Assembly: GCA_902623255.1 (NCBI GenBank) | Contig: CACNSY010000006.1 | Span: forward strand, 21,566-85,565 | Source of the DNA: an uncultured Alphaproteobacteria bacterium | GTDB taxonomy: Bacteria; Pseudomonadota; Alphaproteobacteria; HIMB59; GCA-002718135 | Direction of reading: 5' to 3' | DNA: 64,000 nucleotides | Shown here: piece by piece, positions 1 to 64,000 of the stretch | Numbering within the stretch: the stretch's first letter is position 1 | Layout: each line of letters opens with the position of its first letter | Position numbers and translations under genes: made by a program | Notes under the pieces: generated by a model | Told to the model about the DNA's origin: nothing | Databases searched by the model: none | What the model saw: the letters and a program-made list of their open reading frames with translations, nothing else

Positions 1-272
1 GTAGAGAAATATCATCTAAGCCAAAAATATTAATTATTTCACATCCAACTTGGGGAATAGATGCTGGTGCTGAGCATTCTATAAGAGAGTCTTTGATAGA
101 ATTATCTCAAAATGGAACGTCTATAATTGTTATTTCTCAAGATTTAGATGAATTGATTGAAATTACTCATAAAATATCTGTTATTTATGATGGTAATTTA
201 TCCAAACCTTTTAAAACTAGTGAAATAGAAATAGAAAAATTAGGATTATTGATGGGTGGAAAAAATGAATAG
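1..272 (+). CDS. ABC transporter ATP-binding protein (sugar/nucleoside CUT2 type), C-terminal part; truncated by window start
   Basis: Frame 3 reads REISSKPKILIISHPTWGIDAGAEHSIRESLIEL...IIVISQDLDEL...LGLLMGGKNE* (stop TAG 270-272), typical of the second ABC domain (PTxGxD, SxDLDE). Overlaps the downstream permease start. Confidence 0.85.
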   Translation, partial: REISSKPKILIISHPTWGIDAGAEHSIRESLIELSQNGTSIIVISQDLDELIEITHKISVIYDGNLSKPFKTSEIEIEKLGLLMGGKNE

Positions 273-1338
273 TTTATTTCCATCTATAGTTTCTCGCTCA
301 CAGAGTTCGGGTTTAATGAATTTTTTTGTTCCTATAATATCAATAGTTTTAACTTTAATTACAGGTTCAATTATTTTTGTTCTTCTTGGTTTTGATCCAG
401 TTTATGCATTGTATACATTTTTTATTTCACCTATTTCTTCAACCTATGGTATTTCTGAATTGTTTGTAAAAGCAACTCCTTTAGCTTTAATTGCAATTGG
501 TCTCTCATATTGTTTTAAGAATAATATTTATAATATTGGAGCTGAAGGACAACTTACCATGGGTGCAATTTTTGGAGGAGGTATTGGAATATTATTTCAT
601 GATACAAATGCTTTCTGGTTGTTACCATTAATGATTTTTGCAGGAGCAATCGGAGGAGCATTGTGGGGTTTAATACCTGCAATTTTAAAAACAAAATTTA
701 ATACAAATGAAATTTTAACAAGTTTAATGTTAGTTTATGTTGCTTTATTTATTTTAGATTATTTAGTAGTGGGACCTTGGAAAGATCCATTTGGTTATAG
801 TTTTCCTAAATCAAGACCATTTAGTGAATCTGGAAGAATGCCTCTATTATTTGATGGTTTGAGGGTGCACTTTGGACTAATTATAACGCTATTTTTAATT
901 TTTGTATCTTGGTTTATATTTTCAAAAACTATTTTTGGCTTTCAATTAAAAGTATCCGGTTACAGCCCCAAAGCTGCTAGATATGCTGGTTTTAATCAAA
1001 CAACTTTAGTTTTTTTTGCTTTTGCAATTTGTGGCGCTTTTGCAGGTATTGCAGGTTTAGCTGAAGTATCTGGCCCAATTGGATTATTATATAGAGATAT
1101 TTCTCCAAATTATGGGTTTACTGCTATTATTGTTGCTTTTTTAGGTAGACTTCACCCAATTGGTATTATTTTTGCTTCTTTAGTTATCGCTCTTACTTAT
1201 CTTGGTGCTGAAGATGCACAATTGTTTTTACAAATACCTTCAGCGGTAGGTTTTATATTTCAGGGTTTGGTTTTATTTTATTTATTAGGTGCGGAATTAC
1301 TAATTAACTATAAATTAACTTACAAAAAATTATTATGA
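265..1338 (+). CDS. ABC transporter permease (nucleoside/purine, BPD_transp_2 family)
   Basis: Multi-TM protein with NIGAEGQ, NEILTSLML and GFTAIIVAFLGRLHP motifs. ATG at 265 overlaps the ATPase stop. Confidence 0.88.
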   Translation: MNSLFPSIVSRSQSSGLMNFFVPIISIVLTLITGSIIFVLLGFDPVYALYTFFISPISSTYGISELFVKATPLALIAIGLSYCFKNNIYNIGAEGQLTMGAIFGGGIGILFHDTNAFWLLPLMIFAGAIGGALWGLIPAILKTKFNTNEILTSLMLVYVALFILDYLVVGPWKDPFGYSFPKSRPFSESGRMPLLFDGLRVHFGLIITLFLIFVSWFIFSKTIFGFQLKVSGYSPKAARYAGFNQTTLVFFAFAICGAFAGIAGLAEVSGPIGLLYRDISPNYGFTAIIVAFLGRLHPIGIIFASLVIALTYLGAEDAQLFLQIPSAVGFIFQGLVLFYLLGAELLINYKLTYKKLL

Positions 1339-2204
1339 ATTTAGATTTAATACTTGGAATATTACAAATTGTTTTAATTGCAACAACACCTCTAGTTTTT
1401 GCTGGTATAGGTGAGTTAGTTACAGAAAAATCTGGAGTATTAAATTTAGGTGTAGAAGGAATGATGTTGGTAGGAGCAGTGTCCGCTTTTATTATCTTAG
1501 TAATTACTGGAAGTTATTTTTTAGCTTTTTTTGTATCTATATTATCTGGAATTATCATGTCTGGTTTATTTGCTTTTCTTGTTCTATTTTTAATGTCAAA
1601 TCAAATTGCTACAGGATTAGCATTAACTATTTTTGGAATAGGTCTTAGTTCGATGCTTGGCAAACAATATATTGGAACACCAATCGATGGTCTGTCACCA
1701 TGGTTTTTTGTTATTTTTTCTTTCTTAATTGTTTTTTTGGTTAGTTATTTTTTTTATAAAACTAAAGCTGGTTTGATTTTAAGAGCAGTAGGGGAATCCC
1801 ATAATTCTGCACATGCTCTAGGATATAGCGTTATTAAAATTAGATTTTTATCAATTTTATTTGGAGGTTCTATGTGTGCTCTTGCAGGATCATATATTTC
1901 AATTTGTTATGCTCCAATGTGGCAAGAAGGTATGACAGCTGGACGTGGATGGATAGCGTTAGCATTAGTTGTATTTGCAACTTGGAAGCCAGAAAGAGTA
2001 CTTATTGGAGCTTATATATTTGGAGGTGTTACTATTCTTCAAATGAATCTTCAGGCTTTAGGTTTAAGATTTCCTGGTCAATTTTTCAGTATGGCTCCAT
2101 ATGTTGCAACTATTATCGTATTAGTGTTAATTTCTAGCAATAAATTAAGAATAAAACTTAGTGCACCAGCTTCATTAACTATTCCTTTTTATAAAGGCAG
2201 ATAA
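1335..2204 (+). CDS. ABC transporter permease 2 (nucleoside/purine)
   Basis: EKSGVLNLGVEGMM, LRAVGE and GRGWIALALVVF motifs; 4-bp overlap with the upstream permease. Confidence 0.88.
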   Translation: MNLDLILGILQIVLIATTPLVFAGIGELVTEKSGVLNLGVEGMMLVGAVSAFIILVITGSYFLAFFVSILSGIIMSGLFAFLVLFLMSNQIATGLALTIFGIGLSSMLGKQYIGTPIDGLSPWFFVIFSFLIVFLVSYFFYKTKAGLILRAVGESHNSAHALGYSVIKIRFLSILFGGSMCALAGSYISICYAPMWQEGMTAGRGWIALALVVFATWKPERVLIGAYIFGGVTILQMNLQALGLRFPGQFFSMAPYVATIIVLVLISSNKLRIKLSAPASLTIPFYKGR

Positions 2205-2310
2205 ATATCCACTTTTTTTTTTCTATAAACATATAGAATTATTGATCAAACCCTTTTGTATATATTAAGTATATAGCTGAGTAATCGTTATATTAGCAGG
2301 TGAGGTTAAA

Positions 2311-3378
2311 ATGATTAGAATAATAACTTTTTTATCTACTTTTTTGGTATTTGCATTTGGTTCAGCATATGCAGACCCTAAAAAAGTTGGATTTATATAC
2401 ATAGGTCCTCCAGGTGATCATGGTTGGACATATATGCATGATGTAGGTAGAAAATATATGGAGAGCCAACTTGGTGACTCTATTACTACTACTTATCTTG
2501 AAAATATTCCTGAAAACGCAGATGCTGTGAGAGCAATCCGAAAACTAGCAGACTCAGGACATGATTTAATATTTACAACGTCTTTCAACTATATGGATCA
2601 GACACATGAAGTAGCTAAGGATTTTCCTGATATAAAATTTGAACATGCTACTGGGTATATCCAAGCAGATAACGTTGCTACGTATTCAGCTAGATTTTAC
2701 GAAGGTAGAATGATTGAAGGGCATATTGCTGGTCATATGACTGAAACTAATACTATTGGTTATATTGCTTCATTCCCTATTCCTGAAGTTGTAAGAGGAA
2801 TTAATGCATTTTATTTAGCAGCTTCAAAAGTAAATCCAGATATCAAAATGAAAATTATTTGGGTATTTACTTGGTACGACCCAGGTAAAGAAGCTGATGC
2901 AGCTAATACATTAATTAATCAAGGAGCTGACATAATTGTTCAGCATACTGATACATATGCTCCTTGCCAAGCTGCTCAAAAAGCCGGTGTTTATGCATTT
3001 GGTCAAGCTTCAAACCAAGAAGAATTTTGTCCTGATGCACATTTAACTTCAATTGAAGATATTTGGGGCCCTTACTATGCTGAAAGAGCAAAAGCCGTTG
3101 TGGACGGCACTTGGTCTTCTGGTGATACTTGGGATGGTATGGATAAAGGTATGGTTGTAATGTCACCATATAATACTAAACTTATGCCAGCAAGTTTAAT
3201 TCAAGAAGCAGTAAATATGGAAGTTGGAATTAAAGATGGAACTATCCATCCTTTCACGGGTCCAATTTACAATCAAGCTGGTGAGCTTGTGGTTCCTGAA
3301 GGTGAAGTAGCGCCTGATGGAATGTTACTTGGAATGAACTTTTATGTTCAAGGTATTGACGGCGAAGTACCACAATAA
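2311..3378 (+). CDS. BMP family ABC substrate-binding protein (purine/nucleoside)
   Basis: Signal peptide (AYA-D), VGFIYIGPPGDHGW, IPEVVRGINAF, TWYDPGKE; RBS-like GAGGT upstream. Confidence 0.9.
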   Translation: MIRIITFLSTFLVFAFGSAYADPKKVGFIYIGPPGDHGWTYMHDVGRKYMESQLGDSITTTYLENIPENADAVRAIRKLADSGHDLIFTTSFNYMDQTHEVAKDFPDIKFEHATGYIQADNVATYSARFYEGRMIEGHIAGHMTETNTIGYIASFPIPEVVRGINAFYLAASKVNPDIKMKIIWVFTWYDPGKEADAANTLINQGADIIVQHTDTYAPCQAAQKAGVYAFGQASNQEEFCPDAHLTSIEDIWGPYYAERAKAVVDGTWSSGDTWDGMDKGMVVMSPYNTKLMPASLIQEAVNMEVGIKDGTIHPFTGPIYNQAGELVVPEGEVAPDGMLLGMNFYVQGIDGEVPQ

Positions 3379-3391
3379 TTAAAATTCTTAT

Positions 3392-3420
3392 AACCCTCTC
3401 TCTTTTAAAGGGAGAGGTTT
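3392..3420 (+). terminator. Stem-loop after the substrate-binding protein gene (terminator or mRNA stabiliser)
   Basis: cctctctcttt pairs with aaagggagagg (one G:U pair), followed by ttt; lies between the SBP and PRTase genes. Confidence 0.5.
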
Positions 3421-3445
3421 AATTCTTAATTTCAAAGGAAGATTT

Positions 3446-3949
3446 ATGTCTGATTTACACATTAGTTGGGACGAATATAGAAGTAAAACAGAAGATTTAG
3501 CAAAACAAATTCATAAGGATGGATGGCATTTTAATCAGGTTGTATGCATCGCAAAAGGAGGTATGAGAGTAGGGGATGTAATGGCAAGAATATTTGATGT
3601 TCCTTTAGCAATTCTTTCTGTTGAATCATATAAAGGTGAGGGGGTAAAAAATAAAAGAGGTGCAATCACATTTTCTAGAGATTTAGCAAAAACAAGCCCT
3701 AACATTGGATCAAAAGTTTTAATAGTAGATGATTTGGCAGATTCAGGAATTACTCTTAAAAAAAGTATTGATTGGTTAAATCATACTTATGGTTTTTATA
3801 TAGATGAACCAATAAGAACTGGAGTTTTGTTTTATAAATCAGTATCTTCGTTTAAACCAAATTACTATGTTGATTATTTAGAAGATTCTCCTTGGATACA
3901 TATGCCTTATGAGGTTTATGAAACTATGAAACCAGAAGAACTTGGTTAA
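3446..3949 (+). CDS. Type I phosphoribosyltransferase (purine salvage, xanthine/guanine PRT-like)
   Basis: PRPP-binding motif VLIVDDLADSGIT, N-terminal ISWDEY and IAKGG, C-terminal WIHMPYE. Confidence 0.85.
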   Translation: MSDLHISWDEYRSKTEDLAKQIHKDGWHFNQVVCIAKGGMRVGDVMARIFDVPLAILSVESYKGEGVKNKRGAITFSRDLAKTSPNIGSKVLIVDDLADSGITLKKSIDWLNHTYGFYIDEPIRTGVLFYKSVSSFKPNYYVDYLEDSPWIHMPYEVYETMKPEELG

Positions 3950-4623
3950 AAAATTGAAGTAATTTCTTCAAACGCTTTCTTTTGTTTTGCAAACTTTGGA
4001 ACTTTTACATCTTTATCTGGTCGTCCAACAATAAGTAAAACAAATGGTTTTTCATTACTAGGTCTTTTCAAAATTTTATTAAGAAATGTCATTGGGCTTG
4101 GAGTGTGTGTTAACATTGCTAAGCCAGAAAAATGTAAACAAGTAATTAATATACCAGTAGCTATACCGACAGACTCTTTTACATAATAATTTTTTATTTT
4201 CTTATTTTTTGAAACTGAAAATTTTTTCTCAAATATAGCTATTAAATAAGGTGCATTTTCAATAAATTTTTTATTTTCATCAGTTCCTAAAGGAGTTAAT
4301 GCATCTAACCATTCTTTAGGAGCTTTGTACTTATAAAAATTTTCTTCTTCTTTTTCTGCTTCTATTCTAATCTTCTTTTTTACGTTTTTATTTTTTATTA
4401 CTACAAAATGCCAAGGTTGAAGATTTGCTCCACTTGGAGCTGATCCTGCAGATAAGATTGCATTTTTTATAATATTTATATCGATTTTATCATTTGAAAA
4501 TTCACGTATGCTTCTTCTTTCTTTAATTTTATTATAAAATTTTTTTGAATTAATCTTCATTTCTTTGATAGTTTGATTTGAAAATTTTAAATCTTCAGCT
4601 ATGTATTTTTTAACTTTATGCAT
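3946..4623 (-). CDS. Nitroreductase-superfamily protein, iodotyrosine deiodinase (IYD)-like
   Basis: RRSIREF, AGSAPSGANLQPWHFVV, lid region AEKEEENFY...WLDALTPLGTDENK, ESVGIA, LTHTPSP, LLIVG. Confidence 0.8.
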   Translation of the reverse strand: MHKVKKYIAEDLKFSNQTIKEMKINSKKFYNKIKERRSIREFSNDKIDINIIKNAILSAGSAPSGANLQPWHFVVIKNKNVKKKIRIEAEKEEENFYKYKAPKEWLDALTPLGTDENKKFIENAPYLIAIFEKKFSVSKNKKIKNYYVKESVGIATGILITCLHFSGLAMLTHTPSPMTFLNKILKRPSNEKPFVLLIVGRPDKDVKVPKFAKQKKAFEEITSIF

Positions 4624-4806
4624 TGGTTAGTTATTACTATTGGGATACTATTAATTTCTCTATCAATTAGTAATCCTCTATACAAACTAATTATAAAAAA
4701 ACGAATAAGATTTAATCTTTTTATTGAAATCCTGTTCAGGATAATAATGTTTTTAGTTAGTGTAATTATTATTTTTCTAGGTTTGTACTTAGAGAGTATT
4801 TCTTAG
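4618..4806 (+). CDS. Small membrane protein (two TM helices), hypothetical
   Basis: 62 aa with two hydrophobic segments separated by KKRIR; exactly fills the gap between two minus-strand genes. Confidence 0.55.
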   Translation: MHWLVITIGILLISLSISNPLYKLIIKKRIRFNLFIEILFRIIMFLVSVIIIFLGLYLESIS

Positions 4807-5135
4807 TATCTTCTAATATTTCTGTCAATTAAAGCAGCCCATGCGTCTATTCCGCCAAGTACATTAACACAATGATTATAACCTTGTGCTTTAAGCCATT
4901 TACATACAGCTTGGCTTCTTGTTCCTGTATGACACATTACAAAAATATTTTTTTTCTTATCTAATTCGGTGTATCTTTTAGCGATCTCTGAAAGTTTCAT
5001 GTGTATTGTACCTTTAATATGGGCATGATCTCTCTCAGTATCTTCTCTTACATCTATAATTTGAATTTTTTTGTCATCTTGCTTTAACTCATTTAATTGA
5101 TGAACTGTAATTTCACTGCTACTGTAAAGATCCAT
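4803..5135 (-). CDS. Rhodanese-like domain protein
   Basis: IIDVRE, AHIKG, active-site loop CHTGTRS, GGIDAW. Confidence 0.88.
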   Translation of the reverse strand: MDLYSSSEITVHQLNELKQDDKKIQIIDVREDTERDHAHIKGTIHMKLSEIAKRYTELDKKKNIFVMCHTGTRSQAVCKWLKAQGYNHCVNVLGGIDAWAALIDRNIRRY

Positions 5136-5244
5136 TATATTATCTTATTATAAATACCATTAGATTTCTACTATTTTAAATAAAATTAATTTTAAAAATT
5201 AAATTTGTTATTTCTAAGTTTTTCATGTAAGAGCGCATATCATT

Positions 5245-5544
5245 ATGACGAAGAAAATAACTTTTTCAGCTTTTGGTAGAGATTCATATTATCACAGAGA
5301 TTGGTTCAAAAAAAATGGTTTCAAATTCGATAGAAGTTCTAGAAAATGGACTGTAGAAAATTTACCAATAGATAATGCAGAAGAATTTGCCAGTTATTGT
5401 AGGAAATACGGTTTAACATTTGAACGATCAGATAGAATGATTACAGAATTTGATTACGCAGATTATCTTTGGGATGGAAGAAGGGATGAATTTATGAAAG
5501 CTTCTGAAAATATTGAAATTCCACAACCAAAAAATAAAATCTAA
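5245..5544 (+). CDS. Hypothetical protein (99 aa)
   Basis: Clean ATG-started ORF with genome-typical codons; contains KKNGFKFDRSSRKW. Confidence 0.7.
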   Translation: MTKKITFSAFGRDSYYHRDWFKKNGFKFDRSSRKWTVENLPIDNAEEFASYCRKYGLTFERSDRMITEFDYADYLWDGRRDEFMKASENIEIPQPKNKI

Positions 5545-5547
5545 TTT

Positions 5548-6465
5548 TTGTTTAATAAATTATTATCAAATAATTTAATACTTCTTATAATTTTAGCTGC
5601 AATTTGGGGATCTTCTTTTTTTGTTATTAAAATTTGTCTTTCTAGTTTTACACCTACAAGTATTGCTTCCTTAAGATTAATTATAGCATCAATTTTCTTA
5701 ATTATTTTATATTATTCATATAACAATAATCCTAAATTAAATCTCGATTTAGTTTTAATTCTCTCTTTTATTGGCATTACTGGAAATTTTTTACCATTCT
5801 ATCTGATTAGTTGGGCTGAACAATACATTCCTTCTTCTACTGCAGGGTTATTAATGTCGGTTGGTCCCTTAATAACATTACTAATGTCTCATGTTTTAAC
5901 TTCAGACGATAAGTTTACTTGGATTAAATTTTTATCAATTATTATAGGTTTTATAGGTATTATTTTTATTTTAGATATAAGTAAATTTAATTTTCAAGAT
6001 GAAAACTACATTAGTACTTTAGCAAAAATTTTTGTGATAATAGCCGCATTTGGCTATATGATTTCAAATATTGCTGCTTATAATAAATTGAAGAAATTAA
6101 GCCCTATTTCGATTACTACTTTTGCTACATTATTTGGAGCGATAATATCATTACCTTTTTTATTCTATGATTTTATTAATTATGAGAATAATATTAATAT
6201 GATATCTTTAATTTCTATTATTTATTTAGGTGTTTTTCCAACAGCTATTGCATTTCATATGCGCTATCATATAGTTAAACAATCTGGTCCGGTTTTCTTG
6301 TCTTATGTTGCCTATTTAATTCCTGTTTTTGCATTAATATGGGGATTCATATTTCTTTCTGAAAAAATAGTATTTAGTTCTGTAGTCGGAATTATTCTAG
6401 TTTTTATTGGTCTGTTTGTTGGGCAAAAAAAATCAATGAGTAAAATATCCGTAAAAAACATATAA
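5548..6465 (+). CDS. DMT/EamA family transporter
   Basis: IWGSSF, about 10 TM segments, YLIPVFALIWGFIFLSE; TTG start. Confidence 0.85.
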   Translation: MFNKLLSNNLILLIILAAIWGSSFFVIKICLSSFTPTSIASLRLIIASIFLIILYYSYNNNPKLNLDLVLILSFIGITGNFLPFYLISWAEQYIPSSTAGLLMSVGPLITLLMSHVLTSDDKFTWIKFLSIIIGFIGIIFILDISKFNFQDENYISTLAKIFVIIAAFGYMISNIAAYNKLKKLSPISITTFATLFGAIISLPFLFYDFINYENNINMISLISIIYLGVFPTAIAFHMRYHIVKQSGPVFLSYVAYLIPVFALIWGFIFLSEKIVFSSVVGIILVFIGLFVGQKKSMSKISVKNI

Positions 6466-6563
6466 TACTAATAAAACAGCAATAAAAATAGACACATTTT
6501 TGAAGTTAAAGTATTTCATTTATGGTTGAAATTTAATTTTTTATAGTCCAATATACTTTTATT

Positions 6564-7928
6564 ATGAGCGACTCAATTAAATACTTACTTGAAGAAAATA
6601 AAGCACCAAAGTTTTGGTATAATATTAATGCAGACTTACCAAGTCCACCACCACCACCATTACATCCTGGAACTAAACAACCGGCTGGTCCTGATGACTT
6701 TGCTCCTTTATTTCCAATGAGTTTAATTATGCAAGAAGTTTCTACTGAAAGAGAAATAGAAATTCCTGAGCCAGTAAGAGAAGTATACAAACAATGGCGA
6801 CCTTCTCCTTTATTTAGAGCAAGAAGATTAGAAAAGTTTTTAGATACACCAGCTAAAATTTATTACAAATATGAAGGTGTTAGTCCTACAGGAAGTCACA
6901 AACCAAATACTGCAGTCCCACAAGCATTTTTTAATAAAGAAGAAGGAATTAGTAAAATATTTACTGAAACGGGCGCAGGTCAGTGGGGAAGTTCATTAGC
7001 TTTTGCAGGTCAGATTTTTGGTATAGATATAGAAGTTTTCATGGTTAAGGTTAGTTTTGATCATAAACCTTACAGAAAATTAATGATGCAATCATTCGGC
7101 GCTAACTGTCACGCTAGCCCATCTAATTTAACTGATTTCGGTAACAAGTTATTATCAGAAAATCCTGATAACCCTGGTAGTTTGGGAATAGCTATATCAG
7201 AAGCAATAGAAGCAACTGTTAAAAGTGGAGGCAAAGCAAAATACTCACTAGGAAGTGTTTTAGGTCATGTATTAATGCATCAAACTATAAATGGTAATGA
7301 AGCCATTATGCAAATGGAGATGGCTGGAGATTATCCTGATATAATTGTTGGCTGTACAGGTGGCGGCAGTAATCTTTCTGGATTGATGTTTCCATTCTTA
7401 GGACAACAATTAAGAGGTGGTCAAAAAATTGATATAATTGGTTGCGAGCCTGCATCATGTCCTTCATTTACGAAGGGTAAGTATGCTTATGATCATGGTG
7501 ATATGGCAAAAATGACTCCATTAATTAAAATGCATACTCTTGGATCTGATTTCTTACCGCCGGCTAATCACTCTGGTGGATTAAGATATCATGGCATGTC
7601 TTATCATTTAAGCCACTTATATGAGTTAGGTCTGATGAGAGCAAAGGCTTACGGTCAAAAAGATTGTTTTGAAGCTGGTTTAACTTTTGCAAAACAAGAA
7701 GGAATTATTCCTGCTCCAGAAGGAAACCATGCAATCAAAGGTGCTATTGATGCAGCTTTAGAATGTAAAGAAAAAGGCGAGTCAAAAACTATTCTCTTTA
7801 ATTTATGTGGCCATGGATATTTTGATATGTCAGCTTATGATGATTATCTAAATGGATCAATGGCTGATGATGTTATTGATGATGATGGGATTGGTAAATC
7901 TATTTCTCAAATACCAGAAGTAGCGTAA
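6564..7928 (+). CDS. trpB2: TrpB2-type tryptophan synthase beta chain (stand-alone PLP enzyme)
   Basis: WYNI, WRPSPL, SHKPN (PLP lysine), ETGAGQWG, GGGSN, GGLRYHG, NLCGHG; no trpA adjacent. Confidence 0.9.
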   Translation: MSDSIKYLLEENKAPKFWYNINADLPSPPPPPLHPGTKQPAGPDDFAPLFPMSLIMQEVSTEREIEIPEPVREVYKQWRPSPLFRARRLEKFLDTPAKIYYKYEGVSPTGSHKPNTAVPQAFFNKEEGISKIFTETGAGQWGSSLAFAGQIFGIDIEVFMVKVSFDHKPYRKLMMQSFGANCHASPSNLTDFGNKLLSENPDNPGSLGIAISEAIEATVKSGGKAKYSLGSVLGHVLMHQTINGNEAIMQMEMAGDYPDIIVGCTGGGSNLSGLMFPFLGQQLRGGQKIDIIGCEPASCPSFTKGKYAYDHGDMAKMTPLIKMHTLGSDFLPPANHSGGLRYHGMSYHLSHLYELGLMRAKAYGQKDCFEAGLTFAKQEGIIPAPEGNHAIKGAIDAALECKEKGESKTILFNLCGHGYFDMSAYDDYLNGSMADDVIDDDGIGKSISQIPEVA

Positions 7929-7974
7929 TTTAAGTTTAAATTTTTTTTTATTTAATTAAAGGTGTTTCTTTATT

Positions 7975-9189
7975 ATGGTTGAAATTAAACCTTTTAAAGG
8001 AACACGTCCTTACAACGAAGATGCAAAAAATTTAATTGCTCCCTCTACCGATCATTTAAGTATTGAAAATATAGAAATATTTAAAAAAAATAATTATTGG
8101 AATTACTTAAAAATTTTGAATCCTGTTGGGCAATTAAAAGAAGTAGATACTCTCTTAGAAGCTAAATCACATTTTAATGAAATGAAAGAAAATGACGTAA
8201 TTAAAAAAGATAAAGAATTATTTTATTACATTTATCAAATTGAATTTAAAGGCCATACTCAACTAGGCTTTTTGTCTCTTTCTAAAATCTCAGATTTCGT
8301 AGATGAAAAAATTAAAGCGCATGAAAAAATTTATGAAACAAGGATGAGAGAAAGAGCAGAACAAATGTTAAATATAAAAACACAAATTGGTCCTATTTAT
8401 GTGGTATATAAAAAAAACAATAAGATAAAAGATTTATTATCCTCTATAATATCAAATACTCCAGATTATGATTTTGAAAGTTTTGATAAATCTATTCATA
8501 AACTTTGGTGTGTCTCTGATGAGTCTTTCATTAAAAAGCTATCTTCTTTGTTTATAAATGAGGTAGATAATTTTTATATTGCTGATGGACATCATAGAAT
8601 GGGTGCAATGAAAATTATTGGTGAATTAAATTATAATAAAAATATTTTACAAGAAGATTTTATGATAGCGGCGTTTCCAAGTGATGAGGCTAAAATATTT
8701 GATTATAATAGAGTTGTTAAAGATTTAAATGGTTTAAGTGAAGAAAATTTTTTAGACATTCTTTCTGAAAACTTCGAAATAAAAAAAGAAAAAAATCCTT
8801 TCAAACCTCAATCTAATAAACAATTTGGAATGTATCATGAAAAAAAGTGGTATTCATTATATTTTAAAACTGAATTAAAAACTGATAATTTTGTTGATAC
8901 GCTAGATATTAATATTTTAAATAATTTTATTTTCAAAAAACATTTAAATATATCTGATGTTAATAATGATGAAAGAATAAGATTTATTGCCGGATGTCAT
9001 GGTTTGGAAGCTTTGGAAAAAAAAGTTGATGAAAATAATGATAGTGTGGCATTTTCTATCTTCCCATCTTCAATAAGTGATGTTATTACGGTCGCGAATA
9101 AAAATTTGACTATGCCCCCTAAATCAACATGGTTTGATCCAAAACCTTTAGATGGCTTAGTAGTTTATGAGTTTGAAAAAAATGTATGA
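7975..9189 (+). CDS. DUF1015 family protein
   Basis: N-terminal IKPFKG, HEK, YIADGHHR, YNRVVK and C-terminal MPPKSTWFDPKP, characteristic of DUF1015. Confidence 0.85.
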   Translation: MVEIKPFKGTRPYNEDAKNLIAPSTDHLSIENIEIFKKNNYWNYLKILNPVGQLKEVDTLLEAKSHFNEMKENDVIKKDKELFYYIYQIEFKGHTQLGFLSLSKISDFVDEKIKAHEKIYETRMRERAEQMLNIKTQIGPIYVVYKKNNKIKDLLSSIISNTPDYDFESFDKSIHKLWCVSDESFIKKLSSLFINEVDNFYIADGHHRMGAMKIIGELNYNKNILQEDFMIAAFPSDEAKIFDYNRVVKDLNGLSEENFLDILSENFEIKKEKNPFKPQSNKQFGMYHEKKWYSLYFKTELKTDNFVDTLDINILNNFIFKKHLNISDVNNDERIRFIAGCHGLEALEKKVDENNDSVAFSIFPSSISDVITVANKNLTMPPKSTWFDPKPLDGLVVYEFEKNV

Positions 9190-10349
9190 ATAAACCTAAT
9201 ACTAAACCTAATAATCCAAATTTTTCAAGTGGACCAACTTCAAAAAGACCAGGCTGGGACATATCTGTTTTGAGTAATGCTTTAATTGGCAGATCTCACA
9301 GATCTGTTGAATGTAAAGCAAGATTAAAAGAAGCAATAGATAAATCTAAAGATATTCTTAAATTACCTGATGATTATTTATTGGGTATAATGCCTGGGTC
9401 AAATACTGGTGCTTTAGAAGCTGCTATGTGGTGCCTATTAGGTAAAACGGGAGTCGATATTCTTGCATGGGAAAATTTTGGTAAAGATTGGGTAATCGAT
9501 GCAATCAGCGAATTAAAATTAGATAATTTAAATATTCATGAAGAAGATTATGGGAAACTACCTGACCTAAGCAAAGTCAATTTTGATAATGACGTTATTT
9601 TTACTTGGAATGGAACAACATCTGGCGTCAAAGTTCCAAATGGAGATTGGATACCTGATGACAGAAAAGGCCTAACCATTTGTGATGCTACTTCGGCAAT
9701 CTTTGGTATGCCTATAGATTATAATAAATGCGATGTTATAACTTGGTCTTGGCAAAAAATACTTGGAGGAGAGGCTGCTCATGGAATGATAGCAATTTCT
9801 CCACGCGTTGTTGATAGATTAGAAAGTTTTACACCTAGTTGGCCAGTACCAAAATTATTTAGATTAGCTGAAAACCAAAAATTGATAAAAGGTATTTTTG
9901 AAGGAAACACAATTAATACACCTTCAATGATATGCGTTGAGGATATTATTGATTCTTTAAACTGGGTTTCTTCTCAAGGAGGTTTAAATTCGTTAATCTC
10001 CAAATCTCAGAACTCTTTACAAAAAATTCGAGAATGGATTAATGAGAGAGATTGGGTGACATTTTTATCTGAAATTGAAGATGAGAATTATATTTCAAAT
10101 ACTGGAATAACTTTTAAAATTATTGAAGATTGGTTTACTAATAAAGATGAAAGTGATCAAAGAGCTGTAATGGCCGATATTTGCAAGTTACTTTCTGAAA
10201 ATAATGTTGGATTTGATTGTAATGGATATCCCAAAGCACCACCCTCTTTTAGAATATGGGCTGGAGGAACTGTTCAAACTTCAGATGTAGAATTAGTTTT
10301 ACCTTGGATTGATTGGGCTTATTCAGAAATTAAATCAAAACATGCCTAG
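9186..10349 (+). CDS. serC: Phosphoserine aminotransferase (Methanosarcina/alphaproteobacterial type)
   Basis: PNFSSGP, GRSHRS, FTWNGTTSGV, DATSA, SWQK (PLP lysine), TINTPSM, RIWAG. Confidence 0.92.
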   Translation: MNKPNTKPNNPNFSSGPTSKRPGWDISVLSNALIGRSHRSVECKARLKEAIDKSKDILKLPDDYLLGIMPGSNTGALEAAMWCLLGKTGVDILAWENFGKDWVIDAISELKLDNLNIHEEDYGKLPDLSKVNFDNDVIFTWNGTTSGVKVPNGDWIPDDRKGLTICDATSAIFGMPIDYNKCDVITWSWQKILGGEAAHGMIAISPRVVDRLESFTPSWPVPKLFRLAENQKLIKGIFEGNTINTPSMICVEDIIDSLNWVSSQGGLNSLISKSQNSLQKIREWINERDWVTFLSEIEDENYISNTGITFKIIEDWFTNKDESDQRAVMADICKLLSENNVGFDCNGYPKAPPSFRIWAGGTVQTSDVELVLPWIDWAYSEIKSKHA

Positions 10350-11280
10350 AGTACTAATATCAGATCCACTAGATAGTATCGCATCTGAAATTTTAACAAA
10401 GAATAATATTTCAGTTGATACTAAAACAAACTTATCTCCCGAAGAATTAAAAAAAATAATTGATAATTATGATGGTTTAATCATTCGTTCAGCAACTAAA
10501 GTGCGAAAAGACACAATTGATTCTCTTTCAAATTTAAAAATTATAGGTAGAGCAGGAGCAGGAGTAGATAATGTTGATGTGGAGGCTGCTAAAAATAAAA
10601 ATATTATTGTAATGAATACTCCAGGAGGCAATACAAATGCTACAGCAGAACATACAATTGGTTTAATTTTTGCATTGCAAAGAAAAATTACTGTTGCCAA
10701 TGAGACAACTCATAAGGGTCTTTGGGAAAAAAAGAAATTAAAGGGAAATGAAATTAAAGGTAAAAAAATTGGTATCGTAGGTTTTGGTAATGTAGGCAAA
10801 AGAGTTGCAGAAATATCTAATGTATTGGGAATGAAAGTTTCAATATTTTCTACATATTTTGAAACAATTAAGGATAGATTTTCTGAATATAATTCTTGTT
10901 CTATCGATGAGATTATTAAAGATTCAGATATAATTTCATTTCACTGTAAACCCAGTAAAGATGGTAACCCCATTATGAATAAAAATCATTTATCACTAAT
11001 GAAAAAAAATTGTATCATTATCAATACTGCTAGAGGTAACTTAGTTGATGAAGATGATCTTAAAAATGCTCTAGAAAAAAAAGAAATTCAAGGCGCTGCA
11101 TTAGATGTTTTTAAAAATGAGCCTTTGGAAGAAAGTGGGTTTTATAATTTAGATAATATAATTTTAACTCCACATATTGCTGCTTCTACTGATGAAGCAC
11201 AAATAGTTGTAGCAGAAATGGTCGCTAATCAATTTGTTGAATTTTTTAATAATAAAAAAATAATAAATTCAGTTACTTAA
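10342..11280 (+). CDS. serA: D-3-phosphoglycerate dehydrogenase (short form, no ACT domain)
   Basis: IRSATKV, GRAGAGVDNVD, NTPGGN, GFGNVG, INTARG, ALDVF, TPHIAAST. ATG at 10342 overlaps the serC end; the protein ends before any regulatory domain. Confidence 0.85.
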   Translation: MPRVLISDPLDSIASEILTKNNISVDTKTNLSPEELKKIIDNYDGLIIRSATKVRKDTIDSLSNLKIIGRAGAGVDNVDVEAAKNKNIIVMNTPGGNTNATAEHTIGLIFALQRKITVANETTHKGLWEKKKLKGNEIKGKKIGIVGFGNVGKRVAEISNVLGMKVSIFSTYFETIKDRFSEYNSCSIDEIIKDSDIISFHCKPSKDGNPIMNKNHLSLMKKNCIIINTARGNLVDEDDLKNALEKKEIQGAALDVFKNEPLEESGFYNLDNIILTPHIAASTDEAQIVVAEMVANQFVEFFNNKKIINSVT

Positions 11281-13132
11281 TAAAAATTTCTGTTAAATTT
11301 TCTAAGTAAGCGGATGGATTTGAGAGAATGTTACCATCTAATATATTAGCTTGATCTAAAATTAAATTTGAAGCTTTTTTATGGTCAATTTTTGTTAAAT
11401 TTTGTGATAAATTTATAATCATCGGATGGTTAGGATTAATTTCAAGTATCTTTTTCGAAACAGGAGTTTTTTGATTATGCATTTTCATCAGTTTTTCCAT
11501 ATTTATATCCATACCAGCTTCTTCAGCAACAAGCAGAATTGGGCTTTTGGTTAATCTCTTAGATACAATAACATCAGATATTGTCTCTTTAAGCTCTGTT
11601 TTAAGTATGTTGATTAAATCATTGATTTTACTATCTACTTCTTTTTTATCTTCGTCTTTCTTACTTGATTTTTCACCAACTTTTGAAACATCAACCTTAC
11701 CTTTGGTTATTGATTTAAATTCTAAATCTTTAAATTTATTTACATTTTGTATCCAAAACTCATCTACTGCATCAACCATAAACAAAACTGGTATCTTTTT
11801 ATCAGTGAAAACTTCTAATTGAGGGGAGTTTTTAATATGATCCTTATCAGTATTAGCAAAATAATAAATTTCTTTTTGATCTTTAGCCATTAATTTAGTG
11901 TACTCTTCAAGAGATATTTTTTTATCATTTAAAGAATTTTCAAATCTCAATAGCGGTAGGATTTTTTCATGATGATCATTATGTTCGTATAACCCTTCTT
12001 TTAGAACAGGACCAAAATTATTCCAAAATGTCTCAAATTTATCCTTTTCTTTCTTAGCCAAGCTATCAATTTCACTTAAAATTTTATTTGTAATACCTTT
12101 TTTTATTTTTGTAATAATAGGATTATTTTGAAGCATTTCTCTACTTATATTGAGAGAAATATCTTGTGAGTCGACTACTCCTGGAATAAAACGTAACCAA
12201 TTAGGAATTATGTCTTCACAATCATCAGTGATAAAAACTTTTTGAACATATAATTTTATTTTATTTTTCCTATCAGCATTGAATAAATCCATAGGTTGAT
12301 TTGTAGGAAAATAAAGTAAAGCCTTATAACTAATTACACCCTCAGCGTTATAATGGATAGTTTTTAAGGGATCATCAAAGTTAAATGAAATATTATTATA
12401 AAATTGCTTATAGTCTTCCTCTTTTATATCTTTTTTATCTTTTAGCCATAATGGACTACCTTCATTTATTTTTTCTTCTTTTTCTTTATCATCAAGGTCC
12501 TTAAGATAAATTGGAAAAGGAATATAATTTGAGTATTTTGTTATAATTGATCTTAAACGAAATGAATCCAAAAATTCATCAGCATCTTTCTTGATATTTA
12601 GAGTGATACAAGTGCCTCTTTTATCTTTTTTGGCTTCTTCAATAGTATAATTTTCTTTTCCATTAGATGACCAAAGATTTGTTTCTTCATTTTCTGCATC
12701 TTTAGAAAGCACTTCAACATTATCTGCAACCATATATGAGGAATAAAAACCAACACCAAACTGTCCAATTGCAGAAATATCGTTGCTTTTTTTATTTTTC
12801 ATTGCTTCAATAAATTTACTAGTACCTGACCTCGCTATAGTTCCTAAATTATCAATAAGTTCATTTTTTGACATTCCAATTCCATTATCTTCAATTTCAA
12901 TAATTTTTTTCTTTTTTGAAACTCTGATATTAATTTTTAAATCCTTTTCATCTTTCAAAAGATTTTTTTTGGAAAGTGATTGATATCTTAATTTTTCGCA
13001 GGCATCAGCTGAATTTGATATTAGTTCTCTTAGAAATATTTCCCTTTCACTATAAAGGGAATTAGCAACAAGATCTAAAAGCTTACTGACTTCAGCTTGA
13101 AATGTTAAATTTTCTTTAGTTTTTTCTGCCAT
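11273..13132 (-). CDS. htpG: Chaperone HtpG (Hsp90)
   Basis: FQAEV, FLRELISNSADA, DNGIGM, NLGTIARSGT, IGQFGVGFYS, LNISREMLQ. Confidence 0.97.
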   Translation of the reverse strand: MAEKTKENLTFQAEVSKLLDLVANSLYSEREIFLRELISNSADACEKLRYQSLSKKNLLKDEKDLKINIRVSKKKKIIEIEDNGIGMSKNELIDNLGTIARSGTSKFIEAMKNKKSNDISAIGQFGVGFYSSYMVADNVEVLSKDAENEETNLWSSNGKENYTIEEAKKDKRGTCITLNIKKDADEFLDSFRLRSIITKYSNYIPFPIYLKDLDDKEKEEKINEGSPLWLKDKKDIKEEDYKQFYNNISFNFDDPLKTIHYNAEGVISYKALLYFPTNQPMDLFNADRKNKIKLYVQKVFITDDCEDIIPNWLRFIPGVVDSQDISLNISREMLQNNPIITKIKKGITNKILSEIDSLAKKEKDKFETFWNNFGPVLKEGLYEHNDHHEKILPLLRFENSLNDKKISLEEYTKLMAKDQKEIYYFANTDKDHIKNSPQLEVFTDKKIPVLFMVDAVDEFWIQNVNKFKDLEFKSITKGKVDVSKVGEKSSKKDEDKKEVDSKINDLINILKTELKETISDVIVSKRLTKSPILLVAEEAGMDINMEKLMKMHNQKTPVSKKILEINPNHPMIINLSQNLTKIDHKKASNLILDQANILDGNILSNPSAYLENLTEIFIK

Positions 13133-13215
13133 TTTTGAAATTTAAGCATTCATATCTATAATTCAATAGTAAGCAATAATTTTTTGCCACATTTAAGACT
13201 ATATAAGTAAAAGTT

Positions 13216-13848
13216 ATGGTATTTAGGTTCATAATGAAATTTGATAATTTTTTTAAATTATTGTGCATTACATTGTTATTTTTATATGCATGCACCTCAA
13301 ATCAGTTAACAAATACTGCTGATAGTTGCATAATTTTTGATGAAAAGAAAAGCTGGTATAAAGCAACTAAAAATTCTTATGATAAATGGAATACCCCAAT
13401 TGCATTCCAATTAGCAGTTATAAAACAAGAATCATCTTTTACTCAATTTGCAAAACCGAAAAGAAAAAAATTTTTAGGTTTAATACCAACCTCTAGACCA
13501 TCAACTGCTTTTGGTTATGCACAAATAACAAATCCCACTTGGGATTGGTATAAGAATAAAACTGGAAATCAAAATGCATCAAGGGCGAACTTTAAAGATG
13601 TAACCGATTTTATTGGCTGGTACACAACTCAGTCCGAAAATATGATTGGAATTTCAAAAAATGATTACTATAATCAATATTTAGCATACCATGAAGGTCA
13701 AAACGGATGGTCGAAAGAGACATTTAAAAGTAAAGATTGGTTGATTGATGTTGCTAAAAATGTAGAAAGAAATACTAAGATGTTTAATAAACAACTAAAA
13801 CAATGTGAAGAAAAACTAAATAAAAAAGGTTTCTTCGGAATACTATAA
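13216..13848 (+). CDS. Transglycosylase SLT-domain lipoprotein
   Basis: Lipobox-like LYAC, catalytic-type QESSF, AFGYAQ, YLAYHEG. Confidence 0.75.
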   Translation: MVFRFIMKFDNFFKLLCITLLFLYACTSNQLTNTADSCIIFDEKKSWYKATKNSYDKWNTPIAFQLAVIKQESSFTQFAKPKRKKFLGLIPTSRPSTAFGYAQITNPTWDWYKNKTGNQNASRANFKDVTDFIGWYTTQSENMIGISKNDYYNQYLAYHEGQNGWSKETFKSKDWLIDVAKNVERNTKMFNKQLKQCEEKLNKKGFFGIL

Positions 13849-15026
13849 TGCCAATTTTAAATAGTATAAATCAAATGCAAGATCAGATGACAGAATGGCG
13901 TCAGGATTTACATAAAATTCCTGAGATAGGCCTCCAAGAATTTGAAACATCAAAATATATCAAAAATAAGTTAAGTGAATTTAATATTAAATTTAAAGAT
14001 GGTTACGCTAATACAGGTGTTGTTGCTTGGGTAGATGGTAATGAAGTTACTAATGATAAGACAATTGGTTTAAGAGCAGATTTTGACGCTCTTCCTATGC
14101 CAGAACAAAACGAATTTAATCATAAATCACAAAATAAAGGTATGATGCATGGTTGTGGTCACGATGGTCATACCACAATGCTTCTTGGAGCAGCGAAATA
14201 TCTAAGTGAAAATAATAATTTTAATGGAAGAGTATATTTCATTTTTCAACCAGGAGAAGAAGGTTTTGCTGGAGGAGAAAAAATGATTCAAGATGGTATG
14301 TTTGATGATTTTAAAATTGATGAAGTATATGCACTCCATAATTGGCCTGAGTTACCTTTAGGTACGTTTGGTGTAAATAGTGGACCAATGATGGCAGCAG
14401 TTGATGAATTTGATATTACTGTAAAAGGAAAGGGCGGTCATGCTGCATCACCTCATCTAGCAATTGATCCTGTTGTAATTTCTGCACAAGTTATTTCTGC
14501 TGTTCAAACAATTATAAGTAGATCCACAGATCCTGTTGATAAAGCTCTTATAAGTATTACAAAAATTAATGCTGGTACAGCGTATAATGTAATTGATGAT
14601 CAGGTTAAAATGGGTGGGACTATAAGAACTTTTAGAAGAGAAACACGAGCATATATAGAAAAAAGATTAAATGAATTATGTAAAGGTATAGCCGATGCAC
14701 ATGGTGCAGAAATAAAAATTGAGTTTGATTTAGTAAATAAATATCCACCTACTATAAATTCTAAAGAAGAAACAAAATTTGCTGCAAATGTAGCTAAAGA
14801 TTTAGTCGGTGATGATAAAGTTATTACTGATATTGACCCGTCAATGGGAGGAGAAGATTTTTCATATTTGTTAGAAAAAAAACCTGGTTCCTATCTTTAT
14901 CTTGGTCAAGGAGATGCAGAACATAGCGCTCATCTACATACAACAAAGTATGATTTTAATGATAATTTATTACCCATTGGTGTAAATTTTTGGGTGGACC
15001 TTGTTCAAAAATACTTTTCTAAGTAA
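13848..15026 (+). CDS. M20D amidohydrolase (hippurate hydrolase-like)
   Basis: LRADFDAL, MHGCGHDGH, FQPGEEG, GGHAA, MGGEDF. Confidence 0.9.
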   Translation: MPILNSINQMQDQMTEWRQDLHKIPEIGLQEFETSKYIKNKLSEFNIKFKDGYANTGVVAWVDGNEVTNDKTIGLRADFDALPMPEQNEFNHKSQNKGMMHGCGHDGHTTMLLGAAKYLSENNNFNGRVYFIFQPGEEGFAGGEKMIQDGMFDDFKIDEVYALHNWPELPLGTFGVNSGPMMAAVDEFDITVKGKGGHAASPHLAIDPVVISAQVISAVQTIISRSTDPVDKALISITKINAGTAYNVIDDQVKMGGTIRTFRRETRAYIEKRLNELCKGIADAHGAEIKIEFDLVNKYPPTINSKEETKFAANVAKDLVGDDKVITDIDPSMGGEDFSYLLEKKPGSYLYLGQGDAEHSAHLHTTKYDFNDNLLPIGVNFWVDLVQKYFSK

Positions 15027-15035
15027 TCTTAATCG

Positions 15036-15797
15036 ATGTTAAATTTTAGTGCGATTTATTCAATAATCGCATTTAGAATAAAAGAATTTCTACAAGAATA
15101 TCATTATTCTTTATTAGCACCTTTAACTACAAATCTTTTATTTATATTAGTTTTTATAACAGTAGAAAATTATTACTCACTTTCTATGGATTCAGGTTCT
15201 TTCGTTGAATTTATTGCTCCCGGATTGATAATTATGATCGTAGCTCAGGAAAGTTACGATAATTCGTCTGCTACTTTAATTCATATGAAACAAATTGGAT
15301 CTTTAGATGATTGGTTAATGGCACCTATCTATAGGATTGAAATATTAATATCTTTAATATTCACATCTCTTATAATTGGAATTATTTTAGCACTGTTTAA
15401 TTTTTTTATATTTACTTTTTTAATAGATATTGAAATTTATAATTTTTTTTATTTTTTTTACTATCTATTTTTAGTTATAATATTTTTCTCATGTCTAGGA
15501 TGTTTCGTAGGAATAATTTTTAATTCTTGGGATTCACAAAGTACATTCTCGAGCTTTTTTGTTTCGCCTATTAATTTTTTATCAGGAACTTTTTTTTCAA
15601 TAAATTATCTTCCTGATAATTTGAAAGCTATACTTTTATATAATCCTTACTATTATGTTGTAAGCTTTTTTAGGAATTCATTTAATGATGAATTTTCATT
15701 TAATTTAGCTGAAAATATCTTTATAATACTGTTTATTTTATTAACTTTGATTATTACATCATTTATTTTTTTCAAAGGTTTTAAAATTATTAAATGA
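15036..15797 (+). CDS. ABC-2 type transporter permease
   Basis: FIAPGLIIM, PINFLSGTFF, NPYYY; six TM segments. Confidence 0.8.
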   Translation: MLNFSAIYSIIAFRIKEFLQEYHYSLLAPLTTNLLFILVFITVENYYSLSMDSGSFVEFIAPGLIIMIVAQESYDNSSATLIHMKQIGSLDDWLMAPIYRIEILISLIFTSLIIGIILALFNFFIFTFLIDIEIYNFFYFFYYLFLVIIFFSCLGCFVGIIFNSWDSQSTFSSFFVSPINFLSGTFFSINYLPDNLKAILLYNPYYYVVSFFRNSFNDEFSFNLAENIFIILFILLTLIITSFIFFKGFKIIK

Positions 15798-16387
15798 TTG
15801 ATGTTATTTTTAATTTTTTAATTCAATTTGATTTATTAATCAAAAATAATTTAGAATTATCTTTAATTTTATACTTTTTATTTTCATTTTTAGTTTTTAC
15901 CTTTTCTATACCCGGTAGTTTAATTATCATACTTGCATCAAGTTTCTTTTTTGGATTTGTAATAGGTTTTATAATCAATATAACTACTATTGTTTTAGGT
16001 AGTTTATGTTTCTTTCTTTTTTTTAAAAATATATTTAACAAATATTTTAATAAACAGGTTGAAAGATTTAGTTATAAACTAAATAAAGTTATTAAAAAAT
16101 CATCTCTTGAATACTTAATTTTATTAAGATTGATTTTTGGAGTACCATTATTTGTTCAAAATTTATTTTTATCAACATTGAATATTTCAAAAACTAAATT
16201 TGTAATATCTTCATTTATAGGTTTTTCTCCATATTTTCTTCTTATTTCATATATTGGCAATCAGTTTTCAAGTCTTATTGAAATCAAAGAATTTCAACTG
16301 AGCAATATCCTATCTTTTGAATTAATTTTAATTTTTTTAATATTAATTATTTTTTTATTATTTAGAATTTTTTTTAAATTTAAATAA
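15794..16387 (+). CDS. VTT/TVP38 (SNARE-associated, DedA-like) membrane protein
   Basis: IPG and LLRLIFGVP...N motifs with a hydrophobic profile. Confidence 0.7.
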   Translation: MIDVIFNFLIQFDLLIKNNLELSLILYFLFSFLVFTFSIPGSLIIILASSFFFGFVIGFIINITTIVLGSLCFFLFFKNIFNKYFNKQVERFSYKLNKVIKKSSLEYLILLRLIFGVPLFVQNLFLSTLNISKTKFVISSFIGFSPYFLLISYIGNQFSSLIEIKEFQLSNILSFELILIFLILIIFLLFRIFFKFK

Positions 16388-16763
16388 ATAGTTTTTTAAA
16401 TCTAATTGAAATATATAATAAGTAAATAGTAACAATTATTGCAGCATAAATAGTAATATCAATAATTATTAAATTATTTGCAGAAAACTCATTTGATATT
16501 CTTGAATATATTAAAGCTGAACTCTGTATTATGGATGTAATAATAATAACATTGAGTAATCTGATTGAGCCTTTTGTATTTAAGTAGATCATTAAAAGAC
16601 CAATAAATAAAAGACCTGTTATAGCTCCACCAAGATTTCTTAGCCATGCAATATTTGTTGTTTCAGCAACAGTTAAATTGACAAAACTATATGGAAAAAA
16701 CAAAAAATAAATTCCATAAATTAAAGAAAAAATTGATAAAAATAATATGCTTAATCTGATCAT
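16380..16763 (-). CDS. Hypothetical membrane protein (4 TM)
   Basis: 127-aa hydrophobic ORF with WLRNLGG; fills the gap. Confidence 0.65.
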   Translation of the reverse strand: MIRLSILFLSIFSLIYGIYFLFFPYSFVNLTVAETTNIAWLRNLGGAITGLLFIGLLMIYLNTKGSIRLLNVIIITSIIQSSALIYSRISNEFSANNLIIIDITIYAAIIVTIYLLYISIRFKKLFI

Positions 16764-16831
16764 CTACTAAAAACTATTTATTAAGATATAATTAGTATTG
16801 CAAATTAATTTTTACTAAATATAGAAAATAT

Positions 16832-17065
16832 ATGATCCGATTGTTAATAGTTTTAATTGTTATAGTAGTTATACTATTTATTTTGAGATCAAGAGCCAAA
16901 TCACAATATAATAATTATGGTAACTTTTATAGAAATTTAATTCTGATAGTCATAATTGGAGGTATAATCTTCTTCCTTGCAACAACTGGAAAATTCTTAA
17001 TACCACAGTTATTAAATCTTATTAAAGTTGGTTTACCATTCTTGACAAAATTAATAGGAATATAA
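16832..17065 (+). CDS. Small membrane protein, hypothetical
   Basis: 77 aa, two TM segments; stop overlaps the next start (TAATG). Confidence 0.65.
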   Translation: MIRLLIVLIVIVVILFILRSRAKSQYNNYGNFYRNLILIVIIGGIIFFLATTGKFLIPQLLNLIKVGLPFLTKLIGI

Positions 17066-17928
17066 TGAAATATTTTTCAACAAACGATCTACCCTTAAAC
17101 GATAAAATGATTAAATTTTGGAATGATAATGGATATTTGGTTATAGAAAATTTCAACACAGATAAAGAATGTGATGAATTAATGGAACGGTCATCATATC
17201 TTATCGAACATAATAATTTTAATAATCAAAAATCTATTTTTGATACAGTCAATCAAGCTCATAATGATGATAATTATTTTTTAGAATCAGGAGATAAAAT
17301 TCGTTTCTTCTTTGAAGAAAAAGCTAATTTAAATGATGATAACATAGAAGAAAATAAACATTTTATTGTAAATAAAATCGGTCACGCGTTGCACGACTTA
17401 GATAAAGTTTTTTATAAATTTTCTCATAAACAAAAACTTCAAGATATTGCTTTATCACTTGGTTTCTCAAAACCAAAATTACTTCAGTCTATGTATATTT
17501 TTAAACAACCTAAAATAGGTGGTGAAGTAGTTTGCCATCAAGATTCTACTTTTTTATATACTGAGCCAGAAAGTACTATCGGTTTCTGGTTTGCATTAGA
17601 AGATGCAAATAAAACAAACGGATGTTTACAAGTTGCAAGCGGAGGTCATAAAGGCCCATTAAGAAAACTTTTTAAAAAAGTAGACGGTAAAATGCAAATG
17701 ATAGATCTAAATGATGAGCCATTTCCTGAAACTGATACTTTTGTAGAAGTAAAAAAAGGATCACTTGTTTTATTACATGGTAGACTTCCTCATTATTCAT
17801 GTGAGAACACAAGTTTGAAATCAAGACATGCTTACACAATTCATGTAATTGATAATAACAACGAATATCCTGAATGGAATTGGTTACAAAGATCTTCAAT
17901 ACCTCTTAAAAGTTTTATTAATGACTAA
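17065..17928 (+). CDS. Phytanoyl-CoA dioxygenase family protein, PHYHD1-like Fe(II)/2-oxoglutarate dioxygenase
   Basis: YFLESGDKIRFFFE, NKIGHALH, QSMYIFKQP, HQD (HxD), NGCL, distal H in LPHYS, SRHAYT. Confidence 0.88.
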   Translation: MKYFSTNDLPLNDKMIKFWNDNGYLVIENFNTDKECDELMERSSYLIEHNNFNNQKSIFDTVNQAHNDDNYFLESGDKIRFFFEEKANLNDDNIEENKHFIVNKIGHALHDLDKVFYKFSHKQKLQDIALSLGFSKPKLLQSMYIFKQPKIGGEVVCHQDSTFLYTEPESTIGFWFALEDANKTNGCLQVASGGHKGPLRKLFKKVDGKMQMIDLNDEPFPETDTFVEVKKGSLVLLHGRLPHYSCENTSLKSRHAYTIHVIDNNNEYPEWNWLQRSSIPLKSFIND

Positions 17929-18865
17929 AAAAATAATTTTAGATTGTGATCCAGGTCATGATGATGCTGTAGCAATAATGTTAGCTGCTTCCTCTAAAGA
18001 GATTGACATACTGGGTATCACCTGTGTCGGTGGAAATAGTGGTTTAAATAATACAGTAAATAACGCTCTAAAAGTTTGTACGTTAATTGAAAGAACGGAC
18101 ATTAAAGTTTACTCTGGTGCAAATAAACCTATTCATTATGAATTATTTACAGCTGAATATGTTCATGGAAAAACCGGATTAGATAAAAAAGGTGATCCTA
18201 TAATAATAGATACAAATTATAAACCTCAAGAAAAACATGCAGTTGATTTCATAGTAGAAACTTGTAAATTTTCAACAGAGCAAATTTATTTATGTCCAAC
18301 AGGACCTCTTACAAATATTGCCTTAAGTTTAAAAAAAGATCCATCTATTAAAGAAAATATAAAAGAAATAGTTTTTATGGGTGGAGCTGCTATGTGCTTA
18401 GGAAATACTACACCATCAGCTGAATTTAATATTTATGTGGATCCACATGCGGCTAATATTGTTTTAGAATCAGGCATTCCTTTAACAATGATGGGTTTAG
18501 ATGTTACTCATCAGGTAAATGTAAATTCAAAAATTATCAAATCAATGAATGAAAATAAAAATAAAAGTTCTAAGTTTTTTGGAGAACTAATGGAATTTTA
18601 TACAATATTTCATAAAGAATTATACGAAACTGAGGAAACTCCTTTGCATGACCCATGTGTTATTGCATATTTATTAGATCCATCTATTTTTAGTGGAAAA
18701 GAAGTTAATGTCACAGTTGAAGAAAATTCTGAATTAACAAGAGGGGAGACTGTTGTTGATTGGCTAGGTGTTACTAAAAGACCAGTAAATTGTTTTGTGA
18801 TGAATGAAGCTAATGATGAAAAATTTTTTCAATTACTTAAAGCTAAATTATCGTTATTACCTTAA
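17921..18865 (+). CDS. Nucleoside hydrolase (IUNH/Rih family)
   Basis: DCDPGHDD, VHGKTGL, TGPLTNIA, AEFNIYVDPHAA, LHDP; true start ATG at 17921. Confidence 0.92.
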   Translation: MTKKIILDCDPGHDDAVAIMLAASSKEIDILGITCVGGNSGLNNTVNNALKVCTLIERTDIKVYSGANKPIHYELFTAEYVHGKTGLDKKGDPIIIDTNYKPQEKHAVDFIVETCKFSTEQIYLCPTGPLTNIALSLKKDPSIKENIKEIVFMGGAAMCLGNTTPSAEFNIYVDPHAANIVLESGIPLTMMGLDVTHQVNVNSKIIKSMNENKNKSSKFFGELMEFYTIFHKELYETEETPLHDPCVIAYLLDPSIFSGKEVNVTVEENSELTRGETVVDWLGVTKRPVNCFVMNEANDEKFFQLLKAKLSLLP

Positions 18866-19782
18866 CTATAAAAACTCTTTGCAATCTTTCCAGCTAAATT
18901 CGCATTATTAATTATTAGAGATACATTAGCATTTAGAGTTTCATTTTTTGATTGTTCGTTAATTTCTTTTATGAGAAACGGTGTTAATTCTTTTCCACTA
19001 ATATTATTTCTATCAGCTTTTATTGTTGCATTATTTATCCATTTTTCTACGTCATTTTTATTAAGTGCTTTTTCTAATGGAACTTTATTAAATATGAGAA
19101 TTGATTTTTTATTTCCCATATTTTCATTGAGTTTTAAAAAAGAAGAAATTTCATGAATTTCATCAAATTTATTATCGACTTTATATTCTGTTTCTTCATA
19201 CCAAAAACCAGGCATATAATTTGTTTGATAACCAATTCTTGTAATTCCTAAAGTTTCAAGAAGTTCATTTGTTTTACTTAAATCTAATATAGATTTAGCA
19301 CCACTACAGATTACAAAATTTGAATTCTCAGAAAGTGCATATAGATCTGCAGATACATCATTGGTATTTTCAGCATTTAGATGCACACCACCAATTCCTC
19401 CTGTTGCAAAAAATCTTATTTGAAATTTAGAAGCTATAGAAATTGTACTTGCTACTGTTGTAGCAGCATTTTCTTTATTAAATATTGATAAATTTATATT
19501 GTGGTTTGAAACTTTTTGTACATTTTTCTCTTTTGCTAATATTTGAATATCTTCTTCCGATAATCCTATTTTAACCTTACCTCTAATTATTCCTATTGTT
19601 GCAGCAATTGCACCGTTATCTTCAACAGCCTTTATAGACTCATTTGCGACTTTAATATTTTCTGGATAGGGCAATCCATGGCTAATCAATGTACTTTCTA
19701 AAGCTACTATTGGTTTTTTTCTATTTATTGCTTCTTGAACTTTTTTACTTATATCAAATATTTCATGCATATTATTGTACAA
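18862..19782 (-). CDS. psuG: Pseudouridine-5'-phosphate glycosidase
   Basis: VALESTLISHGLPYP, ATTVAST, TGGIGGVH, DVSADL, GAKSILD, GKELTPFL. Confidence 0.93.
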   Translation of the reverse strand: MYNNMHEIFDISKKVQEAINRKKPIVALESTLISHGLPYPENIKVANESIKAVEDNGAIAATIGIIRGKVKIGLSEEDIQILAKEKNVQKVSNHNINLSIFNKENAATTVASTISIASKFQIRFFATGGIGGVHLNAENTNDVSADLYALSENSNFVICSGAKSILDLSKTNELLETLGITRIGYQTNYMPGFWYEETEYKVDNKFDEIHEISSFLKLNENMGNKKSILIFNKVPLEKALNKNDVEKWINNATIKADRNNISGKELTPFLIKEINEQSKNETLNANVSLIINNANLAGKIAKSFYS

Positions 19783-20659
19783 TCACTCTCTTAGAAAGAT
19801 TTTTAATTTTTAAAAAATCACTCTTAGTTTTTAGACTTTTACCACTAGCATAATAAGACCCGCATGCTACAGAAGTTTTCAAAATATAATTCATTTTTTC
19901 ATTTATACTGAACAAATACAGCATCATAGCTGCTAGTGCGTCTCCAGCTCCATTTTCGTTTACTACTTTGATTGATGGGGGTTTTATTTTTTTTATAAAT
20001 TCATTACTTCCAAAGATTACATTATTTTTTGAATTAGTAGTAATTATTTTTATTTTTTTATTTTGTTTTAATATTTTTTTTACACCTAACATTATATTTG
20101 AAGAATTTGTAAGTTTAAGTAACTCTGCTTTATTTAAGAATATAAAATCAACTTTATTTATAATCCTTTTAATTTTAATAACTTTATGCACTGATGTTGC
20201 GCACACTATAATTTTATTTTTTTTTGATAGTTTATTTATTGATTTTTCCAAATAGGTTTTAGAAAAATTTAGATCAAATATTATATTTTTATTCTTGATG
20301 TTTGGTATTTTTAAAGATTTATTATTTTCATATTCATCTGTGTTAGCTAATCCTAATAAAAATTTATTATTTTTATCTGATAAAGCTAAATAGTATCTAT
20401 CTGCATAATCTTTATTCACTTGATGAACATAGATTTTTTTTGAGATTTTTTTTCTAATCTCTTCATTGATAGCTAAACTATAAAAGTTTACATCAACAAA
20501 ATTCGAAAGCAATTCTGCAATATTGTACGCCACTCCACCAATTCTGCTTTTTTGTGTAATTTGATTAGATCTAAAATTAATAATATTTTTTTTAAGATTT
20601 AATAAATAATCGTGATGAATTGCCCCAATACAAACAAAAATGTTTTTAGATTTCAGCAT
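19772..20659 (-). CDS. psuK: PfkB-family kinase, probable pseudouridine kinase
   Basis: GGVAYNIA, FLNKAE, NGAGDA anion hole; overlaps and precedes psuG. Confidence 0.75.
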   Translation of the reverse strand: MLKSKNIFVCIGAIHHDYLLNLKKNIINFRSNQITQKSRIGGVAYNIAELLSNFVDVNFYSLAINEEIRKKISKKIYVHQVNKDYADRYYLALSDKNNKFLLGLANTDEYENNKSLKIPNIKNKNIIFDLNFSKTYLEKSINKLSKKNKIIVCATSVHKVIKIKRIINKVDFIFLNKAELLKLTNSSNIMLGVKKILKQNKKIKIITTNSKNNVIFGSNEFIKKIKPPSIKVVNENGAGDALAAMMLYLFSINEKMNYILKTSVACGSYYASGKSLKTKSDFLKIKNLSKRVIVQ

Positions 20660-20660
20660 T

Positions 20661-23600
20661 ATGAATTATACACCTTTTATGTCAGTTTTTGATGTTGATC
20701 CACCTATTATTGATAATAAACATTTAATTAAATGGTTAAAGATTAATTTTTCTTTCTTAAGAAATAAATTACTCAAAATTAAACAACTTGATAGTGAAAG
20801 GGATATAAATTTTATTATATTGATAAATAATAAAAAAAAATATGTATTAAAAATTTCAAACCCATCAGAAAAAATAAATATATTAAAATACCAAGATAGA
20901 TTAATTAATTATTTACGAAGTGACCTTAGTCTTAAATCTTTTATACCAAAAATACACCATGCAAAGATTGTAAAATATTTAGATAAAAAAAATAGAGAAT
21001 GCTTTGTTAGGATCTTATCTTATATTGAAGGGCGAATGTATGGAGATACAAAAAGTAACGATAAAATTGAAAATTCTTTAGGTAAGTTACTTGGAAAAGT
21101 ATCAACTAAGTTGAAATCATTTAACGATATGGATGCCCATAGAAATTTTATTTGGGATCCATCAAATATAAAATGGATTAAAAAAGACATTAATATTTTT
21201 ACTGGTTCAAAAAAATTAATTTTATTAAAATGTTTTTCAGAATATGAAAAATTTGTAAAAAATAATTTAAATAAATTAAGATATTCAATAACTCATTCAG
21301 ATCCAAATAATTATAATATTGTTATTAAAGAAAACAATGTTTGTGGTTTACTAGATTATGGAGATTCTATTTATTCTCCAACAATAAATGATTTAGCTAT
21401 ATGCCTTTCATATGCATTAATGAACAATGATAATATTTATCTTACACTTAAAAATATAATAACAGAGTACAATAAACAGTTTTCTATTAATGAGGATGAA
21501 ATTAATTCATTAATATCATTATGTAAGTCAAGACTTATGATTACTGTTGTAATGGCAAAAAAACAAAGAATTAAATATCCATCAAATCAATATTTAAGTA
21601 TTAGTGAGAAAGATGCATGGTCTTTATTAGAAAAATTAGATAAAATTCCTATCAATTTTTTAATATATATTGTTCGCGAAATATGCGACTTTGATATTAT
21701 TCACCATCATAATGAAATTATAAATTATATAAATAAATTCAACTTTGGTAATATTTTTAAATTTAATTTACTTGATAAAAATAAATCTATCTTAAAATTA
21801 AGTTCTGATTCACCTTTATTGAAAGGTAACCCAGATAATAGTTCGCTTAAAAAAAGAGTTAATAAAATATTTAAAGAAGATAATTCTCGTATAGGTATAG
21901 GTTTATACAATGAAAAAAGAAAAGTTTATAAGGGACCTAACTTTATTTCTGAATTAAATACGAATGAAAGACGTAATATTCACTTAGGAATTGATATTTT
22001 TATTGATCAGGGAACAGATTTATTTGCTCCAATAGATGGTAAAATTATAATTTTAAAAAATAATAATTTTAAATATGACTATGGCCCCACTCTAGTTTTA
22101 GAGCATAGATTTAAAAAATATAAATTTTATACTCTATACGGTCATTTATCTAAAATAATGTTTCAAAAACTAAAAATTGGAAAAAAAATTAAGAAAGGTG
22201 AATGGATTGGTAAAATTGGTAATTCTAATGAAAATGGAAAATGGTTACCACATTTACATTTTCAAATTATTTTAGATTTATTAGGACATGATAAGAATTT
22301 TCCAGGAGTAGGTGAAGAATTTTTATTCAATATTTGGAATAAAATTTCACCTGATCCAAATTTAATTCTACGAATTCCAAAATCTTTTTATTCTAATAAT
22401 AATAATAATAATTTTAAAGATACTTTAAAGAAAAGAAGAAAAAATATTTCTGATAATTTATCAATTTCTTACAAGAAACCTCTTCATATGCTTGAAGCTA
22501 AAGATCAGTATTTTTTTGATAGATATGGCAGGAGATACTTAGATTGTGTAAATAATATTTCCCATGTTGGCCATTCAAATGCCTATGTCCATGAAGCTAT
22601 GACTCAGCAAAATTTAAAACTTAATACTAATACGAGATATCTATACGATACAATTAACGATTATAGTGAATTACTTTTAAGTAAGTTTCCAAAGAAATTA
22701 AATAAGATATTTTTCGTATGTACAGGATCTGAAGCTAATGATTTAGCTTATAGAATAGCCCAAACTTATACTAGAGCAAAAGATGTCTTTGTGATGGACA
22801 ATGCTTATCATGGGCATACCAACGCTTTAATTGATCTAAGTCCATATAAATTTAATAGTAAGGGTGGTTCGGGTAAAAAAGATTATGTTCATGTATTAGA
22901 CATGCCTGATCCCCTAAGAGGTAAGTGGAGATATCAAAATTCAAATTGGATTCAAAAATATATAGATGAAGCTAAAACGGTAATTAGAAATAAAATTAAA
23001 GAAGCCAATATTGCATGTTTTTTTACTGAAAGTATACTTGGTTGTGGCGGTCAAGTAATTCTTCCAAAAAATTATTTAAAAGAAATATTTTCAGAAATTA
23101 GAAGAAACAATGCATTATGTATTGTTGACGAGGTACAAACTGGTTTTGGACGCGTTGGAAGACATTTTTGGTCATTTGAAGAGCATGATGTCGTTCCTGA
23201 TATAGTCACCTTGGGCAAACCTATGGGTAATGGTCACCCTATAGCTGCTGTTATAACTACAGAAAAAATCGCTTCAACTTTTAATAACGGGATGGAATAT
23301 TTCAACTCATTCGGTGGTAATCCTGTTTCCTGTGCTATCGGTAAAGCAGTACTAGAAACTATTGATAATAATAAATTACAAAAAAATGCTTTGTTAGTTG
23401 GTAATTATTTTTTAAAAGAATTAAAAAAAATCCAACTTAAATATAAAAAATATATTAGTGAAGTTAGAGGTAGGGGGCTTTTTTTAGGAATAGATATTAT
23501 TCAGAATAGTAATATTTCTAAACCAAATAAAAAATTAGCTAAACTGCTTATTAATTATATGAGAAATCAAGGTATTTTATTGAGCACTGATGGACCTTAT

Positions 23601-23696
23601 GACAATGTTATTAAAATAAAACCACCTCTTGTATTTACAAAATTAAATGTTGATCAGGTATGTAAAAACTTAGAAACTTTTTTTAAAAAATTATAA
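20661..23696 (+). CDS. Triple fusion: APH/hydroxylysine-kinase-like domain + M23 peptidase-like domain + class III PLP aminotransferase/phospho-lyase
   Basis: Kinase: SERDINF, HSDPNNYN, DYGD. M23: HLGIDI, YGHLS, PHLHFQ. PLP domain: LDCVNN, CTGSEAND, DEVQTGFGR, TLGKPMGNG, EYFNSFGGNP. Start probably 20661 or 20679. Confidence 0.85.
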   Translation: MNYTPFMSVFDVDPPIIDNKHLIKWLKINFSFLRNKLLKIKQLDSERDINFIILINNKKKYVLKISNPSEKINILKYQDRLINYLRSDLSLKSFIPKIHHAKIVKYLDKKNRECFVRILSYIEGRMYGDTKSNDKIENSLGKLLGKVSTKLKSFNDMDAHRNFIWDPSNIKWIKKDINIFTGSKKLILLKCFSEYEKFVKNNLNKLRYSITHSDPNNYNIVIKENNVCGLLDYGDSIYSPTINDLAICLSYALMNNDNIYLTLKNIITEYNKQFSINEDEINSLISLCKSRLMITVVMAKKQRIKYPSNQYLSISEKDAWSLLEKLDKIPINFLIYIVREICDFDIIHHHNEIINYINKFNFGNIFKFNLLDKNKSILKLSSDSPLLKGNPDNSSLKKRVNKIFKEDNSRIGIGLYNEKRKVYKGPNFISELNTNERRNIHLGIDIFIDQGTDLFAPIDGKIIILKNNNFKYDYGPTLVLEHRFKKYKFYTLYGHLSKIMFQKLKIGKKIKKGEWIGKIGNSNENGKWLPHLHFQIILDLLGHDKNFPGVGEEFLFNIWNKISPDPNLILRIPKSFYSNNNNNNFKDTLKKRRKNISDNLSISYKKPLHMLEAKDQYFFDRYGRRYLDCVNNISHVGHSNAYVHEAMTQQNLKLNTNTRYLYDTINDYSELLLSKFPKKLNKIFFVCTGSEANDLAYRIAQTYTRAKDVFVMDNAYHGHTNALIDLSPYKFNSKGGSGKKDYVHVLDMPDPLRGKWRYQNSNWIQKYIDEAKTVIRNKIKEANIACFFTESILGCGGQVILPKNYLKEIFSEIRRNNALCIVDEVQTGFGRVGRHFWSFEEHDVVPDIVTLGKPMGNGHPIAAVITTEKIASTFNNGMEYFNSFGGNPVSCAIGKAVLETIDNNKLQKNALLVGNYFLKELKKIQLKYKKYISEVRGRGLFLGIDIIQNSNISKPNKKLAKLLINYMRNQGILLSTDGPYDNVIKIKPPLVFTKLNVDQVCKNLETFFKKL
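22395..22412 (+). repeat. (AAT)6 trinucleotide repeat encoding Asn6 in an interdomain linker
   Basis: aataataataataataat, in frame between the M23 and PLP domains. Confidence 0.8.
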
Positions 23697-24282
23697 AATA
23701 TATTCCATAACTAATCATTAGCAGACCAATGGTTAGATCAATCCAAAACCAAGTTTTATTTGAATAAATATATTTTGATAAAAACTTTGACATATATCCC
23801 AAAGAAAAGAAAAACAAAAAACTAGCTGAAATTGCTCCAACGCCAAATGAAAATTGATCATTAAAATTTGTTGATAATGATCCCAGCAAAATAATTGTAT
23901 CTAGATAAACATGAGGATTTGCGTATGTAATAAGGAATAAGGTAATTAATACTTTACCGTATTCGTTAATTATATTTAATTTTTTATTTATATCTTTAAT
24001 TTGATTTAATTTTATAACTTTATTTAATCCATAAAATATAAGCCAAATTCCACCTAATACTTTTATTATTCCTATGATACTTGGATTAATTTGAACAATA
24101 TAATTAGATAGATATATTCCAATTACAATTAGTAAACTGTCAGATAAACTGCAAAATAAAGTAACTGTAAAAACATAAGATTTTTTAAGCCCTTGTTGAA
24201 TTACAAATAAATTTTGAGGTCCTATGGCTATAATTAATGTTCCTCCAATTATTAATCCTTGGATAAAATCATAAATATACAT
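23683..24282 (-). CDS. LysE/ArgO family amino acid exporter
   Basis: IIAIGPQNLFVIQQG, CSLSD, NPHVYLDT. Confidence 0.88.
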   Translation of the reverse strand: MYIYDFIQGLIIGGTLIIAIGPQNLFVIQQGLKKSYVFTVTLFCSLSDSLLIVIGIYLSNYIVQINPSIIGIIKVLGGIWLIFYGLNKVIKLNQIKDINKKLNIINEYGKVLITLFLITYANPHVYLDTIILLGSLSTNFNDQFSFGVGAISASFLFFFSLGYMSKFLSKYIYSNKTWFWIDLTIGLLMISYGIYFIIF

Positions 24283-24317
24283 ATTGCCTTAAATTATAAT
24301 TACACTATTTTAAAAAT

Positions 24318-24776
24318 ATGCACAAAATTATATTTTTTAGTTTGTTTATTTTATTATCAAAAAGTGTTTATGGAGAAATGATAAAACCAGATCCTTCAAT
24401 TGGTCCTAAAGAAGTTATTTTAATTCAATTAAAAGCACTACAAAAAAATAATTCACCTTTTGACGATGCCGGTATTGAACAAACTTGGGAATTTGCACAT
24501 CCAAATAATAGAATGTACACAGGTCCTCTAGACAATTTTATTAGGATGATTAAAAATCCATCCTACTCAATGATGATTGATCACTTAGAACACAATATAA
24601 TTCCAGTTCAGGAACAAGAAAAAAGTTCATATTACTTTGTAGAGCTTACAGATAGTAATGGAAAAAAATTTGGTTTCGAATGGACAGTAGAAAAAGTAGA
24701 GCAAAATGGTGAGTTTAAAGATTGTTGGATGACCGTAGGTGTTTCTAGACCAATGCCTTTATCGCAAGCATCATAG
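24318..24776 (+). CDS. Secreted DUF4864-like hypothetical protein
   Basis: Signal peptide, QLKALQ, FAHP..R, FIRMI, CWMT. Confidence 0.6.
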   Translation: MHKIIFFSLFILLSKSVYGEMIKPDPSIGPKEVILIQLKALQKNNSPFDDAGIEQTWEFAHPNNRMYTGPLDNFIRMIKNPSYSMMIDHLEHNIIPVQEQEKSSYYFVELTDSNGKKFGFEWTVEKVEQNGEFKDCWMTVGVSRPMPLSQAS

Positions 24777-25432
24777 TGTGCGGAAGATTTACAAGTACTG
24801 AAGATAAAGAAAAAATTATAAAACTTTTTCCTAACTCTGAAGTTTTAAATTACTCACATAAGTCTTACAATATATCACCTTCTAATATTGTTAATATTAT
24901 TTATGAAAACAATCATAAACTTTTAATAGATACTTTTATTTGGAGTTATAGTTTTTTTAGTAAACAAAATAATGTTACTCAATTTGTTATTAATGCAAGA
25001 ATTGAAACGATTAATGATAAATATTTATTCAAAGAATCATTTACTAAAAGAAAATGTCTTATTATTGCAAATGGATACTATGAATGGAAAAATATAAATA
25101 ATCAAAAACAACCATATTTAATATCAATTCCTAGAAATGAATTATTGTTTTTTGGTGGAATTTGGAGGGAAGAAATAAGAGATAATAAAAAAATGAATGT
25201 TGTCTGTATCATTACTAAGGAAGCAAATGAAAACCTTTCCCATATACATAATAGAATGCCTCTTATTATGTCTCATAATGAGGGTCTTGATTTTCTTAAT
25301 GATAATGAAAATGAATTCCTACATAAAAACAAAAGTATTATCGAGGATGATTTAGACTTTTATCCAGTATCAAAAATTGTAAATAATCCAAAAAATAATG
25401 ATGAAAATTGCCTTAAGGAAATATCTTTATAA
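24776..25432 (+). CDS. SRAP-domain abasic-site-processing protein (YedK/HMCES family)
   Basis: N-terminal MCGRF (catalytic Cys2), YNISP, NARIET, YYEW, HNRMP; GTG start overlaps the upstream TAG. Confidence 0.9.
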   Translation: MCGRFTSTEDKEKIIKLFPNSEVLNYSHKSYNISPSNIVNIIYENNHKLLIDTFIWSYSFFSKQNNVTQFVINARIETINDKYLFKESFTKRKCLIIANGYYEWKNINNQKQPYLISIPRNELLFFGGIWREEIRDNKKMNVVCIITKEANENLSHIHNRMPLIMSHNEGLDFLNDNENEFLHKNKSIIEDDLDFYPVSKIVNNPKNNDENCLKEISL

Positions 25433-25489
25433 TATTTAAATTTTTTTATCGCTTTTATAATATTAATCAAATATATAATTTTTTTTTAA

Positions 25490-26428
25490 ATGAGCCATTT
25501 ATTTTATAAACCTGCTAAATCTAGATTGCACAGAAGTGAATTGGCAGTTCCTGGCTCTAATCCAAAGATGTTTGAAAAAGCATTAAAATCAAATGCTGAT
25601 TATATTTTCTTAGACCTAGAAGATGCAGTATCTCCAAATGATAAAATTGATGCAAGAAGAAATGTTATTAATGCAATAAAAGAATATAATTGGAAAGAAG
25701 AAGGTAAAACAATCTCTATAAGAATTAACGGTTTGGATACACACTATATGTATCGTGATGTAATTGAGATTATAGAAGAGGTAGGTGATAGAGTTGATAC
25801 ATTATTAATTCCAAAAGTAGGCTCATCATCTGATGTATATATGGTCGATTGTTTGCTTAATCAAATTGAGCAAAATAAAAAATTTGAAAATAGAATAGGT
25901 TTAGAATGTTTAATTGAAACAGCACTAGGAATGTCTAATATTCAATCAATTGCAACATCAAGTTCAAGACTAGAAGCATTACATTTTGGAGTTGCAGATT
26001 ATGCAGCAAGTATGCGAGCAAGAACCGTTGTCATAGGAGGTTTAAATCCTGATTACCCTGGAGATCAATGGCATCATGGTTTATCAACATTAGTAATGAC
26101 TTGTAGATCATATGGCTTAAGAGCAATAGACGGACCTTTTGGTGATTTTAATGACAAAGAAGGATATCTTGATGCAGCAAAAAGAGCTGCAGCAATTGGT
26201 TTTGAGGGTAAATGGGCAATACATCCATCACAAATAGATCTTGCTAATGAAGTTTTTTCTCCACCTAAAGAAGAAATAGATAAAGCAAAAAAAATATTAT
26301 TAGAATTAGAAAAAGCAGCTGCTGAAGGAAAAGGTGCCGCTCAGCTTGATGGAAGAATGATCGATGCTGCATCTGCAAGAATGGCTGAAAATATTGTAAA
26401 TATAAATAAGTTAATTGAAAGTAAGTAA
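25490..26428 (+). CDS. mcl: L-malyl-CoA/beta-methylmalyl-CoA lyase (CitE family)
   Basis: RLHRSELAVPGSN, DLEDAV, RINGLDT, LHFGVADYAAS, GKWAIHPSQI; immediately upstream of mtkAB. Confidence 0.85.
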   Translation: MSHLFYKPAKSRLHRSELAVPGSNPKMFEKALKSNADYIFLDLEDAVSPNDKIDARRNVINAIKEYNWKEEGKTISIRINGLDTHYMYRDVIEIIEEVGDRVDTLLIPKVGSSSDVYMVDCLLNQIEQNKKFENRIGLECLIETALGMSNIQSIATSSSRLEALHFGVADYAASMRARTVVIGGLNPDYPGDQWHHGLSTLVMTCRSYGLRAIDGPFGDFNDKEGYLDAAKRAAAIGFEGKWAIHPSQIDLANEVFSPPKEEIDKAKKILLELEKAAAEGKGAAQLDGRMIDAASARMAENIVNINKLIESK

Positions 26429-27588
26429 TGGATATACACGAATATCAAGCAAAAAAAATATTGTCTGATTTTGGTGTTAAAATTCCGACTGGTGGTATTG
26501 TTTATAGTCCGGAAAATGCAGAAAACAAAGCAAGAGAAATTGGTGGTTCAAAATGGGTTGTAAAAGCGCAAGTTCACTCAGGTGCTAGAGGTAAAGCGGG
26601 AGGAATTATAATGTGTAATTCTCCGTTAGAAGTTGCTGATGCAACCGATAAATTGTTAGGTAAAAAATTAATTACAAACCAAACTGGTCCAGAGGGAAAG
26701 ATAATAAATAGAATTTATATTGAAGAAGCAACTGATACCAAACACGAATTATATTTAGGTTTAGTGTTTGATAGATCTTCAGAAAGTATAATGGTTGTAG
26801 CCTCAACAGAAGGTGGAATGAGTGTCGAAGAAATTTCAAAAGAAAAACCTGAAACAATTATACGATCTAAAATAGAAGTAGCAGTTGGTATTCAACAATT
26901 TCAAGCAAGAGAAATAGCTTTTGGTTTAGGAATTGAATCCAAATTGATCTCAAGAGCTGCAAATACAATAATTGGTTGCTATAAAGCTTTTAGTGAGCTT
27001 GATGCGACAATGGTTGAAGTTAACCCATTAGTTGTATCACACCAAGATGAAATATTAGCATTAGATTGTAAAATGAGTTTTGATAATAATGCAATGTTTA
27101 GAAGAGACGAAATTGCAGAACTTAGAGATAAAACACAAGAAAATTCAAATGAAGTTTATGCTTCTGACAGAGGAATGAATTATGTAAGCTTAGATGGGAA
27201 TATTGGTAATATTATTAATGGTGCAGGCTTAGCAATGGCTTCAATGGATATGATCAAACTTGCTGGTGGTGAACCAGCAAATTTTTTAGATGTTGGTGGA
27301 GGTGCAACACCTGAAAAAATAGTTAAAGCTTTTAAATTAATCTCTATGGACACAAAAGTTAAGGTAATATTAGTTAATATCTTTGCAGGGATTAACAGAT
27401 GTGATTGGGTTGCAGAAGGAATTGTTCAAGCTTTATCAAAAATTGAAACTAAACATCCGTTAGTAATACGTTTAGCTGGAACTAACGTCGAAAAGGGAAA
27501 TGAAATACTTAAAAAAAGCAATATTAATTACATTGAAGCATCAACTTTAGAAGATGCAGCAAATAAAGCAGTAAAGGCTCTTGGATAA
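26428..27588 (+). CDS. mtkA: Malate--CoA ligase (malate thiokinase) beta subunit
   Basis: MDIHEYQAK, KAQVHSGARGKAGG, NGAGLAM, and VNIFAGINRCDWVAEG (Mtk-type; SucC has NIFGGIxRCD). Confidence 0.82.
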   Translation: MDIHEYQAKKILSDFGVKIPTGGIVYSPENAENKAREIGGSKWVVKAQVHSGARGKAGGIIMCNSPLEVADATDKLLGKKLITNQTGPEGKIINRIYIEEATDTKHELYLGLVFDRSSESIMVVASTEGGMSVEEISKEKPETIIRSKIEVAVGIQQFQAREIAFGLGIESKLISRAANTIIGCYKAFSELDATMVEVNPLVVSHQDEILALDCKMSFDNNAMFRRDEIAELRDKTQENSNEVYASDRGMNYVSLDGNIGNIINGAGLAMASMDMIKLAGGEPANFLDVGGGATPEKIVKAFKLISMDTKVKVILVNIFAGINRCDWVAEGIVQALSKIETKHPLVIRLAGTNVEKGNEILKKSNINYIEASTLEDAANKAVKALG

Positions 27589-27590
27589 TC

Positions 27591-28487
27591 ATGTCTATAA
27601 TCATTCACAAAAATACAAAGATTTTAGTCCAAGGATTTACAGGAAAAATTGGAAGTTTTCATGCTGAAGAAATGATTAAGTATGGTTCTAACGTTGTTGG
27701 TGGGGTAACACCTGGCAAGGGTGGTATGACTCATTTAAATCTTCCTGTTTTTAATACTGTTAAAGAAGCTGTAGATCAAACTGGAGCATCAACATCAATT
27801 TTATTTGTCCCACCAGCCTTTGCAGCAGATTCAGCAATGGAAGCTGCTGATGCAGGTATTAAAACGTGTGTGGCTATTACTGACGGAATTCCTTCTCATG
27901 ATATGGTTAAAATAAAAAGATACATGAGAAGATATCCAAAAGATAAAAAAATGGGATTAGTAGGTCCGAATTGTGCAGGAATAATTAGCCCTGGTAAATC
28001 TATGTTAGGTATTATGCCTGGTCACATTTACAAAGAGGGTAAAATAGGAATAGTTAGTAGATCTGGCACTTTGGGATATGAAGCTGCACAACAACTTAAA
28101 GATTTGGAAATTGGTGTTTCAACAAGTGTAGGTATAGGAGGCGATCCAATAAATGGAAGTTCTTTTAGAGATATAATTGAAAAGTTTGAAAATGATGATG
28201 AAACTATTGCAGTTTTAATGATAGGTGAAATAGGTGGCCCACAAGAAGTTGAAGCTGGACAATTTGCTAAAGAAAATATGAGTAAACCAGTAATTGGGTA
28301 TATAGCAGGATTAACTGCACCTAAAGGTCGTGTGATGGGTCATGCTGGTGCAATTGTTTCTGCTTATGGTGAAAGCGCAATAGAAAAAGTAGAACTTCTT
28401 AAAGAGTGTGGAGTTACAATTTCCAAAAACCCTTCTGTAATGGGTGAAACTGTAAAAAAAGTATTAGTAGAAAATAATTTGAATTAA
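27591..28487 (+). CDS. mtkB: Malate--CoA ligase alpha subunit
   Basis: QGFTGKIGSFHA, ITDGIP, GPNCAG, SRSGTLGYE, MGHAGA (phospho-His). Confidence 0.82.
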   Translation: MSIIIHKNTKILVQGFTGKIGSFHAEEMIKYGSNVVGGVTPGKGGMTHLNLPVFNTVKEAVDQTGASTSILFVPPAFAADSAMEAADAGIKTCVAITDGIPSHDMVKIKRYMRRYPKDKKMGLVGPNCAGIISPGKSMLGIMPGHIYKEGKIGIVSRSGTLGYEAAQQLKDLEIGVSTSVGIGGDPINGSSFRDIIEKFENDDETIAVLMIGEIGGPQEVEAGQFAKENMSKPVIGYIAGLTAPKGRVMGHAGAIVSAYGESAIEKVELLKECGVTISKNPSVMGETVKKVLVENNLN

Positions 28488-28502
28488 TATAATTAAAAAA
28501 TA

Positions 28503-28640
28503 ATGAAATTTTTATATAAAAATGAATTCTGGATGTTAATATTTTCTCTAGGTGTTCTTTATTGGTTATTTAATCCATCAGTCTTAACAACCTTAGTTAT
28601 GATTGTGCCATTGTTATTGGCCGTTTCTTCCCGTAAATAA
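28503..28640 (+). CDS. Small membrane protein (45 aa), not in the ORF track
   Basis: MKFLYKNEFWMLIFSLGVLYWLFNPSVLTTLVMIVPLLLAVSSRK*; hydrophobic hairpin 15 bp after mtkB. Confidence 0.55.
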   Translation: MKFLYKNEFWMLIFSLGVLYWLFNPSVLTTLVMIVPLLLAVSSRK

Positions 28641-28695
28641 AGCTAAGTTTTATACTTACTGATGCATGAAAGTTTATCGTATTTAAAGTTAAAAA

Positions 28696-29259
28696 ATGAA
28701 ATTATATCTTATTAGACACGCAGAGTCAGAAGCTAATGCAGCATCAGATTTAGATAATCCAACTTATTATTATGATGCAAGAATTACTCAAAGAGGAGTT
28801 GAGCAAGCAAAAAAATTAAATAATAGAATTAAAAATCTTAAATTTGATAATTATTTTTGTTCCCCCTTAACAAGAACATTGGAAACATTCTCTATTGTTT
28901 TTCCATCTAATAAACCTGTAATTGAACCTTTAATAAGAGAACATTTGTACCATTCATGTGATGTAGGAAGACAACCAAAAAAATTAAAAAAAGAATTTAA
29001 TGATTTTGATTTTAATAATTTAAATGATTTTTGGTGGAATAATAACAAACCTATTAATGAAAAAAAAATTATACAAGAGTCTCACAATGATATTAAAATG
29101 AGATTAAAGTCTTTTCTGCTATCTATCAAAAACATTAATTTACAAAAAATTGTATTAGTCAGTCATGGTACATTCTTAAGTCAAATAACTGAATATATGC
29201 TGGATAACTGTGAGGTATATGATTGTGAGTACAATGAGGTATACGAAAAATTTTTTTAA
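28696..29259 (+). CDS. Histidine phosphatase (phosphoglycerate mutase-like) family protein
   Basis: LIRHAESEAN, SPLTRTLET, IRE, VSHG. Confidence 0.88.
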   Translation: MKLYLIRHAESEANAASDLDNPTYYYDARITQRGVEQAKKLNNRIKNLKFDNYFCSPLTRTLETFSIVFPSNKPVIEPLIREHLYHSCDVGRQPKKLKKEFNDFDFNNLNDFWWNNNKPINEKKIIQESHNDIKMRLKSFLLSIKNINLQKIVLVSHGTFLSQITEYMLDNCEVYDCEYNEVYEKFF

Positions 29260-29282
29260 TTTAATTTTTTATAAATAAAACT

Positions 29283-30050
29283 CTAAAACATCTCATTTAT
29301 TATTTTATTTAATTTTTGTATTACTCTATCAATTATTTTTTTTCCTATCTTTGAATTGGATTTTCTAGGATCTCCAATAATTCCACTTTTACTTAATTCC
29401 TTAGTTGTCCATGCTTTCTTAATATTTTTCTCATAAGAAATCGTTTTAGATGATAAATAATCGGGAGATAATCTATGTTTAGAAATTTTAGATTGCCTAA
29501 CTAGGTTTGGAAATAAATATAACATAATAGATGTTTCAAATTCTCCACCGTGATAACCAAAGTCTTTTTCTTTACTTGATATAATTCCTTTAAATTGATC
29601 AAATAAAAAATATGTACCTTTTACTATGTTTATCTTAAATTCTGATTTCAATTCTTTTGCAATAATATCAATATGGCTAATTTGCCCACCATGACTATTT
29701 AAAAGTAATATATTTTTAAATTTTAATTTACATACATTTTCTAAAATTGACAAAGAGTGTGATATAAATTCCAATGAATCGATACTTATGGTTCCATCAA
29801 AATCTGTATGTTCAGCAGCTGAACCAAAATATATTTCAGGCATAATTAAATATTTATTTGATTTATATTTTTTATTAAATTCTAATAATATTCCTTCAAG
29901 AATTTTTTTATCAGTATTTAATGGAAGATGCGGACCGTGTTGTTCTATCGATGAAAATGGGAAAATTAAAACTGTTTTTCTATTTATTTTTTTAATTTCA
30001 TTTGTTGTTAAATCTTCCCAAAAGTTTGTTAGCATTTTTTTATTATACAT
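29283..30050 (-). CDS. Creatininase family amidohydrolase (formamidopyrimidine deformylase-like)
   Basis: EQHGPHLPLNTD, EH..F.GTI, NSHGG, HGGEFETS, SGIIGDP. Confidence 0.88.
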   Translation of the reverse strand: MYNKKMLTNFWEDLTTNEIKKINRKTVLIFPFSSIEQHGPHLPLNTDKKILEGILLEFNKKYKSNKYLIMPEIYFGSAAEHTDFDGTISIDSLEFISHSLSILENVCKLKFKNILLLNSHGGQISHIDIIAKELKSEFKINIVKGTYFLFDQFKGIISSKEKDFGYHGGEFETSIMLYLFPNLVRQSKISKHRLSPDYLSSKTISYEKNIKKAWTTKELSKSGIIGDPRKSNSKIGKKIIDRVIQKLNKIINEMF

Positions 30051-30063
30051 TTATAAGTAAATT

Positions 30064-31023
30064 ATGAAATCTTATTCTTTATGGATTGATAAAAAAAAAC
30101 AAGCTAAAATTTATCAAAAAAAACTTGTTTACAATAAAAATAACAAAACAGTTTTAGTTAAAACTATATACTCAGGTATTAGCAAGGGGACTGAAAAATT
30201 AGTTTCATCTAAAAGTGTAAGTCAGGATCAATTTGAATTAATGAAAGCTCCTTTTCAAGAGGGTTCTTTTAATTTACCTATAAAATACGGTTATATAAAT
30301 GTTGGGAATATTATAGATGGTCCAAGGAAATATATAAATAAAAAAATATTTAGTCTTTATCCTCATCAAGATTTATATGAAATTTCTATTCAAAATTTAA
30401 TTTTTCTACCAGAAAGAAATTTGAGAAAATATATTCTAACTGCAAACATGGAAACAGCTATTAATATCTTTTGGGACGCTCAATCTAAAAGTAATAACAA
30501 AATTCTAATTGTAGGGCTTGGCTCTGTAGGATTATTAACGGCATTCTTTTTTAAAATTAATGGATATAAAAATGTTTATGTTTTTGATAATAATAAAAAT
30601 AAAAAAAAAATTGCCAATTATTTAGGATTAAATTTTGTTGATATAAGAAAGATTGAGAAAATAGATGTAGCAATAAACACTACAGCTAATTATAAAGTTT
30701 TAAATTCTTTAATGGAAAAATTATCTATCGAAGGAAAAATAGTAGAAGCTAGTTGGTATGGTAAAAATAAAGGAGAAGTTGCCTTAGGCGGTTATTTTCA
30801 TTCTAAAAGATTAAAAATTATTAGCTCACAGGTATCTAAAATACCAAAATACATGAAAAATAAATATGATTTTGAGGGAAGATTAAAATTAGCAATTAAA
30901 TCTTTAAAAAATTCAAAATTAGAAAAATTAATTACTAGTGAAAGTAATTTTTTTGATTTAGAAAAAGATTACTATAAAATCCTTCAAAATAAGGATACAA
31001 TAATGCATCTAGTTAAATATTAA
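30064..31023 (+). CDS. Medium-chain dehydrogenase/reductase (zinc-binding ADH-like, lacking the catalytic Cys)
   Basis: SGISKGTE, PIKYGY..VG, ANMETA.N..WD, Rossmann GLGSVG, SWYG, FHSKRL.IISSQV. Confidence 0.8.
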   Translation: MKSYSLWIDKKKQAKIYQKKLVYNKNNKTVLVKTIYSGISKGTEKLVSSKSVSQDQFELMKAPFQEGSFNLPIKYGYINVGNIIDGPRKYINKKIFSLYPHQDLYEISIQNLIFLPERNLRKYILTANMETAINIFWDAQSKSNNKILIVGLGSVGLLTAFFFKINGYKNVYVFDNNKNKKKIANYLGLNFVDIRKIEKIDVAINTTANYKVLNSLMEKLSIEGKIVEASWYGKNKGEVALGGYFHSKRLKIISSQVSKIPKYMKNKYDFEGRLKLAIKSLKNSKLEKLITSESNFFDLEKDYYKILQNKDTIMHLVKY

Positions 31024-31025
31024 TT

Positions 31026-31424
31026 ATGTATTCGATAAAAGTAAGAGAAAATATTCTAATAGCTCATTCTTTACCTGGAGAAGTATTTGGACCAGCCCAA
31101 AATATGCATGGAGCTACATATTTAGTAGATGCTGAATTTTTCACTGATAAACTTAATAAATACAATATAATTATGGATTTAGGAATAGTGTCCACTACTT
31201 TAAAAGATATTCTTAAAATATATAATTATCAAAATTTAGATGAAATTGATGAATTTAAGGGAAAAATTACCTCAACAGAGTTTTTAGCAGAGGATATCTG
31301 CAATAAGATCTTGAATAGACTAAGAAAAGAATTCTCTGAAGATTATAAATCTTTAAAAAAAATTAAAATAACTTTGCAAGAATCAAATGTTGCATGGGCA
31401 TCATATGAAAAAGAGGTTATCTAA
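31026..31424 (+). CDS. 6-pyruvoyl-tetrahydropterin synthase/QueD-family (T-fold) protein, PTPS-IV type
   Basis: IAHSL, FGPAQNMHGATY (no CxxxHGH), YQNLDE, STEFLA, ESNVAWASY. Confidence 0.85.
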   Translation: MYSIKVRENILIAHSLPGEVFGPAQNMHGATYLVDAEFFTDKLNKYNIIMDLGIVSTTLKDILKIYNYQNLDEIDEFKGKITSTEFLAEDICNKILNRLRKEFSEDYKSLKKIKITLQESNVAWASYEKEVI

Positions 31425-32451
31425 TAATAAATCTGATATTTATTTTGTTTATCCAGGAAATATTAATGCAAAAACTGGAGGATATATTTATGAAAAAAAT
31501 ATCCTAGAATATGCAAAGATAAGAGATATAAATATTAGACCAATTTCTCTAAGTGAAAATTATCCTTTTCCTACAAATAACGATATAAAATATTTTCTAA
31601 AAATTTTAGATAAAATTGATCCTGACTCTAAAATTATAATTGATGGATTAGCTTTAGAAGGAATGTATTCAATTTTCAAAAAAATACTTACTTATAATGT
31701 TATCGCGCTAATACATCATCCTTTATATCTTGAATTTAAAGGTCAAAGGTCAAAAAAATTCTTACGATTAGAAAAAGCAAATTTTAAAAAAATAAATAAA
31801 TTTATTGTTACTTCTAAAAATACAAAAAAATTATTAATAGATGAATTTAAGGTACTAAATAATAAAATTTCTGTAGTTGAACCTGGTATAGAAAGACTTG
31901 CAAAATATAATTTTAAAAATAATAGTAAAATTTATTTTTTAACATGTGGAAGTATAATAAATAGAAAAAATTATCTTTTTTTATTAAAAGTTTTAAAGCC
32001 TTTAGATAATTTTATTTTAGAAATTGTTGGTGATACTACAAGAGATATAAGTTATTACAAAAAACTCAAAAAATATATTTCTAAAAATTCAATGAGCAGA
32101 AAAATCATATTCCATGGCACTATTTCAGATACAAAATTAGCTAAATTATATTCTAAAACAGATTGTTACATTTCGGTAAGTAAATATGAAGGTTTTGGTA
32201 TGTCTTTAGCAAATGCATTAATAATTAAAAAGCCAATTATAACCTTTTTTACTAATACTATCTTAAATACACTAGGGAAAAAGGGTGTTATTTATTTCAA
32301 AAAATTTGAAGTAAATGATCTTAGAAATATAATTATTAAAAATATATTAAATAAAAAAAATTTTAAAAAATTGAATATTAATATAAATAAAAATAAAAGA
32401 TATCTTCTTACTCCTCTAGAGTCAGCTAAGAAATTTGTTAAATTAATTTAA
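31405..32451 (+). CDS. Glycosyltransferase family 4 (GT-B)
   Basis: PG...TGGYIYE, IDGLA, LIHHP, VEPG, RK, YEGFGMSLANA (Ex7 motif with the second E replaced). Start approximate. Confidence 0.82.
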   Translation: MKKRLSNNKSDIYFVYPGNINAKTGGYIYEKNILEYAKIRDINIRPISLSENYPFPTNNDIKYFLKILDKIDPDSKIIIDGLALEGMYSIFKKILTYNVIALIHHPLYLEFKGQRSKKFLRLEKANFKKINKFIVTSKNTKKLLIDEFKVLNNKISVVEPGIERLAKYNFKNNSKIYFLTCGSIINRKNYLFLLKVLKPLDNFILEIVGDTTRDISYYKKLKKYISKNSMSRKIIFHGTISDTKLAKLYSKTDCYISVSKYEGFGMSLANALIIKKPIITFFTNTILNTLGKKGVIYFKKFEVNDLRNIIIKNILNKKNFKKLNININKNKRYLLTPLESAKKFVKLI

Positions 32452-32452
32452 T

Positions 32453-33241
32453 ATGCATGAATTTCAAAATAAATGGTTAAATCTTAGAGAAACTGTCGAT
32501 AGAAATTCACGAAACAAAAGAATACTATATTTAATTAATAAATTTTTTAAAAATAAAAAAAATATTAGAATAGTTGATTTGGGTTCAGGCGCTGGATCTA
32601 ATTATAGATTTCTTAAGTCACGATTATTAAATAATCAATATTGGTCTTTTGTAGACATATCACATCAATCAACAAATTATTTTAAAAAAAATATACAATT
32701 ATCTTCTAAAATAAAAAAAACTAATTTTAAAATTGTTGATGTAATTAATAATTTAGAAAAAATAAATTTTAGTGATTATAATTTAGTTACAGGATCTGCT
32801 TTTTTAGATATTCTTCCAAAAACATGGTTTAAAAATTTTCATAAATTAAATCTTGATACAGAAATTGTCTATTTTGCCTTAAATTATAATGGTAATTTTA
32901 AATTTTTTCCAAAACACAAGGATGATAAAAAAATTCTTAATATTTTTAATAAAGATCAAAAATCTGACAAAGGAATAGGGGAATTGGCTGTTGGACCAGA
33001 TTGTACTGAATTAATAAATAAAGTATTTAAAAGAACTCACAAAACATATGTTTCAGACTCTACATGGGATGTTAGTACTAATTATGAATTTCAAGTTTAT
33101 TTCTTAAATTTTTGTAGAGAAATTATTCAAAAAAATAAACTTAACTTTGATGATTGGTTAAAATTTCGTTTAAAAAGTATTAAAGAAAAAAATTCTAGAT
33201 TTATTTTAAATAATACAGATTTTTTAGCTATTAAGAAATAA
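32453..33241 (+). CDS. Class I SAM-dependent methyltransferase-fold protein
   Basis: WLNLRE.VD..SR, IVDLGSGAGSN (motif I), VTGSAFLD, LNYNG. Confidence 0.75.
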   Translation: MHEFQNKWLNLRETVDRNSRNKRILYLINKFFKNKKNIRIVDLGSGAGSNYRFLKSRLLNNQYWSFVDISHQSTNYFKKNIQLSSKIKKTNFKIVDVINNLEKINFSDYNLVTGSAFLDILPKTWFKNFHKLNLDTEIVYFALNYNGNFKFFPKHKDDKKILNIFNKDQKSDKGIGELAVGPDCTELINKVFKRTHKTYVSDSTWDVSTNYEFQVYFLNFCREIIQKNKLNFDDWLKFRLKSIKEKNSRFILNNTDFLAIKK

Positions 33242-34057
33242 ATTAACAATAATTTCATTATCTAATTCATTAAAATTATGTTTTGGTCTGATAGCTTTAT
33301 TGAGATTTGAAATTTCTTTTAAATTTAATGAATTAATTCCTGAACCTATTAATATTGGGGCAATCATAAATTGAAGAATATCAATATATTTATTATTTAT
33401 TAATTCTGAAATAGTTTTTGATCCTCCCTCTACTAAAATATTTTTATATTTAAGTTTTTTTATTTGCGTAATTAAGTTTTTAGTAAAATTTTTTTCTTTT
33501 AATCTAATTATTGTTGAATTATTCAATCTAATATTTTTATTACTTTTTGTAAAAATTATATTTTCATTACCGTCATTAAATATTTTATATTTGTTATTTA
33601 GCGAAAGACTACCATCGATAATAATTCTTTTTGGATTTGTGCCCTTTATTTTTCTTGTTGTTAATAGGGGATTGTCTTTTTTAATGGTATTTGAGCCTAC
33701 AATAATTGCATCACTGATACTTCGTAAACAATGCAGATAAATTATACTCTTAGGATTATTTATGTAGTGTGAATTACCATTATTTAATGCAATTCTACCA
33801 TCAATACTTTGTCCTATCTGAGCTATTACTAATTTTTTGTTTTTTCTTAATATCGGGAGAAGGATATTTAAGATTGACTGATAAAATTTACTTATATTAA
33901 TTTTAGATTCCAGATTATTATTTTTTATGTAAAAGTTACTTTTTCTTTTTGTTGATAAAGAAATACTATTTTTTTTAACCAATAAATATAAATCACTATT
34001 CTTTTTAGAATTTTTTATAAAATCTAGTAAAATTCCTATATTTTTTGATGTAATCAT
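33224..34057 (-). CDS. Stand-alone RibD C-terminal (pyrimidine reductase, DHFR-like) protein; no deaminase domain
   Basis: IGQSIDGRIA, HCLRSISDAIIVGSNT, DNPLLTTR, LVEGG, APILIGSG; no HAE...PCxxC. Confidence 0.85.
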   Translation of the reverse strand: MITSKNIGILLDFIKNSKKNSDLYLLVKKNSISLSTKRKSNFYIKNNNLESKINISKFYQSILNILLPILRKNKKLVIAQIGQSIDGRIALNNGNSHYINNPKSIIYLHCLRSISDAIIVGSNTIKKDNPLLTTRKIKGTNPKRIIIDGSLSLNNKYKIFNDGNENIIFTKSNKNIRLNNSTIIRLKEKNFTKNLITQIKKLKYKNILVEGGSKTISELINNKYIDILQFMIAPILIGSGINSLNLKEISNLNKAIRPKHNFNELDNEIIVNLFLNS

Positions 34058-34093
34058 TTGTTTTTATTTCAATTATATCTATATAAAGTTTTC

Positions 34094-35215
34094 ATGAGTT
34101 TCAAATCTAATACAGGAACTATAATAGATAGGGCAATTAACGAACTCAGGACCGGAAGACCCTTAATAATTCAAAATAACAAGGAATATTGGATGTTTTT
34201 TAATATAGAGCATTCCCAAAGTAAAATTTTTAATCAATTTAATAAGCACTTAATTGATGAAAAGTATCTACTTATAACTAAACAAAAAGCTCAATCAATT
34301 TTTAATAAGAATATTAAAAGTAATATTTATTTTGAGATAAATCCCAAAACAGATGTAAATCAAATAATAAATTTATTTGTTAATCCTCTTAGCAATAATA
34401 AAGTAATTAAATTTACCAATATTAAAAAATTCAAAGCTAAAAATTTTCATAATGTTTGTATTGATCTTTCCAAAAATGCTAAAATGATACCATCGCTAGT
34501 TTTTAAAAAAATAAATAAAAAATATTACAAAAATATAAATGAATTTGGTTTTAAAAATGGAATTTTAATTTTTGATTATAAAGATTTATTGAAGCAAAAT
34601 GAATTAATTTGTGAAAGTATCAAATTAGTTTCTAGTGCAAAAGTTCCACTACCAAAAAATGAAAATTCTAATTTTAAAATATTTAAATCATATATTGGCT
34701 CAGATAAACACGTAGCGATAATTGTTAATCCAAAAAAAATAAATAAAAAATCTGTTAATTTAAGAATACATTCAGCTTGTTTTACAGGTGATATTTTTCA
34801 TTCTTTAAAATGTGATTGTGGTGAACAATTAAATCAATCAATCAATTACATGGTTAGAAATAATGGTGGAATTATATTATATTTAGAACAAGAAGGTAGG
34901 GGAATAGGATTAGCTAATAAAATGAGAGCTTATTCTCTTCAAGCAAGGGGTATGGATACAATAGACGCTGATCATAATATTGGTTTTTTAGATGATGAAA
35001 GAGATTTTAATATTGCAGCTAGAATACTGAAATTATTAAAAATAAATAAAGTTAATCTTATTACAAATAATAAAAATAAAATTAATTCCATTAAGAAAGC
35101 TGGAATTAAAGTTGAAAATCAAATAAATACAAAGCCAACATTGAATAAATTTAATAAAAATTATTTTAAAACAAGAGTTAAAAAAGCTGGGTACGGTCTT
35201 AAACTAGTAGTATAA
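34094..35215 (+). CDS. ribA: GTP cyclohydrolase II with a degenerate N-terminal DHBP-synthase-like domain
   Basis: RIHSACFTGD, CDCGEQL, QEGRGIGL.NK.RAY.LQ, DERDF, LITNN. N-terminal RAINELRTGRP lacks the RibB acidic loop. ATG at 34094. Confidence 0.88.
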   Translation: MSFKSNTGTIIDRAINELRTGRPLIIQNNKEYWMFFNIEHSQSKIFNQFNKHLIDEKYLLITKQKAQSIFNKNIKSNIYFEINPKTDVNQIINLFVNPLSNNKVIKFTNIKKFKAKNFHNVCIDLSKNAKMIPSLVFKKINKKYYKNINEFGFKNGILIFDYKDLLKQNELICESIKLVSSAKVPLPKNENSNFKIFKSYIGSDKHVAIIVNPKKINKKSVNLRIHSACFTGDIFHSLKCDCGEQLNQSINYMVRNNGGIILYLEQEGRGIGLANKMRAYSLQARGMDTIDADHNIGFLDDERDFNIAARILKLLKINKVNLITNNKNKINSIKKAGIKVENQINTKPTLNKFNKNYFKTRVKKAGYGLKLVV

Positions 35216-35217
35216 TT

Positions 35218-35661
35218 ATGAAAAAAATTCCTAAGATAAAACTTCAGTTAACAAACGATAATGAGTTTGATTCATCTAAATTAAAGAATAAAACAGTTTT
35301 ATTCTTTTACCCTAAGGCGTTAACTGGTGGATGCTCAGTAGAAGTTGCAGATTTTCAGAAATATTTAATAAAATTTAATAAAATTGGCTTTGATGTAATA
35401 GGAGCTTCTAAAGATCCTGTTGATCGTAATAAAAAATTTTCAGATAAGTATAAATTGAAATACCCACTTGGTTCGGATGAAGGAAAAAATTGTGATAAAC
35501 TTGGTATTTGGATAGAAAAATCTATGTATGGTAGAAAATATTTTGGGATAGATAGATCTACATTTGTAATCGATAAAAATGGAAAAATTCTAAATTCTTG
35601 GCATAAAGTAAAAGTTAAAGGTCATGTTGAAGAAGTATATAATTTTTGTAAGGATCAGTAA
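35218..35661 (+). CDS. bcp: Peroxiredoxin Bcp/PrxQ
   Basis: FFYPKALTGGCSVE, KSMYG, RSTFVID, VKVKGHVEEV. Confidence 0.9.
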   Translation: MKKIPKIKLQLTNDNEFDSSKLKNKTVLFFYPKALTGGCSVEVADFQKYLIKFNKIGFDVIGASKDPVDRNKKFSDKYKLKYPLGSDEGKNCDKLGIWIEKSMYGRKYFGIDRSTFVIDKNGKILNSWHKVKVKGHVEEVYNFCKDQ

Positions 35662-35665
35662 ATTT

Positions 35666-36559
35666 TTATTTAATTTTACCTATTTCTTTTTCTCTTTTGA
35701 TTACAAATAAACCACTTAACGTAATAATTATTGCGCCAATAATCATATTATAAGTTGGAGTTTCACCTAGTATTAAATACCCAAAAATCATACCAAATAT
35801 AATTACACTGTATCTTGCAGAGGCCGTTAATGAGAGTGGTGCATAAAAAACTGTTAATACTGAAAATAAATATCCGAATAAAACAAATATACTAGAAGCT
35901 AGAATATAATTTAGATCTTCACTGCTAACTTGATAACCAAAAATTATTGAACCCAACCCTGCAAACCCAGTAATTAACAATGCTGTCACAAATGTAATTT
36001 CAACACTATTTGATTTAGTTGCTAAACTTTTTGTAGCAATATCTCTAATAGTCAAAAAAATAGCAGCTAAAATTGGTAACACTAAAAGATAATTAAATTG
36101 AAAATTTTGTGGATTTACAACTACTATAACACCTAAGAACCCAATAATAACTGCACACCATCTTCTTATTCCAACCTTCTCTCCCAAAAAAAGAAAAGCA
36201 AATATTGTGACAAAGAAAGGATTAGTCATTAAAAGTGTGTAAACCTCAGATATTGGAAGTAATATTAATCCAACCAAAAAAAATAATGCCGTTAAAACTT
36301 CATACAAACCTCTTATATGAAAACCTTTGATTGATAGTATTTTAATTAAATTCTTTTTTTCGAAAAAAATTAAATATAAACCTAATAGACTTGATGTAAC
36401 TAAACCTCTTAAAAAAATTACAGAATATAATGAATTGTCATCACCTATATTTTTTACAACAAGTTTGACATAACTATCATTTATAGAGAATGATAATTGG
36501 CCAGCCATCATAAAAATTACACCTATCGTCCCAACTGAAAATAAAATCTTGCTTTTCAT
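35666..36559 (-). CDS. DMT/EamA family transporter
   Basis: FLGEKVGIRRW...GFLGV, about 10 TM segments. Confidence 0.85.
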   Translation of the reverse strand: MKSKILFSVGTIGVIFMMAGQLSFSINDSYVKLVVKNIGDDNSLYSVIFLRGLVTSSLLGLYLIFFEKKNLIKILSIKGFHIRGLYEVLTALFFLVGLILLPISEVYTLLMTNPFFVTIFAFLFLGEKVGIRRWCAVIIGFLGVIVVVNPQNFQFNYLLVLPILAAIFLTIRDIATKSLATKSNSVEITFVTALLITGFAGLGSIIFGYQVSSEDLNYILASSIFVLFGYLFSVLTVFYAPLSLTASARYSVIIFGMIFGYLILGETPTYNMIIGAIIITLSGLFVIKREKEIGKIK

Positions 36560-36583
36560 AATAAAAAAAAATATTTAACTGAT

Positions 36584-37918
36584 ATGTTACAAAGAAATAC
36601 TTCCAACCATTTATATGGATTTACTGACTTGAAGTCATTAAATGAAAGAGGCCCTTTAGTTATTTCTTATGGAAAAGGAATATATGTTTACGATACTAAA
36701 GGTAATAAATATCTAGATGGGAATTCTGGCCTATGGAATCAGTGTGCTGGTTTTGACCATCCTGGATTAATTGAAGTTGCAAAAAAACAGTATGAAAAAT
36801 TTGCTGGTTATCATTCTTTATTTGGAAGATTGTCTGAAGAAACGTTGCAGCTATCTGAAAAAATTATTGAAGTATCACCTTTTGATCAAGGTCGTGTATT
36901 CTTTTGTAATTCAGGATCCGAAGCAAATGACACCATGGTCAAAATGTTATGGATGTTAAATGCAAGAATTGGAAAGCCAAATAGACGAAAAATTATAACA
37001 AGAATTAATGGATATCATGGCGTTACTTTAGGAGCCTCTTCAATGACAGCTAAACCATATAATAAAGAGTTTGGTTTACCATCTGAAGAATTTATTCATA
37101 TTGAATGTCCTCATTATTGGAAATATGGATTAGAGAATGAAACTGAAGAAGAATTTTCTCTTAGGATGGCCAAAAATTTAGAAGAAAAAATCATCAAAGA
37201 GGATCCAGAAACTATTGCAGGTTTTGTTGCAGAACCTGTTCAAGGTGCAGGAGGTTGTATACCTCCTTCAAAATCGTATTTTGATTTAGTTCAGCCTATA
37301 TTAAAAAAATATAATATTCCTTTTATCGCAGATGAAGTAATTTGTGGATTTGGTAGAACTGGAAATTTATGGGGTTGTGAAACCTATAATATCAAACCAG
37401 ATATAATTATCTCATCTAAATGTTTGACAGCTGGGTATTTTCCTATGGGTGCAGTTATAGTTAATAAAGAATTTTCAGATAAATTTGTTGAAGTATCAGA
37501 AGAAGCTGAAGAATTTCCACATGGTTTTACAGCTGGTGGTCATCCTGTTGGATGTGCAATTGCTTTGAAAGCAATAGATGTAATTATGAATGAGGGTTTG
37601 TTAGATAATGTAAAGTTGATTGAACCCTATTTTTTTGAAAGATTAAATGAATTTAATGATTATGAACACATTGGAGAAACTAGAGGTATAGGTCTTATGG
37701 CTGCATTAGAGATGGTAAAAAATAAAGATACAAAAGAACCATTTGAAGGTCATTTTAATATGGGAGATAAAGTTGCTAATTTATCAATTGATAATGGATT
37801 AATTTGTAGACCTTTAGGTCCTGCAATTGTTTTGTGTCCTCAGTTTATAATTACTAAAAATCAGATTGATGAAATATTTGACTCACTTCATAAAACTATA
37901 AAACAAGTTTTTAATTAA
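36584..37918 (+). CDS. Class III omega-amine:pyruvate transaminase
   Basis: LYGFTD, YLDGNSGLWN, NSGSEAND, YHG, ADEVICGFGRTG, SSK (PLP lysine), HGFTAGGHP. Confidence 0.9.
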   Translation: MLQRNTSNHLYGFTDLKSLNERGPLVISYGKGIYVYDTKGNKYLDGNSGLWNQCAGFDHPGLIEVAKKQYEKFAGYHSLFGRLSEETLQLSEKIIEVSPFDQGRVFFCNSGSEANDTMVKMLWMLNARIGKPNRRKIITRINGYHGVTLGASSMTAKPYNKEFGLPSEEFIHIECPHYWKYGLENETEEEFSLRMAKNLEEKIIKEDPETIAGFVAEPVQGAGGCIPPSKSYFDLVQPILKKYNIPFIADEVICGFGRTGNLWGCETYNIKPDIIISSKCLTAGYFPMGAVIVNKEFSDKFVEVSEEAEEFPHGFTAGGHPVGCAIALKAIDVIMNEGLLDNVKLIEPYFFERLNEFNDYEHIGETRGIGLMAALEMVKNKDTKEPFEGHFNMGDKVANLSIDNGLICRPLGPAIVLCPQFIITKNQIDEIFDSLHKTIKQVFN

Positions 37919-38211
37919 GTTTCGTATTTAACTATAAAACCTGAATACTTAACATTACTAATGATACTATTTGGAATAACTCCCTCAACTAGAGCTAGTG
38001 ATGGACCATCTTTTGCTTTTTCAGTAATAGATAGTATACTTTGCATATCTCCTTGAATAATAGCTTCAACTTCATCTTTACTTTCTTTATTTTGAATATA
38101 ACCGTTTAATCCTAAAGAGATTGCTAAATCACTAAACCAATGTCTAAACCCAACTCCTTGAACTTTTCCTTTAATTATTAAGCGATAAGTTTTTATTTCA
38201 TTTGTATTCAT
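37915..38211 (-). CDS. acyP: Acylphosphatase
   Basis: GKVQGVGFR, GYIQN, VEA...G, GP..A.V. Confidence 0.88.
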   Translation of the reverse strand: MNTNEIKTYRLIIKGKVQGVGFRHWFSDLAISLGLNGYIQNKESKDEVEAIIQGDMQSILSITEKAKDGPSLALVEGVIPNSIISNVKYSGFIVKYET

Positions 38212-38267
38212 CAGATTAACAATATAAGTAATTTTTTATACATACAATCCTAATTTTAATTTAAAAT

Positions 38268-39143
38268 ATGTTGAATAAGCAAATAATTTACTGCTCATCA
38301 GGAATAATTTGTGGCGGTTTATTTTTTGTTATTCATGATGCAATTATTGATCATTTATCTTATTTAAATTTTAAATTTTATCATCATGTTGTTTTTGGGA
38401 GTCCATTATTATTTCTATTATTTATATATTTATTCTTATCAGGAAATTTTAAAAAATATCTTTCATCATCTAATTACACAATCTTAATTATAAGAGGTAC
38501 AATTTTTTTACCTATACCATTTATATTATTTGTAAGTTTACAAAATATTTCTTTAGCAGAATGGACAACATTAAATATGCTATCACCAATTTTAGGAATG
38601 ATTTTGGCTATAATTTTTTTGAAAGAAAAAATTAATTTATTCACGATAATTTCGATAACCTTAGGGTTTATAGGTGTTTTATTTATTCTTCAGCCAGGAT
38701 TTAGTAATTTTAATATATATTACTTAGGTCCATTGTTTGGAGCTTTTACTTTGGCTTTACAAAGTTTCTTAGCCAACAAATTTCATAACATATGTTCTAC
38801 TTTGGGTTTTTTTATATACGGAGTATTACCTGTTAACTTATTGTCCTTTGTATTATTTTACTATGATCCTTTAATTGATTTTGAATTAATTAAATTATCT
38901 ATGTTTGCTAATTTTATTGTATTTATTGGATTTTATTGTTTTACTTATGCTCTTCAAAATTCACAGAAACATTTTTCATCTGTTTTTGGTCTATTATATT
39001 TACAAATATTTTGGTCTTTTATAATTAGTATATTTATTTTTAATGAACATCAAAATATAATTGTAATTTTAGGAGCGTTATTCATTATTATTAGCGGTTT
39101 ATTATCTCTTCAAGCTCAAAAGAAACAATTAAATGATTATTAA
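38268..39143 (+). CDS. DMT/EamA family transporter
   Basis: About 10 TM segments, FLKEK, GFIGVLFILQPGF; paralog of the next gene. Confidence 0.8.
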   Translation: MLNKQIIYCSSGIICGGLFFVIHDAIIDHLSYLNFKFYHHVVFGSPLLFLLFIYLFLSGNFKKYLSSSNYTILIIRGTIFLPIPFILFVSLQNISLAEWTTLNMLSPILGMILAIIFLKEKINLFTIISITLGFIGVLFILQPGFSNFNIYYLGPLFGAFTLALQSFLANKFHNICSTLGFFIYGVLPVNLLSFVLFYYDPLIDFELIKLSMFANFIVFIGFYCFTYALQNSQKHFSSVFGLLYLQIFWSFIISIFIFNEHQNIIVILGALFIIISGLLSLQAQKKQLNDY

Positions 39144-39173
39144 TGATATTATCTAATTTAAATTATTAATGTA

Positions 39174-40052
39174 ATGAAAAAAAGTATTGCTTATTCATCG
39201 ATTTTATTATTTTTTGCAGGTATTTTTTTTGTAACAAATGATGCAATAATAAATTATTTATCTCAAACAAATGTAAAATTTTATCATTTCATTTTTTATG
39301 GAATACCGATTTATTTATGTTTCCCATTTTATTTATTTATTAATGGAACTTTAAAAAAAAATATAAAATGTACTAATTATTTACCCCCTATTTTTAGAGG
39401 TTTTTTAAATATACCTTTGCCATTTATTGCTTTTATAACACTTGAACAAATTAAACTTCCAGAATTCACAACATTAAATATGACTGCACCATTGATGGGA
39501 ACGATTTTTGCTATTTTTTTACTAAATGAAAAGTTAAATTTCTTAACTTATATATCTTTGTTAATTGGTTTTTTAGGAGTTTTATTTGTTATTCAGCCTG
39601 GATTTGAAAGCTTTAATATTCATTACCTAATTGTTCTTATCGGGGTATTATTAATTACAATTACAACATTTATTGTAAATAAATATAATCATGTAACTAC
39701 AAATATTGGGTATTTTCTTTATGGTGGCTTTTTTGTTCACTTAGTTTCAATACCTTTATTTTTATTAAATCCATTAAAAGTAACTTTTTTTGAGTTTTTT
39801 TTAATTTTAACTGCAGCATTATTTATCAATTCAGCTATGTTTTTTGCTACTACTGCTTTTAAGATTGCACAAAAGCATTATGCATCAGTTTTTAGTTTAG
39901 TTTACCTTCAGGTATTGTGGTCATCATTGGTTGGAATATTTATATTTAATGAATATATGAATTTATATGCTTATATTGGAGCAATATTTATAGTTTTAAG
40001 TGGAATTGTTTCATTACCTTCACAAATAAAGCAATTAAAGGAAGCAAATTAA
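39174..40052 (+). CDS. DMT/EamA family transporter
   Basis: LLNEK, GFLGVLFVIQPGF; paralog of the preceding gene. Confidence 0.8.
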   Translation: MKKSIAYSSILLFFAGIFFVTNDAIINYLSQTNVKFYHFIFYGIPIYLCFPFYLFINGTLKKNIKCTNYLPPIFRGFLNIPLPFIAFITLEQIKLPEFTTLNMTAPLMGTIFAIFLLNEKLNFLTYISLLIGFLGVLFVIQPGFESFNIHYLIVLIGVLLITITTFIVNKYNHVTTNIGYFLYGGFFVHLVSIPLFLLNPLKVTFFEFFLILTAALFINSAMFFATTAFKIAQKHYASVFSLVYLQVLWSSLVGIFIFNEYMNLYAYIGAIFIVLSGIVSLPSQIKQLKEAN

Positions 40053-40774
40053 TGTATAAAATTTTTTTATTTTTATTTCTTTTCTTTTTTAATTATAAAT
40101 CTTTTTCTAACGAAGTTAAAATCTTAAATGAAACCATTGGCAATGGCTTAGAAGTAAAAAATCATTCAAAATTATCTGTCCATTACATTGGCAGACTAGA
40201 AGATAATACTGTTTTTGATAGTTCTTACGATAGAGGGCAATTTTTTGATTTTCAAATAGGGGTAAGGAAAGTAATCCTAGGTTGGGAAACTGGGTTGCTT
40301 GGAATGAAAGAGGGTGGAAAGAGAACAATATTTATTCCTTATCAATTGGCTTATGGTGAAAGTGGTGCAGGAAATTTAATTCCTCCAAAATCAAATCTTA
40401 TTTTTGATATAGAGGTGATAAAAGTAACTCCCCCAGGGTATAAGGAGATAGATGGTTACCAATTAAAACTAGCGATGACCGATGATTTTAAAATTATAGA
40501 TATTAGAAGTGATGACCAAAGAACTAATAAAAATAAAATTCCAGGAGCCATTCAGATAACAGCATTTGATAAAAATGGGAATTTTTTCCCTGATTTTTTT
40601 GAAAAGTATAAAGAAAATATTCAAATAGGAGAGAAGGTTATTTTCATAAGTCAAAATGGAGACATATCATCAATATTAGCAAATGGATTTGTTGAACAAC
40701 TAAATCAAACAAATATTTATCATTTAAAGGATGGTGTATCAGGTTTAGAAAAAATAAATTTTGATTTTGAATAA
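40052..40774 (+). CDS. FKBP-type peptidyl-prolyl isomerase fused to a C-terminal rhodanese-like domain
   Basis: Signal peptide; VHYIG, FDSS, VILGW, GGKR, YG, IPP.S.LIFDIE; then IIDIR, IPGA, HLKDGV. Confidence 0.85.
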   Translation: MYKIFLFLFLFFFNYKSFSNEVKILNETIGNGLEVKNHSKLSVHYIGRLEDNTVFDSSYDRGQFFDFQIGVRKVILGWETGLLGMKEGGKRTIFIPYQLAYGESGAGNLIPPKSNLIFDIEVIKVTPPGYKEIDGYQLKLAMTDDFKIIDIRSDDQRTNKNKIPGAIQITAFDKNGNFFPDFFEKYKENIQIGEKVIFISQNGDISSILANGFVEQLNQTNIYHLKDGVSGLEKINFDFE

Positions 40775-40776
40775 AA

Positions 40777-41580
40777 TTAAAAATCTATTTTTTTATTATT
40801 ATCAGCTGCATAATTAATAATAAATTGCCATGCTGATCTTCCAGTTCTATTACCTCTTTGTAAACTCCATTTAATTGCTTCTTTTTCAGTCTTTTCATTA
40901 AAAGGTAATTTAAACTTTTCACAATACTTTAAAATTATACTAACAAAATCATTTTGAGAAATATTATGAAAACCAATCCATAAACCAAAACGATCACTTA
41001 AACTTATTTTTTCTTCAACACTTTCATCTGTATGAATAGCAGAAGATCTTTCATTTTCTATCATATCTCTTGGCATTAAATGCCTTCTATTAGATGTTAC
41101 ATAAAGAACAATATTTTTAGGTTGATTTTGTATACTCCCATCTAATGTTGATTTAATTATTTTGTAATCACTATCAATTTTTTCGAATGATAAATCATCA
41201 ATAAAAATTATAAAATTATAATTTTTTAAATTAGCATATTTTTCGTAAATAACTTCGATATCAAAAATATTATTTTTATTTAATTGAATTAATTTTAAAT
41301 TTTTATTCTTTTTATTTATTTTATAAAAAACTGATTTAATCAGAGAACTTTTACCATTTCCTCTAGATCCCCATAACAAAGCATTATTGGTAAAATTTCC
41401 TTCAGCAAAATTAATAGTATTATTATAAATAGTTTTTTTTTGTCTTTCTATTCCAATTAATAGATCTAAATCTAAGTATCTAAAATGTGAGATTATTTTA
41501 AGGTTTTTTATTTTACTATCCCAAATAAATGCATTTGCTCTAGAGAGTGTAATATTAGTTAAAAAATTGCTTAAAAACAT
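40777..41580 (-). CDS. DUF815 family AAA+ ATPase
   Basis: LLWGSRGNGKSS, FIDDLSFE, TSNRRHL, EEKISLSDRFGL, RTGRSAWQF. Confidence 0.88.
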   Translation of the reverse strand: MFLSNFLTNITLSRANAFIWDSKIKNLKIISHFRYLDLDLLIGIERQKKTIYNNTINFAEGNFTNNALLWGSRGNGKSSLIKSVFYKINKKNKNLKLIQLNKNNIFDIEVIYEKYANLKNYNFIIFIDDLSFEKIDSDYKIIKSTLDGSIQNQPKNIVLYVTSNRRHLMPRDMIENERSSAIHTDESVEEKISLSDRFGLWIGFHNISQNDFVSIILKYCEKFKLPFNEKTEKEAIKWSLQRGNRTGRSAWQFIINYAADNNKKIDF

Positions 41581-41655
41581 AATAAATACTTTATTTGATT
41601 TTTCTTATTACACAGTATAATAAATCACTCAAATTAAATCATCATAGGTACTATT

Positions 41656-41997
41656 ATGGAAGCATTTGGAACATTTTTACCACTTATTTTAATATTTGTA
41701 GTTTTTTATTTTTTATTAATTAGACCACAACAAAGAAAAGTTAAACAGCATAAAGAAATGCTATCTAATCTTAAAAGAGGTGATAAAATTGTCACTTCTG
41801 GTGGAATTATAGGTACTATAAACAAGGTTGCTGATAATAGGGAATTAACTTTAGAAGTTGCAGATAATGTTGAAATCAAAATTGCATCAGGAATGGTTGC
41901 GGATTTATATGCAATGCCAGAAGTTCAAAAAAAAGAACCTCCAAAAGAAGAGAATAAGAGTAAATCTGGCTTCTCTTTATTTTCTAGAAAAAAATAA
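41656..41997 (+). CDS. yajC: Preprotein translocase subunit YajC
   Basis: FYFLLIRPQQRK, LKRGDKIVTSGGIIG. Confidence 0.95.
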   Translation: MEAFGTFLPLILIFVVFYFLLIRPQQRKVKQHKEMLSNLKRGDKIVTSGGIIGTINKVADNRELTLEVADNVEIKIASGMVADLYAMPEVQKKEPPKEENKSKSGFSLFSRKK

Positions 41998-42009
41998 TTT
42001 TTTTTATTA

Positions 42010-43560
42010 ATGAAGAATTATCCTATTTGGAAATCATTCACCGTAATATCGTTGGTTTTATTAGGAATAATTTTTGCAATTCCTTCAATTATTTATGATG
42101 AAAATTCAGAAAATTGGTTTTTAAAAAATAAGATTAATCTAGGTTTAGACTTACAAGGTGGATCGTATTTATTATTAGAAGTTCAACTAGATGTTTTATA
42201 TAAAGAAGAATTAGATAATTTTGTTGATAGTATTCGTTTGATATCAAGAGATGAAGCAGTAAAAATTGAAAAAATTGATATTCAAGAAAATGAAGTTTTA
42301 GTTTTTTTTGCTAATAAAGACAAAATAAAAGATATTAGAGATAACTTTTTCCAAATGTACAGAGGGGTTTCCTTACAAATTAGTAATAATAGACTTAGTA
42401 TAAAGTTAAATGACGAATATAAAAAAATTATTCAAGACTCAGCAATTAAGCAATCACTTGAAATTGTTAGAAAAAGGATTGATGAATCTGGAACTAAAGA
42501 ACCTTTAATTCAAAGATCTGGTAAAAAAAGAATACTTTTACAATTACCAGGAGTTAAAGATCCTGAAAGAATTAAAGATTTATTAGGTAAAACTGCAAAA
42601 TTAACTTTTCACATTGTTGATAATGAGAATACTTCAGCCCTTCAAAATAATTTAGCACCTTTTGGAAAAATCATTGTTCCAGACATATATGATGAAAATA
42701 CAAAATACTTATTAGATAAAAGAGCAGTTGTGGGTGGAGAAAATTTAGTAGATGCAAAAGGCTCATTTGATCAAACCGAAGGTCATGCTGTGTCATTCCG
42801 TTTTGATACAGAAGGGGCTCAAAAATTTGGTAAAGTCACAACAAACAATATCGGTAAAAATCTTGCTGTTGTATTAGATGGTGTTGTTATTACAGCTCCT
42901 AGAATTAGTAGTGCTATTACAGGAGGCTCAGGTATCATAACTGGAAACTTTAATGCCCAAGAAGCATCTGATTTGGCTGTCTTATTAAGAGCTGGTGCTT
43001 TGCCAGCGCCTTTAGAAATAGTTGAAGAAAGATCAGTGGGTGCTGGTTTAGGAGCAGACTCTATAGCTGCTGGTCAAATAGCTGCTATTATTGGAATGGT
43101 TTTAGTATGCATATTTATGATACTCATTTATGGAACTTTTGGTGCTCTTGCTAATGTTTCTTTAATAGTAAATTTATTTATAATAATTTCATTATTAGGT
43201 ACTATAGGTGCAACATTAACATTGCCTGGTATTGCTGGAATTGTATTAACAATTGGTATGGCAGTGGACGCCAATGTTTTAATTTTTGAAAGAATTAAAG
43301 AAGAGAGTTTAAAACAAACTAAAGTTTTTCAGATTGTAAAAAATGGTTTCGATAGAGCTATGTCAACTATACTTGATGCCAATATTACTACTCTGATTGC
43401 TGCTGTTTTACTATTTGCATTTGGCTCTGGTCCAATTAGAGGTTTTTCAATTACACTGTCTTTGGGTGTGATAGCATCAATGTTCACCGCTTTAATGCTT
43501 ACAAATTTTTTAGTTTATATGTACTTATCATTTGCAAATAAAAAGGAATTAAAACTATAA
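42010..43560 (+). CDS. secD: Protein translocase subunit SecD
   Basis: LGLDLQGG, LRAGALPAP, TLTLPGIAG, GMAVDANVLIFERI, DANITT. Confidence 0.97.
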   Translation: MKNYPIWKSFTVISLVLLGIIFAIPSIIYDENSENWFLKNKINLGLDLQGGSYLLLEVQLDVLYKEELDNFVDSIRLISRDEAVKIEKIDIQENEVLVFFANKDKIKDIRDNFFQMYRGVSLQISNNRLSIKLNDEYKKIIQDSAIKQSLEIVRKRIDESGTKEPLIQRSGKKRILLQLPGVKDPERIKDLLGKTAKLTFHIVDNENTSALQNNLAPFGKIIVPDIYDENTKYLLDKRAVVGGENLVDAKGSFDQTEGHAVSFRFDTEGAQKFGKVTTNNIGKNLAVVLDGVVITAPRISSAITGGSGIITGNFNAQEASDLAVLLRAGALPAPLEIVEERSVGAGLGADSIAAGQIAAIIGMVLVCIFMILIYGTFGALANVSLIVNLFIIISLLGTIGATLTLPGIAGIVLTIGMAVDANVLIFERIKEESLKQTKVFQIVKNGFDRAMSTILDANITTLIAAVLLFAFGSGPIRGFSITLSLGVIASMFTALMLTNFLVYMYLSFANKKELKL

Positions 43561-44459
43561 TGTTTGGTTTAAATAAAATTATTCCTGTTGAACCTAATAT
43601 TAATTTTCTTGGTTTAAGAAGAAATTTTTTAATTTTTTCTATTTTAGCAATATTTAGTTCAATTAGTTTATTAAGTATCAAAGGTTTAAATCTAGGAATA
43701 GATTTTAAGGGGGGTACTTTAATTGAAGTCAATACAAAAAATACTTCAATTGGTGAATTAAGAGAAATTTTATCTTCTTCTTATAGTGATGTATCTTTAC
43801 AGGAATTTGGTAATGAGAATATTATTTTAATACGACTTCAAAATAAAAGTAATCAAGAGAGTATTGAAACAGTCAATTCTGTAAAAAATTTAATTCAAGA
43901 CAAGGTTGTTGAGTTTAGAAGGTCTGAATTTGTAGGTCCCACAATAAGTTCTGAACTTTTGTTTCGAGGTTTCCAAGCTGTCTCTTTTGCATTAATTGCT
44001 ATTTTAATTTACATTTGGTTGCGTTTTGAATGGCAATTTGGTTTTGGGGCAGTTGTGGCATTAACTCATGATGTATTATTTACTCTTGGATTGCTCTCTA
44101 TTTTAAATGTAGAATTTTCTCTAGCGACAATAGCAGCAATTCTAACAATTGCTGGTTATTCTATTAATGATACAGTTGTAATATTTGATAGGGTTCGAGA
44201 AAATTTAAGAAAATATAAAAAACTCGACTTAGTAGATTTATTTAACTTATCAGTTAATAATACATTATCGAGAACTATAATGACAAGTCTAACTACACTT
44301 CTTGCTTTAGTATCTTTATTTATATTTGGTGGAGAGGTTATTAGACCGTTCGCTTTAACAATGATTATAGGTGTAGTAATTGGAACTTATTCATCTGTCT
44401 TTATAGCGGTCCCAACATTATTGATCTTTAAGTTTAGACCGCAAGATGAAGATGATTAA
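43560..44459 (+). CDS. secF: Protein translocase subunit SecF
   Basis: LGIDFKGG, VGP, HD, GYSINDTVVIFDRVRE, GTYSS. Confidence 0.97.
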   Translation: MFGLNKIIPVEPNINFLGLRRNFLIFSILAIFSSISLLSIKGLNLGIDFKGGTLIEVNTKNTSIGELREILSSSYSDVSLQEFGNENIILIRLQNKSNQESIETVNSVKNLIQDKVVEFRRSEFVGPTISSELLFRGFQAVSFALIAILIYIWLRFEWQFGFGAVVALTHDVLFTLGLLSILNVEFSLATIAAILTIAGYSINDTVVIFDRVRENLRKYKKLDLVDLFNLSVNNTLSRTIMTSLTTLLALVSLFIFGGEVIRPFALTMIIGVVIGTYSSVFIAVPTLLIFKFRPQDEDD

Positions 44460-45052
44460 GCGTTATTTAAGTTTTCAGTAACTTTTTCCCAATTAACTAA
44501 ATTGTCAATAAAAGCTTTTAAATAATCAGGCCTTCTATTTCTGTAATCAACATAATATGAATGTTCCCAAACATCACATCCTAGTAGGGGAGTGTGACCA
44601 TGTACGATTGGGTTTTCTCCATTTGGTGTTTTAGTAATTTCTAATTTTCCATTATTTAAAACTAACCAACACCAACCTGAACCAAATTGACCAATACCTG
44701 CATTTATAAAATCTTCTTTCATTTTTTCAACTGAACCAATGTCTGAAACTATTTTATTTTCGAGTTCAGAGGGAATTTTACCATTTGGATTATTTTTCAT
44801 TACTTCCCAAAAATGAACATGGTTTATATGTTGTGCCACATTGTTGAATACCGGAGCATTTTTTTTATAAGAGTTGATAACGATATCATTAACATTGTCA
44901 TCCGCTATATTTTGTTCATTAATAAACTTATTTCCGTTAGTTATGTAAGCCATGTGATGCTTATCATGATGCAACTCTAAAGTTTCAGCCGACATATACG
45001 GCATTAGAGCATCTTTACTGTAGGGTAGATCTGGTAACTCTAGATTTATCAT
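44456..45052 (-). CDS. sodB: Superoxide dismutase, Fe-type signature
   Basis: HHDKHH, FNNVAQ (Fe-type; Mn-type has NNGGGH), QFGSGW, DVWEHSYY. Confidence 0.88.
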   Translation of the reverse strand: MINLELPDLPYSKDALMPYMSAETLELHHDKHHMAYITNGNKFINEQNIADDNVNDIVINSYKKNAPVFNNVAQHINHVHFWEVMKNNPNGKIPSELENKIVSDIGSVEKMKEDFINAGIGQFGSGWCWLVLNNGKLEITKTPNGENPIVHGHTPLLGCDVWEHSYYVDYRNRRPDYLKAFIDNLVNWEKVTENLNNA

Positions 45053-45067
45053 TTTATTTCCTTTGAT

Positions 45068-47872
45068 TTATAAAATTTTTTTTAAGAATTCACCTGTATA
45101 GCTTTTTTTATTATTTGCAATATCTTCAGGTGTTCCTGTTCCAATAATTTGACCACCATTAACACCTCCCAGCGGACCAAGATCAATTATATGATCGGCT
45201 GTTTTAATAACATCGAGATTGTGTTCAATAACGATTACAGTGTTTCCTTCATCAACAAGCGTATGAAGAATTTTAAGTAATTTTTTAACATCATCAAAAT
45301 GAAGACCAGTTGTTGGCTCATCAAGAATATATAATGTTTTTCCTGTAGATCTTTTTGATAATTCTTTTGATAACTTTATTCTCTGCGCTTCGCCACCAGA
45401 TAAAGTAGTAGCTGATTGACCTATTTTTATATAATCTAATCCAACATCCATTAGGGTTTGTAATTTCTGCTTTATTGCGGGAATTTTATCGAAAAATTTA
45501 TAACCCTCCTCAACAGTCATTTCTAAAACATCTGAAATGGATTTATCTTTATATTTTACTTCTAAAGTTTCTCTATTATACCTTTTTCCTTTGCAAATAT
45601 CACACTCAACATAAACATCAGCTAAAAAATGCATTTCTATTTTTTTTACTCCATCGCCTTCGCATGATTCACATCTTCCACCCTTAACGTTAAATGAAAA
45701 ACGACCTGGTTTATACCCTCTAGCACTTGACTCATTTAAGTTTGCAAACCAATCTCTAATAGGAGTAAAACATCCTGTATATGTTGCTGGGTTTGATCTT
45801 GGTGTCCTTCCAATTGGAGATTGATCAATATCAATTACTTTATCGATATGATTGATACCTTTAAAATTAAAACGACTTTCATCTTTATTTAATGATTTAT
45901 TAAAGTATTCATCTAACCTTTGATACAAAGTATCAATAATTAATGAAGATTTACCACTTCCAGATACACCTGTCACAGTAATAAAATTCCCTAAAGGTAA
46001 AGTGACATTAAGATTATCTAAGTTATTCGTTTTTATTTTACTAAGTTTAAAAACTTTATTTTTATTAAATTTTCTTCTATTTTTTGGAACTTTAATTTCT
46101 AAGGATTTATTCAAATATTTTGCTGTAAGACTTTTATTACTTTTTAGTATTTTTTTAAGTCCTCCCTCTGCAATTATGTGACCTCCGTTAACGCCAGCTT
46201 TAACTCCAATATCAATTATATGATCTGATTGTCTTATTGCATCCTCATCGTGCTCTACAACAATTACTGTATTTCCTAAATCTCTTAATCTAAATAAAGT
46301 TTCAATTAGTTGTTGATTATCTTTTTGATGTAATCCAATAGAAGGTTCATCTAAAACATACAAAACTCCTGTTAAACCTGAACCAATTTGACTTGCCAAT
46401 CTAATTCTTTGACTTTCTCCTCCAGATAAAGTTTTGCTAGCTCTTGCCAATGATAAATAATCTAAACCAACTCTATTTAAAAAAACTAATCTATCTTTAA
46501 TTTCTTTAATTACTCCCTCAGCAATTTTTTTATTATTTTTATCAAGTTTATCTTCAAGAGATGAAAACCACTGTAAACACTCGCTAATTGATTTTTTAGT
46601 AATATTACCAATATGATTTTCATCAATTCTTACGGCTAAAGCTTTCTCGTTAAGACGGTAACCATTGCAAACTTCACAGTCTCTTTCAGATAAATATTTT
46701 TCTAATTCATACTGAAGCCACCATCTCTCAGTTTCCTCATATTTTCGATCAATAAAGTTAATTATTCCTTCAAAATCATATAAAAAATTTAATTCGCTTC
46801 CTTCATCTCCATAAAGGATAATATTTTTTACTTTTTTCGGAATTTCGCGCCATGGAACATTTTTCTTTACTTTGAATTGTTTTAAAATTTTATCTATTGT
46901 TTCAACAAAGTATTTTTTTTGGTAACCAAATACTTTCGTTTCCCAAGGTTTAATAGCTCCATCAGAAATTGATCTAGTTTCATCAGGTACAATCTTGTGT
47001 TCATCAAAATATTTTTCAATTCCAAGACCATCACATTCAGAACACGCACCCTGCGGAGCATTAAAACTAAATAATCTAGGTTCAATTTCTTCAATACTAA
47101 ATCCAGATACAGGGCATGCAAATTTTGATGAGAATATGGATATTTTATTTGTATCTAGGTTTTCTAAATATAATAAACCATCTGATAGTGTTAAAGCAAC
47201 TTCTATACTTTCACTTAGTCTTTGTTGGATATTTTTTTTTACGACAAGCCTATCAATCACAACATCAATATTGTGTTTAAAATTCTTTTTAAGTGAAGGC
47301 ACTTCATCAATATCATAGACAACGTTATCGACTTTAAGACGTTGATAACCTCTTTTTTTTAGATCCTCGATTTCCTTTCGATACTCACCTTTTCGATCTC
47401 TCACTATGGGAGATAAAATATAAATTCTCTTATCAATATTATTTTTAATTATAAGATCAGTCATTTCACTTACTGATTGTGATTTAATTGGCTTACCTGT
47501 TGTTGGAGAGAAGGGAATTCCAACTCTAGCATATAGCACTCTCAAGTAATCATAAATTTCAGTAACAGTTCCAACAGTACTTCTTGGATTTTTTTGTGTA
47601 GTTTTTTGTTCTATAGATATTGCTGGTGATAAACCATCAATACTATCTACATCTGGTTTATTCATCATTTGAAGAAATTGTCTTGCATATGCAGAAAGAC
47701 TTTCAACATATTTTCTTTGTCCTTCAGAATAAATTGTATCAAATGCTAATGTTGATTTTCCTGAGCCACTTACACCCGTTATTACTACGAGTTTATTCTT
47801 TGGTATTTCTAAGTTGATATTTTTAAGATTGTGCTCTCTTGCACCTTTTATAACAATTTTATCTAAATTCAT
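45068..47872 (-). CDS. uvrA: Excinuclease ABC subunit A
   Basis: GAREHNLKN, two GVSGSGKS Walker A motifs, LSGGE, zinc fingers, DEPTTGLH. Confidence 0.98.
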
Positions 47873-47929
47873 GAATATTAGTGTTATCTAATAACGTTAA
47901 TATGTTATATGGATATATATAGAATTCTT

Positions 47930-48403
47930 ATGGTTGGTAGTGTTAATAAAACAATTTTATTAGGAAACTTGGGAAGAGATCCTGAAATTAGGTCTATGCA
48001 GTCTGGAGCTAAAATGGCTTCATTTTCAATTGCAACATCGAAAAGATGGAAGGATAGAAACACACAAGAACAAAAAGAAAAAACATCTTGGCATAACATA
48101 GTAGTATTTGGAGATGGCTTAGTCGATATAGTAGAAAAATATGTAAAAAAGGGCTCTAAAATTTATGTTGAAGGAGAGCTTCAAACAAGGAAATGGCAAG
48201 ATAAAGATGGAAATGATAGATACACTACAGAGGTCATTTTACAGGGATATAATTGTAATTTAACCCTTTTAGACAGTAGAAATAGTAATTCTCAGATATC
48301 TGATAATTCTCAAGAAATGGATCAATCTAAGACAATTGAAGACAATTCTTTTGGAAATCAATCAGGTGATTCTGATGATTTAGATGAAGATATCCCTTTT
48401 TAA
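47930..48403 (+). CDS. ssb: Single-stranded DNA-binding protein
   Basis: GSVNKTILLGNLGRDPE, EGELQTRKW, acidic tail DEDIPF; likely start ATG at 47930. Confidence 0.96.
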   Translation: MVGSVNKTILLGNLGRDPEIRSMQSGAKMASFSIATSKRWKDRNTQEQKEKTSWHNIVVFGDGLVDIVEKYVKKGSKIYVEGELQTRKWQDKDGNDRYTTEVILQGYNCNLTLLDSRNSNSQISDNSQEMDQSKTIEDNSFGNQSGDSDDLDEDIPF

Positions 48404-48544
48404 ATCTTTATATTAGATAATAATATTTAATTACTGAAAAATATAGTTTTTTTAATATAATTTAATCATTTATTTATATTGGTTTAAATTGTCCTTTTTG
48501 TTATAAAAAATACTTAATTCTCTTACAAAACTTGGATTTTTTTA

Positions 48545-51223
48545 GTGGCTGACGATATAGATACATCAAATAACAACAATCAAGAACCTGCTAATATACC
48601 TTCAATAAGTTTAGAGCAAGAAATGCAAAAATCTTACCTGGATTATGCAATGTCTGTAATAGTTAGTAGGGCACTTCCAGACTGCAGAGATGGCTTAAAG
48701 CCTGTTCATAGAAGAATATTGTACTCAATGAGTGAGTCAGGGTACAATTTTAATAAACCATATAAAAAATCTGCAAGAATAGTGGGTGATGTAATGGGTA
48801 AATATCATCCTCACGGAGACTCAGCTATTTACAATTCTATGGTTAGAATGGCACAAGATTTTTCTATGCGATTAGAGCTAGTTGATGGTCAGGGGAATTT
48901 TGGATCTTTAGATGGCGACCCTCCTGCAGCAATGAGATACACTGAAGCACGACTTGCTAAAGTATCTGAGAAACTTGTTGAAGATATTGATAAAAACACA
49001 GTTACGTTTCAGTCTAATTATGATGACACAACAAAAGAACCCTCTGTTTTGCCATCCCAATTTCCAAATCTTTTAGTTAATGGTGCGTCAGGAATTGCAG
49101 TTGGAATGGCTACAAATATTGCCCCACATAACTTAGGAGAAGTAATAGATGCATCTTTATATCTTATTAAAAATCCAGAATGTAATATCTCAGACCTTCA
49201 AAAATATATTTTTGGTCCTGATTTTCCAACAGGAGGACAAATAATTGGTAAAAACGGAATAACAGAAGCTTTTGAAACTGGAAAAGGAGGTTGTGTAGTT
49301 AGATCGAAGACTAGTATTGAAAATTTTAAAAAGGATAGAGAAGCAATCATTCTTCATGAAATACCTTACCAGGTTAATAAATCAAAATTATTAGAAAGGA
49401 TTGCAGAAATTGTAAAAAATGGAATTGTTGAAGGAATTTCAGATTTAAGAGATGAGTCAGATAGAAACGGTGTTAGGGTTGTGATTGAATTAAAAAAAGA
49501 TGTAGATTCAAATATTATTCTCAATCAACTTTATAAACATACATTAATTCAAACTACATTTAATTCTAATATGCTTGCTTTAAATAAAGGTAAGCCAGAA
49601 CAAATGAATTTAAAAGAAATTTTATCTTCATTTTTAGATTTCAGAGAAGAAGTAATAATTAAAAAAACATTATTTGATCTTAAAAAAGCTAGAGAAAAAG
49701 CTCATATTTTAGTTGGATTGGTTGTTACAAATGAACATATTGATGAAATTATAGAATTAATAAAAAGTTCAAAAGATACAAAAGAAGCAAAAGAAAAATT
49801 AATTAAAAAGAAATGGAAAGTATCTAAACAAAATCTTAATTTCATTCAATTAGTTGAGGATGATACTGTAGAATTAAAAAGTAATAGTTTTAATTTTTCT
49901 GAAGCACAAACTAAAGCTATTTTAGAATTAAGACTCCAAAAATTAACTGCTTTAGAAAGAGAAGATATACAAAAAGATTTAGAAAGTTTAATTTTAGAAA
50001 TTAAAAATTATCTATCTGTACTTAATTCTAGGGACATTCTTTTAAAAGAAATAGAAAAAGAATTAATTGAAATAAAAAAAGAATTTGCAACTGAAAGACG
50101 TAGTGAGATTATTGATCAAGAATACGAGCAAGTAGATGATTTAAGATATATTCAACAAGAAGATATAGTTTTAACTATTTCTAATAATGGATACATAAAA
50201 AGATCACTATTATCTAATTATCGTTCTCAAAATAGAGGAGGTAAAGGTAAAACCGGTATGTCTACTAGAGAAGAAGATTTTGTTAAAGAAATTCACTTTG
50301 CAGATACGCATACTAAACTTTTAGTTTTTTCTTCATTAGGAAAAGTTTATTCTCTAAAATCTCATGATGTTCCTGAAGCAAGTTTAAAGGCAAGAGGAAA
50401 GCCTATAGTAAATTTATTGCCATTTAAAAATTCTGAAAAAATATCAACTTTCCTACCATTGCCCCTAGATGAAAATCAGTGGGAAAAATTTTATGTTATT
50501 TTTACAACTAAAAATGGAATGGTTAGAAAAAATAAATTAATTGATGTTGCTAAGAGTGGAAAAAGAGAATTGAGGGACTCAGGTAAAGTATCTATTAAGC
50601 TTGATGAAAAAGATGAATTAATTGGTGTTAAGCTTTGTACAGTAGATGATGATATTTTACTTTCTTCATCAAATGGAAAATGTTTACGTTTTCCAGTTGA
50701 AAAATTAAGATTATTTTCTGGTTTAAATTCTTCAGGTGTAAGGGGTATAAAATTAGATAAGGGCAATACAATCATTTCTTTAGCAATTTTAAAACATTCA
50801 GTGATTGATATGAGCATTCGTCAAGAATACTTAAGAGCAGCATCCGAAAGTAGAAAAGAAACTTCATCACTCAAAAATGGATTTGAAGAATTAAATAATA
50901 ATGAGGAATTTCTTTTAGCTATAACATCAAAGGGTTTTGGAAAAAGATCATCTGCTTATGAATATAGAATTTCAAATAGAGGAGGGAAAGGTATAACTGG
51001 TATAATTACATCAGAAAAAAATGGTGAAGTTGTTGATTGTTTTGTTGTTAAGGACAACGATGAAATTATTCTTGTTAGTGACAAGGGTCAAATAATTAGA
51101 GTTAATGTAAACCAAATTAGAATAGCTGGAAGATCAACAAAAGGTGTAAGTATTTTTAAGATTCCTGAAAGTGATAGAATTGTTTCTGTTTCTAGAATAC
51201 AAGAATTCGAAAATGATGAATAA
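48545..51223 (+). CDS. gyrA: DNA gyrase subunit A
   Basis: [29 protein letters not shown], GyrA-box QNRGGKG; GTG start. Confidence 0.97.
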
Positions 51224-51707
51224 AATTGGAATATATCCAGGTACTTTTGATCCTATGACAGCAGGTCATATGGACATAATTAAAAGATCATTAAGGATAG
51301 TAGATAATTTAGTAATAGCTGTGGCTAATAATATTAACAAAGATTCATTATTTAGTGTTCAAGATAGAATTAATATTATCAAAAGTGATATCAGTTCTGT
51401 AAATGAGCTAAATTCAAAAATTAATGTTACTGAATTATCAGGATTACTTACAACTTTTGCTAAAGTTCAAAATGCCACATGTATAATACGTGGTTTAAGA
51501 GCAGTATCTGATTTTGAGTACGAATTCCAAATGACAGGCATGAACTACCAACTTAACCCCGATATCGAGACAATATTTCTTATGACTTCAGAAAAAAACT
51601 CATTCATTTCATCTAATTTTGTTAAAGAAGTACACAAACTAGGTGGTGATGTTTCAAATTTTGTTTCTAAAAATACTTTAGAGCAGCTTAATAAAAAAAA
51701 CTCTTAG
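51213..51707 (+). CDS. coaD: Phosphopantetheine adenylyltransferase
   Basis: [32 protein letters not shown]. Confidence 0.96.
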
Positions 51708-51757
51708 TTAATCACTTGCGCTTACAATATTTGAACTATATAGAATACAAATTCGAT

Positions 51758-51833
<76 letters not shown>

Positions 51834-51839
51834 TCCAAA

Positions 51840-52022
51840 ATGAAAAAAGCAAAAATTAAAAATATTGCATCTGGAATTGAAAAAAATTGTGATATTTTAA
51901 GAAAAAATGATAACATTCTTGAAGTAGTTCTCGAAGGAACAACAATAAAGATATTGCTTAAAAAAAAGACTAATAAATATATCGGATATTTTAAAGAAAT
52001 GGAATTTGAGTCTGATGGTTAA
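51840..52022 (+). CDS. Hypothetical protein (60 aa)
   Basis: ATG 6 bp after the tRNA; stop overlaps the convergent gene's stop. Confidence 0.6.
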   Translation: MKKAKIKNIASGIEKNCDILRKNDNILEVVLEGTTIKILLKKKTNKYIGYFKEMEFESDG

Positions 52023-52456
52023 ATTTTATTCCTAATATTTAATTCGTTTTCATAATCAATTTGTACTTGCTTTAAAATTTCTTTCTTTGTTTTTACTTTA
52101 CCTTTACCTACACCAGGGCAATTTTTAGCAATATCGTTATTCCAAGTTTTTGTATTCATATTTTCAGGCCAAAAAGGCCAAGTTCTACATTGTATAGGTC
52201 TTGATTTATAAACAGTGCATTTGTTATCTTTCAAAAATATGCAATTTCCATTATTATTTTTTAGTTCCTTTAAGTGAATGAAACCATCAGTTTTTTGACA
52301 ATAGTTTTTTACAAAGTTTTGTTCTGTTATTTTAAATCCATCTGACAATTTTTTAATATCTTTCTTACTTAAATATACAAAACCATAGTTACCTCTTGAA
52401 ACACAACAATTTCCAGAACCCTGGCATTCAAATCTAATACCTTTTTCTATATCCAT
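52019..52456 (-). CDS. YkgJ family cysteine-cluster (Zn/Fe-S-binding) protein
   Basis: FECQGSGNCC, CIFL...CTVY..RP.QCRTWPFW, CPG. Confidence 0.85.
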   Translation of the reverse strand: MDIEKGIRFECQGSGNCCVSRGNYGFVYLSKKDIKKLSDGFKITEQNFVKNYCQKTDGFIHLKELKNNNGNCIFLKDNKCTVYKSRPIQCRTWPFWPENMNTKTWNNDIAKNCPGVGKGKVKTKKEILKQVQIDYENELNIRNKI

Positions 52457-52461
52457 AACTA

Positions 52462-54543
52462 TTATCCAGCAGTAAGTGTTAAAATTGCTGCATCTCTTTC
52501 TTGAAGATACAATAAGTTTCGAAGATTTTCTCCTTCTATGTTTTCCAATTTTGGATTTTTGGATAATATATCTTCCACCATAATTTTAGCATCTTCTAAT
52601 AGATCGTAATCAAAACTAAGATCAGCTACATAAAAAGATGGGCTGCCAGATTGTTTTTTTCCTAAAATTTCTCCTGGACCTCTTATTTTTAAATCCTCTT
52701 CAGCGATTTTAAAACCATCATTTGTTTGCTTCATTATATCAATTCTTTGTTTTGAAATTTCCCCAATATTATCTTTATGTAAAAGTATACAATATGATTG
52801 AATGTCATTTCTACCAACACGACCTCTCAATTGATGAAGTTGAGCTAAACCAAATCTTTCTGCATGTTCAATTACAATTGTTGTTGCAGAAGGAATATCT
52901 ACACCAACTTCAATAACAGTTGTTGAAACTAAAATTTTATAATCCTCATTTTTAAACTTTGTCATTATTTCTTCTTTTTCTAACTCACTTAAACGTCCAT
53001 GCATTAAAAGAACTTTATTTTTGAAATATTTTTTTAAAATTTTGTATCTTTCCTCTGCGGCTTTTAGATCTAACTCTTCAGATTCTTCTATTAAAGGGCA
53101 TACCCAGTAAAATTTAGACGATGAATTTTTAATTTTTTCTTTTATTCTATCAATAAGTTGATTTTCTTTTTTTAATGACAAAGAGCTGGTTATAATTGGT
53201 TTACGACCTAAAGGTTTTTCTATTAATTTACTTTCTTTCATATCTCCATATGCTGCTAAAGTTAATGTTCTTGGTATGGGAGTCGCACTCATTACTAAAA
53301 TATTTGGTTTATGATTTTTATGGTTAAATACCATTCTTTGATAAACACCAAATCTATGCTGTTCATCAATAACTGCTAAACCTAAATTGTTAAATTTTAC
53401 AGTATCTTGTATTAAAGCATGTGTCCCAATTATTATATCTGCTTTTCCATTTGCAATTTCGTCTAATTTTTCTTTCCTTTCCTTACCCTTATCCTTTCCT
53501 GTAAGAACAAGCACATTTATTTTTGAATCTTTTAATAAATTTATAATATTTTCATAATGCTGAAATGCAAGAATTGTAGTAGGTACCATTAAAGCAGATT
53601 GAAAATTACTTTCAAATACTTTTATCATTGATATTAAAGCAACAATAGTTTTTCCAGACCCAACATCTCCTTGCAACAATCTGATCATTTGATTAGAACT
53701 TCCTAGGTCCTGAAGTATTTCTTTTATTACATTATTTTGTGAATTTGTAAGTTGAAAATCTAAATTACTATAAAATTTATTTAATGTTTTATTTTCACTA
53801 GTAATTTTTAAACCTTTTTTCTTTTGATTAAAATTTCGCATAATGCCTATAGCTAATTGATGAGATAATAATTCATCAAATGCTAGTCTTCTTCTGAGAA
53901 AATTTTTATTTTTTATATTATCATCACTTGGATTATGAAGATTTTTAACTGCTTCATTCCATCCTTTAAATTTATATTTATTCAATATTGAAGTTTCTAT
54001 CCATTCATTAAAATTTGGTAAATTATTTAATATTTGATCTGTTAATTTATTCATTATTTTTTGATTGAGGCCACTAGTTAAACTGTATACTGCCTCTTTA
54101 CTTTTGATTATTTTATTATTGTTTAAAGCACTTACATGAGTAGGGTGCGTTATTTGAAATGTGTTTCTAAAATATTCTAATTTTCCAGATATTAATCTAT
54201 TTTCATTTGTTGGAAGCATTTGTCTCAACATAGGATGTCTTGCATTAAAATACACTAAATCAATATTTGTATCTCCACAGATACATTTAATTTTGTAGGG
54301 TTGCCTTTTAAACCTTGAAGGTTCATGTTTAATTATTTTTAAATTTAATGTTACTAAAGAATTAATCTTAGCATCATGAATATTTTCATAGAATTTTCTT
54401 TCAAGAATATTATTTGGTATATTCCAAACAAAATGAATATTCTTATATATACCTAATTTATTAATAATTTGTTCTAACTTTGGACCAACTCCTTTGAGAG
54501 AAGATATTGAAGATAATATGTAGTTTAATTTTTCTGGTCGCAT
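52462..54543 (-). CDS. recG: ATP-dependent DNA helicase RecG
   Basis: LLQGDVGSGKT, DEQHRFGV, SATPIPRTL, QLRGRVGR, DGFKIAEEDL.IRGPGE. Confidence 0.96.
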   Translation of the reverse strand: MRPEKLNYILSSISSLKGVGPKLEQIINKLGIYKNIHFVWNIPNNILERKFYENIHDAKINSLVTLNLKIIKHEPSRFKRQPYKIKCICGDTNIDLVYFNARHPMLRQMLPTNENRLISGKLEYFRNTFQITHPTHVSALNNNKIIKSKEAVYSLTSGLNQKIMNKLTDQILNNLPNFNEWIETSILNKYKFKGWNEAVKNLHNPSDDNIKNKNFLRRRLAFDELLSHQLAIGIMRNFNQKKKGLKITSENKTLNKFYSNLDFQLTNSQNNVIKEILQDLGSSNQMIRLLQGDVGSGKTIVALISMIKVFESNFQSALMVPTTILAFQHYENIINLLKDSKINVLVLTGKDKGKERKEKLDEIANGKADIIIGTHALIQDTVKFNNLGLAVIDEQHRFGVYQRMVFNHKNHKPNILVMSATPIPRTLTLAAYGDMKESKLIEKPLGRKPIITSSLSLKKENQLIDRIKEKIKNSSSKFYWVCPLIEESEELDLKAAEERYKILKKYFKNKVLLMHGRLSELEKEEIMTKFKNEDYKILVSTTVIEVGVDIPSATTIVIEHAERFGLAQLHQLRGRVGRNDIQSYCILLHKDNIGEISKQRIDIMKQTNDGFKIAEEDLKIRGPGEILGKKQSGSPSFYVADLSFDYDLLEDAKIMVEDILSKNPKLENIEGENLRNLLYLQERDAAILTLTAG

Positions 54544-54586
54544 AGATTTTTATAAAATTATAAACTATATTCTATATTCAATTTTT

Positions 54587-54835
54587 ATGTCATTCAATTC
54601 ACTTAAAAAAACGATAAAGTATAGGGTTTCTTACTCTGGAACAAAAGAGACAGATATTTTATACAAAAGATATTTAATAAATCAGTTAGATAAATTTACT
54701 AAAAAAGATCTTGAGGATATTAAATCCATATTTAATCAATTCTCCGATAATGAAATTTATGATTTTCTCACCTCTAAGGTAGCTATCCCATTAGAATTTA
54801 GGGAAATATTTAATAAAATACTTAATGAAGAATAA
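54587..54835 (+). CDS. sdhE: Succinate dehydrogenase assembly factor 2 (SdhE/Sdh5)
   Basis: YR...GTKE.DIL; size 82 aa; conserved alphaproteobacterial position between recG and mfd. Confidence 0.75.
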   Translation: MSFNSLKKTIKYRVSYSGTKETDILYKRYLINQLDKFTKKDLEDIKSIFNQFSDNEIYDFLTSKVAIPLEFREIFNKILNEE

Positions 54836-57800
54836 AAATACAATCGGTCCATCAATTCACAATGTTGAGCCCTTTTTCATTTCTCAGTTCTATCAAAATT
54901 CTAATAAGTCAATTTTATATATTGGAAAAGATGAGAGAGAAATATCATCTATGGAACAAAAAATTAAATGGTTATTACCTGATGTTGAAATTTTATTATT
55001 TAAATCTTGGGATCAAATTCCATACGATAATGTCTCTCCTTCAAAAGAAGTTCAAATAGAAAGATTAAAAACACTTAAAATTTTATCAAATTCTAACGCA
55101 AAAAGAATAATACTCACTACAATTAATTCAATAACTCAAAAAATAATACCTAAATCAATTATTAATTCACAACTTTTTAAAATTTCAAAAAATCAAAAAA
55201 TTAAATTTGAGGATCTTATTAATAACCTTGTCCTCTTAGGCTTCCAAAGAACTTCTTTAGTGCGTGATAAATCAGAATTTTCTGTAAGAGGATCAATTCT
55301 GGATATTTTTCCAAATGATAGATCTAAGCCAATAAGAATAGATTTTTTTGATGAAGAAATAGAGACGATTTTTGAATTTGATCCAATTACTCAAAAAAGA
55401 TTAAAAGAAATAAATAGTGATTTAGAGTTTAATATTATTAATGAATTAATTCTTAATGAAAATAATCTTAACTTATTTAGAAAAAATTTTAGAGAAATAT
55501 TTCCAGAGTATAGAAATAGTCAAGTTTATAATCTTTTTTCTGAAAATATTATTCCATCTGGTGGTGAACAGTTCTTGCCTTTATTTTATGATAATCTCGA
55601 AACATTGTTTGATTATATTAAAGACTATACAATACTATTAAATGACGAATTTAAAAATATATTTGAAAATAGATTAGAAAATATAAATGATTTTTATTTA
55701 GCCAGAAAAAATAATAAAGAAAATTTTTTTTTATCACCTGAATTTTTTTACTTAAATAAAGAAATTTTCCAAAAATATTTAGATAACAATGAGCATTTTT
55801 ACTTTAATACATTTGATAAAAATAATCATATCAATATTGATGTAAATATTATTCATAATTTATCATCAATAAAAAAAGAAATTGATTTTAGTTTTATAAA
55901 TCAATTTTTTACAACTAATTCTAAAGAAAATTTTATATTTATATGTTGTCGTAGTAAAGGAAGTTTAGAAAGAGTATCTAAAATATTACAGAATAATTTA
56001 AGTTTAAATTTAAATAATGTAACAAACTTTAATCATTCACTTTCAGATAATATTCTTTTAACTATTTTGGATATTGAAGAGTCATTTAAATTTAATAAAT
56101 ATATTTTTATTAATGAAAAATCCTTGTTTGGTTATTTTTTTAATACGCAAATATCTAAATCACGTAAACAAACTATTTTTTTTGAAGAATTAAATAAATT
56201 ATCTATTGATTCTATTCTGGTTCATTCTGAGTATGGTCTTTGTAAGTTTAATAATATTAGAAAAATTGAATTAAATGACTCAATCCATGAGTGTTTAGAA
56301 TTAGAATTTTTTGAAAATCAAAAACTTTTTTACCAGTTGAAAATTTAAGTTATGTATCAAAATACAGTGATGATACTGATGGAAATATTATTTTAGATAA
56401 ACTTGGTACTTCTCATTGGCAAAAAAGAAAAGCAGATGCAAAAAAGAAAATTAGAGATGCTGCAAAAAAACTTATTTCAATAGCTTCTAAGAGACTTCAA
56501 TCTCAATCTTATGAAATCAATACAAATATTCCTGAATACGATAAATTTGTTAGCACGTTCCCATATGTTGAAACCGATGATCAATTGAATGCAATTCAAG
56601 ATGTAATTAATGATTTTTCTAAGATGATACCATCTGATAGATTAATTGTAGGCGATGTTGCATTTGGAAAAACAGAAGTAATTTTAAGAGCTATTTTTCT
56701 AGCTGCAAAATCAAATTTACAATCTGTAGTTTTAGTGCCAACTACAATTTTATCTAGGCAGCATTTTATTAATTTTAAAAAAAGGTTATCTATTTTTGGA
56801 ATTAATATTGCAGAAATTTCAAGATTAGTATCATTAAAAGATAAAAAAGAAATTTTTGAAAAATGTAATACTGGTAAAATAGATGTTTTAGTTGGAACTC
56901 ATGCTTTATTAAACGATAAATTAAAATTTAACAGGCTCGGTCTAATAGTTTACGATGAAGAACAAAAACTAGGAACAATTCAAAAAGAAAAATTTAAAGA
57001 AATAGCTCCAAAAGCGCATTGTATCTCACTTAGCGCAACACCTATTCCAAGAACTTTAAGTATGTCTCTTTCAGGAATAAGAGAACTAAGTCTAATTCTT
57101 ACAGCTCCATTTGAAAGGATGGCAGTTAGAACTTATGTTTCACCTTTTGATTCTTTAACTATCAAAGAAGCTATAAAGAGAGAGATATATGGTAGAAAAA
57201 ATGGGGTTTACTTTGTAGTGCCACGAAAAAAAGATTTACCTTTTGTAGAACAATTTTTAAATGATAATTTACCAGAAATAAAATATGTAATCACTCACGG
57301 CCAGCTTAGCCCTAAATTATTAGAAAGTAGAATTTCAAAATTTTATAATCAAGAAGTTCCTTTAATGCTCAGTACAAATATTATTGAAAATGGTTTAGAT
57401 TTGCCTCACGTAAATACAATTATAGTTTACCGATCCAATATTTTTTCTTTAGCCGCACTATATCAATTGAAAGGAAGAGTGGGTAGGTCTTCTAAACGTG
57501 GATACGCATACATTACATATAAAGAAAATGAGTTAAAAGATATTGGTAGAAAAAGATTATCGATAATAAACTCTTCTGATCATCTTGGGGCAGGTTTTAA
57601 CATTGCATCTCAAGATTTAGACCTTCGAGGTGGTGGTTCTATTATTGGTGAAGAACAGAGTGGTTTTATCAAAGAAATTGGAACTGAGCTTTATCATCAA
57701 ATGCTCGAAGAAGAGATTAATTTACAAAAAAGTAAAATTAATTCAGATTTTATAAAAAAAGATAGTTTTCAACCAATGATTAAAATTCCTGTTGAAATTT

Positions 57801-58201
57801 ATATACCTGAAGATTTTATTAACGATGTTGATCTAAGACTTTCTATTTATAAAAGAATCTCAAATATAAATAATAATAAAGAAATTGAAGAGATTAAGAT
57901 AGAATTAATAGACAGATTTGGAAAATTGCCTATTCAATTAATTAATTTATTAAAATTAGTAGAAATTAAAATCATTTGTTTAAAAAATAACATTGAAAAG
58001 TTTGAATTTAGTAGAAAGGGTATATTAATTAGTTTTTTTCAAAATAAACCAAAAAATCCAGAAAAATTGTTAGAACTTTCATTATCAAAAAATAGTTCTT
58101 TTATATTAAGACCTGATCAAAAAATTTTTTATGATTTTGGTGGTAATTTAATTGATGATAGATTTGAATTATCTAAAAATGTGATTAATTTTATTAAATA
58201 A
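54825..58201 (+). pseudogene. mfd: Transcription-repair coupling factor Mfd, split by a 1-bp frameshift at T6 (56326-56331); possibly a sequencing error
   Basis: ORF 54825-56348 carries PYD..SP, RGSILDIFP, VHSEYG. Adding one T restores KLFLPVENL...LDKLG..HWQKRK...FPYVETDDQLNAIQD in frame with ORF 56585-58201 (GDVAFGKTE, SATPIPRT, QLKGRVGR). Confidence 0.9.
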
Positions 58202-59295
58202 TGATTAAATTTATTATCATATTTAATTTTTTTATTTTTTTATTATTTGGTAAAAATGTTTTGTCTTTAGACAAAAAATATAAGCTTGAAATTTTAAAAT
58301 CAAACTTAAGTTCTCCTTGGAGTTTAACATTTATAAATAATAATCAGATTTTAATAAGTGAAAAAACAGGAAAAATTAAGTTATTTGATATTCAAAATGA
58401 TAAGATTACTGCGATAGATCACAACTTGAATTTTATTAGAGATAAAAATTCGCAAGGAGGTCTTTTAGATGTTAACTTTTATAATGATCAGATTTATATA
58501 TCCTACTCCGAAAAGATTGGTGATAAATTATTTAGCCCTTCAACCACATCTATTGCAAAAGCTGATTTTGATTTAAATTTCTTAGATTTTGAAAACATTT
58601 TTAGGGCTAATCCACCAATAAGATCACCTTATCACTTTGGTTCTAGAATAGCTATTCATGATGATTATTTATATGCATCTGTGGGCGAAAGAGGGAAAGG
58701 AATGATAGCTCAGGATGCAAAACAACATCCTGGAAGTATCATTCGAATTAAATTAGACGGAACTTCACCTAAAGATAACCCTCATTACGTTTCAAAAGAA
58801 ACTTGGTTACCAGAAATATATCAAATCGGTGTAAGAAATCCTCAAGGAATGTCCATCTCACCTTTTGATAATAAAATTTATATTAGTAATCACGGAGCAA
58901 AAGGCGGTGATTGGTTTGGTGAAGTAAAAAAAGGTGAAAATTATGGTTGGAAAATTTTAGGCTGGGGTGGAACTAATTATGATAATTCCAACATTGGCCC
59001 CAAATGGTTACCGGGTTATACTAAAGCAATTCATTACTGGGTGCCTTCAATTGCTGTTAGTGCAATTACAATATATGATGGAGAAGAATTTCCAGAATTT
59101 AAAGGATTTGCACTTATAACATCTTTAAAAGATCAATCTTTACGCTCATTAGATTTTTCAAATTTAGATAATGTAAAAGAAGATATTATTTTTAAAAAAG
59201 AAATTGGAAGAATAAGAGATATTAAAATACATCCAGATAATGGTAAAATATTTTTTTTAGCTCAAGATAAATTATGGTTATTTGAAAAAAAATAA
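58201..59295 (+). CDS. PQQ-dependent sugar dehydrogenase (glucose/sorbosone, YliI-like)
   Basis: Signal peptide, PWSL, QGGLLDV, HFGSRI, GVRNPQG, HG..GGD, NYGW, GRIRD. Confidence 0.88.
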   Translation: MIKFIIIFNFFIFLLFGKNVLSLDKKYKLEILKSNLSSPWSLTFINNNQILISEKTGKIKLFDIQNDKITAIDHNLNFIRDKNSQGGLLDVNFYNDQIYISYSEKIGDKLFSPSTTSIAKADFDLNFLDFENIFRANPPIRSPYHFGSRIAIHDDYLYASVGERGKGMIAQDAKQHPGSIIRIKLDGTSPKDNPHYVSKETWLPEIYQIGVRNPQGMSISPFDNKIYISNHGAKGGDWFGEVKKGENYGWKILGWGGTNYDNSNIGPKWLPGYTKAIHYWVPSIAVSAITIYDGEEFPEFKGFALITSLKDQSLRSLDFSNLDNVKEDIIFKKEIGRIRDIKIHPDNGKIFFLAQDKLWLFEKK

Positions 59296-59342
59296 TTTTT
59301 TGTGTCTATTGAGAAAAATTCTTTTTGATTTATAATATTAAT

Positions 59343-59459
59343 ATGTTTGAATTTTTAGCTTTTTTAGTTGGAGTCATGATTATGGGGCCAATTGTCTATA
59401 TTTATTTTTTAGTTCAAGATTTAAAAAAAAGAGTAGATAAACTTGAAGATAAAAATTAA
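59343..59459 (+). CDS. Small single-pass membrane protein (38 aa), not in the ORF track
   Basis: MFEFLAFLVGVMIMGPIVYIYFLVQDLKKRVDKLEDKN*: TM helix plus coiled-coil-like tail. Confidence 0.55.
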   Translation: MFEFLAFLVGVMIMGPIVYIYFLVQDLKKRVDKLEDKN

Positions 59460-59491
59460 TTATTTTAAAATATTAAATCGTTAATTAATAA

Positions 59492-59581
59492 TGGCGGAGA
59501 GAGTGAGATTCGAACTCACGAACGAGTTGCCCCGTTGCCGGTTTTCAAGACCGGTGCTTTCAACCGCTCAGCCATCTCTCC
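59492..59581 (-). tRNA. tRNA-Ser(UGA)
   Basis: Reverse complement GGAGAGATGGCTGAGCGG...CCGGT-CTTGAAA-ACCGG, long variable arm, GTTCGAATC...CTCTCCGCCA; 90 nt. Confidence 0.96.
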
Positions 59582-59674
59582 GTTTAAGAGCTTACTATAG
59601 TTTCAGCATAAAAATGTCAAAATATTAAGTATATATCATTTCCTAATTAACGATAGTTTTGGTATTTTTATATA

Positions 59675-60712
59675 ATGATTTTTAGGTTTGTAATATTATT
59701 TTTATTTATATCATTTAATCTTTATTCAGCAGATTGTGAAAAACCAAAAATGCCAACTGATGAAGAATGGAATAGTTGGCTTTCAAATATTAAAAAAGAA
59801 GCCTTAGAAATAGGCATAAGCCAAAATACTATCTCAAAACAATTAAATAATGTTAAACCACAAAGTAAAATTATTATGCGTGATCGATGCCAACCAGCAT
59901 CAACAATGACTCTAGATGAATATTTATTTTATACAATTACAAAAGATAAAATATTTGCAGGAAAAAATTTTTTAAAAAAACACGAAGATTTACTAAAAGA
60001 AATTGGAGAACATTTTAAAATACAACCTAGGTTTATAGTAGCTGTATTAGGTATGGAAAGTTATTATGGAAGAAATCAAGGAAAAATTAATTCCATTATT
60101 GCAATAACAACTCTTGCATTTGATAGAAGAAGAAGTGATTTTTATAAAAAACAATTATTTGCAGCTCTTGAAATTTTAGATAAAAATCTTGTTCCTAGTG
60201 GAGAATTAAAAGGAAGTTGGGGTGGGGCAGTTGGTATGACCCAAATGATACCGACAACGTTTCTAGAAACAGCATACGACTGGGATGGTGATGGAATAGA
60301 TATATGGAATAGTTATGCAGATGCTTTTGCTAGTACTGCAAATTATTTAACGTCATTAGATAAGAATCCATGGTCTAATGATAGCACTTGGGGCAGAGAA
60401 GTGCTCCCTTCAAAAAATATTTCTTCATCTTTCTTTGATTCTATAAAGCAACTTAATCCCAAAGGTTGTGGTGCAGTTAAACGTAGATCAATTCCAAAAA
60501 CATTATCGGAATGGTCAAAATTAGGATTTACAAAAATCAACGGAGATCCTTTACCAATAAGGGATGATTTAGAGGCTAGATTAATAATGCCAGATGGGGT
60601 AGACGGAAGAATGTTCATAGTTTATCCAAATTACAAAAATATTCTTTATTACAATTGTTCATCATATTACGCTGTATCAGTAGGTCTTCTAAGTGACAAA
60701 ATATCTAATTAG
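59675..60712 (+). CDS. Lytic murein transglycosylase (MltB family)
   Basis: GMESYYG, LAFD.RR, GSWGGAVGMTQMIP, DWDGDG (EF-hand-like), STANYL, YN.S..YA. Confidence 0.88.
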   Translation: MIFRFVILFLFISFNLYSADCEKPKMPTDEEWNSWLSNIKKEALEIGISQNTISKQLNNVKPQSKIIMRDRCQPASTMTLDEYLFYTITKDKIFAGKNFLKKHEDLLKEIGEHFKIQPRFIVAVLGMESYYGRNQGKINSIIAITTLAFDRRRSDFYKKQLFAALEILDKNLVPSGELKGSWGGAVGMTQMIPTTFLETAYDWDGDGIDIWNSYADAFASTANYLTSLDKNPWSNDSTWGREVLPSKNISSSFFDSIKQLNPKGCGAVKRRSIPKTLSEWSKLGFTKINGDPLPIRDDLEARLIMPDGVDGRMFIVYPNYKNILYYNCSSYYAVSVGLLSDKISN

Positions 60713-61628
60713 TTTAATTTTAATTTTTCTTGTATTTTCTTGTAATGAATTAAATCTTGATGATGTTTCTGATGTTGTAGAAAATAGTACTAATAAAATT
60801 GAAGAAATAATCGAAAATAAAAAAGAGGATAAAAAAGAAAAAAAACAATCAAACAATAATCGAATAAAAGATAATATTTTTTATTATGTTGGTGAACCGT
60901 ATTTTATTGAAGGTGTTAGTTATACTCCAGAGGAAAATTATAATTATTCAGAAATTGGACTATCTTCTTTTTATGGTAAAGAATTGCATAATGTTAAAAC
61001 TGTAAATAATGATATAAATAAAGTTACAGAATTACTTGGTAGACATAAAACACTTCCTATCCCAAGTATGGTCAAGGTTACGAATTTAGATAACGGACTT
61101 TCTATCAATTTAAAAATTATAGATAGACATGATGATAATGCAGTTATTATTCAGGTTTCAAGAAAAGTTGCACAACTTCTTGGGTTTTATAAATCTAAAA
61201 TAGCTACTGTTAAAGTAGAAATACTCTCTGATGCTAGTAAACAATGGAAGAGTGTTGCAAATTCTTTAAATGAAGAAAATTTTGATGAAACTATATCATC
61301 TGCACCAACAGAAATTGTTTCTATAGAAGAAATTGATGAAATTATAGAAACCAATGATGAAACTAATACTATTGCTGAGGAGCCAATTGAGCTTAATTCA
61401 GAAAAAATAACTGATTTTAAATTATATTTGAGAGTTTCAGGATTTGAAAATTATGAGAGTATTGGATCCATATTAGATAATTATGATAACAATTTAAAAT
61501 ACACTTCTGAAAAAAATAATTCTAAATATGACGTAATTATTGGTCCTCTTGAAAATACAGAAGCAAATAATTTGGTTTCATACTTTATCTCAAAAGGTTA
61601 TAAGGAGACTGAAATTCTTATTGAATAA
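60693..61628 (+). CDS. rlpA: RlpA-like lipoprotein (DPBB + SPOR-like), divergent
   Basis: Lipobox VFSC, VGEPY.I.G..Y.P, SSFYG, HKTLPIPS.VKVTNL.NG, C-terminal V.IGP; synteny mltB-rlpA-dac. Confidence 0.8.
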   Translation: MTKYLISLILIFLVFSCNELNLDDVSDVVENSTNKIEEIIENKKEDKKEKKQSNNNRIKDNIFYYVGEPYFIEGVSYTPEENYNYSEIGLSSFYGKELHNVKTVNNDINKVTELLGRHKTLPIPSMVKVTNLDNGLSINLKIIDRHDDNAVIIQVSRKVAQLLGFYKSKIATVKVEILSDASKQWKSVANSLNEENFDETISSAPTEIVSIEEIDEIIETNDETNTIAEEPIELNSEKITDFKLYLRVSGFENYESIGSILDNYDNNLKYTSEKNNSKYDVIIGPLENTEANNLVSYFISKGYKETEILIE

Positions 61629-61663
61629 CAAATAAAGGTCATAATTAAGAATTATTAATATTT

Positions 61664-62797
61664 ATGGTAAAAATTTTTAGCTTTTTTTTATTTTTTATTA
61701 TTTCTTTAAAACTTTACGCTATTGATACAAAGGCAGAGCAAGCTATTGTAATTGATTTTGATACAAATGAAGTTCTTTTTGAAAAAAATTCTAACACAAA
61801 AGTTATTCCTGCTTCGATGACTAAAATTATGACTGTTTACGTTGCATTTGATAGAATAAAAAACACAAATTTTGCAATTTCTAATGAATGCAGAGTATCT
61901 CCTAAAGCTTATAAAAAAGGAGGTTCCAGAACATTTTTAGAGATAGATGATAATGTAACAGTTGATGATTTATTAAAAGGTATAATCGTTCAATCTGGTA
62001 ATGACGCTTCTATAGCTTTAGCGGAATGTTTAGGAGGTACTGAAGAAGACTTTGCTAAACTGATGAATGTTTATGCAGAACGTTTAGGAATGACAAATAC
62101 AAATTTTGTTAATTCATCAGGCTGGCCTGATGATAATCACTATTCCACTGTCAAGGATCTTGGAATTCTTTCAAATGCAATAATTAAAGATTTTCCCGAT
62201 CTTTATACATATTTCAAAATGGAAGAATTTACTTATAATGATATTACTCAACCTAATAGGAATAAACTTTTATATCAAGTTCAAGGAGCTGATGGTTTAA
62301 AAACAGGTTTTACAAAAGAATCTGGTTGGGGAATAGCTGCTACAGCTTTAAGGAATGATAGAAGGATTACAGTTGTTATAAATGGCACAAATAGTTCAAG
62401 ATCGAGGTTAAATGAGTCATCTAATTTAATAAATTGGGCATTTAATCAAACTTCTCAACAAACATTAGTTGAAAAAGATCAATTTATTAAAGAAGTAGAT
62501 GTGTGGTTGGGTAGTGACAGTAGTATTAATTTAATTAGTGCAAAAAAATTAGTATCAACATTATCATTTGATCAAATTCAATTAATGAATTCTTCTATTA
62601 CATATACAAAACCAATATCTGCTCCAATTAAAAAAGGTGATGAATTAGGAAAATTAATTATAAATATAGATGGAAAACCAAAAATAGAAGTACCGCTTAT
62701 AGCCGAAAAAGATGTAACTGAAGTTAATCCTTTATTTAAAATTTTTGCTGCAGCAAAATACTTAATTTTTGGAAGAAGTTTAGATGAAATTAAATAA
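61664..62797 (+). CDS. dacA: D-alanyl-D-alanine carboxypeptidase (S11)
   Basis: PASMTK (SxxK), SGN, KTG, PBP5 C-terminal domain. Confidence 0.92.
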   Translation: MVKIFSFFLFFIISLKLYAIDTKAEQAIVIDFDTNEVLFEKNSNTKVIPASMTKIMTVYVAFDRIKNTNFAISNECRVSPKAYKKGGSRTFLEIDDNVTVDDLLKGIIVQSGNDASIALAECLGGTEEDFAKLMNVYAERLGMTNTNFVNSSGWPDDNHYSTVKDLGILSNAIIKDFPDLYTYFKMEEFTYNDITQPNRNKLLYQVQGADGLKTGFTKESGWGIAATALRNDRRITVVINGTNSSRSRLNESSNLINWAFNQTSQQTLVEKDQFIKEVDVWLGSDSSINLISAKKLVSTLSFDQIQLMNSSITYTKPISAPIKKGDELGKLIINIDGKPKIEVPLIAEKDVTEVNPLFKIFAAAKYLIFGRSLDEIK

Positions 62798-63395
62798 AGG
62801 TTTATTTATAAGTTTTGAAGGACCTGAGGCAAGTGGAAAATCATCTCAAATATTACTTTTATCAAAATATTTAAAAAAAAATAAAATTCCTTTTATTGTA
62901 TCCAGAGAACCAGGAGGAACTGATTTTGCAGAAAAATTAAGAAAATTAATTTTAGATAATAGATCCAAAATTAATAATTTAGAAGAATTACTTCTTCTTA
63001 TGGCAGCCAGGTCAAACCATATCAATGAAGTAATTATCCCTAATCTTAAAAAAGGTAAGATTGTCATTTCAGATCGATATGCAGATTCTTCATTTGTTTA
63101 TCAAGGATATGTAAATAATTTTGGTATTAAAAGAGCTCAAAAACTTCATCAAGAACTTCTAAATAATTTCTTTCCTGACTATACTTTTATTTTTAAAATC
63201 AATCCAAAAGAAATAATCAAAAGATTAAAACAAAGAAAAGTTAAAAACAAATATGATAAATCTAACTTATTATTTCATCAAAAAGTAATTCAAGGATATA
63301 AAAAAATAGCAAATCCAAAAAGATATATAACTGTAGACGCTTCTTTATCTAGAGATATTATTCATAAAAATATTATTGAAAAATTAAAGTTGTAA
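62784..63395 (+). CDS. tmk: Thymidylate kinase
   Basis: FEGPEASGKS, REPGG, AAR, SDRY..SS..YQG. Confidence 0.95.
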   Translation: MKLNKGLFISFEGPEASGKSSQILLLSKYLKKNKIPFIVSREPGGTDFAEKLRKLILDNRSKINNLEELLLLMAARSNHINEVIIPNLKKGKIVISDRYADSSFVYQGYVNNFGIKRAQKLHQELLNNFFPDYTFIFKINPKEIIKRLKQRKVKNKYDKSNLLFHQKVIQGYKKIANPKRYITVDASLSRDIIHKNIIEKLKL

Positions 63396-63398
63396 TTG

Positions 63399-64000
63399 AT
63401 GATTGAATTAATAGGTTTTGAAAAAGAGTATGGAGATCTTCTTAACAGATACAAAACAAATAATCTTCCAAATTCAATTTTAATTCATGGATTGAGTGGT
63501 ATAGGTAAGAGAACTTTTCTTAACAAATATGTTAAAAATATTATAAATATAGAATTTAAAGATAATAATGTTGATCATCATTTAAATCTATTTAAAAATA
63601 ATACACATCCTAATATAAAAATAATTGAAAAAGAAATTGATACCAAAACTGGAAAAATTAAAACTAATATAACTATTGATCAAATTAGAAGATTAAAAAC
63701 ATTTTTAAATTCAACATCAATAATACAAAATTCTTCTAAAATAGTTATCATTGATTCTGCTGATTATTTAAACATTAGTTCTGCAAATAGTATGCTTAAG
63801 ATCCTAGAGGAACCAAAAGTAAATACCTATATTTTTTTAATATCAAACCAGATTTCATTACTTCTGCCAACAATTAGATCAAGATGTTTAAAAGTTAAAT
63901 TTAATACTCATAATTTAACTAATTTTACTAATATCATTAAAAATAATATTGGTGAAATATCTAATGAAGAAATAAATTTTTACTTTGAATTAACTTATGG
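63399..64000 (+). CDS. holB: DNA polymerase III delta' subunit, truncated by window end
   Basis: MIELIGFE...ILIHGLSGIGK...THPN...ITIDQIR...IIDSAD...ANSMLKILEEP...LLPTIRSRC; follows tmk. Confidence 0.9.
   Translation, partial: MIELIGFEKEYGDLLNRYKTNNLPNSILIHGLSGIGKRTFLNKYVKNIINIEFKDNNVDHHLNLFKNNTHPNIKIIEKEIDTKTGKIKTNITIDQIRRLKTFLNSTSIIQNSSKIVIIDSADYLNISSANSMLKILEEPKVNTYIFLISNQISLLLPTIRSRCLKVKFNTHNLTNFTNIIKNNIGEISNEEINFYFELTY

Follow-up and report, generated by a model that had tools for sequence, protein, structure and literature searches.

Cyanobacterial pteridine glycosides, such as cyanopterin and BH4-glucoside, start from FolE and a canonical PTPS, combine a pterin core with GT4 glycosylation and methylation, and have proposed roles in UV and photo-protection. 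In Chlamydia, a bypass formed by RibA and TrpF closes the product of GTP cyclohydrolase II (GCH II) to dihydroneopterin monophosphate, according to the accessible part of PMC4161248. Sinorhizobium and Brucella cannot make riboflavin without a creatininase-fold formamidase (PMC9478397). The FGPAQ signature has been named for the PTPS-IV subfamily, and a neighbourhood with PF00925 and RibD_C (PF01872) is in print, as far as the available text of PMC5445326 goes. Given that publication, the view of a preliminary description that the locus analysed here is a candidate for an undescribed system is not supported; the same description's statement that no product has been identified agrees with the literature searched, which names none for the PTPS-IV cluster. 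The cluster reported here is a stripped-down version, from a small-genomed ocean bacterium, of this published (SCO6650-type) cluster.

The window, i.e., the whole 64,000-nucleotide stretch of alphaproteobacterial DNA that was analysed, contains seven contiguous, uninterrupted ORFs at 29283..35215 (Table 1). The ORF list, Pfam matches and folds establish that these genes, and the motifs quoted for them earlier, are real and intact. The proposed single seven-gene unit stands as far as contiguity is concerned; the genes form four blocks on both strands (<crea, MDR>PTPS>GT4>MT>, <ribD_C, GCH II>) and not one operon. Of the two divergent gaps, both very short, one spans 13 bp and the other, measured as far as the ATG at 34094, 36 bp. 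All cluster genes are under purifying selection (dN/dS 0.01-0.32 against seven kin loci), and 23 of the 26 kin loci, the window included, have all seven genes arranged in this way, the remaining three being incomplete; the arrangement is therefore not due to chance.

Table 1. Genes of the cluster and its flanking histidine phosphatase gene, with positions in the window.
Feature	Position	Strand	Evidence
Histidine phosphatase	28696..29259	+	PF00300, E 2.7e-22
Creatininase-fold amidohydrolase, 255 aa; start may be ATG at 30035	29283..30050	-	PF02633, E 1.4e-54
MDR-family dehydrogenase, cysteine-free, 319 aa; core gene	30064..31023	+	GISKGTE motif; ADH_zinc_N E 4.9e-5, below cut-off
PTPS-IV T-fold protein, SCO6650 type, 132 aa; core gene	31026..31424	+	PTPS, E 8.6e-21
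GT4 glycosyltransferase, 354 aa; probable start 31405	31387..32451	+	PF00534 (Glycos_transf_1), E 4.2e-19
Class I SAM-dependent methyltransferase-fold protein (MT), 262 aa; core gene	32453..33241	+	Methyltransf E 3.5e-4, below cut-off; DLGSGAG motif
Stand-alone RibD-type reductase without deaminase domain, 277 aa	33224..34057	-	PF01872 (RibD_C), E 2.2e-31
GTP cyclohydrolase II, long N-terminal extension, PRK08815-like; probable start ATG 34094	34058..35215	+	PF00925, E 1.6e-48

The histidine phosphatase gene adjoins the cluster, at either end, in 12 of the 26 kin loci, is absent there from the other 14 and was found at no distant locus; it is possibly a lineage-specific eighth gene, an assignment that is uncertain. 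The host genome comprises 1.5 Mb and is 86.8% complete. A search for viral origin found no relative in IMG/VR, a search for regulatory RNA gave only two tRNAs in the window, both far from the cluster, and a promoter scan was uninformative, with 48 sites against 63 expected by chance. Contigs from 14 marine RNA runs contain 0.23-0.32 of the words of 28600-35700, an observation at contig level that is not counted as evidence of expression.

The T-fold protein carries FGPAQNMHGATY exactly as earlier quoted, with FGPAQ in place of CxxxHGH and H14, H28, E85 and E119 retained, both invariant in 24 sequences. Alignment with PTPS/QueD structures shows other residues in place of the catalytic Cys and of the second HGH histidine (HGH to HGA). 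Its sole PDB match is 3d7j (SCO6650; E 3.5e-34), and the family profile reaches E 8.5e-61 with that structure versus 2.4e-7 with the next PTPS. Together with FGPAQ and the adjacent GCH II (PF00925) and RibD_C (PF01872) genes, these matches bear out the earlier assignment to PTPS-IV. Identity with QueD or PTPS-I, -II or -III was rejected, the protein having no CxxxHGH, CxxxxxHGH or ExxHGH motif and scoring 37 bits against the TIGR03367 cut-off of 89.25. We take the invariant Glu85 to be the pterin-anchoring Glu; no second PTPS-family gene occurs in the genome. The MDR protein bears GISKGTE as quoted and has no cysteine anywhere, which upholds the description of an enzyme devoid of the catalytic zinc Cys. 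Its predicted model (pLDDT 96.4) confirms the fold, with L-idonate and other polyol dehydrogenases as best matches (Z 30.1; 289 residues at rmsd 2.2 A), almost level with many MDRs; S40, E44, Y75, Y77, H101, Q102 and E130 are invariant in 47 sequences. The methyltransferase model (pLDDT 95.9) has a class I fold closest to small-molecule methyltransferases (Z 17.5), with no standout. Fold searches with MDR and MT singled out no substrate, and Atlas searches with the cluster families returned nothing beyond the families' own clusters.

Among 401 alphaproteobacterial genomes, 45, or about one in nine, carry PTPS-IV. MDR occurs in exactly these 45 and none outside, MT in 42, all among the carriers, and a cluster-type reductase (E<=1e-38) in 40, leaving five without it. 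The earlier claim that the genes co-occur elsewhere is thus substantiated by the kin loci (23/26), MDR (45/45) and MT (42/45). The notion of a minimal gene set is not supported by the 88 distant loci, of which only 10 hold all seven genes together; these loci are not independent, about 30 being from Streptomyces. The conserved core is MDR, PTPS-IV and MT, with or without GT4. In the haptophytes Emiliania, Gephyrocapsa and Prymnesium, the core genes are fused, one haptophyte protein joining three PTPS-IV copies, MT and MDR; the linker of the algal fusion had no Pfam match, and GT4 is missing from the fusion and from some loci. Only multi-member haptophyte fusions were used, most other long fusions being single-member and frameshift-like. 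In Haloarcula, the gene recruited beside the same core encodes a GTP ring-opener that is not homologous to GCH II and is annotated as GTP cyclohydrolase IIa, and the cluster is also present in several other phyla and haloarchaea. One plasmid match, expected to be SCO-like, is a lone PTPS-IV gene without the cluster.

Cluster GCH II is closest to the NCBIfam model PRK08815, below its cut-off. Its zinc cysteines (C241, C252, C254) and Y292, equivalent to Tyr105, align with E. coli 2bz0, while Glu53 and Asn118 are replaced by Ala and Asp (E53A/N118D). The N-terminal extension does not significantly resemble the RibB of this genome (best E 0.19); one distant GCH II homologue has a weak DHBP_synthase match (E 9.5e-6, below cut-off). 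The variant travels with the amidohydrolase, which lies in the locus in 30/31 non-Tyr, 7/11 distant Tyr/Asp, 23/23 kin Tyr/Asp and 0/11 canonical Tyr/Asn cases, two rows of these counts having been read by eye; L022, whose GCH II match is a housekeeping RibBA, is excluded from the residue counts, although the count of 47 still includes it. Where Asp-type genomes have no amidohydrolase in the locus, amidohydrolase matches turned up in 5 of 5 genomes, one of them without the cluster GCH II, a comparison that has no Asn-type control and is uninformative. The variant probably releases some or all of its product still formylated. The amidohydrolase, with the creatininase-fold metal ligands E36, H38, D47, H120 and E172 as in BrbF/ArfB (invariant in 14 cluster homologues), falls short of the thresholds set for the models of creatininase, MftE and ArfB (30.9 bits versus 180 for ArfB) and is a probable formyl-aminopyrimidine (FAPy) deformylase. 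In the reductase, Gln80 occupies the bacterial Lys152 site, which is Gln or His in 30/30 aligned cluster homologues and Lys in housekeeping RibD; R112, D128 and E210 are invariant among cluster homologues. The enzyme thus has Rib7/ArfC-type features: no deaminase domain, a non-Lys residue at this site, and retained catalytic Asp and Glu. According to the accessible part of PMC3631187, this site selects between deaminated and non-deaminated substrates. Since the selecting lysine is missing, the 2-amino ring is probably kept. Of the earlier alternative "deformylated or deaminated", the co-variation of GCH II and amidohydrolase and the Lys152 replacement point towards the former and against the latter.

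Housekeeping roles for the cluster look unlikely. A full riboflavin operon (ribD-ribE-ribB(A')-ribH-nusB) lies on contig C1 and a separate ribA, encoding a stand-alone canonical RibA that passes TIGR00505, on C12; the cluster was therefore rejected as the only ribA/ribD source of riboflavin. The reported absence of lumazine and riboflavin synthases applies to the cluster and not to the genome, which has ribH and ribE. A role as back-up or damage control for flavin precursors, in which formylated or excess aminopyrimidines are salvaged, inactivated or exported through methylation and glycosylation, draws on the riboflavin formamidase of Sinorhizobium and Brucella (PMC9478397), on the cluster amidohydrolase being the sole creatininase-like gene found in the genome, and on the degenerate cyclohydrolase domain of the C1 RibBA. 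This role is very unlikely given the complete canonical set and the lack of the cluster's PTPS-IV in 356 of the 401 class genomes, including the 99% complete relative G036; envelope genes and the algal fusion also fit biosynthesis better.

As claimed earlier, folE is missing: neither folE nor folE2 was found genome-wide (86.8% complete). Replacement of GTP cyclohydrolase I by the cluster, feeding dihydroneopterin to folate, could account for the absence of both genes from 17/17 kin genomes that nevertheless retain folP (13/17) and folK with folB (5/5). It is extremely unlikely, since folE is present in 39 of 40 distant PTPS-IV carriers tested, and G044 and G045 (91-92% complete) have folP-folB-folK and no PTPS-IV match. 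A second, divergent TrpF adjoins folK in 4/4 fol loci examined, matching the Chlamydia bypass (PMC4161248, accessible part), and this paralogue beside folP-folB-folK better explains the missing folE.

Retention of the ribityl chain, with a second ring built from a separate small carbonyl unit, would give an 8-ribityl-pterin, lumazine or deazaflavin-like redox cofactor, F420 role included. Such a role is stated for PTPS-IV in the accessible part of PMC5041015, citing unpublished work; one genus (G228, G435) has F420 genes at a distance of 3-6 kb from the cluster, and cytochrome b561 (11/85 distant loci) and YceI (17/85) genes hint at redox recycling. The cluster has no gene for the condensing unit, which, with the CofG distribution, makes this cofactor distinctly unlikely. 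CofG is over cut-off in 10/45 PTPS-IV carriers versus 54/356 non-carriers among the alphaproteobacterial genomes (Fisher p 0.28; kin not independent) and in 0/14 genomes of this order. FO synthase, absent from 35/45 carriers, is thus not enriched, and F420 biosynthesis was rejected for these bacteria; PF01933, the CofD check, had no match in G000. A genome search for QueC gave weak matches only (best E 1.4e-7). For these bacteria, neither the "queuosine biosynthesis" label of databases nor the F420 remark based on unpublished work looks right.

The cluster very probably makes a dedicated GTP-derived metabolite, and the separate canonical rib genes uphold the earlier proposal of a pathway apart from riboflavin. 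Our tentative reading is a self-contained route parallel to riboflavin that may lead from GTP to a soluble, methylated, glycosylated 2-amino-4-oxo pteridine, distinct from riboflavin, folate and F420. The variant GCH II would open GTP, leaving some or all product probably formylated, by chemistry known for the family. The creatininase-fold enzyme would strip the formyl group, as BrbF/ArfB do, to give 2,5-diamino-6-ribosylamino-pyrimidinone 5'-phosphate, and the reductase, judging from its specificity residue, would convert ribosyl to ribityl with no deamination. More speculatively, the zinc-free MDR could oxidise a ribityl hydroxyl, most simply at C2'; condensation of the resulting ketone with the 5-amino group would give the second ring of a 7,8-dihydropterin, and the T-fold protein might grip the 2-amino-4-oxo ring via Glu85 and steer closure or side-chain rearrangement. 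Methyltransferase and GT4 would then decorate the product. By analogy, the aminopyrimidine-to-dihydroneopterin closure described in the accessible part of PMC4161248 lends this pteridine route precedent. Reducing and then reoxidising would be roundabout compared with the single TrpF step, and the absence of a RibD-type reductase near 23/27 Met-type actinobacterial loci and from 5/45 carriers indicates that the reductive step is not universal. Also against the route, the kept Tyr switch residue predicts, from what is reportedly known of SCO6655, full deformylation by GCH II itself. The lack of GT4 in the haptophyte fusion and in some loci, and of any cyanobacterial pteridine glycosyltransferase by name among the 60 GT matches listed, also counts against it, as do fold searches that give neither MDR nor MT a substrate.

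The same co-occurrence and residue evidence would also fit a monocyclic product, i.e., a methylated, glycosylated ribityl- or keto-ribityl-aminopyrimidine that would serve as compatible solute, antioxidant, substituent of the envelope or UV screen, with the T-fold protein as side-chain isomerase or aldolase. The GT4 profile is nearest Tll1590 (6kih) and MshA (7qsg, 3c4q), with no cyanobacterial pteridine glycosyltransferase named, among the 60 of 96 PDB matches listed; the second Glu of its E-x7-E motif is Asn in 24/25 kin sequences. These nearest solved relatives presumably act on sugar or polyol phosphates, and a polyol-phosphate head group is suggested by the envelope-attachment genes that 70/85 distant loci carry. 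Against this reading, ring closure is easy for 5,6-diaminopyrimidines that have a ketone nearby, with precedent in the accessible part of PMC4161248, and T-fold enzymes of the PTPS family handle pterins, according to the part of PMC5041015 available; a monocyclic product is unlikely. For the pteridine route, the extra genes of most other bacteria would link the product either to a lipid or to a glucan of the periplasm. None of these genes occurs in this lineage, so its product is probably soluble.

In broader terms, it is possible, if rather doubtful, that PTPS-IV, zinc-free MDR and MT constitute a new FolE-independent GTP route to an unrecognised methylated pteridine that bacteria, haloarchaea and bloom-forming haptophytes use as a cofactor in redox reactions or photo-protection. 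In most bacteria a phosphatidyl-transfer or an MdoH-like module, never both, would anchor the product to the envelope. In abundant streamlined marine bacteria it would stay soluble, and a second formyl-releasing GCH II variant of independent origin would feed the route. That a 1.5-Mb genome retains the cluster under purifying selection adds to its significance. Because the window version includes the enzymes that supply it and lacks membrane proteins, no other copy should be as easy to reconstitute. The predictions made at residue level, namely that deamination does not occur and that the E53A/N118D cyclohydrolase releases formylated product, allow a direct test of a question dating from the SCO6650 structure.

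Compared with the cyanobacterial pteridine glycosides, folE was not found here and the T-fold protein lacks the PTPS catalytic set. The chlamydial pair shows pterin ring closure starting from the GCH II product; it differs in using one TIM-barrel isomerase and in feeding folate (PMC4161248, accessible part), a role that appears to be taken in this lineage by the separate fol-linked TrpF paralogue. The ArfA-ArfB-ArfC/Rib7/BrbF route shares with the cluster a ring-opener, a creatininase-fold enzyme, in the cluster a probable deformylase, and a reductase of the type acting before deamination. Unlike that route, the cluster has no deaminase, lumazine synthase or riboflavin synthase and carries four tailoring genes instead; at the Lys152 site its reductase has Gln or His, where fungi and archaea have Thr or Asn, according to the available portion of PMC3631187. 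In the SCO6650-SCO6655 locus of Streptomyces coelicolor (3d7j) and related Streptomyces loci, GCH II is short and of the Met type, a RibD-type reductase is usually missing, and genes for a CDP-alcohol phosphotransferase and a flippase-like protein are present, whereas the window locus has a long Tyr/Asp/Ala GCH II, a reductase and no envelope genes. Common to both are the FGPAQ T-fold protein, the MDR>PTPS>GT4>MT order, the amidohydrolase and GCH II.

The cluster very probably makes a dedicated GTP-derived metabolite, which is the best-supported reading of the data. Its seven open reading frames are intact and lie where the preliminary description placed them. Their gene families were confirmed with Pfam and NCBIfam; the MDR and the methyltransferase score under the Pfam cut-offs, but their structural models (pLDDT 96.4 and 95.9) superpose well on known structures, the first on MDR enzymes (Z 30.1, rmsd 2.2 Å, 289 aligned) and the second on class I methyltransferases (Z 17.5, rmsd 3.4 Å, 234 aligned). 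Compared with seven kin loci, each cluster gene gave a dN/dS of 0.01-0.32, a comparison that left out one MDR split in two. In the relative G015, the MDR gene consists of two ORFs, reflecting either a sequencing error or a pseudogene. The host assembly is alphaproteobacterial (1.47 Mb, 28.8% G+C, 86.8% complete); among named organisms, uncultured Alphaproteobacteria are closest to it, and one member of the MDR's 90% cluster is labeled Pelagibacterales by one source. The cluster has a G+C of 22%, but its third-position G+C (0.09-0.17) resembles that of two neighboring control genes (0.13 and 0.16), so there is no sign of recent acquisition.

In two divergent gene pairs the gaps measure just 13 and 36 bases, so either the promoters must extend into adjacent coding sequence or the transcripts have no leader; a consensus promoter scan was uninformative. 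In 12 of 26 kin loci a histidine phosphatase adjoins the cluster; it stands at the other end in L044 and L045, and may dephosphorylate the cluster product in the window's genus. Elsewhere in the window, genes for the beta (over the PRK14046 cut-off) and alpha subunits of malate-CoA ligase come after a malyl-CoA-lyase-like gene, a set predicted to be a malate thiokinase/malyl-CoA lyase module of glyoxylate metabolism.

Features of the cluster, its surroundings and related loci
Feature	Coordinates or members	Strand
Block 1: amidohydrolase		minus
Block 2: MDR, PTPS, GT4, MT		plus
Block 3: reductase		minus
Block 4: cyclohydrolase		plus
Divergent gap, 13 bases	window 30050-30064	
Divergent gap, 36 bases	window 34057-34094	
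Histidine phosphatase	window 28696-29259	
Malyl-CoA lyase/malate-CoA ligase genes	window 25490-28487	
Split MDR of G015	L046:7415-8373	
Housekeeping RibBA	L001:4185-5339	
F420 genes near cluster	L013:15757-20000	
F420 genes near cluster	L017:8085-12500	
Lone plasmid PTPS-IV	L146:8001-8426	
fol-linked TrpF-like gene	L142:7023-7673	+
fol-linked TrpF-like gene	L143:1669-2331	-
fol-linked TrpF-like gene	L144:6843-7505	+
fol-linked TrpF-like gene	L145:7647-8309	+
Haptophyte fusion set	P0121, P0122, P0244, P0245, P0252, P0286, P0287, P0327, P0368	

PTPS-IV occurs in 41 of 60 relatives, many of whose genomes are incomplete, and in 45 of 401 genomes of the class. The MDR profile matched the identical 45 genomes and none beyond, while the methyltransferase profile matched 42, every one a PTPS-IV carrier; since these profiles, which scored the top 5-6 candidates of each genome, were partly derived from the same loci, the informative part of this co-occurrence is the absence outside carriers. 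Forty of the 45 PTPS-IV carriers also have a cluster-type reductase (E<=1e-38). The preliminary description had asked whether the seven families travel together, and among kin they largely do: all seven stand in identical order in 23 of 26 loci (a count that includes the window and may include some genomes twice), with flanking genes that vary from lineage to lineage. A wider scan yielded at least 597 confirmed PTPS-IV matches, 80 of which included Actinomycetota, Gamma- and Betaproteobacteria, Bacteroidota and Gemmatimonadota. Among 113 distant loci, the 88 with sufficient flank contained MDR in 87, GT4 in 84, MT in 81, all three in 79, the reductase in 53, GCH II in 47, the amidohydrolase in 38 and all seven genes in 10, counts that are not independent because about 30 loci are from Streptomyces. 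A Haloarcula locus combines the core genes with an annotated GTP cyclohydrolase IIa, the archaeal ring-opener that has no known homology to GCH II. Twenty-five plasmid records match; on a Streptomyces anthocyanicus plasmid, a lone PTPS-IV gene adjoins a MEKHLA-domain gene, with the rest of the cluster absent.

A housekeeping role in riboflavin, queuosine, F420 or folate synthesis looks unlikely in these bacteria. That the cluster serves as flavin back-up or damage control is very unlikely, as the separate canonical riboflavin route was located in the window's genome: contig C1 carries ribD-ribE-ribB(A')-ribH-nusB, and contig C12 a canonical ribA. The cyclohydrolase domain of the housekeeping RibBA is degenerate (41.7 bits vs 205.85 for TIGR00505), which leaves the cluster enzyme and the stand-alone ribA to open GTP. 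A queuosine role is likewise unlikely, PTPS-IV being devoid of the QueD motif and QueC matches being weak. An 8-ribityl-pterin or deazaflavin-like cofactor is an improbable product: in favor of a link, one genus, whose clusters carry no methyltransferase, has F420 genes at a distance of 3-6 kb, but CofG (64 of 401 genomes) occurs in 10 of 45 carriers vs 54 of 356 non-carriers (p 0.28) and in none of 14 genomes from the window's order. In print, PTPS-IV is assigned a part in F420 synthesis on the basis of unpublished work (PMC5041015), and HVO_1284 is listed as ArfA (PMC8305020).

Residue-level comparisons bear on the individual steps. The MDR has zero Cys and invariant S40, E44, Y75, Y77, H101, Q102 and E130; its Asp175, read by the general cofactor rule, suggests NAD(H). 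The closest solved relatives of the GT4 are Tll1590 and MshA, whose substrates are sugar or polyol phosphates, and in kin the second Glu of E-x7-E is replaced by Asn. In the T-fold protein, His14, His28, Glu85 and Glu119 are invariant, and the protein has lost the catalytic Cys along with one Zn His. The reductase retains the phosphate-binding Arg together with the catalytic Asp and Glu; at the E. coli Lys152 site, 30 of 30 aligned cluster proteins have Gln or His, where housekeeping RibD has Lys. Lys at this site favors a deaminated substrate (PMC3631187). GCH II keeps its Zn cysteines and Tyr, with Glu53 replaced by Ala and Asn118 by Asp. Sorted by GCH II residue type, the loci with an amidohydrolase of their own number 27 of 27 for Met, 3 of 4 for His, 7 of 11 for distant Tyr/Asp, 23 of 23 for kin Tyr/Asp and 0 of 11 for Tyr/Asn (L015 and L132 were judged by eye, and L022 was left out). 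These counts suggest, as a lead, that the Asp variant, too, releases its product still formylated, as substrate for a BrbF-like enzyme (PMC9478397).

The route that we tentatively favor would open the GTP ring and deformylate it, reduce and then re-oxidize the opened compound, close it to a dihydropterin and, last, methylate and glycosylate it. Against this route, the reductase is missing from 23 of 27 Met-type loci, the GCH II Tyr is retained, and fold searches point to no substrate. A monocyclic aminopyrimidine glycoside is a less likely, doubtful product.

The fate of the product appears to differ between lineages. Within 6 kb either side, 70 of 85 distant loci contain at least one envelope gene: a CDP-alcohol phosphotransferase (50), a flippase-like LPG-synthase domain (34), a sulfatase-like protein (25) or an MdoH-like GT2 (13), the first and last being mutually exclusive. 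None was found in the 26 kin loci, nor a PF03706 gene in the window's genome. From this distribution we infer a core product bearing a free alcohol or phosphate, attached to lipid or periplasmic glucan in most carriers and left soluble in the window's lineage.

As for folate, kin have neither folE (0/17) nor folE2 (0/17) yet carry folP (13/17), folK (5/5) and folB (5/5), which speaks for a folate bypass through the cluster. No folE, folE2, folP, folK or folB was found in the window's genome; in the relative G235 the fol operon lies directly upstream of cysS-thrS, and in the window's genome thrS is truncated at the end of C12, so this absence probably reflects a gap in the assembly. In 4 of 4 fol loci, a second, divergent TrpF, additional to canonical trpF-trpB-trpA, adjoins folK within a pabB-pabA-pabC-folP-folB-folK operon. 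Among 12 second-family genomes, the nine with folP have two PRAI matches and the three without have one; in the window's genus the paralogue scores close to the limit of detection, with none seen in three folP-positive genomes. The arrangement matches the RibA+TrpF bypass of Chlamydia described in PMC4161248, the only such paper found in the literature searched, and is a candidate for a FolE bypass through a dedicated TrpF-type enzyme in free-living marine bacteria. With this match the cluster is no longer needed for folate synthesis, and folE was found in 39 of 40 distant carriers tested; a folate bypass through the cluster is highly improbable.

The core enzymes also occur as fusions. The haptophyte proteins P0121, P0244 and P0245 contain three PTPS-IV domains, a linker, MT and MDR, with signature residues lost from the middle T-fold domain. 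The linker of about 170 residues has no Pfam match and is HAD-like by eye only. The names Emiliania huxleyi, Gephyrocapsa oceanica and Prymnesium come from related partial forms and not from the full-length P0121 cluster.

Compared with known systems, the proposed kinship with SCO6650 was borne out, this being the sole PDB match of the T-fold protein (E 3.5e-34). Papers by Spoonamore reportedly treat SCO6650, SCO6655 and the Met/Tyr switch. FGPAQ is described as the PTPS-IV signature, with PF00925 and RibD_C in its neighborhood, in PMC5445326. No paper found in the literature searched names the product. The preliminary description had proposed an undescribed system; the cluster is instead a compact, envelope-free version of an orphan cluster already known, hence no new discovery but a practical way into an unsolved pathway.
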